IMG/VR virus record: IMGVR_UViG_3300030202_000362 | Location: 1-31,945 of that record | Source: a virus | Lineage: Duplodnaviria > Caudoviricetes | DNA length: 31,945 bases | Reading direction: 5' to 3' (one strand) | Part shown: positions 1 to 31,945 of the stretch, piece by piece | Layout: each line of letters opens with the position of its first letter | Numbering within the stretch: the first letter of the stretch is position 1 | The notes under the pieces: model-generated | The model's database searches: none | Told to the model about the DNA's origin: nothing | What the model saw: the letters and a program-made list of their open reading frames with translations, nothing else | Program-made: the position numbers and the translations under genes

Positions 1-132
1 TTGGTCCTGCACAGATGGCAAGCCCCCGTATAGATCATTGATGGCTTTCGTTAGTGCTTCGCGTAGCTTGTCCGCAATCTCAAAGTGCGTGTCAGTTACA
101 ATCGTCTGATTAGAATACATTCCTTTAACCAT
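1..132 (-). CDS. hypothetical protein, truncated by window edge (MVKGMYSNQTIVTDTHFEIADKLREALTKAINDLYGG...)
   Basis: Read by hand: ATG at 132, upstream AAGGA RBS (aacaaggaactagataccATG), 44 open codons running off the window; not in the ORF track. Confidence 0.7.
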   Translation of the reverse strand, partial: MVKGMYSNQTIVTDTHFEIADKLREALTKAINDLYGGLPSVQDQ

Positions 133-169
133 GGTATCTAGTTCCTTGTTAGAGGTTAGTAACAGGGAA

Positions 170-199
170 AGAATACAAGCGGTATTCCTCCCCTGTCAA
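170..199 (-). promoter_or_regulatory. sigma70-type promoter TTGACA-N18-TATTCT embedded in a hairpin
   Basis: -35 at 199-194, -10 at 175-170; points at the ORF starting at 132. Confidence 0.6.
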
Positions 200-203
200 G
201 CGT

Positions 204-848
204 TTAATGTTTAGGGTAGCTTACGAATTCAACTAGCGGGTCCCAACAAGCGCGACAGTCTCCACAGTTATTGTCATTATGTCTGGCGTAGCATTCAGAT
301 CCTAGCGGCGCTTGATCACTGGTGAATACTTGCGAGGTATTGGCAAAGCCCTTGGGCGCTGGTCCGTTTAACTTGCTGGCTGATACCCGTATGATAAGGT
401 TAGCTGGTACTTTCCCCTTGTAACGTGACACTATCCCACGCTCCTGCGTTGGGAGCCAGTGTTTAATATCAGGCGTGGCGCGTGCCACCTGACAGATTGC
501 GTCTAGCATTTCAACAGACTGGAGGTCGCCACTGTCAAACCACCTGTGATAGCTGTCGGTATTGTACCGGGTAATCTGCAGGACCATAGCAGCAATCCAA
601 GTTGCAATCCCTAGCTCGCTAGTGCTGGCTTGCCTCCACTTGTCAAGGTTAGCTTTCCAACCTTTGTCCACTGATGGCCTAAGCTTTTGAAGCTTGCGGG
701 CATAGCAGGTGTGACATGGCGTACCTTCTATCAGGGCAAGCTTGCTCCCAACTTGACAAGCAAAGGCGTCAATTGCGTAGGTGGTACCGGGCATCTTAGT
801 GTTACCCGTGGAAATGTTTCCGTAGGACTTAGCTTCTTTTACGAGCAT
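204..848 (-). CDS. GP88-family phage protein (Cys-rich, probably metal/Fe-S binding)
   Basis: Motifs KMPG, C-x13-CxxCYA, RWFDSGD, KHWLPTQE, IIRVSA, C-terminal CGDCRACW...VSYPKH typical of the GP88 family. Confidence 0.75.
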   Translation of the reverse strand: MLVKEAKSYGNISTGNTKMPGTTYAIDAFACQVGSKLALIEGTPCHTCYARKLQKLRPSVDKGWKANLDKWRQASTSELGIATWIAAMVLQITRYNTDSYHRWFDSGDLQSVEMLDAICQVARATPDIKHWLPTQERGIVSRYKGKVPANLIIRVSASKLNGPAPKGFANTSQVFTSDQAPLGSECYARHNDNNCGDCRACWDPLVEFVSYPKH

Positions 849-1126
849 TATATAGCTCCCATATCTGATAAGGTGGAAAAGTCAGCGTGTGACATGGACT
901 TGCCAGCATGTTGTGTTTTAAAACTGTTTAAGGCGTGCACAAGAAAAGCATAGTCACCGTAATCTATGACTTGTTTTGCCTCTTCATAGTGCTTGCCTTG
1001 GTCAAGTTCTGACTCTGAAAATAGAGCTTGCATTGCGCCTTCGTCCAGTTCATTAGCTACAAAACTGACAAATTCACCTAGGTCAATATCTTCAAATAGT
1101 TCGGAGTGAAACTCTATATTTGTCAT
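848..1126 (-). CDS. acidic hypothetical protein
   Basis: 92-aa ORF, AAGGA RBS, stop overlaps start of GP88-like gene, promoter just upstream. Confidence 0.75.
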   Translation of the reverse strand: MTNIEFHSELFEDIDLGEFVSFVANELDEGAMQALFSESELDQGKHYEEAKQVIDYGDYAFLVHALNSFKTQHAGKSMSHADFSTLSDMGAI

Positions 1127-1162
1127 GGCGCTGTCTTAGTCCTTAGTTGATACTATGAGGGG

Positions 1163-1192
1163 ATGGTAGGGGGAGGGGGTATACCCTGTCAA
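1163..1192 (-). promoter_or_regulatory. sigma70-type promoter TTGACA-N18-TACCAT
   Basis: -35 at 1192-1187, -10 at 1168-1163; shares cTTGACAggg with the promoter at 170-199; -35 lies in an 8-bp inverted repeat CCCTGTCA-N9-TGACAGGG. Confidence 0.7.
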
Positions 1193-1320
1193 GTGAAAAG
1201 TGACAGGGATAGTAATTTTATTTTGCCACTTGTATAAGAGAAAGAAAGAGTATTCTTATCTTTTTACTTATACAAGGGATATATGGGGGAAGGTATTGTA
1301 ATTTAAGGGAGAAATCCCTT

Positions 1321-1366
1321 GACCCATATGTTGTCCCTCAAGGAGTAGACACACCATATGTTGTGT
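1321..1366. promoter_or_regulatory. tandem NrdR-box-like sites
   Basis: gacccatatgttgtcc (1321-1336) and acaccatatgttgtgt (1351-1366); the second matches acaCwAtATaTwGtgt at 14/16; 30-bp spacing. Confidence 0.55.
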
Positions 1367-1379
1367 TCACGATTTGTTC
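1365..1379 (+). promoter_or_regulatory. alphaproteobacterial LexA (SOS) box
   Basis: GTTC-acgattt-GTTC, exact GTTC-N7-GTTC. Confidence 0.65.
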
Positions 1380-1381
1380 TA

Positions 1382-1464
1382 CTAACTATTGCAGTCATGT
1401 TCTATATATGTATATGTTTTGTTCTAACTATTGCAGTCATGGCAAGCTAACTATTGCAGTCATG
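1382..1464. repeat. three identical 18-bp direct repeats CTAACTATTGCAGTCATG
   Basis: Copies at 1382-1399, 1424-1441 and 1447-1464. Confidence 0.95.
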
Positions 1465-1472
1465 GTTTACTA

Positions 1473-1498
1473 GAATACAAGGAGAACAAAAGAGGAAC
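1473..1498 (-). promoter_or_regulatory. alphaproteobacterial LexA box with an extra degenerate half-site
   Basis: GAAT-N7-GAAC-aaaagag-GAAC; perfect box at 1484-1498. Confidence 0.65.
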
Positions 1499-1525
1499 AG
1501 GTTATTAGCCCGTTCCTTCCCTTTG

Positions 1526-1609
1526 TCATTGCGTAATTAGCATATGGATTATTGCGATCATGGCCAGACCATACATGGCGAGCCATATCATCACGACTAC
1601 TTGCTTCAA
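1526..1609 (-). CDS. 27-aa hydrophobic membrane peptide (MKQVVVMIWLAMYGLAMIAIIHMLITQ)
   Basis: TTG start with TAAGGTG RBS; one TM-like helix; not in the ORF track. Confidence 0.45.
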   Translation of the reverse strand: MKQVVVMIWLAMYGLAMIAIIHMLITQ

Positions 1610-1675
1610 TTGTCACCTTAAACGAATTGGGGAGACCTTTGCGCTGATCCCCCCGCCTCGCCCCTTCAAGCTGGT

Positions 1676-2101
1676 TTAAGCGGCGTTCTTATAGCGTTCT
1701 TGCCGCTCATATGGTGTCTCTTCTACTTCTGCTATGCTGTCAGTATCGGAAAAGACTAGCGTATCGTCTAAGCTACCGTTCTTTACTCGGTACTTAACAG
1801 CAAGCGACACGTAGGTATCGTTAGCTTGCTTGCTAATGAAGCGCCAGAAGCGATACTCCATAAGCGAAGCGATAGAGCCAGACCATTCGTCGTTACGCAT
1901 AATCACCTTGGCATCTTGCCAGAGTGTACGCTCAAAATGGCCTAGGTAGCCTTTAGGTATCCATCCTATTCTTATGGCTGTACTAAGAGCCAGTCGAATG
2001 CGCCAGTTACGATAACCATTAAGACCATCGCCCTTAACATCCGAGAACAGAATTGAACTAACCGACTTAACTGCGTGCTTGTAGATACGATGCTTAAGCA
2101 T
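1676..2101 (-). CDS. hypothetical protein, first gene of the leftward unit
   Basis: 141 aa, strong TAAGGAG RBS; no recognisable domain. Confidence 0.75.
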   Translation of the reverse strand: MLKHRIYKHAVKSVSSILFSDVKGDGLNGYRNWRIRLALSTAIRIGWIPKGYLGHFERTLWQDAKVIMRNDEWSGSIASLMEYRFWRFISKQANDTYVSLAVKYRVKNGSLDDTLVFSDTDSIAEVEETPYERQERYKNAA

Positions 2102-2216
2102 GGTATCAATCTCCTTAGTTTGTTTGAAGGTATATCGAACTTAAGGCCCATCCCTTTCGGGTGACCCCGCCAACCTAGTCTTTAACTACTAGGCGCCTGT
2201 TCGACAGCAATTACCT

Positions 2217-2232
2217 TGCACATGCCGTGCCA
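2217..2232 (-). promoter_or_regulatory. sigma54 (-24/-12) promoter TGGCACGgcatGTGCA
   Basis: GG-N10-GC spacing exact; TGGCACG -24 element is consensus; one mismatch in -12 (GTGCA vs TTGCA). Confidence 0.65.
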
Positions 2233-2250
2233 GTTTAGACAATGTAATGA

Positions 2251-2263
2251 TTTCAATGACTTA
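2251..2263. promoter_or_regulatory. IHF-like binding site TTTCAAtgacTTA
   Basis: One mismatch to WATCAA-N4-TTR; lies at about -45 to -57 of the sigma54 promoter. Confidence 0.55.
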
Positions 2264-2287
2264 GCATTTTAGCTATCTTGATTGGTA

Positions 2288-2354
2288 GGCAAATACTGCC
2301 GCTTTGCTCGGTAATTATTGCCTACTAGGTAAAATCTACCGGGCAATTATTGCC
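2288..2354. promoter_or_regulatory. four GGYA-N5-TRCC palindromes (enhancer/UAS-like)
   Basis: GGCAaatacTGCC 2288-2300, GGTAattatTGCC 2310-2322, GGTAaaatcTACC 2328-2340, GGCAattatTGCC 2342-2354. Confidence 0.7.
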
Positions 2355-2363
2355 TACATGCTT

Positions 2364-2378
2364 GTTCACCTTTTGTTC
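2364..2378 (+). promoter_or_regulatory. alphaproteobacterial LexA box
   Basis: GTTC-acctttt-GTTC. Confidence 0.65.
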
Positions 2379-2474
2379 TTAGGGGGGGTCCCAAAAAACC
2401 TAGAGGTTCTATATATATATTATGGTACCCCCACTAGCGGAGCAATTTTTATAAAATGGGATTCGGCGCGGGTC

Positions 2475-2574
2475 TTTATTAATAATATTAATATTAATCT
2501 ATTAAATATTTATATATATATATATATCTATATAATTTTTATTAATAACTTATTATATATCTATTATATATTTA
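2475..2574. other. 100-bp, 96% AT tract with (TA)n run
   Basis: Only 4 C and no G on the + strand; alternating TA at 2511-2527. Confidence 0.9.
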
Positions 2575-2649
2575 CCCCCGTCGCTTAAACAGCAGGTTAT
2601 CACGCTTTCCAAACCTTTGCAAGACCCTTCTTTTTGTGTTTCTTTCTCC

Positions 2650-2678
2650 TTGTGTTCCCCTCCGGGTCTATGTATAAT
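2650..2678 (+). promoter_or_regulatory. sigma70-type promoter of the morphogenesis unit, TTGTGT-N17-TATAAT
   Basis: Perfect -10 at 2673-2678, followed by AAGGAG RBS of terS; a degenerate LexA-like TTTC-N7-GTTC (2643-2657) overlaps the -35. Confidence 0.6.
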
Positions 2679-2706
2679 ATATTTATAAAAGAAGGAGTAC
2701 TCTATT

Positions 2707-3261
2707 TTGGAAGATACTGAGAAAGAAAAGCTCAAGGATCAGTACGACACACCAGGCAGTGCCAGGTCAGAAGACTATGGTCTAACCAGAAAACAAATAC
2801 GCTTTGCAGAGGAATACATAGCAACCAACGATGCCACCCACGCTCTGCTAGAAGCTGGGTATGCCCCTGTCAAGAAAGCTGACGGTGACCTAGACAAAAC
2901 GAGAACAGCAAGAAGAGCGCAACAGTACCTGGCAAACCCAAAGCTAAGAGCTTATATAGAAATACTCCGTGACGATGTAGTAGAGAAAGTTTCGTGGGAC
3001 GCGCAGAAAGTTCTAGACAAAATGTACCAGACTTATATGCGAGCCACAGAGGCAGAGGACTACACAAACGCCAATAGATCTCTGGAGAACATGGGCAAGC
3101 ACCTGGGCATGTTCATTGACAAGAAAGAAATCAAACAGAACACTCACTTTCACGGCGCTGACTCTACATTTACCGCTGACCTAGACGCAGATATCAAGAA
3201 CCTAGCGGCTATATCTGGGTACGACATGGGCTTAAAGGTGGTAGACGGTGGCAAAGAATAA
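2707..3261 (+). CDS. terS: terminase small subunit
   Basis: LTRKQIRFAEEY...ATHALLEAGY HTH, C-terminal LENMGKHLGMF; upstream of TerL; TTG start with AAGGAG. Confidence 0.85.
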   Translation: MEDTEKEKLKDQYDTPGSARSEDYGLTRKQIRFAEEYIATNDATHALLEAGYAPVKKADGDLDKTRTARRAQQYLANPKLRAYIEILRDDVVEKVSWDAQKVLDKMYQTYMRATEAEDYTNANRSLENMGKHLGMFIDKKEIKQNTHFHGADSTFTADLDADIKNLAAISGYDMGLKVVDGGKE

Positions 3262-3511
3262 AATGGTAGGTGTGAATCTTTCGCTCCCAGAGCAGATAGA
3301 CTCACTCCAAGATATGTTTACCAAGCTACAAACAGTTGCGTTCTCTTTTCCCATGAACGATCCAGAGAACGAAGACTTCAGGGTACAGAAACTCAGGCAT
3401 ATGTTTGCCCAAGTACTTCAGTTAATCTATCTCATGTCAGACGAGATGACAGAGTACTACGGAGAGAAGGGTGGCGATAGTTTAGAAAACCATGATAGAA
3501 CCTACCACTGA
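3248..3511 (+). CDS. hypothetical protein
   Basis: 87 aa, overlaps both terS and terL, fills the gap in the operon. Confidence 0.6.
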   Translation: MAKNKMVGVNLSLPEQIDSLQDMFTKLQTVAFSFPMNDPENEDFRVQKLRHMFAQVLQLIYLMSDEMTEYYGEKGGDSLENHDRTYH

Positions 3512-5024
3512 CGCTATCACTTCAAAAGAACAACTCAGGAACAATCTCTATCTCAAGGCAGTGAACAATGCCAGAATGGAGTTCTTCTCCTTTGTCAGGT
3601 TCATTGCACCGCAACTGGTCCCTGATTTTAAAGTAGGAAAACACATAGAGGTTCTCTCCAGTAAACTACAGACAGTGGTGGATTCACCTGATCCTCAGAG
3701 ACTTATGGTGTTCCTCCCCCCACGTTCCTCCAAGAGTCTGCTCTGTTCGCAGCTGTTCCCTGCGTGGTACATAGGAAACTTCCCTTCTCACGAAATAATG
3801 AGTATCTCTCACTCTGACCAGCTAGCCTCAGACTTCGGTAGAACTGTCAGGGATATCCTGAAGATGCCCCTGTACCAAGAGATCTTCCCCGGAGCCACGC
3901 TCAGAGAGGACGTAAGAGCAGCGGGTAAGTGGAAGACCAAGCAGAACGGTATCTACTACGCAGCAGGTGTACGCTCACAGATAGCTGGGCGCGGTGCACA
4001 CATTGCATTGATAGACGATGCCATGTCAGAGGAGGACGCTTTCTCAGAAGCAGGTCGTAGGTACATCAAGGAGTGGTACCCATCAGGTCTCAGGACACGC
4101 CTGATGCCCAACGGTTCTGTGATTATTATTAACACAAGGTACCACGAAGACGATCTCTGTGGCTGGCTCCTTGGTAACGAAACAGAAGATACAATACCGT
4201 GGGATGTTGTGTCCATACCTGCGTGGCTAGACGAGGAATCATCAAAGCTTCTTAATCTCCCAGAAGGTAGGTCCTATTTTCCTGAGTGGAAACCTGATGA
4301 GCTACTCAGGCTAGACGAGGCAGAGATTCGAGCCAACAACGGAGCCAAGTACTGGCAAGCACTCTATATGCAGAACCCTACACCTGACGAGGGATCTACT
4401 ATAAAAGCTGACTGGTTTAAAAACTGGACAGACGAAGAACCGCCAGAGTGTGACTTGATAATACAAACTTACGACACTGCCTTCTCCACCCGGAGCACAG
4501 CAGACTACTCAGTGATACAAACATGGGGTGTGTTCGACTACCCCTATACAGACTCAGTGGGTAGAGAATTTCTAGCGCCAAACCTTATTCTGCTAGGTAA
4601 TGTCAGAGAAAGATTAGAGTATCCAGAGCTACGCAGGACAGCGCAAGATCTCTACGACGAATACCAACCAGATGTGTGTATCATTGAGAAGAAAGCATCC
4701 GGGCAGAGCCTTATACAAGATATGCGAAGAGCAGGTCTTCCTGTGTTGGATTACCTCCCAGACCGTGATAAAGTGTCTAGAGTACACGTAATTACACCTT
4801 TACTAGAGGCTGGCCGAGTATGGCTCCCCAGAGGCAAAGAGTGGGCAGAAGATTTATATGCAGAGGCTATACAATTTCCTTTTGCCCGACATGATGATCA
4901 GGTAGATGCAATGGCAATGGCAGTACACTACCTCAAAGAGTCATGGCATTTATCTCACCCAGATGATCCTGAATACGAAGACGAAGAGAAGCCCAAGAAA
5001 AAAACTTACTGGAATTGGAACTAG
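3492..5024 (+). CDS. terL: terminase large subunit
   Basis: Walker A PPRSSKS, GRGA, Walker B IALIDD, nuclease QTYDTA...DYS and HDDQVDA. Confidence 0.95.
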   Translation: MIEPTTDAITSKEQLRNNLYLKAVNNARMEFFSFVRFIAPQLVPDFKVGKHIEVLSSKLQTVVDSPDPQRLMVFLPPRSSKSLLCSQLFPAWYIGNFPSHEIMSISHSDQLASDFGRTVRDILKMPLYQEIFPGATLREDVRAAGKWKTKQNGIYYAAGVRSQIAGRGAHIALIDDAMSEEDAFSEAGRRYIKEWYPSGLRTRLMPNGSVIIINTRYHEDDLCGWLLGNETEDTIPWDVVSIPAWLDEESSKLLNLPEGRSYFPEWKPDELLRLDEAEIRANNGAKYWQALYMQNPTPDEGSTIKADWFKNWTDEEPPECDLIIQTYDTAFSTRSTADYSVIQTWGVFDYPYTDSVGREFLAPNLILLGNVRERLEYPELRRTAQDLYDEYQPDVCIIEKKASGQSLIQDMRRAGLPVLDYLPDRDKVSRVHVITPLLEAGRVWLPRGKEWAEDLYAEAIQFPFARHDDQVDAMAMAVHYLKESWHLSHPDDPEYEDEEKPKKKTYWNWN

Positions 5025-5030
5025 ATGATC

Positions 5031-5276
5031 ATGGCGATATCCAGAGCAAGTATCCCCAGAGAACTTAAAGGAGGACGCAAGGTGACAAAGAAAAAGACTG
5101 GCGGCAAACTAGGGAGTGGCTCACGTTTTAAATCCCTCTCCTCCAAGATTCAAAAGAGCGGTAAAAATAAAAAAGATGCAGATGCCATAGCTGCCAGCAT
5201 AGGTAGGAAGAAGTACGGGAACACGACGATGGCAAAGCTCTCAGCCAAGGGTAGAAAGAAGAGGGGGAGGGGATAG
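5031..5276 (+). CDS. small Lys/Arg-rich protein with MCP-like N-terminus
   Basis: MAISRASIPREL...; AIAASIGRKKYG motif; alternative start at 5025. Confidence 0.75.
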   Translation: MAISRASIPRELKGGRKVTKKKTGGKLGSGSRFKSLSSKIQKSGKNKKDADAIAASIGRKKYGNTTMAKLSAKGRKKRGRG

Positions 5277-5279
5277 ACA

Positions 5280-7736
5280 ATGGCGATTGAACAGAATCCT
5301 TTCTTAGAAATGGAAGAAGTAAAAGAATTAAGAAGAGAGTCTCCTTCTTTAAATCTAGTAGAGGACACAGAAGAGGAAGAGTCGGTACAGTTTAGTCCCA
5401 CCGAGGACGGTGGTGTAGAGGTAGAGTTTGGTGATATGGAAGCTATATCCATGATGGGTATGGAACAAGACCACTACGCAAACTTAGCAGAAGAGATAGA
5501 CGAAGATGACTTGATGGACATTTCTCACACAGTCATCGACGGGTACGAGACAGATAAAGAATCCAGAGAAGAATGGGAACAAATCTTTGAGCACGGGTTT
5601 GACCTTCTTGGTCTAAAGCTACAAGATACAACAGAGCCATTCGACGGTGCGTGCACAGCAGTTCATCCACTCTTGATAGAATCAGCGGTTAAGTTTCAGA
5701 GCAGAGCATCTCAAGAACTCTTTCCCCCTGCTGGTCCTGTCAGAGCACAGGTGATAGGAGCAAACACAGTTCCCAGAGAACAACAGGCACAGCGCGTAAA
5801 ACAATTTATGAACTACCAACTGACGCAGCAGATGCCAGAATACTTTGACGAGTTTGAGCGTATGCTTTTCCACCTGCCCTTGGTAGGCTCTGCGTTTAAA
5901 AAGATTTACTTTGACGAGATCCTCCAGAGACCTGTCTCAGAGTTTGTCCCGGTTGATCATTTCTATGTGTCCTACTACGCCACTGATCTCAGAACAGCGG
6001 AGCGGTACACACACCTGATCTATCGCTCTCCCAACGATTTTAAGAAAGATGTTGTCTCTGGAATGTACAGGGACGCAGACGTAGGAGAACCGGAAGCACC
6101 AGATACAACGTCCATGGGACAGAAGATAGACAACATCATGGGCATAGCTGCCACAGCAGAGGAAGATCCTCAGTACGTTCTTCTAGAGCAGCACTGTTAC
6201 CTAGACCTGCCAGAACCTTACGCAGACCCTGACGGGATAGCCCGACCTTACGTTGTCACGGTTGATGTACATTCTAAAAAAGTTCTGTGTATCAAACGTA
6301 ACTATAAAGAGAACGATCCTATCAAGGAAAGGATACTACACTTTACACACTACAGGTACGTTCCGGGTTTTGCTTTCTATGGTCTAGGCTTGATCCACTT
6401 CCTAGGTAACCTGACCATGACAGCAACAACTGCCATGCGTTCTTTGGTAGACGCTGGCCAGTTTGCCAACCTACCCGGAGGGTTCAAGGCCAGAGGTGTA
6501 AGGCTTGTAGGCGACAATGACCCCATATCTCCCGGTGAGTTTAAGGAGGTGGAGAGCACAGGCATTGATCTGACCAAGGCAATCGTCCCGCTCCCTTACA
6601 AGGAACCGTCTGGCACACTGCTCCAGATGCTCCAGTTTGTTGTAGGAGCAGGTCAGAAGTTTGCAGATTCCACAGAGCAGGTGATAGCAGACTCTGCTAA
6701 CTATGGCCCAGTGGGAACGACTATGGCACTCCTAGACGCATCGTCTAAGTTTTCCACTGCCATACACAAAAGAATGCACAAAGCTCAGAGAGAAGAGTTT
6801 GACATTCTAGCCAGAATTAACTATGACTTCCTCCCCGACGATTACCCGTATGAAGTTGTAGGTGGAGATCAGAAAGTATTTAAACAGGACTTTGACGGGA
6901 GAGTTGATATCGTTCCTGTATCTGATCCTAATATCCCGTCCTCTGCTCACAGACTGGCACTGGGTCAAATGGCTATTCAACTTGCTAGCCAAACACCTCC
7001 CGGTACGTTTAATATGCCAGCCCTGTACAGAGAAGTCCTCTCCGCTGCAAACTTTCCTAACCTAGACGAGATACTACCACCGGAACAAAAGCCAGAACCA
7101 AGAGACCCTCTGGCAGATATCCTGGCAGCGTCCAAAGGACAACCCATTGCAGCTTTTCCAGGGCAGAACCACGATGCACATATTCAGTTTAAAACTGCTT
7201 TCCTAAAAGACCCAGGTAACGGTGCTAATCCAATGATGCAGCAGATTGTTCCTATAATCAACGCCAACATCAGAGACCACATGCTTATGAAGTACCAAGA
7301 ACAGATAGGCGGCATGGTCACTGGAGTTGCTGATGATCCTCAGACAAGTGAGATGGTGATGTCACAAGCAGCAGAAGCAGTGGCCAACGCCAACGCTGCA
7401 CTAGGTATTGCCCAGAGTCCAGAGCAACAGATGATGAACATTGAGCAACAGAGACTACAGCTTGATCAACAGAAAATGCAAATGGACGCGCTAGAGAAAG
7501 CAGCTGATCTAGAAGTCAGGAGCAAAGAACACGAAAGCTCTGATAAGAAAGTTCAGCTAGATGCTCTGATTGATATCAGTAAGCTTTCCTTAGAATCTGA
7601 TCGAGATGCCAACAAAGCTCTGGAAGCAGCTGCTAAACTCTCAATCGAGTCTGAGAAAGCTGGCGGTGACAAAGAACTTAAAAGAAATAAAACTGCTCTA
7701 GATACTTTGGTTAATATGGCAAAGCTGGAGAAGTAA
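5280..7736 (+). CDS. portal protein (P22-like, long C-terminal helical barrel)
   Basis: 818 aa directly after TerL; SREEWE, HPLLIESAV, GSAFKKIY, GFYGLG, DAGQFANLPGG motifs; coiled-coil C-terminus. Confidence 0.9.
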   Translation: MAIEQNPFLEMEEVKELRRESPSLNLVEDTEEEESVQFSPTEDGGVEVEFGDMEAISMMGMEQDHYANLAEEIDEDDLMDISHTVIDGYETDKESREEWEQIFEHGFDLLGLKLQDTTEPFDGACTAVHPLLIESAVKFQSRASQELFPPAGPVRAQVIGANTVPREQQAQRVKQFMNYQLTQQMPEYFDEFERMLFHLPLVGSAFKKIYFDEILQRPVSEFVPVDHFYVSYYATDLRTAERYTHLIYRSPNDFKKDVVSGMYRDADVGEPEAPDTTSMGQKIDNIMGIAATAEEDPQYVLLEQHCYLDLPEPYADPDGIARPYVVTVDVHSKKVLCIKRNYKENDPIKERILHFTHYRYVPGFAFYGLGLIHFLGNLTMTATTAMRSLVDAGQFANLPGGFKARGVRLVGDNDPISPGEFKEVESTGIDLTKAIVPLPYKEPSGTLLQMLQFVVGAGQKFADSTEQVIADSANYGPVGTTMALLDASSKFSTAIHKRMHKAQREEFDILARINYDFLPDDYPYEVVGGDQKVFKQDFDGRVDIVPVSDPNIPSSAHRLALGQMAIQLASQTPPGTFNMPALYREVLSAANFPNLDEILPPEQKPEPRDPLADILAASKGQPIAAFPGQNHDAHIQFKTAFLKDPGNGANPMMQQIVPIINANIRDHMLMKYQEQIGGMVTGVADDPQTSEMVMSQAAEAVANANAALGIAQSPEQQMMNIEQQRLQLDQQKMQMDALEKAADLEVRSKEHESSDKKVQLDALIDISKLSLESDRDANKALEAAAKLSIESEKAGGDKELKRNKTALDTLVNMAKLEK

Positions 7737-7738
7737 GT

Positions 7739-8176
7739 GTGACTTTAGAAGAACGGATTAAAAAACATGAAGGATATATGGTCGAACCCTATACTGACAC
7801 GCTTGGGTTTCTTACAGGAGGTTATGGACATAAAATCCTTGAAGGAGAAGAAGTTCCCACAGATCAAGAAGGTTGGGAAAAACTTTTTCAAGAGGATCTG
7901 GAAAAAGCTAGAGATGGAGCGGCTAGACTAATAGAAAAAAATAAGATAGAAAATTTACCTTGTGAAGCCCATGAGATTATAATAGAAATGGTATATCAAA
8001 TGGGAGAGAAAGGAGTTTCTAAGTTTAAGAAAATGTTTAAAGCTCTACGACAAGAACCTAAAGACTACGGAGAAGCAGCAGATCAGATGATGGATTCACG
8101 GTGGGCAGAGCAAACCTACTCAAGAGCACGTAGTCTTTCCGATAGCATGAGAAAAGTACAGCGCCATGCCACTTAA
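7739..8176 (+). CDS. T4-lysozyme-like muramidase (GH24)
   Basis: IKKHEG...YTDTLGFLTGGYGH (E-x8-D-x5-T catalytic triad), MMDSRWAEQT..RA. Confidence 0.85.
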   Translation: MTLEERIKKHEGYMVEPYTDTLGFLTGGYGHKILEGEEVPTDQEGWEKLFQEDLEKARDGAARLIEKNKIENLPCEAHEIIIEMVYQMGEKGVSKFKKMFKALRQEPKDYGEAADQMMDSRWAEQTYSRARSLSDSMRKVQRHAT

Positions 8177-8330
8177 ACCAGGGAAGTCGCCTAAGACAAT
8201 CTCAGACAATATTAAGAAGCTACGAGAAGAAGGCTACTCTCAGAAGCAAGCTGTGGCCATTGCTATGTCTACTTCTAAGAAACCAAAGTATCCCTCCAAG
8301 AAAAGAAAAAGGTTAGCACGTAAAAAGTAG
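8166..8330 (+). CDS. 54-aa basic protein (MPLKPGKSPKTISDNIKKLREEGYSQKQAVAIAMS...)
   Basis: Read by hand; MPLKxGxS...QKQAVAIA is a recurrent small phage protein motif; not in the ORF track. Confidence 0.8.
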   Translation: MPLKPGKSPKTISDNIKKLREEGYSQKQAVAIAMSTSKKPKYPSKKRKRLARKK

Positions 8331-8332
8331 TC

Positions 8333-8530
8333 ATGGATATCTTTGATGAGATACGACAAGTTTTTAAAGAGGAAGAAGATACCTTAAAAGATTTCCTTGC
8401 GAAGGGTCACGTAGAGGACTATAACCATTATAGGCAAGTAGTAGGAACGCTTACAGGAATAGAGTGGTCTTACTCAAAGTTAACTGATATTGTAAATAGA
8501 AGAATGGAGCGAGATAACGACGATGATTAA
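8333..8530 (+). CDS. hypothetical protein preceding GroES
   Basis: 65 aa, DYNHYRQVVGTLTGI helix; coupled to the next gene. Confidence 0.7.
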   Translation: MDIFDEIRQVFKEEEDTLKDFLAKGHVEDYNHYRQVVGTLTGIEWSYSKLTDIVNRRMERDNDDD

Positions 8531-8939
8531 TCCTTCACTTGGCGGGGCAATTGCTAACGATGCGTGGATTACAGAGAATGGTATACCGGACCCAGAAGTT
8601 CTTCCAGACCTTCCCGGTTATCATGTGCTTATCAGACCAACCTCTATCAAGGAAAAAACAAAGGGAGGTATTCTTTTACCAGAGAGAGCACGGGACGACA
8701 TTGCTTATCTCACCACGGTTGGCAGAGTTCTTAAAGTAGGTACCCTGGCTTACGAAGATAAAGATAAGTTCCTTGCAGGAGCTTGGTGTAGAGAGGGTGA
8801 TTACGTTTGTTACCAGAAACTTTCAGGTACCAAGTTTGTTTATAAAGGTGTAAAGCTTCTCCTTCTCTTTGACGATCAGATCCTAATGAGAATCAGTGAC
8901 CCAGAAGATCTAGACACTACCCTTGTATTAGGTAATTAA
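8523..8939 (+). CDS. groES: GroES-like co-chaperonin
   Basis: LPGYHVLIRP, mobile loop EKTKGGILLP, GRVLKVG, EGDYV, LLFDDQIL. Confidence 0.85.
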   Translation: MINPSLGGAIANDAWITENGIPDPEVLPDLPGYHVLIRPTSIKEKTKGGILLPERARDDIAYLTTVGRVLKVGTLAYEDKDKFLAGAWCREGDYVCYQKLSGTKFVYKGVKLLLLFDDQILMRISDPEDLDTTLVLGN

Positions 8940-8999
8940 ATATGTTACTAATTAAATTATGCGTAATCTTAGTCCTCGCAAACTATGGAGCTAATAAAA

Positions 9000-9992
9000 A
9001 TGTCTGAAGAACAAGCAGTAGAAGCAAAAGAAAATGTAGCCGAAGAACTCACCGATTGGAACGAGATTGATGTTTCATCTACTCCTACCAAAGAAAAAGT
9101 AGAGTTTGAAGTAGAAGGTGAAGAAGAGCAAGCAGCGCCTGTAGAAGCAGGAGCACCTGATAAAGATGTTCCAGAGTTAGAAGGAATAGAAACAAAAGGT
9201 GCTGAGAAGCGTATACGACAGCTTGTTCAACAGAAAAAAGAACAGGCTAATCTTCTTGCCCAAGCTGAACAAGAAAAGCAAGATCTTTTAAGACAGCTCA
9301 ATCAGCGAGATAAATATACTGTAGAGAGTAGTAAGTCTAACACAGAGACTAGCGAGAAGCTTCTACAGAAACAAATTGAGATGGCTAAGAAAGCATACCT
9401 TGACGCTTATGACCTAGGCGAAAAGGAGAAGATGCTAGAAGCACAAGAAGTAATGAACAAAGGTCAAGTAGACCTTTCAACATTAAGTCAGCAGCGACAG
9501 GCTATTGAACAGTACGAGGCGCAGCTGGCGCAGAGAGAACAGGTACAGGCACAACAACCGCAAGTCCAACAGCAACAGCAGCAAGCACAACAGTACGATG
9601 AACTTGCAGTTGAATGGAGTCAAAAGCCTGAAAATTCTTGGTTCAACCAAGACCAGATTATGACAGTGGCAGCACTTACAATTGATGCAACACTGAAACA
9701 AGAAGGTTATGATTCTTCTAGTCCAGAGTTTTACCAAGAGGTAGACCGGAGAATGAAGACAGAGTTTCCGCACAAATTTAGCGGAGAGAAGAGTGCAGCG
9801 GTAGGATCACAGCCTACACAACAGGTGGTTGCAGGACAGTCGCGCAGTTCTACCACCGGAAGTAAAGGTAAGGTTAAGCTTACTCAAGAAGACGTAAGAC
9901 TAGCTCAGAAGTGGAATATTCCTCTTGAGAAATATGCCGCTGAGAAGGCACGGGCAGATCGTGCAGCTGGTGAATATGTTCCAATTGCTTAA
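9000..9992 (+). CDS. probable capsid scaffolding protein
   Basis: Acidic N-terminus, long coiled coil, Gln-rich tract, C-terminal VKLTQEDVRLAQKWNIPLEKYA; upstream of MCP; GGAG RBS favours ATG 9000 over 8985. Confidence 0.7.
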   Translation: MSEEQAVEAKENVAEELTDWNEIDVSSTPTKEKVEFEVEGEEEQAAPVEAGAPDKDVPELEGIETKGAEKRIRQLVQQKKEQANLLAQAEQEKQDLLRQLNQRDKYTVESSKSNTETSEKLLQKQIEMAKKAYLDAYDLGEKEKMLEAQEVMNKGQVDLSTLSQQRQAIEQYEAQLAQREQVQAQQPQVQQQQQQAQQYDELAVEWSQKPENSWFNQDQIMTVAALTIDATLKQEGYDSSSPEFYQEVDRRMKTEFPHKFSGEKSAAVGSQPTQQVVAGQSRSSTTGSKGKVKLTQEDVRLAQKWNIPLEKYAAEKARADRAAGEYVPIA

Positions 9993-10031
9993 CCACATTG
10001 CGCGTAACAAAAAAAGAAGGAGCGTTTAAAG

Positions 10032-10514
10032 ATGAGTAAAACAAGTAGTAGAGCAACTAGCACAAGGGAAACTGCAACTAAAGAGTACACATACCAAGAA
10101 CCTAATTTCTTAGATGTTCCCGACCCTGTTGTAGACAGATTCGCCAATGAAGACATGGTTCTCCGTTGGATACGCATCTCCCTCAAAGGTGATGATGACT
10201 ACAAGAACGTAGGTAACAAAATGACTCAAGGTTGGGTATTTGTAACTCCTGAAGAAGTTCCTGAGATGTTACACTCTTCAACTGTTTTAGACACGGGACG
10301 CTATACCGATTGTGTTGTACGGGGGGATGTCGCTCTAGCCAAAATGCCCCGTGGAAAGTCAGTCGCCAGAAATGATTATTACGAAGGTAAAGCAAACGAC
10401 TTGATGGATGCTGTAAATCAGCAACTGATGTCTGCTTCTACCTCGAAAATGCCCATTTCAAATAATAGCACTTCAACTGTAACCAAGGGTAGAATGCCAC
10501 AGTTTCAGGCTTAA
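10032..10514 (+). CDS. head-module hypothetical protein
   Basis: LRWIR...GWVFV...GDVALAKMP; AAGGAG RBS; between scaffold and capsid genes. Confidence 0.75.
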   Translation: MSKTSSRATSTRETATKEYTYQEPNFLDVPDPVVDRFANEDMVLRWIRISLKGDDDYKNVGNKMTQGWVFVTPEEVPEMLHSSTVLDTGRYTDCVVRGDVALAKMPRGKSVARNDYYEGKANDLMDAVNQQLMSASTSKMPISNNSTSTVTKGRMPQFQA

Positions 10515-10559
10515 AACGCCTACCACTTATTCTACTCATCTTTAAAAGGAGAATGTAGT

Positions 10560-11150
10560 ATGACTACTACGAAAGCCCTAAACGGTTTCACTCCTTCGCG
10601 TAGATACTCTGCTGGTGCTAACACACTGCAGACAAGAAACTATCGGATTGCATCTGGCGCTGCGTCAAACATCTTCACGGGTGATTTGGTACACCTAAAC
10701 TTAGGTACAGTCTCAGTAATCGGTCTGACCAATGGGGATGAAGTTCCTATTGGAGTTTTCATGGGTTGCTACTTTGAAGCAGACGGCGTGCCGACGTTTA
10801 GTAAACATTGGCCAGCTAACACTTCTGCTAGCAATGCCTACGCGATTGTTTGTGATGATCCGCAAGCTACTTTTGAACTACAAGCTGATGCTAGCTGCAC
10901 GGTTGGTGATATCATGCAGACTAACTTTGAAGTAACCGCTGGTGCAGGTTCTACCTTCACTGGTCGTTCTGGCATGGGTCTAGAGGTTGCTACCAGAACT
11001 TCTGGTACAGCAGCTTTGGTACGCATCATCGACTTTATCGATACCCCTGGTAACGACATTGACGTTTCAGCAGAGCGTGCCTTCCCAATCTGCGAAGTTC
11101 AACTTATCCAACACCAGTTGACTCGCGTGTCTTCTGGTAACCCAACCTAA
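10560..11150 (+). CDS. probable capsid decoration/minor capsid protein
   Basis: IFTGDLV, GVFMGC, DDPQATFELQ beta-rich motifs; directly upstream of MCP. Confidence 0.65.
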   Translation: MTTTKALNGFTPSRRYSAGANTLQTRNYRIASGAASNIFTGDLVHLNLGTVSVIGLTNGDEVPIGVFMGCYFEADGVPTFSKHWPANTSASNAYAIVCDDPQATFELQADASCTVGDIMQTNFEVTAGAGSTFTGRSGMGLEVATRTSGTAALVRIIDFIDTPGNDIDVSAERAFPICEVQLIQHQLTRVSSGNPT

Positions 11151-11169
11151 CCCGAAAGGAGCTTAGACA

Positions 11170-12087
11170 ATGGCTGCTATAAACAGAGCTAGTATTGCCA
11201 AGCAGCTTCTACCGGGACTTAATGCTGTCTTTGGCATTGAGTATGGAGAAGTTGCTGATGAATACAGTGTTCTTTATGAAGTAGAGAACTCTGACCGTGC
11301 ATTTGAAGAAGAGGTTCTCTTCACTGGATTTGGCGAGGCACCTGTCAAGGGTGAGGGCGCTGCTGTTCAGTATGACGATGCACAAGAAAGCTTCACAGCC
11401 AGATATACGGCTGAAACCATAGCACTTGCCTTCTCAGTTACGGAAGAGGCAATGGAAGACAATCTCTATGACACGTTTGCCAAGCTGCGTGCCAGAGGGC
11501 TTGCTCGTTCCATGGCAAGTACAAAGCAGACTAAAGCTGCTCAGACGTTCAACCAAGGCTTTAATGTTGCGATCACTGGTGGCGACGGACAACCAATGTT
11601 CAGTGCCAGTCATCCAACGGTTGGCGATGGGAACCAGAGCAACTTGATTGGATCAGCTGGAACGGTTGATCTTTCAGAAGCTGCTTTGGAAACTGCTTTG
11701 ATCAGTATTCAGACGTTGAAAGACGATAGAGGCATTCTGGTCGGTGGTGGTGCGGTATCCCTGCACGTTGCACCGAGCAACCAGTTCACGGCAGACCGTG
11801 TGCTGAATAGCCCTTATCAACCTAACACGGCTGATAACAACATCAACGCCATTAACCACCAGGGTATGATCCCGCAAGGTTATTCGGTGAATAAGCGTTT
11901 CAGTGACCCGGATGCGTTCTTTATCAAAACCGATGTTCCTAACGGAGCAAAGATGTTTGTAAGAGCGCCTCTTGCCACGAAGATGGAGCCTGACTTCGAC
12001 ACGGGTAACCTCCGTTTCAAAGCCAGAGAACGCTACAGCTTCGGTTGGTCTGACTGGAGAGGTTACTTCGGTTCTCAAGGAGCCTAA
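11170..12087 (+). CDS. major capsid protein (Mu gpT-like, HK97 fold)
   Basis: LLPGLNAVFGIEY, SDRAFEEEV, TEEAMEDNLYD, GGDGQPMFSASHP, DFDTGNLRFKARERYSFGWSDWRG; followed by a terminator. Confidence 0.9.
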   Translation: MAAINRASIAKQLLPGLNAVFGIEYGEVADEYSVLYEVENSDRAFEEEVLFTGFGEAPVKGEGAAVQYDDAQESFTARYTAETIALAFSVTEEAMEDNLYDTFAKLRARGLARSMASTKQTKAAQTFNQGFNVAITGGDGQPMFSASHPTVGDGNQSNLIGSAGTVDLSEAALETALISIQTLKDDRGILVGGGAVSLHVAPSNQFTADRVLNSPYQPNTADNNINAINHQGMIPQGYSVNKRFSDPDAFFIKTDVPNGAKMFVRAPLATKMEPDFDTGNLRFKARERYSFGWSDWRGYFGSQGA

Positions 12088-12096
12088 GTATTTTAT

Positions 12097-12138
12097 AGTG
12101 GAGGGGCTGAAATACGCCTCTCCACTTCTTTTTTCTTT
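12097..12138 (+). terminator. intrinsic terminator after MCP
   Basis: AGTGGAGGGGC / GCCTCTCCACT stem followed by TCTTTTTTCTTT. Confidence 0.85.
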
Positions 12139-12189
12139 AACATACTTGAATGGCACTTCGGGTGCTGGTCTAGGAAAGGACTGTTCATT

Positions 12190-12903
12190 ATGGCTACACA
12201 TTTCCCCCACGGTATTTCTAACAGGACAAAGGGTCATCCTCTTTTTAATTATCCTTATATGGACCCTACGAAATTTTACACCTACTTTGATGACTGCTTT
12301 GAGTTTCATGCTGGTATCTACACAATCACCACTGTTGAACTTGGCACAGGAAGTGCCACAGAGGCGATCACAGATGGTGAAGGCGGTCAACTCCTAATCA
12401 CCAATGCTGCCGGAGATAATGATCTAGATTTCCTTCAGCTAAAAGGTGAGTCTTTTAAATGGAACGCTTCTAAGAGGATGTTCTTTACGGCTAAATTTAA
12501 GACCAATGATGTTACTCAAACTGACATTGTAATGGGTCTTCAAGTCACAGACGCATCCCCACTTGATGTTGATGACGGTATCTACTTCCTCAAACTTGAC
12601 GGTGATAACACACCTGATTTTATTGTGGAGAAAGATAACGATTCTTCACTGAGTGTAGTTCAGATGGATGCAATGGTAGATGATACGTTTGTCACCCTCT
12701 CCTTTGAGTATGATCCTTTGGACGTTGCCACAGGTGGTTCTGTCTTTAGAGTTTATCAGGATGATGTACAAGTTGGTGAAGTTACCAGCACCACAAATGC
12801 ACCTGATGATCAGGAACTCACGCTCTCCTTCGGTATTCAAAATGGTGAAGCAGTGGCTAAAACCTTAACCATTGACTTTATTCTTGCAGCGGTGGAAAGA
12901 TAA
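12190..12903 (+). CDS. beta-rich acidic virion protein (lectin/jelly-roll-like, putative)
   Basis: 237 aa, MATHFPHG N-terminus, YFDDCF, C-terminal LTIDFILAAVER; directly after MCP. Confidence 0.65.
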   Translation: MATHFPHGISNRTKGHPLFNYPYMDPTKFYTYFDDCFEFHAGIYTITTVELGTGSATEAITDGEGGQLLITNAAGDNDLDFLQLKGESFKWNASKRMFFTAKFKTNDVTQTDIVMGLQVTDASPLDVDDGIYFLKLDGDNTPDFIVEKDNDSSLSVVQMDAMVDDTFVTLSFEYDPLDVATGGSVFRVYQDDVQVGEVTSTTNAPDDQELTLSFGIQNGEAVAKTLTIDFILAAVER

Positions 12904-12941
12904 GCCGCCACCTTGGAAAGATAACAGCTTTGATTTATAAT

Positions 12942-12977
12942 AGGGGAGGATCAGGAGAAGGTTCTCCCCTTTCTTTT
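12942..12977 (+). terminator. terminator-like hairpin overlapping a TTGGAA-N17-TATAAT promoter (12913-12941)
   Basis: AGGGGAGGATC / GGTTCTCCCCT stem plus TTCTTTT. Confidence 0.55.
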
Positions 12978-12990
12978 AGGAGAAGAATAA

Positions 12991-13290
12991 ATGACAACCA
13001 ATATTAGACTGGCTCAAGTAGCTGGAGGCGGTGAAGGTAACGGGGTTCTAGTAGACGTGATTAGTAGTGTAACTGTTGCTGATACTCGTATTAGACAGTA
13101 CTTCTATGCTGTATCTACTGTTGCTTCCATTACCATGAGTGATTCAAAAGGTATTAAAATTAGACACTTTGCAATTACTGCCAATGACTCAGATAGTGTT
13201 TATATGCAAGACTTGGGTATACGGTGTGAAGGAACAGTCTCTGTTACTGGGTTAAGTGATGCTGGCCGTTTCTTTGTTTACTATGGCTAA
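12991..13290 (+). CDS. hypothetical virion-module protein
   Basis: 99 aa, AGGAG RBS, beta-rich, ends FFVYYG. Confidence 0.75.
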   Translation: MTTNIRLAQVAGGGEGNGVLVDVISSVTVADTRIRQYFYAVSTVASITMSDSKGIKIRHFAITANDSDSVYMQDLGIRCEGTVSVTGLSDAGRFFVYYG

Positions 13291-13295
13291 CCCAG

Positions 13296-13949
13296 ATGGA
13301 CTTTAACTCTCTTGTCAGCGCAATTGTAGAGACCACTGAGAATGATGGCTCAGAGTTTCTAGGTGCTCTTCCTAATATGATACAGAGAGCACAGGATAAG
13401 ATGATGAATGATCTTGATGATCAAGGTCTTGTCGCTTATGCCAGTGTCGCCGTGTCTTCCGGTACTGCAGAAGTATCTGTACCTACTGGTGGAGAGATTA
13501 TTAAAACTTTTACCATAGAAGTTAGTGGTGCCAGAACTCAATTGAAACACAGACCTTATGAGTATCTTTTAGATTATTGGCCAGTTTCGGCTTCGACAGC
13601 TACACCCAGATACTATGGATTTAAAACAAACACAGAGATTCGGGTAGCCCCTACACCTTCTGGTACAATAGATTCTCAGATAGGGTTCATTGCACAGATA
13701 ACAACAATTACCTCTGCAAGTCCTACTAATTACTTTACCACTCACTGCGAAAACGCCCTGTTCTTTGCCACCATGATAGAGGCTTCTCTCTTTATGAAAA
13801 GCTTTAACACGACTCAGGCATGGCAACAGGAATACGCAGGTGAGATAGAACGGTTAAGAAACAGAGCCAGAAGAAGCAGACAAGACGATATGCAGACAAA
13901 CTTTAGTCCTGCTGGAGGACCTAATACACTGGTTAAAGGGAGCGATTAA
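13296..13949 (+). CDS. head-tail adaptor / tail tubular protein A-like
   Basis: N-terminal helical pair, TPRYYG...IRVAPTP, TNYFTTHCENALFFATMIEA. Confidence 0.65.
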   Translation: MDFNSLVSAIVETTENDGSEFLGALPNMIQRAQDKMMNDLDDQGLVAYASVAVSSGTAEVSVPTGGEIIKTFTIEVSGARTQLKHRPYEYLLDYWPVSASTATPRYYGFKTNTEIRVAPTPSGTIDSQIGFIAQITTITSASPTNYFTTHCENALFFATMIEASLFMKSFNTTQAWQQEYAGEIERLRNRARRSRQDDMQTNFSPAGGPNTLVKGSD

Positions 13950-13951
13950 TT

Positions 13952-14107
13952 ATGGCAAAGAAAGCAAAGAAGAAAACATCCGAGCAGTTCTATCCTATTC
14001 CTGATAAGAACCCACCCACTGCTACAAAAAGATTAGCAGAGATCAACGGTAAACCAACAGGCCAAGGTTTTGGCGCAGCAAGAAAGGGACCTAGCGTTGT
14101 CGGATAA
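13952..14107 (+). CDS. 51-aa basic protein (MAKKAKKKTSEQ...GQGFGAARKGPSVVG)
   Basis: Read by hand; GGGAG RBS; not in the ORF track. Confidence 0.7.
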   Translation: MAKKAKKKTSEQFYPIPDKNPPTATKRLAEINGKPTGQGFGAARKGPSVVG

Positions 14108-14213
14108 AAATTGTCAAAATCCTCAGTGCAGCTGTACTGGTTGCGAGGATTGTTCTTGTTCTGAACCTTGTAATACGGAGACTTGTGATTGTAGAAATGT
14201 TACAGAAGAGTGA
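14097..14213 (+). CDS. 38-aa metallothionein-like peptide, 9 Cys
   Basis: MSDKNCQNPQCSCTGCEDCSCSEPCNTETCDCRNVTEE; TTG start 7 nt after AAGGGA; stop overlaps next start (GTGA). Confidence 0.7.
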   Translation: MSDKNCQNPQCSCTGCEDCSCSEPCNTETCDCRNVTEE

Positions 14214-14503
14214 GTACTCCCCCCATGGACATGAATTTTATGCAAGCGATTTCAGATTATGGTCTAGCAATTGTTGGTTGCGTTGGGGCTGGCGTTGCTG
14301 CGTGGAAACTCTTACACTTTTTACTAAAAGATGTTATCATTAGCCTAAAGAAACAAGATTCAATTATCATAGATTTAATTGATAAGACTGCTAGGCTAGA
14401 GATTATAATTCAAAGAATGGATTCAAAGTTAGATACCCTGTTACAGAAACGCTCTAGTCCTTTGCTTAAAGGAGACAGAGACAAATCAGAGGATACTTAC
14501 TAA
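14210..14503 (+). CDS. membrane protein with coiled coil (holin-like candidate)
   Basis: TM segment YGLAIVGCVGAGVAAWKLL followed by a heptad region. Confidence 0.55.
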   Translation: MSTPPMDMNFMQAISDYGLAIVGCVGAGVAAWKLLHFLLKDVIISLKKQDSIIIDLIDKTARLEIIIQRMDSKLDTLLQKRSSPLLKGDRDKSEDTY

Positions 14504-14739
14504 TGACTAATAAACCTTCTCAAGCTGATGTTAATGATGCAATAGCTGTTTATCGGGATAAAACTACTAATCCTAAAGAAAAAAAAGCAATGAATAAAAT
14601 TCTTAAAAATGCTTCTTCTGTACAGATTGACAAAGCTGAAAACTTTTTAAACAAAGCTGAAAAAGGAATGAAGAAGGGTGGTCCTATCAAGTACGCTGTA
14701 GGTGGTCCTACTAAACCAGCGTGGATGAGAAATAGATAA
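14503..14739 (+). CDS. small basic protein with tandem xxGG motif
   Basis: C-terminal MKKGGPIKYAVGG; TAATG coupling. Confidence 0.7.
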   Translation: MTNKPSQADVNDAIAVYRDKTTNPKEKKAMNKILKNASSVQIDKAENFLNKAEKGMKKGGPIKYAVGGPTKPAWMRNR

Positions 14740-14748
14740 GGAACTGAT

Positions 14749-15438
14749 ATGGCAGTTGCAACAACATCAGACTTCAACACTACCTTCTTTATAGACGAGG
14801 TAATAGAAGAAGCCTATGCTATGATAGGTGGACAAGCTGAACTAGGTAATGATGGTATCACTGCAAGGAGATCTCTTAATCTTCTACTCACTGACTGGCA
14901 GAACAGGGGCGTTCTTCTCTGGGGAACAGATCTTGCAACCACTACTCTTGTTGCCGGGACTGCCGCTTATGAACTAGACGCAGATACCATAGATGTTCTC
15001 TCTGGTTATATAAGATTAGGATCTAACTCGACTGATTTTCAGATGACCCGTATAGGTTACGAAGAATACGAGGGTATCACAAACAAAGCCACCAGCGGTA
15101 GACCTACACAGTTTGCAACTCTGAAAGGAAGAGATCTTGTCACAGTGCACTTCTTTCCCACACCAGATACAGCAAACACTTACACCTTTAGAAACTACAG
15201 AATGAAACGTCTGAAGGATGTTACCAAGAGTGCACTTCAGAATGCAGATGTTCCTTTCCGGTTTCTACCTGCACTTACCTGTGGGCTGGCCTATTATCTC
15301 AGTTATAAAAGACCTGCAGTTCCTACAGAACGAATAACAATGCTTAAAGATAAATACGAAGCTTTGCTCAGAACTGCACTAGAGTCAGATAAAGAAAGAG
15401 TGAACCTCTTCATAACCCCACAACTACAGGTAGTTTAA
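14749..15438 (+). CDS. second adaptor/tail-tubular-like structural protein
   Basis: IDEVIEEAY...ARRSLNLLLTDWQNRG, GRPTQF, FFPTPD, VPFRFLPALTCGLAYYLS. Confidence 0.7.
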   Translation: MAVATTSDFNTTFFIDEVIEEAYAMIGGQAELGNDGITARRSLNLLLTDWQNRGVLLWGTDLATTTLVAGTAAYELDADTIDVLSGYIRLGSNSTDFQMTRIGYEEYEGITNKATSGRPTQFATLKGRDLVTVHFFPTPDTANTYTFRNYRMKRLKDVTKSALQNADVPFRFLPALTCGLAYYLSYKRPAVPTERITMLKDKYEALLRTALESDKERVNLFITPQLQVV

Positions 15439-15439
15439 C

Positions 15440-15586
15440 ATGGCTAAACCAAAAGGATTGTATGCAAATATAAACGCAAGAAAGAAAAAAAGAATTAGCA
15501 GATCTAAAAAGAAAAGCACAATAACAGATAAAGCTTATGCTAACATGAAGGCTGGCTTCCCTAAGAAGAAGAAGAAAAAAAAGTAA
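15440..15586 (+). CDS. 48-aa Lys-rich protein (MAKPKGLYANINARKKK...FPKKKKKKK)
   Basis: Read by hand; GLYANI motif recurrent in small phage proteins; TAATG coupling. Confidence 0.75.
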   Translation: MAKPKGLYANINARKKKRISRSKKKSTITDKAYANMKAGFPKKKKKKK

Positions 15587-15753
15587 TGGCAGCTAAGAAA
15601 AATAAAAAATTAACTCCTAGACAACTAGCTACACTAAAAAAACATAGTAAGCATCACACTGCTAAACATATGAAAGTAATGGTTAAGGACATGAAAGAGG
15701 GTAAAACATTTACTCAAGCACATAAAGATGCTATGAAAAAAGTTGGAAAGTAA
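15586..15753 (+). CDS. 55-aa Lys/His-rich protein (MAAKKNKKLTPRQLATLKKHSKHHTAKHM...)
   Basis: Read by hand; TAATG coupling at both ends. Confidence 0.75.
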   Translation: MAAKKNKKLTPRQLATLKKHSKHHTAKHMKVMVKDMKEGKTFTQAHKDAMKKVGK

Positions 15754-16049
15754 TGGCAGCTAAGAAAAGAAAAGGTACTATGAAAGGTCACAGCATCAGC
15801 GGTGGGCAGAAGAGACCTACCAAATCTGGTGCAGGGATGACCAAGAAAGGTGTAGCAAAATACCGGAGGGACAACCCCGGTAGTAAGCTCAAGACAGCTG
15901 TTACAGGATCTGTTAAGAAGGGTAGCAAGGATGCAAACAGGCGTAAGAGCTACTGCGCCAGATCAGCAGGTCAAATGAAGAAGTTTCCTAAAGCCGCAAA
16001 GAATCCTAACTCAAGACTAAGACAAGCTAGAAAAAGGTGGAAGTGCTAA
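15753..16049 (+). CDS. basic protein, DUF6321-like
   Basis: GMTKKGVAKYRRDNPGSKLK, RRKSYCARSAG, NPNSRLRQARKRWKC. Confidence 0.7.
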   Translation: MAAKKRKGTMKGHSISGGQKRPTKSGAGMTKKGVAKYRRDNPGSKLKTAVTGSVKKGSKDANRRKSYCARSAGQMKKFPKAAKNPNSRLRQARKRWKC

Positions 16050-16322
16050 ATGCAAAAAGGATTTTTTATAAGTGACAGGTCTGGATTTAGATACAGGCTT
16101 GATCAAAGAACCAAAGAACCGGGAACAGGGTTTATCGTTGCTAAGAGTGAGAGCGATGGTATTTATAACCTTGTAACTGACCCACTTAATAAGGTAAAAT
16201 TCTACAGAGACAAACAGATTATTAAAGACGCAAGACCGCCTAGTAATGCTGATCTAAATAAATCTTGGAATGGTATTACAACTAAATGGGAAGATACCAC
16301 CACGAAATGGAACTTTACATAG
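16050..16322 (+). CDS. hypothetical protein
   Basis: ISDRSGFRY motif, DARP, C-terminal W-x6-W-x6-W. Confidence 0.7.
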   Translation: MQKGFFISDRSGFRYRLDQRTKEPGTGFIVAKSESDGIYNLVTDPLNKVKFYRDKQIIKDARPPSNADLNKSWNGITTKWEDTTTKWNFT

Positions 16323-16334
16323 GAGTTAAGAACA

Positions 16335-16583
16335 ATGGCCAGAGCTTATTTCAATGCAAAGAAAGACGAGAAGAAGACAAAGAAGACAGCTAAGAAGAAG
16401 ACCGCCAAGCGTCAAGGTTACAAGGACAGAGAAGATGAAAGCCTTTCAGCACGTAGAGGAAAGAAGAGTCAAAGCTTGAAGTCTAGGCGTGACGAAGCTC
16501 AAGGAGCCAGAAAAAAGAAGAGCAGTAAGAAAGAAGGAAGAAGTGCTGTCTTTGGTTTGAAAAGGAAAAAGCGTTCTGCCTGA
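16335..16583 (+). CDS. small Lys/Arg-rich protein
   Basis: AGGAG RBS; KRQGYKDREDESL motif. Confidence 0.75.
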   Translation: MARAYFNAKKDEKKTKKTAKKKTAKRQGYKDREDESLSARRGKKSQSLKSRRDEAQGARKKKSSKKEGRSAVFGLKRKKRSA

Positions 16584-16601
16584 GTAAAGGAATAACTTAT
16601 T

Positions 16602-17270
16602 ATGTCTGATCTAACAAATCAACTGATAGCTAACACTTATAAGGATCTGCTACAAGTTAACGCAGCTAATCCTAATGATGGTCTAGACGGTACAGTCAGG
16701 ACTATTCAAGACGGTGGAGGAACTGCTGGCCCTATCTCTATGAGTACGGCACAGTTAAATGTCACAGGCCAGTTTGCTCTCCGGGGTACAGTCCTCACTG
16801 CCACAGCAGATCAGCTTAATACTTTAGCCCTTGGCGGTTTTTCTGCTTTTACTGCCAATGACGGTACAATCCTCCTGACAGAGGAGGGTACCTCTGTTAG
16901 CACTGCCACCACCAGTGTTACAGCTAGGATCAACCCTTCTCTTAGTCTTACAGATTTAACAACTACTAACTTAACAGCTGCTGGCTTAACTTATCCTACT
17001 TCCGCTGGTAATAATGGACAAGTTCTACAAACCAATGGAACTGATACATTAAGTTTTGCGGATACATCACCGGGAGGTGGTTTCTTTAAAGGGGATAACG
17101 GAAGCACAGGTGACGCAAGCACAGGACCCGGAGATATTTTCCGTATCAACGAACAAGAGTTAAATACAACTACAGTTATTACCACTATAGAAAATGCTTC
17201 AGGAGCAGGTCCTATAACCATAGCCTCTGGAACTACTTTGACTATTAATGGTAATCTTACAATAATCTAA
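16602..17270 (+). CDS. tail fibre proximal/adaptor protein (putative)
   Basis: IANTYKDLLQ N-terminus, GNNGQVLQTNGTDTLSF, C-terminal GPITIASGTTLTING. Confidence 0.6.
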   Translation: MSDLTNQLIANTYKDLLQVNAANPNDGLDGTVRTIQDGGGTAGPISMSTAQLNVTGQFALRGTVLTATADQLNTLALGGFSAFTANDGTILLTEEGTSVSTATTSVTARINPSLSLTDLTTTNLTAAGLTYPTSAGNNGQVLQTNGTDTLSFADTSPGGGFFKGDNGSTGDASTGPGDIFRINEQELNTTTVITTIENASGAGPITIASGTTLTINGNLTII

Positions 17271-17282
17271 GAGGATTAAATA

Positions 17283-18338
17283 ATGAGTACATTAAAAGCA
17301 GATACTATTACAGCCACCTCTAATAATGGTGATCTTAATCTTAGTGGTAATGGGACAGGTAATGTAAACTTAGCAACGGGAACTGAGTTAAACGGCACTG
17401 CTCTGACTTCTACATTCATAGCCTCTGGCGGTAGTGGTTCTGGTTCTGGTCTTACAGATCTTAACGCTTCTAACCTAGCCAGTGGCACCGTGCCTAACGC
17501 AAGATTCCCTGCTACCCTCCCAGCTGCTAGTGGCGTTAACCTTACTGCTTTAAATGCAGACAATTTAGGCAGCGGTACTGTTCCTGATGCACGATTTCCC
17601 GCTACGTTGCCAGCTGCTAGTGGTGTTAACCTAACTGCGTTAAATGCAACTAACCTGGGTAGCGGGACCGTCCCGGATGCAAGGTTTCCGGCCACACTTC
17701 CAGCTGCCAGTGGCGTTAATCTTACAGCGTTAAACGCAACTAACTTAGGTAGTGGGACGGTCCCTAATGGAAGGTTTCCAGCAAACCTTCAAAGTTTTCC
17801 AGCGCCGGGATCAGATGGAAATATTTTAACTGCAGCTTCGGGAGCGTGGACTAGTGCTGCGGCAGCAGCTGGTGGTGCTTGGGAAGTTGTCCAGAATAAT
17901 GTTGTAGGTGGGACCACATTAATTCTTGGAAGTTTGAGCAAGACGACCAGAGTCATCATCAATAAATATTCCGGTAGTGGAAACATGGTTGTAGAATACT
18001 CTATAGATGGTGGTAGCTCATTTTTAACGTCGGGATTAGAAGTTAGTGCTGACGATGCTTATACGTCAACTGAATGGACGAGTGGATCGGCTGGATTTAA
18101 CAGTGCACCTTCGGGGGGGCTATATACAGGCGTAATGGATTACACGATTTTCCGACCAGAACAAGCTACGGCTCCTATCATGGCACGATTTGAAACTTCT
18201 GGTACGTTTTCCAGTCGAGGTGGCTACGATACCATCCAAGGCCATGTGAGATACAATACGGCTTCAGCGGTAAACCGACTGAAATTCACGCAACTACAGG
18301 CAACCGATAGATTCCTAGTTCTTCGTATGACATATTAA
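17283..18338 (+). CDS. tail fibre protein 1 with 30-aa repeats
   Basis: MSTLKADTI start; repeats LNAxNLGSGTVPDARFPATLPAASGVNLTA; unique C-terminal domain; followed by a chaperone gene. Confidence 0.75.
   Translation: MSTLKADTITATSNNGDLNLSGNGTGNVNLATGTELNGTALTSTFIASGGSGSGSGLTDLNASNLASGTVPNARFPATLPAASGVNLTALNADNLGSGTVPDARFPATLPAASGVNLTALNATNLGSGTVPDARFPATLPAASGVNLTALNATNLGSGTVPNGRFPANLQSFPAPGSDGNILTAASGAWTSAAAAAGGAWEVVQNNVVGGTTLILGSLSKTTRVIINKYSGSGNMVVEYSIDGGSSFLTSGLEVSADDAYTSTEWTSGSAGFNSAPSGGLYTGVMDYTIFRPEQATAPIMARFETSGTFSSRGGYDTIQGHVRYNTASAVNRLKFTQLQATDRFLVLRMTY
17460..17783 (+). repeat. ~3.6 copies of a 90-nt coding repeat
   Basis: Near-identical protein units with many synonymous differences; related copies at ~18833-19020. 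Confidence 0.9.
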
Positions 18339-18354
18339 TAAAGAGAGAGAGAAA

Positions 18355-18648
18355 ATGGATAAATATAATTACGTCGATTGTGACAAGAAAACTTCAGTCA
18401 TTATGGAGTTTACCGCTGAAGAACAGAAAGAAATAGATGCCAGACAAAAAGCATTTGATGACGGTGCAGAAGACCGCGCTTGGTTTGCATTGCGCGTTAA
18501 AAGAGCCAAGCTTCTAGCCGAAACTGATTGGATGGCGAATTCTGATGTAACAATGTCGGATGCTCAAAAATCGTACCGTCAGGAATTACGGGATTTACCC
18601 GCTAATACGTCAGACCCAGAAAGTCCAAACTGGCCTACAAAACCTTAG
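18355..18648 (+). CDS. tail fibre assembly chaperone
   Basis: LRxKRxKLLAETDW...YRQELRDLP...WPTKP. Confidence 0.85.
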   Translation: MDKYNYVDCDKKTSVIMEFTAEEQKEIDARQKAFDDGAEDRAWFALRVKRAKLLAETDWMANSDVTMSDAQKSYRQELRDLPANTSDPESPNWPTKP

Positions 18649-18661
18649 TTAAGGAGCAACT

Positions 18662-19672
18662 ATGACCATACGCTTAGACGCAGGGAATTTAACTCAGACT
18701 AGATCTGATCTAGGACTAGCAATAGGAACAGATGTATTGGCTCCTAACGGATCTGCTGCTAATTTAACAGCTATACCTGCTGCCCAGATCACGGGAACAC
18801 TTCCTGCAGTTAATGGTGGTAGTATTACAGATCTTAACGCCTCTAATTTAGGTAGTGGAACTGTTCCAGATGCTAGGTTTCCCGCTACCCTGCCAGCTAC
18901 CAGCGGTGTAAACTTAACTGCTCTACCAGCTACTCTCCCAGCAGCTAGTGGAGTTAACCTTACTGCTTTAAACGCTACTAATCTAGGTACTGGTTCTGTC
19001 CCTGATGCACGTCTACCAGCAAACCTTCAAAGTTTTCCAGCACCGGGATCAGACGGGAACGTGCTAACAGCGGCCTCTGGAGCTTGGACAAGTGCCGCCG
19101 CTGCTGGAGGAGGTTCTTGGGAGCTTTTACACGTTACAGAGGTAAGTAGTGCTGTTGCAACGGTAGATATAGGTGCCATAGGAAACACGCCATTTGATGA
19201 TGGTTTTGAAATATATTGTATAACGATTGATGGGTTTAGAAACTCAACAAGTAACACAGAATTACAGTGTCTTATCGGATTTGATGATTCAGCGGGATCA
19301 GTGGCTTATTTTACCAGTGGTTACTTTCAACACCTCCAACGCACACAAAGTAATCACAATGGATATCTCAACACCCAAGGTATTACAGCAGATATTCAAC
19401 TTGGCAATAACATTTCTAGCTCTACCCGTAACCGTTCTCAATTTGTAACGTACTGGTCGGGAATGGGTCCCTCCAACGCAACTTACAATACAATCGTGCA
19501 CGGTAACTATTGCGTGGCTAAACATGGTGATGCTTCGCTTGCTACCGGAACACTGGCTGGATTCCATGACGGAGTAGGAAGTCTTCCCACCATTTCATTA
19601 AGATTTCAGTCATCTTCTGGCAATATAGAAAACGGTAATTTTCGGGTCTACGGTTTGAAGGAGACAATATAA
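18662..19672 (+). CDS. tail fibre protein 2
   Basis: RSDLGLAIGTDV, same shaft repeat as fibre 1, C-terminal SSGNIENGNFRVYGLK. Confidence 0.75.
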   Translation: MTIRLDAGNLTQTRSDLGLAIGTDVLAPNGSAANLTAIPAAQITGTLPAVNGGSITDLNASNLGSGTVPDARFPATLPATSGVNLTALPATLPAASGVNLTALNATNLGTGSVPDARLPANLQSFPAPGSDGNVLTAASGAWTSAAAAGGGSWELLHVTEVSSAVATVDIGAIGNTPFDDGFEIYCITIDGFRNSTSNTELQCLIGFDDSAGSVAYFTSGYFQHLQRTQSNHNGYLNTQGITADIQLGNNISSSTRNRSQFVTYWSGMGPSNATYNTIVHGNYCVAKHGDASLATGTLAGFHDGVGSLPTISLRFQSSSGNIENGNFRVYGLKETI

Positions 19673-19956
19673 TGTCGCGCAATAGAATGGTGAATGGGGA
19701 GCTTGTACCTCTTAGTGCTGAAGAAAGTGCTGCTATGGATGCGGCAGATGCCGAGTGGGAAGCTACAGGAAAAATAGCAGCTGTTTGGAAACAAGTAAGA
19801 GAAGAGCGTGATGCGAAACTATCTGAGACAGACTGGTGGGCAATGCCGGACTCTCCTACAATGTCTGAAGCACAAACTCAGTATCGTCAGGACCTTAGAG
19901 ATTTTCCGTCAGTGGTAGATGTTAATAATATTGTCTGGCCAACTAAGCCTGAGTAA
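19672..19956 (+). CDS. tail fibre assembly chaperone
   Basis: VREERDAKLSETDW...YRQDLRDFP...WPTKP. Confidence 0.85.
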   Translation: MSRNRMVNGELVPLSAEESAAMDAADAEWEATGKIAAVWKQVREERDAKLSETDWWAMPDSPTMSEAQTQYRQDLRDFPSVVDVNNIVWPTKPE

Positions 19957-19963
19957 TTGAAAC

Positions 19964-22465
19964 ATGAGTACTTTTAATAATCTTCTTTTAATGGGTGCAG
20001 AAGCTACCGCTGAATCTGGGGGTGGTGGTGGTGGAGGTAGTGATCCATTTTCCCCTTCACTAGTCACTGGTTCTGTTTGGCTAGAAGATACTTCTGACTT
20101 CCTATCAAAAACTTTTTCTAGTGGAACTTCTCCATCACAGGTTATTGTTAGTACGTGGATTCAACGGTGTGCGCTAGGATCAGAGCAAGCTATTCTTGCT
20201 TCACTAGGAGGTGTTATATCTACTTCTTCCAATAGACTAACAATAACAGCTGCAGATAAACTAAAAGTACACACTGAAAGCGGCTCATCCACAACAACGC
20301 AGTACGAATCAGATAGAGTCTTTAGAGATATAGGTTGGTATCATATTCTCTTATCAATTGATGGGACTGCCTCTGGTTCTGACACAGTTAAAATATTTGT
20401 CAATGGTGATGAAGTTGCTCTTACTAAAATAGTTGGTTCTGACTTTACAGGTAGCCTTAACTCATGGGGTAACGGGAGTGCGCTCCATTTCATAGGTAAG
20501 TACAATAACGCAGTCACTGATTTGTTTCCTTGGAAAGGTTATTTTTCTCAGTATACTTTTTTAGTAGGTAGATCCATTCAAAGTGGGAGCGCAACTATCT
20601 CAGACTTTTTAGGTACACATACTTTTGGAACAAATGGATCACAGGTTATTCCTAACAGTGATGCAAATGTAGCTCTTCTGGCCAGTAACGCAGGAGGTAA
20701 TTCATTCTCTCTAGACTTTTCTAACTCTGGAGCTTTGGGTAATGATGCTAGTTCTAACAACAATGACTTTACCCCTACGGGTATGACCAGTGCAAATGCA
20801 ACTGGTAATACTCCTTCTAAGATGTACTCTACAATGAATATGTTAATCTCTGGAGATGCTGGCACAGTAACATTTGCGGAAGGAAACAGAAGAGTTACTG
20901 GAACAGCTGGAGGAGATAGTGGGACATTCTCTACTCTTCCCTTACCTACCACAGGCACCACAGAATTTCAGATGACTACTAATAACGGTGCTGGTAGAGT
21001 AGGCATTTGTTGTTATGAGAACTGTCTAGCAGCAGCGGCGTTGCCCTCAAACAATACGTTTGGTGGTTCAGCTGTAGGCTTTAATGCAGCGTATTCTTAT
21101 GACCAGCCTGGAACATTAAGAGAGAGAACTCAAAGTTCTCAGACAACAACTGCTTTTGGAGGTGCTTGGACTACTAATGATGTTATAACTGTTAGATATA
21201 ATGCCACTGCTAATGAGTTAAATTTTTTAAAGAATAATGTAGCTCAAGGAACAACGGTGTCTACAGTTGCAGGGCTTACATACTATGCTGCAGTTGCTCG
21301 TTTTAATAACTATGATTGTACCTTTCATTTTGACGAAGCAGACTTTCCACACACCATAGGAAGCGGTAACAAAACAATTAACACAGCAGACTTAGCTACT
21401 CCAAGTTTCCAAGGTAAAGACTTCTTTGACGCTACGCTTTACACAGGTAACAGTGCTACTCAGATTGTAGGCGGCGGGAGTGATTCTAAGTTTACAGCCT
21501 CTGCTTGGATAAAAAGTAGAAGTGCCACCTCTAGTAATATGCTCTACGACAGGGTAAGGGGAGTGGCACGGGACTTACATTCTAACACTGCAGATGCTGA
21601 AGTATTTGACGCAGATACTCTGACAAGCTTTTTACAAAGGGGTGGGGAGCTAGGTGCAGATTCACAGGTAAACCTTAACACTGGTACCTTTGTTCTCTGG
21701 CAGTGGTTAGCAGGTAGCTCTGCAACTGGCGGTATAACTAATACCACAGGTTCTACTAACAGTACCCTTGTTACATCCGTGGCTCAAAACTTTTCAGTGG
21801 GTACATTTACTGGAACAGGCAGTTTTACAACAGTGGGTCACTCACTAGGAGGTGTGCCAGACGCTATCTTTGTAAAGAACGCCACCACTGGTTCAACTGA
21901 CTGGGCAGTATATATAAAGAACATCACAGGTATAAATGGAAATCCTGAGAATAATGTTCTAGAATTAAACACTACTATAGTGGCAACTGCTAATGCTACA
22001 GTATGGCAAAGTCAAGCACCTACCTCTACAGTCTTTACCGTGGGTAGCAGTAGCCAAACAAATCAGTCCGGTCAAACTATGTCTTTTATGGCTTTTAGAT
22101 CTATCCCCGGTGTCTGTAAAGTAGGATCGTACACGGGTAATGGAACAACTAATGGTCCTTGGGTAAACTTTGAGTTTAAACCACGTTGGGTTTTAATAAG
22201 GCGTGCTGACAGCGGAGGAGATCCTTGGTGTATCATAGACATGGCGAGGAATCCCTTTAATACCACTACTAATCCGCTAGTCTTACGTCCTAATACAACA
22301 GATATAGATACATCAGGAACACTAGGGTCTGTTGACTTTCTTGCCAATGGTATTAAGTTTAACAGTATAACAAGTGCAGGGAATGGATCACTAGGTAACT
22401 TTGTTTATATTGCCATGGCAGACATAGGTGGCCATGGTACACTCCCACCAATATACGGGATATAG
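19964..22465 (+). CDS. large receptor-binding-type virion protein (LamG/ConA-like + SPRY-like + beta-repeat)
   Basis: VFRDIGWYHILLSID, LGNDASSNNNDFT, LYTGN...WIKSR, VGSYTGNG...FKPRWVLIRR. Confidence 0.7.
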   Translation: MSTFNNLLLMGAEATAESGGGGGGGSDPFSPSLVTGSVWLEDTSDFLSKTFSSGTSPSQVIVSTWIQRCALGSEQAILASLGGVISTSSNRLTITAADKLKVHTESGSSTTTQYESDRVFRDIGWYHILLSIDGTASGSDTVKIFVNGDEVALTKIVGSDFTGSLNSWGNGSALHFIGKYNNAVTDLFPWKGYFSQYTFLVGRSIQSGSATISDFLGTHTFGTNGSQVIPNSDANVALLASNAGGNSFSLDFSNSGALGNDASSNNNDFTPTGMTSANATGNTPSKMYSTMNMLISGDAGTVTFAEGNRRVTGTAGGDSGTFSTLPLPTTGTTEFQMTTNNGAGRVGICCYENCLAAAALPSNNTFGGSAVGFNAAYSYDQPGTLRERTQSSQTTTAFGGAWTTNDVITVRYNATANELNFLKNNVAQGTTVSTVAGLTYYAAVARFNNYDCTFHFDEADFPHTIGSGNKTINTADLATPSFQGKDFFDATLYTGNSATQIVGGGSDSKFTASAWIKSRSATSSNMLYDRVRGVARDLHSNTADAEVFDADTLTSFLQRGGELGADSQVNLNTGTFVLWQWLAGSSATGGITNTTGSTNSTLVTSVAQNFSVGTFTGTGSFTTVGHSLGGVPDAIFVKNATTGSTDWAVYIKNITGINGNPENNVLELNTTIVATANATVWQSQAPTSTVFTVGSSSQTNQSGQTMSFMAFRSIPGVCKVGSYTGNGTTNGPWVNFEFKPRWVLIRRADSGGDPWCIIDMARNPFNTTTNPLVLRPNTTDIDTSGTLGSVDFLANGIKFNSITSAGNGSLGNFVYIAMADIGGHGTLPPIYGI

Positions 22466-22484
22466 ATTATGAGGGAGAATCAAA

Positions 22485-24827
22485 ATGGGTAGCGGTTCAC
22501 CAGTATCACAAGGAGCACCTGCGCCTCAATCTGCTCCTGCGCCTACACCAGACGCAACTTTCGACGCCTTCAATCCCCCTGCCCCAGCTCCTGCTCCTGC
22601 AGCTCCAGTCTTTGATACTTTTAATCCCCTGTCCGGTGGTCAGGGGGGCGCAGGTACACCCGACTTTCCTGCATCAGGTATACCCGGTGATCCCTTTGAT
22701 CAACCTATTCCTCCACCTGGTCCTGATCGTCCTCCCGGTAGATTTGTAAGTGAAGATGCTACTTTTCAAGAACGTCTTGCAAGGTCTAGAGCAGGAACTG
22801 GTCCTCTCTTTATCCGTGTTAAGTTTGTACCGTTTGGACCGGGAGAATTTGAAGAGTCTCTCAGAGAGCAAGGTTTTGGTGAAGGTGCAATAGCAAGAAG
22901 ATTAGGACGTTTTGGATTAGGGTCAAGCTCTGGTTCAAGTTCTGGCTCACGATCAGGTTCTGGTTCTTCTCAATCAGATCCAGTCTTTGATGCTTTCACT
23001 CCTCCTCCTCCTTCTCCCACAGGACAAGATGAGTTAGACGCAAGGCCATCCAGTAACCAGCAGCCTACTGTTAGCCCTGCTCCCCGTAGGCTTGCTCCCT
23101 CTGGTGAGGGTTTTTCTCTTCCTTCTCCATTTGGCGGCACTGCTGAAACAGTAGGTGGAATAGCGAATATTGCTGACACAGCTTTGGGTTTAGGTTTACC
23201 AGGCTTAGGGCCAGCTGCTAATCTAGCAGTACAAGCTGGTCAATTTCTTAATCTACCAGAAAGCCAGAGAGGGTCTATAGACAAAGGAGAAGCAGTTAGT
23301 AGTCTACTTCCTTTTGGATTAGGAGGAGACAATGTTGAAACGCAGTTTGCCAACTTAACAAGTCAAGATGAGCTAAACGCTGGTGAATCTATTCAAGGAT
23401 CTAACGAGCTACAGAGAACCCTTTCAAGTATAGATGAAGGAACCCTTGACGAGTTTGAAGATAATGAGTTAGAAGGTCAGATACCCAGAGGACAAGGTGA
23501 GTTAGACGCAGGTATTACTGACGATTTTTCTGATTTTAAAAATTTCCAAGGTTTTGAAGGTAGGTCAGATGGTCTGACTAGTTTTGGGTTTCAGGATTTT
23601 GAAGGCGGTCTTCCTTTTGATCCAGATACAGCAGCACCCGGTTCCCGTGAAGAAGCTTTTCTACAGACTATAAATCCAGACTTTAAAGCAAGTGGTTCTG
23701 GTGATCCTGTCTTCGATGCTTTTGATCCACCTACTGATCCCAGGTTTGATCCATTTGATAACCTAGAGCTTGCTTCTTCACCAGATACTACCTTTGAAGT
23801 ATTTGATGCTTTTAATCCTGATCTAGGAGATGATCCTGTCTTTGATGCTTTTAATCCTAATGACTTTGCTCCTGTATCCAGACCCGGTACATTTAGCTTT
23901 GACAATATTAGTAATATACCAGAACAGTTTCGGCTTGCTCCACCCCTTCCTCTTGCTAATGATCCTGTCTTCGATGCTTTTGATCCACCTGCGCCAGATA
24001 CAACCTTTGATGCTTTTGATCCTCCTACTCCTGCCTTGTCACGCAATCCAGAAGAAGCGGAACGGCAAGTAAAAGCAGCTAATATTACTCAAGCGGTGGA
24101 AGCACAGAACCCCGGTAGTTTAGGAAGAGAAAGGGTAAGAAGTGCTGGACAAGTTTTAAGAGAGAGCTTTGATCGTAATACTAGAGAACGGGAAGCTGGC
24201 AACAGGGGTCTAGAGACAGGTGTTCAAGTCGCAGGTCTAGGTGATATTCTAGATTTTTTCACACCAGAGAATAGATTAGATCAGTCACGAAGACGCGCAG
24301 AGGAAGCGGCGGCTAGGCGGCGCCAAGGTATACCTCCGGCAGGGCTGCAACGCGCACAGAAAGCAGCTGCACTAACTAACCCAGTATCCGGGGGAGTTTT
24401 CGGACCAACAGTTCCGAATGTTCAGGTAGGAGGTGCAGGTAGACAGGGTACACTTGTCCCTTCTTCTCAAGAAGTAATAAGGGCGTTAGCAGCACCAGAT
24501 GGAAAAGGTGGACTAAAAGCAGAAGCAGATCGTAGCATTCTTGACAGACTAAACAGTTTCTTTGGGAGAACACCTTCTGTTACAACACAGCTTCCTCCTC
24601 CTGCATTTGACAGGGCGGCAGCAGCTGCACAGTTTGAAGCACAGCAAGCAGCGTTAAATCGACAAGCAGCTGGCCAAGGAGGAGGAGCTACTCAACCCCC
24701 TAATACAGGCCGACTACCAGAATCAAACCGAGGAACGGGTAGGGGTACGTTTGCAGAAATTTTAAAACAACTGGGAATTGGTAGGGCTAGAGGTGGTCTA
24801 GTAGGGCTTACAAGGAAAGGAAACTAA
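22485..24827 (+). CDS. 780-aa low-complexity, probably disordered virion/ejection protein with FDAF repeats
   Basis: GAGGGAG RBS; P/G/A/D/F-rich; C-terminal RARGGLV; function inferred only. Confidence 0.7.
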   Translation: MGSGSPVSQGAPAPQSAPAPTPDATFDAFNPPAPAPAPAAPVFDTFNPLSGGQGGAGTPDFPASGIPGDPFDQPIPPPGPDRPPGRFVSEDATFQERLARSRAGTGPLFIRVKFVPFGPGEFEESLREQGFGEGAIARRLGRFGLGSSSGSSSGSRSGSGSSQSDPVFDAFTPPPPSPTGQDELDARPSSNQQPTVSPAPRRLAPSGEGFSLPSPFGGTAETVGGIANIADTALGLGLPGLGPAANLAVQAGQFLNLPESQRGSIDKGEAVSSLLPFGLGGDNVETQFANLTSQDELNAGESIQGSNELQRTLSSIDEGTLDEFEDNELEGQIPRGQGELDAGITDDFSDFKNFQGFEGRSDGLTSFGFQDFEGGLPFDPDTAAPGSREEAFLQTINPDFKASGSGDPVFDAFDPPTDPRFDPFDNLELASSPDTTFEVFDAFNPDLGDDPVFDAFNPNDFAPVSRPGTFSFDNISNIPEQFRLAPPLPLANDPVFDAFDPPAPDTTFDAFDPPTPALSRNPEEAERQVKAANITQAVEAQNPGSLGRERVRSAGQVLRESFDRNTREREAGNRGLETGVQVAGLGDILDFFTPENRLDQSRRRAEEAAARRRQGIPPAGLQRAQKAAALTNPVSGGVFGPTVPNVQVGGAGRQGTLVPSSQEVIRALAAPDGKGGLKAEADRSILDRLNSFFGRTPSVTTQLPPPAFDRAAAAAQFEAQQAALNRQAAGQGGGATQPPNTGRLPESNRGTGRGTFAEILKQLGIGRARGGLVGLTRKGN

Positions 24828-24830
24828 ACA

Positions 24831-25379
24831 ATGTGGGCAAGAATATCAGGTAATCAAGTGTTAGAGATTATCCGAGTGCCTAAAGGTATAAAGATTAACG
24901 GGGTTCAATATCCTAAGACTATCTTTACTGACGCTTGGACAGACGAAGAAAGAAAGAACATAGGTGTAGTACCTTATAAGTATATAGGTAATATGGTAAA
25001 TACTATGTTCTACAAAACATCTGAAGGTCCTCCTGTTGTACTGGAAGATAAAGTAACTGTGATCAGAACTACAACGCCTATAGAACTAGCTGATATTAAA
25101 GCTACAATGAAAAGTCAGATTAACGCTGTTCTTGCTGCGTGGTTTGGAGAAACCGACTGGTACTTTATCAGAAAGTTAGACACAGGCAAAGAAGTTCCTG
25201 CTAATATTGTCAAGTGGAGGAACGATCTCAGAGCCAGAGCATTGGTGCTCGAAGGTGATATAGATAGTAAAGGTAACATAGCAGGGCTAGAAGCCATGAC
25301 CATTGTAACACCTGAGATGTTAGAGGATGATATAGAAGCTGTAGCAGAAATTAATGACTGGCCTGTTAAACCAAAATAA
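24831..25379 (+). CDS. tail fibre assembly chaperone-like protein
   Basis: INGVQYPKTIF..W N-terminus; ETDWYFIRK...WRNDLRA...DWP C-terminus. Confidence 0.7.
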   Translation: MWARISGNQVLEIIRVPKGIKINGVQYPKTIFTDAWTDEERKNIGVVPYKYIGNMVNTMFYKTSEGPPVVLEDKVTVIRTTTPIELADIKATMKSQINAVLAAWFGETDWYFIRKLDTGKEVPANIVKWRNDLRARALVLEGDIDSKGNIAGLEAMTIVTPEMLEDDIEAVAEINDWPVKPK

Positions 25380-25394
25380 GGTAGTGTATAATAC

Positions 25395-25766
25395 ATGAAA
25401 GTACTGGCTAAATTACTACTTGTTGTTTGTCTTCTACTGGCTCCTGTCTCTGCATTGGCTCAAGAGACATGGGCTAAAGGAGATTCAATAGCTACTTTCT
25501 TTATGTGCTTATCAGAGAAAGATATAATGGACGTAGCTCTGGCAGACAGTAGAGATATGAATTCCTACGCTGAACAGTTACTAGGTAAAAGTATTGCTCA
25601 ACGCTGTTTTAGGCTTTCTCCTCCACAGATGTTTAGAGTTGAGGAGGTTATCTCAACTTATAACGACTATAAAGATATACCTACTTGTATACTAAAAATA
25701 AGAAAAAAAGGTGCTGATGTTGCAGGTTACGTTGTAGCTGCAGGTATCCCCAGTAAAGGAATCTAA
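25395..25766 (+). CDS. exported protein with Sec signal peptide
   Basis: MKVLAKLLLVVCLLLAPVSALA|QE with AxA cleavage site. Confidence 0.7.
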   Translation: MKVLAKLLLVVCLLLAPVSALAQETWAKGDSIATFFMCLSEKDIMDVALADSRDMNSYAEQLLGKSIAQRCFRLSPPQMFRVEEVISTYNDYKDIPTCILKIRKKGADVAGYVVAAGIPSKGI

Positions 25767-25768
25767 AG

Positions 25769-25975
25769 ATGCCAGACTTAACTGATGTAGAGATAGGGAA
25801 GATGTTACAAGCTGTAGATCAGTTGAGTAAAGAAGTTGACAGGTTAACCAATAGGCTTGACCAACTTGAAAGTCAACTTGACAAAGGCAAAGGAGTTCTC
25901 CTAGGAGTGTTCATAGTAGCCTCTGGTTTAGGAGCAGCTATGTCTGCTATTATACAGAAGGTATTCACGTATTAA
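25769..25975 (+). CDS. coiled-coil + C-terminal TM protein (holin/XhlA-like candidate)
   Basis: Heptad repeat, then KGKGVLLGVFIVASGLGAAM. Confidence 0.6.
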   Translation: MPDLTDVEIGKMLQAVDQLSKEVDRLTNRLDQLESQLDKGKGVLLGVFIVASGLGAAMSAIIQKVFTY

Positions 25976-25993
25976 AGTAAGGAAGATAGTACC

Positions 25994-26884
25994 ATGGCGT
26001 TTACCACTAGAATACGATTAGAAAAGCAAGCAGACGGGGCTAACCCTAACTCTTGGGGAACTGTGCTTAACAACAACGTCATTGATCTTGTTGATGACGC
26101 CATAGCTGCCTACGTCACAGTATCCCTGTCTTCTGTAGATGTAACCTTAACCAATCTTGATGGCACAACTGATCAAGCCAGAAGTGCTTTTCTTGAATTA
26201 CAAGGAACCTTAACCAGTGATGTTAATCTCGTCATCCCTCAACAGTCTAAAGGCTACTTTATCAGAAACCAAACCGTTCTATCAGGAACTGAAACTACAA
26301 AGATTAAAACTCTGGCAGGTCAGGGTGCAACTGTGGGGGTCAGTTCAGATGGATGGTTTGTTTGTGATGGGGTGTCTGTTCATCAGCCCAATGCCACTGG
26401 TCTAGGACTAGGCACTGCTTCAAACTTAAACATTGGAACTGCAGATGCAGACCTTATTCCAGTGTCCACTGCAGATATTAGGTATGTTAGAACCTCTGTC
26501 TCCTCTACAATCCCATCAGCAAAAACCTTTACCAGCGCCACCACCTTTACAGGTCCAGTGGTTGGACCAGTTGTCTCTCTTACAGACGCTGCTTCTATAG
26601 CTGTCAACATGGCTCTGGGAAATAACTTTGCCATAACACTGGCAGGTAACAGAACACTGGGTGCACCTGCTGGTGTAACACCGGGACAGACAGGTTATAT
26701 CTACGTGGCGCAAGACGGCACAGGGAGTAGAACTCTTGCCTTCGCCACTGCCTATGTTTTTGTAAGCGGTACTGCTCCCACCATGAGCACAGGAGCAAAC
26801 GCTGTTGATCTTCTGGTTTATAATGCAAGAACTACCACTGCTATATCTACTCTAGTTATTAAAGCTTTGGCTACTGCACCGTAG
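25994..26884 (+). CDS. tail fibre/spike anchor protein
   Basis: LEKQADGANPNSWG..LNNN N-terminal anchor; C-terminal LTDAASIAVN...LAGNRTL...QDGTGSRTL domain. Confidence 0.7.
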   Translation: MAFTTRIRLEKQADGANPNSWGTVLNNNVIDLVDDAIAAYVTVSLSSVDVTLTNLDGTTDQARSAFLELQGTLTSDVNLVIPQQSKGYFIRNQTVLSGTETTKIKTLAGQGATVGVSSDGWFVCDGVSVHQPNATGLGLGTASNLNIGTADADLIPVSTADIRYVRTSVSSTIPSAKTFTSATTFTGPVVGPVVSLTDAASIAVNMALGNNFAITLAGNRTLGAPAGVTPGQTGYIYVAQDGTGSRTLAFATAYVFVSGTAPTMSTGANAVDLLVYNARTTTAISTLVIKALATAP

Positions 26885-26893
26885 GAGTTATAA

Positions 26894-28993
26894 GTGTCCA
26901 CACTATCACAAACAAGAAAGCTTAATTTTAGGCCGGGAATACACAGAGAATCTACGCAGTATGCGGAGCAAGGTTCTTGGTATGATGGTAATAGAGTCAG
27001 GTTCAGAGACAAAAGACCTGAAAATATCAGAGGCTGGGACGTTAAAACTTCTGGTTCTATTCTGGGTACAGGTAGAGATCTGCTTACATGGCAAGATAAT
27101 ATTACCCAAAAACAGATGGCCATTGGAACAGACAAGGCTTTGTACCTTTACCAAGGAACAAGAACTTTTAACATCACTCCTGTCAGAGCCAGCGCAACTC
27201 TGACCAATGCTTTTGGCACACAGGCAAACAATGTAAGGGTCTGTGTATCAGACACAGCACACGGGCTGGCTTCTGGTGACTTTGCCGTGTTTACTTCTTC
27301 CTCTGTTGCCACTGATTTTTCTTTTAACGCTATGTTCCCTGTCAGTGTTATCACTGCAAACGTCTTTACTTTTGATGCCTCTACCTCTGCACCTGACAAC
27401 ACAACAGCAGCGGGAGAAGCCACTGTTCAGTACCTTATACCAACTGGTGCTTCTGTTGGGATCACAGGTACAGGCTACGGTGCAGCAGACTATAATGCAC
27501 AGGTATTTACCTCTGTGGTTCTGACCAGTGTTATCAATGTGGTAGCTGCCACAGTTGCTGTTAGCATAACTAGTCCTAGTCATAATTTAGAGATTGATGA
27601 TTTTGTTTACTTCACCACTGCAACAACAGTGGGAGGTAACATTCTTCTTACAGATTCTACCTTTGGTGGTCCTATCTTTCAGGTGGTGTCAGCAGAAGAT
27701 GCTAATAACTTTACCATTAATTCTTTGGTTAGTGCAGTTGCGACAAGCGCAGGAGCAGGTCTAGCCACGGCACAGTTCCTTGTAGATGTTAGTACCACAG
27801 CAGGATTCAGAACATGGAACTCTCCTGCTGTGTCAGCTGGTATTGATTTCATACCTGCTAACTGGCAGCTAGATACCTTTGGAGAGATACTTCTTTCCAA
27901 CAAAAGAGGAATGGGGTTAAACCAGTGGTTTCCTACTTCAGGAGGATTGGCCAGAGCCTTTCCTGTTACCAACGCCCCTGTCAGTATTAACTCATTCGTG
28001 GTCTCTCCTAACGACAGACACGTTATTTGTTTTGGTTGTTCTACTTTTGCAGGGCCAAAAGAACCTTTACTTGTGAGGTGGTCAGATCAAAATGATTACA
28101 CTAACTGGACGCCTTCTGTAAGTTCTACATCAGGAGAAAATACCCTGTCAGGTGGAACTGAGATTGTACAGGGTATCAGAAGTAGAAACCAAATTGCTAT
28201 TCTTACTGATCGTGTTCTCTATGGTATGCGCTTCACTGGTCCTCCTTTTATCTTTTCTTTCACTGAACTAGGAACAGGGTGTGGTGGAGTTAGTCAGCAC
28301 GGTGGTACTGATATGGACGGTACTCCTGTCTGGATGGGCTTTAATAACTTTTTTGCTTTTGATGGTAGGGTAAGAAGATTAGACTGCACGGTTAGAAGGC
28401 ATGTCTTTAATGATATAAACAGAGATCACATGAATAAAATATACGCAGGTATTAACTCAGAGTTCAAAGAGATTACGTGGCTCTATCCATCTGCTGATTC
28501 TATCGAATGCAACAGGTATGTTTCGTGGTCCATGGAAGAAAACTACTGGGTCTACGGTGAAGCTATCTGGACTACGTGGAGTGACAGAGGTGTCTTTGAT
28601 AATGTTATTAACACGGGAACATCAGTAGGCGTCACTCGTATCTATGACAATGAGATACCAAATATCTTTACCGGGAAAGGGTTGAAGATAGATTCCTTTA
28701 TTGAAAGTGCTGACTTTGGCATAGGTGATGGTAATGAGATGCTCTTTGTTGACAGGTTAATTCCTGATCTTGAAATCAACAACGGGCAGGTTGCTTTTAC
28801 AATTCAAACCAAAGAGTTTCCCAACGGCCAACTAAGAACAAAAGGACCTTTCAATCTTACTCAGAATACCCAGACAGTTAGATTTAGAAGCAGAGGCAGA
28901 CAGGCAAGAATTAGGTTAGAGAACGATGCCACAGGAACTGAATGGAGATACGGAGATATGAGACTTGATATACAAGAAGATGGTCTCAGGTAG
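26894..28993 (+). CDS. tail nozzle / P22 gp10-like DNA-stabilisation protein with two inserted beta domains
   Basis: FRPGI..ESTQY...WYDGNRVRFR, WQLDTFGE, LLVRWSDQ, FAFDG, RSRGRQ..., DGLR C-terminus. Confidence 0.75.
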   Translation: MSTLSQTRKLNFRPGIHRESTQYAEQGSWYDGNRVRFRDKRPENIRGWDVKTSGSILGTGRDLLTWQDNITQKQMAIGTDKALYLYQGTRTFNITPVRASATLTNAFGTQANNVRVCVSDTAHGLASGDFAVFTSSSVATDFSFNAMFPVSVITANVFTFDASTSAPDNTTAAGEATVQYLIPTGASVGITGTGYGAADYNAQVFTSVVLTSVINVVAATVAVSITSPSHNLEIDDFVYFTTATTVGGNILLTDSTFGGPIFQVVSAEDANNFTINSLVSAVATSAGAGLATAQFLVDVSTTAGFRTWNSPAVSAGIDFIPANWQLDTFGEILLSNKRGMGLNQWFPTSGGLARAFPVTNAPVSINSFVVSPNDRHVICFGCSTFAGPKEPLLVRWSDQNDYTNWTPSVSSTSGENTLSGGTEIVQGIRSRNQIAILTDRVLYGMRFTGPPFIFSFTELGTGCGGVSQHGGTDMDGTPVWMGFNNFFAFDGRVRRLDCTVRRHVFNDINRDHMNKIYAGINSEFKEITWLYPSADSIECNRYVSWSMEENYWVYGEAIWTTWSDRGVFDNVINTGTSVGVTRIYDNEIPNIFTGKGLKIDSFIESADFGIGDGNEMLFVDRLIPDLEINNGQVAFTIQTKEFPNGQLRTKGPFNLTQNTQTVRFRSRGRQARIRLENDATGTEWRYGDMRLDIQEDGLR

Positions 28994-28999
28994 GTACAG

Positions 29000-29299
29000 A
29001 TGGCAGCAGTTTATCCTACACTTCCTGATCTATACAGGTTAACAGACGATGAATTAATACAAGCCTACGCAGAGATAAGAGAGTGGGCAGACTCGATGAT
29101 TAACGAACTAGAGGGAAGAGACCTAGAAAATATTAGAACAGGTACTGTGAGAATTAATAGAGAAGTATCATCTGGTGTAGTAGGTCAACCACTTGCGGGT
29201 GATGTAATATACGAAAGAAAAACAGGTAAGTTTAGAGGTTATGTAAGCGTAGCAGGGACCACCATTGGTTGGTCAGATTTTAATTCATTCACTCCGTAG
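29000..29299 (+). CDS. hypothetical protein
   Basis: 99 aa, in-operon after the nozzle gene. Confidence 0.65.
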   Translation: MAAVYPTLPDLYRLTDDELIQAYAEIREWADSMINELEGRDLENIRTGTVRINREVSSGVVGQPLAGDVIYERKTGKFRGYVSVAGTTIGWSDFNSFTP

Positions 29300-29310
29300 G
29301 AGATTAAGTT

Positions 29311-29985
29311 ATGTCGCTATTTAATAAGTCTAATTTTATGAATGCTATGATACGTGCTATGTACGACCAAGATCCTAATTTTCGCACTCAAGTAGCAAAT
29401 GCTCCTGCAGGTACACAACAAATGTTTACTCAGATGGGTATCTTACCAGCAGGATCAGGGGGTCTAGCTGGAGTATCTGATCCACAAGCCATTCGGAATA
29501 TAAGAGCAGATGCTTCTTCTAATCCTGAGACCAAGGCTATGCTCAGAGCAGGAATAGATCCAGAAGAAGCTGTTTCTATGCAGCTAGGAGGAGGGGTAGA
29601 TGATCAACTGTTCCAACAAGGTTTTCAACAAGGCGCTCTTCAGCCTTTAATCTCTACTCCTATTCCTGCCCCTGCTGATTCTTATAGTAGTGCTGCTGGT
29701 CTATCTAATTTAATGAAGCCCAATGTTTATACAGATGTAAATGCTTATAATCAAAGAATACCGTTGGGTCCACCTGTTGATACTCAGGTGCTTCAAGCCG
29801 CGCAGAACTTTGCTAATCCTTCAGTTTTTAGTTATAATGGGGCAGGAGGTGGTCTCTCAGGTATGATGCCTAGTGGTGCTCCGGGTTCAATGAATCCAAT
29901 GGCAGGTAATCAGAACCAAGCTTTTGGGCAAGGACAACAACAGCAACAAGTAATGCCTATACAACCTTACACAATGGGTACATAA
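29311..29985 (+). CDS. low-complexity Gln/Gly/Met-rich protein (putative internal virion)
   Basis: AGGAG RBS; MQLGG motif. Confidence 0.65.
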   Translation: MSLFNKSNFMNAMIRAMYDQDPNFRTQVANAPAGTQQMFTQMGILPAGSGGLAGVSDPQAIRNIRADASSNPETKAMLRAGIDPEEAVSMQLGGGVDDQLFQQGFQQGALQPLISTPIPAPADSYSSAAGLSNLMKPNVYTDVNAYNQRIPLGPPVDTQVLQAAQNFANPSVFSYNGAGGGLSGMMPSGAPGSMNPMAGNQNQAFGQGQQQQQVMPIQPYTMGT

Positions 29986-29989
29986 TAAA

Positions 29990-31693
29990 ATGCAAATAGG
30001 TCCTAGTACATATATGGCAGCGGCTCCCGGCGCAGACATGAGCGGTCTGGCCAATCTAATGGCCATGAAGGGTAGAAAAGGAGACAACACTCTTGTTCAT
30101 ATGAGCAAGTCAGAACTCCCTTATCTTAATATGTTGGCACGTTCTGCTGGTCATTCTCAAGGACTACCTGTTAATCCAGAGACAGGTCTACCAGAGGCTA
30201 ACATACTTAAAAGTATCCTACCAGTTGCTGGTGCTATATTAGGTGGAATGTTCTTACCTATGGCTTTACCTTTTCTAGGAACAGGCGCACTGGCAACAGG
30301 TGTAGGTGCAGGGCTAGGTTCTTTTGGTGGTGGTCTTCTAGGAGGACAAAGTTTAAAGGAAGCTGCCATAGGTGGGTTAATCAGTGGTGGTCTCTCAGGA
30401 CTAGGCGCTGGTATGTTTGGTGATCAAAGTTTAATGGGTGTGTCAGAAACTGTAGGACAGGCCACACCAGAAATTGTTACTCAAGGTGTTCAACAAGCTG
30501 GGTCAGGGTTGCCAGAGGTTGGTTTTGGTACTAATTTTGGACCAGCAAGTTTACCCACACCTGCTTCCGGTGGTGCAGGTTTGGTTCCACCTGTGCCTAG
30601 TGCAGACTATGTAAAAGCTTTACAAGCAAAGGACTTAGTAAATAAAGATTTTGCAGTCAGTGATTTAATGAAAGGTTTTCAACCTTCTCAGGCTAATCTT
30701 AGCGCAGTTCAAGCAATGGATAAACCATCCTTTCTTAGCACAGTAAAACCGTATGATCCTCAACTAGGGTTAGGTAAGATGGACTTCTTAAAGACTCAGC
30801 TTAAACCTGCCGCGACAGCGGGATTAGCTGGCATAGGAGTAGACGCTGCTCTGGAAAGAGGAGCCTTTGAGCCTATAGACTACAGTAGTTACTATGACGC
30901 TATGGAAGTAGAGAGACCATCCCCGCTTCCCAAGAAAGGTCTACGCTTTGAGTCTGAGAGAACAGGCGCTTTTCCTACTAGCGTAGAAGAAGCACTGGCT
31001 TTTGCACAGCCCGGAGCTGGTAGACGCAGGTTCTTTGACGAAAGGTTTACCCTCCCTGCCAAGACAGGTGGACTAATTAAGATGCAAGAAGGTGGTAGTT
31101 TCTTAGAACAAATGTTAACAGGTGGTTTATTATCTACTGATAAAGCCCAAGATGTAATTAGCAAGCTTCCTCTTCCTATGACTTCTCTGTTAGGAGGAGC
31201 AGGAGCACCTGCGTTACTAGAAAAATTTCTAGGTGGAGGAGGAGATCCTACAGCACCACCTCCCGCTGCCCGTGCAATGGACGCCCCTGTAGCACCTTCT
31301 CCTTTACCGACACAGGGAGAGCTAGAAGAGATGGAAGATGTAGCAACGATGCAGCAAGTTCTTTCTGGTATTCCGGTTGAGGCGCAAGCAGGTGGCTTAA
31401 TCCAAGCCTACGAAATGGGAGGACCACCGTCTCCTTACTTTGAAGGGAGAGTAAATGGTCCTGGTGATGGTATGTCTGACTCAATACCTTTCTCCATCGA
31501 AGGACAACAACCAGCTATACTATCCAGAGATGAGTACGTTCTTCCCGCTGACATTGTATCAATGATGGGTAACGGTTCCTCTGATGCAGGTGCTGGTAAA
31601 ATTGATTCTTTCATAAATGACTTTAGGGTGCAAAAATACGGTAGAGGTGAACAACCACCAGAAACCAGTAGAGGACTAAATAGTATAGGATAG
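29990..31693 (+). CDS. putative internal virion / DNA-ejection protein
   Basis: GRxGDxxLVH...NPETGLPE N-domain, Gly-rich hydrophobic segment, xxGG motifs, GPGDGMSDSIP...LSRDEYV C-domain. Confidence 0.7.
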   Translation: MQIGPSTYMAAAPGADMSGLANLMAMKGRKGDNTLVHMSKSELPYLNMLARSAGHSQGLPVNPETGLPEANILKSILPVAGAILGGMFLPMALPFLGTGALATGVGAGLGSFGGGLLGGQSLKEAAIGGLISGGLSGLGAGMFGDQSLMGVSETVGQATPEIVTQGVQQAGSGLPEVGFGTNFGPASLPTPASGGAGLVPPVPSADYVKALQAKDLVNKDFAVSDLMKGFQPSQANLSAVQAMDKPSFLSTVKPYDPQLGLGKMDFLKTQLKPAATAGLAGIGVDAALERGAFEPIDYSSYYDAMEVERPSPLPKKGLRFESERTGAFPTSVEEALAFAQPGAGRRRFFDERFTLPAKTGGLIKMQEGGSFLEQMLTGGLLSTDKAQDVISKLPLPMTSLLGGAGAPALLEKFLGGGGDPTAPPPAARAMDAPVAPSPLPTQGELEEMEDVATMQQVLSGIPVEAQAGGLIQAYEMGGPPSPYFEGRVNGPGDGMSDSIPFSIEGQQPAILSRDEYVLPADIVSMMGNGSSDAGAGKIDSFINDFRVQKYGRGEQPPETSRGLNSIG

Positions 31694-31694
31694 T

Positions 31695-31945
31695 ATGGCT
31701 AACATTTCACTTGTACCCGTTACCGATATTAGAAATGTCTGGGGAGATATTTCCAGACACATAAAGAAAGCAACCGACTACACCTATGGAAGGTATGAAG
31801 AGATAGATGTTCTTCATGGGTGCGTAACAAATAAGTTTCATCTCTGGATTGTGTACAGTGATGGACCAGAATACATAGGAGCAGCTATCACAGAGGTACT
31901 AGACTACCCTAGAAAGAAAGCTCTCTCTGTTGTATTCCTTTCTGG
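31695..31945 (+). CDS. phage hypothetical protein, truncated by window edge (MANISLVPVTDIRNVWGDI...)
   Basis: Read by hand; AGGA RBS; open to the window end; LWIV...GAAITEVLDYPRKK. Confidence 0.75.
   Translation, partial: MANISLVPVTDIRNVWGDISRHIKKATDYTYGRYEEIDVLHGCVTNKFHLWIVYSDGPEYIGAAITEVLDYPRKKALSVVFLS

Follow-up and report, generated by a model that had tools for sequence, protein, structure and literature searches.

Positions 1321 to 1498 in the genome of an uncultured marine podovirus-like phage, so classed from its sequence, hold a conserved, modular cluster of predicted sites matching those of host repressors: a pair of NrdR boxes, three to five LexA boxes and three possible IscR-type boxes. 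The predicted sites match at least two, and probably three, repressors of host metabolism and stress responses. Our leading interpretation, held tentatively, is that the array most likely serves as a decoy that would draw host repressors off the chromosome once the phage DNA multiplies. Unless a relative is named, coordinates refer to the window, i.e., the whole stretch of 31,945 nucleotides that was analyzed, and published work is cited by PMC number.

Results

The window comprises two divergent gene blocks. Rightward, the structural arm begins with the gene for the terminase small subunit (terS, 2707..3261, plus strand) and continues with terL, portal and capsid genes; among cultured phages, the best match of the terL is to Pelagibacter phage HTVC023P (40%). 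The leftward block lies left of 2101 and includes, on the minus strand, a gene for a 141-aa helical protein that adjoins the array (1676..2101), a 92-aa gene of no family that is the first after the leftward early promoter (848..1126), and a 214-aa early-arm gene of the GP88 family (PF17338; 204..848), the first and last of these having no assigned function. The 141-aa neighbor gave a weak sigma-region-2 lead (score 0.88), and its structure model (pLDDT 66) matched neither a PDB entry nor a DNA-binding fold. Relative L010 is without this gene yet keeps three copies of the 18-mer described below.

The leftward arm was read in a relative, L023 (record G004), with 81% TerS identity. It encodes a T7-like primase/helicase, a family A polymerase, a single-stranded DNA-binding protein and a Cas4-like exonuclease, as well as the class II ribonucleotide reductase (RNR) NrdJ (65% to HMO-2011), thymidylate synthase and Hsp20, and no integrase or repressor family was found among the 26 ORFs scanned in this 18-kb early/replication arm. 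An earlier note on this DNA had stated that no nrd gene is adjacent to the array, and none is, but the nrdJ of the relative lies about 12.5 kb into the same leftward arm. For the phage of the window itself nrdJ is only presumed, because the primase regions of array contigs match those of nrdJ contigs at 77–88% at best. No TerS relative was found in the bacterial genome collection searched for a host.

Upstream of terS, a sequence at 2428..2444 (plus strand) is kept in most relatives and may be a packaging or genome-end site. It falls in a conserved GC-rich element (2380-2570) that is found in most relatives at 60–100% TerS identity, is bordered by a run of TA and by a palindromic sequence very rich in AT, and is a candidate packaging site, genome end or origin. 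What we take to be an IHF-like site lies near 2246-2258, in the region 2217-2258. Contig depth differed to the left and right of the conserved element (X1, 12.5 vs 8.1; X4, 21.9 vs 11.2; X2, 34.9 vs 20.4); this step of about 1.5–2-fold in three runs (window ~780-2440) is a weak hint of terminal redundancy, contig depth being an unreliable measure. Between the LexA-bearing gap and the end element of relative L035 there is a rightward gene (4346-5131; 250–267 aa) with homologues in L025, L026, L029, L049, L055 and L057, which language-model features rate as capsid-like (score 0.94, PF25209 clusters) and which is distant from the structural operon.

The earlier note described 1321-1498 as a packed motif array, and all eight of its motifs were recovered in place, covering 149 of the 178 bases. 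These are the densest 180 bases of the window, with 8 host-site matches compared with at most 2 elsewhere. Contigs from public marine runs cross the array without differences (X1, 784-2471; X4, 1000-2441), so the array is not an assembly artefact. To its left, a predicted sigma-70 promoter with 10 of 12 consensus matches (1163..1192, minus strand) points leftward, away from the array; promoters of this type also occur in the spacers of 22 distinct relatives. All promoters in this study are consensus predictions only. No consensus sigma-70 promoter overlapping the array was predicted, the nearest one ending at 1192, which agrees with the earlier note that no site overlaps the nearest clear promoter.

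The promoter and the array are separated by a spacer of 128 bp (1193..1320), which is fixed in length (127–130 bp in relatives) and variable in sequence (54–59% identity between subclade types). It contains an inverted repeat at 1229-1276; in the L019 subclade the same place holds what is presumably a sigma-54-like site (L019 2960-2995), and another lies near the end element (4655-4670). At the right edge of the array, a predicted intrinsic terminator (1493..1517, minus strand), with the same hairpin in L019, would stop leftward transcription. The array is thus placed between an outward-facing predicted promoter and a predicted terminator, about 1 kb from the conserved element upstream of terS. 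Two RNA runs yielded contigs only at 914-1139 and 2645-2941, i.e., outside the array. A non-coding RNA was considered and set aside: an Rfam search of 1-4000 gave one match (E 0.58) and none of note, and the predicted fold of 1300-1530 barely beat shuffled sequences (z −2.0 and −1.9) and consisted mostly of the terminator.

To score the NrdR-like boxes, a profile was built from 57 host boxes upstream of bacterial RNR genes, chosen with a consensus and independently of the phage. Box 2 (1351..1366) scored 18.7 bits and ranked 1 of 31,930, while the weaker box 1 (1321..1336) scored 8.5 bits and ranked 10; host boxes ranged from 2.6 to 19.8 bits with a median of 14.9. As a pair the two boxes score 27.2 bits, the next pair in the window scores 7.8, and none of 100 shuffles reached 27.2. 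Known NrdR pairs consist of two 16-bp boxes about three helical turns apart at RNR promoters, with a stated spacer of 14–17 or 24–27 bp, 14 bp being at the limit of what NrdR binds in vitro, and NrdR sharply kinks the DNA (PMC12051234). The spacer in the window is 14 bp, so that the pair agrees with the known form in box match and, at the edge of the 14–17 bp range, in spacing; the host pairs at RNR genes mostly have spacers of 15–16 bp, and never 14. The pair is not at an RNR promoter, being 128 bp upstream of the predicted early promoter, and box 2 overlaps the LexA box at 1365 by 2 bp.

Variation among relatives also bears out these two boxes, which the earlier note had picked out. Pattern scans for the 18-mer gave 9 viral and 29 metagenome loci, with 29 distinct arrays that have enough left flank. 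The NrdR pair is present with a 14-bp spacer in 22 of these, box 2 is accompanied by a weak box 1 at 15 bp in 2, and the pair is missing in the other 5, though one of these five comprises just the right-hand half of an array that is split. Box 2 varies in eight ways, six of which keep the score significantly better (p<0.05) than substitutions made at random, and in one subclade box 2 is a perfect palindrome. On one contig, L199, a second and unrelated NrdR pair with an 18-bp spacer is inserted among the 18-mers. In L022, L201, L212 and L218 a different quasi-palindromic 14-mer stands in place of the pair, in two or three copies, and may be the target of a further regulator. Two NrdR-like pairs, with 26- and 14-bp spacers, also occur in L105 at 3200-4700. 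L105 is not related to this phage, though its two-arm layout is similar, and the non-coding gap upstream of its terS, where the pairs lie, has in addition a LexA-like site and tandem 19-bp repeats.

The direct repeat GTTC-N7-GTTC, which we take to be the alphaproteobacterial LexA box, occurs 5 times in the window, two of these in the array, compared with 0.84 expected, and 1 of 100 shuffles reached 5. A LexA profile was made from 15 recA-promoter sites; because these had been picked by the same repeat, agreement in the core is partly circular. With this profile, the putative box at 1365..1379 (plus strand) ranked 5 of 63,858, and two overlapping boxes in reverse orientation at 1473..1498 (minus strand) ranked 6 (1473-1487) and 1 (1484-1498). 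The LexA assignment of the earlier note holds up against this profile, and 1399..1424 (plus strand) proved to be two degenerate, tandem LexA-like sites that are weak (ranks 27 and 39); in several relatives this place holds full LexA boxes. Phage sites scored 15.0–18.7 bits and host sites 12.3–19.9 bits. Outside the array, a LexA box is found upstream of terS at 2364..2378 (plus strand), where close relatives have one or two boxes, and strict matches also fall inside coding sequence at 1685-1699 (the end of the 141-aa gene) and 3528-3542 (the terL start).

Of 30 bacterial recA loci in a class taken to be Alphaproteobacteria, 15 have GTTC-N7-GTTY upstream of the gene, and in a second class 0 of 30 do. 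The exact phage LexA 16-mer was present in 11 of 301 sampled genomes, versus 2 for a control, and the genes beside those matches are not canonical SOS genes. A search of 133 genomes allowing 2 mismatches sampled a class without alpha-type LexA boxes and is uninformative on alphaproteobacterial hosts.

A survey of terS loci further showed that LexA boxes are a recurrent feature of this region. It comprised the window and those 37 of 74 terS loci, at 60% TerS identity or more, that have a long upstream flank, grouped in 14 clusters. Strict LexA boxes were found upstream of terS in 9 of the 13 clusters having at least 1.8 kb of upstream sequence and in none of the other 4, and they number 24 in 33.2 kb upstream of terS compared with 3 in 52.7 kb downstream (p 9e-8). 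LexA boxes whose spacers differ are found in one clade after another, with TerS identity as low as 63%. In the 17 mapped loci no strict LexA box lies on a predicted −35/−10, the promoter calls being consensus-based. Five cultured alphaproteobacterial podoviruses have no LexA cluster, and their 14 scattered matches compare with 22 in a reversed control.

The third motif is an 18-mer with three exact copies, all on the plus strand (1382..1399, 1424..1441 and 1447..1464), compared with 0.03 expected by chance; 0 of 100 shuffles reached three. Its candidate binder emerged from an unseeded motif search of 29 regions upstream of Rrf2-family genes (30 were fetched and one was dropped for an N), in which the motif recovered is the palindrome tabulated as the IscR or Iron-Rhodo box (PMC1698941, Tables S2 and S7). 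This is a 19-bp palindrome with a TGAC-N7-GTCA core, and in Rhodobacter Fe-S-loaded IscR represses genes that have it (PMC4618611). The Rrf2-derived profile placed the 18-mers at ranks 3, 4 and 12 in the window, which 3 of 1000 column-shuffled profiles equaled. Our confidence in the 18-mer as a candidate IscR/Iron-Rhodo site is only moderate, because the three copies count as a single observation, the motif was one of several candidates compared, all 96 copies have TAAC or TAAT as their left half and never the host TGAC form, and a common variant scores 4–10 bits compared with 10–22 for host sites.

Within arrays the 18-mer occurs in 1 to 5 copies, all in one orientation and with an invariant 11-bp core, at spacings of 19–75 bp (most commonly 20 and 42 bp), and it is often duplicated along with a LexA box. 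Beyond this phage clade, the 18-mer was nowhere found in multiple copies; the 11 matches in bacterial genomes are single and scattered, and none is labelled as from an alphaproteobacterium. In the divergent gap of L026, L029, L038 and L057, a tandem hexamer and other short repeats lie beside a LexA box, with no 18-mer. A role of the 18-mer as a general phage promoter element was rejected, as it is confined to the array and has no consistent downstream −10, a −10-like TAnnnT lying 17 bp past its first hexamer in 11 of 107 site contexts. Judged by eye, it does not fit the PhoB, CtrA and sigma-54 motifs, nor the Fur-alpha, Mur, RirA and Irr consensus sequences as given in PMC1698941.

Comparing the same region in related phages, a check proposed in the earlier note, showed that sites are kept, that their copy number is elastic and that sets of sites are swapped between subclades, but also that the distance to the promoter is rigid. 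From the −35 of the early promoter to box 1 it is 127–130 bp in all 19 distinct spacers having the box, and two further arrays gave 129 and 130 bp. In a subclade that lacks the NrdR pair, the first 18-mer is 181 bp from the −35 rather than 188–191 bp, i.e., 7–10 bp closer, or about one helical turn. The right side, in contrast, is variable: the terminator is 154–305 bp from box 1 in 21 arrays, and in a further array 687 bp. A rightward gene with its own promoter splits the array in L019 and similar contigs, and the right half in L019, with two 18-mers and LexA boxes, is enclosed by a rightward terminator on one side (3592-3614) and a leftward terminator on the other (3703-3729), with no promoter predicted in between.

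Other relatives have Fur/Mur-like boxes at the same region (L031/L032, L057, L064 and L066), of which there are none in the array of the window; the box of L031/L032 has exactly the sequence of a Mur box listed in PMC1698941 (Table S4). The 19-bp Fur-alpha/Mur palindrome (PMC1698941, Tables S4 and S6) occurs 14 times in 85.9 kb upstream and 2 times in 146 kb downstream, the loci not being de-duplicated. The AT-rich relative L066, at 63% TerS identity, combines several Fur-alpha-like boxes with two LexA boxes and with four direct repeats of 13 bp in this region (~3300-4570).

Discussion

If the array is a decoy, host NrdR, LexA and IscR-type proteins would bind it while it stays untranscribed, the terminator keeping transcription out, and replication to tens to a hundred genome copies would supply enough sites to titrate them. 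The host would be expected to make more ribonucleotide reductase, to step up RecA-type repair and to increase its supply of iron or Fe-S. NrdR, LexA and holo-IscR or Fur all occupy their sites when the cell is replete and undamaged (PMC12051234, PMC4618611, PMC9437464), and therefore their titration would raise dNTP supply, repair and iron uptake. A healthy host would then act as if short of dNTPs and iron, which would suit a replicating lytic phage. By simple arithmetic, an assumed 100 copies of the array in the window amount to about 500 LexA-like sites, 100 NrdR pairs and 300 18-mers. In E. coli, 96–672 plasmid-borne decoys measurably titrate PhoB (PMC8599769), and by analogy the dose at 100 copies would be within the range of such decoys. 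For the family as a whole, we would put forward, with similar reserve, that a lytic marine podovirus lineage may use a swappable, protein-free DNA sponge of NrdR, LexA, IscR or Fur operators, each subclade having its own set.

The decoy reading had been put forward in the earlier note, and the comparison with relatives both strengthens and complicates it. In its favor are the insulated position of the array, sites that fit host-trained profiles, substitutions in box 2 that conserve the score, and strict LexA boxes that avoid predicted promoters in 17 of 17 mapped loci. The number of sites is elastic, with sites gained, lost and swapped; L199 gained its second NrdR pair, and the half-array of L019 has no promoter to control. 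The absence of integrase and repressor families from the 26 ORFs of the relative's arm also accords with a decoy. Against it, a pure decoy has no need of a fixed 127–130 bp between the promoter and box 1, which is kept although the spacers are 54–59% identical, and the 14-bp NrdR spacer is not the host optimum of 15–16 bp. The relative has its own NrdJ and thymidylate synthase, and there are only about nine sites per genome copy. LexA is negatively autoregulated, which would buffer titration. The overlap of box 2 with a LexA box bars both from being filled independently, four of 13 clusters are without a strict LexA box, and the left half of the 18-mer never has the host form.

The alternative in the earlier note, a multi-input switch for the leftward genes, is a possibility we regard as nearly as likely as the decoy, and the two are not mutually exclusive. 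As a sensor of host state, bound NrdR, LexA and the iron regulator would here repress the leftward early promoter remotely, by looping or wrapping over the 128-bp spacer, or else an unmapped promoter, and the phage would be deferred until the host is damaged or starved. The constancy of the promoter-to-box-1 distance over diverged spacers, together with the shift of about one helical turn in the NrdR-less subclade, is as long-range, phase-dependent promoter control would predict, and NrdR sharply kinks DNA (PMC12051234). All three repressors release under stress. There are also precedents, in that CtrA sites regulate phage genes (PMC9437464) and Spo0A represses the early promoters of phi29 (PMC2731898), and in the unrelated L105 an NrdR-like pair brackets, by eye, a candidate terS promoter. 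The closest box is, however, 128 bp upstream of the −35, whereas Rhodobacter IscR sites overlap or abut the −35/−10 (PMC4618611), and a −10-like TAnnnT at 17 bp accompanies just 11 of 107 18-mer contexts. The L019 island between convergent terminators also speaks against control of a promoter, as none is predicted there, as does the lack of maintenance genes (integrase, repressor) in the arm examined.

We consider it unlikely that the array is part of a replication origin or genome-end element, in which the 18-mers would serve a phage protein as iterons, and host repressors bound beside them would gate initiation or aid DNA entry. In favor of this, the 18-mers are co-oriented, with an invariant 11-bp core and spacings that are most often 20 and 42 bp, and as multi-copy sets they are confined to this clade, the bacterial matches being single and scattered; but many spacings are out of phase (19, 23, 27–29, 35–36, 44–46 and 56), and the 141-aa neighbor, missing in L010, has no DNA-binding fold match. 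The array is about 1 kb from the family-wide element upstream of terS, other clades have other short repeats here, and Spo0A blocks replication initiation in phi29 (PMC2731898). Yet the family has a T7-like primase/helicase and a family A polymerase with no initiator seen, and there is no clear skew switch. Least probable in our view is a neutral by-product, by which slippage and recombination in a hypervariable end region multiplied chance host-like repeats. The region is indeed mosaic and repeat-rich, and its copies stem from recent duplications and are therefore not independent. Against this reading, box 2 variants keep the host profile, a second, unrelated NrdR pair was gained, LexA boxes of differing spacers recur down to 63% TerS identity, and five cultured alphaproteobacterial podoviruses are without such a cluster.

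Phage take-over of metabolism is usually inferred from protein-coding auxiliary genes, and if operators alone can reprogram a host, there would be a layer of manipulation invisible to gene annotation. Should the decoy reading be true, phage replication would be tied to host iron regulation in iron-poor seawater; should the array instead be a sensor, it would be a three-input logic element that relies wholly on host repressors, no repressor of its own having been found in the phage. The site content also hints at the host group of an uncultured phage family, and under either reading the 180-bp fragment is directly testable in laboratory alphaproteobacteria.

The nearest parallels in the literature are the CtrA-site clusters of alphaproteobacterial phages and the Spo0A boxes of phi29. 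The CtrA-site clusters of vB_BsubS-Delta and phiCbK-like phages, linked to lytic deferment, are alike in being dense host-factor sites on alphaproteobacterial phage DNA, set in a large gap between divergent gene blocks or in terminal repeats (PMC9437464). They differ in that one cell-cycle regulator acts on phage promoters, whereas the array would engage at least two, and probably three, repressors away from predicted promoters; the text of that paper has no occurrence of "titrat", "sequest" or "decoy". The Spo0A boxes of the Bacillus phages phi29 and Nf are likewise host regulator sites on virulent phages, but they act by direct repression of early promoters and of origins, and put the lytic cycle on hold (PMC2731898), while the array involves other regulators and no predicted-promoter overlap. 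In LexA-controlled switches such as that of GIL01, host LexA boxes replace a phage repressor, but there the phages are temperate and the boxes belong to the promoters of their antirepressor or lytic genes (PMC9437464), whereas the LexA boxes described here are 130–250 bp from predicted promoters in most relatives, are mixed with other sites, and come with no temperate marker found. The NrdR pairs of RNR promoters also have two 16-bp boxes about three turns apart (PMC12051234), and the pair in the array differs in its spacer (14 vs 15–16 bp), in having no RNR gene downstream within 12 kb, and in overlapping no predicted promoter. A search of the open-licence literature yielded neither a natural decoy array in a phage nor a phage genome with NrdR boxes. 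What is known, then, are host regulator sites on phage DNA that serve a single regulator and act on phage promoters or origins. Synthetic DNA sponges and decoys in E. coli (PMC7686491, PMC8599769) use arrays of sites on multicopy DNA to titrate a factor, but those were engineered and measured, whereas the array described here would be a natural, phage-borne version directed at several repressors.
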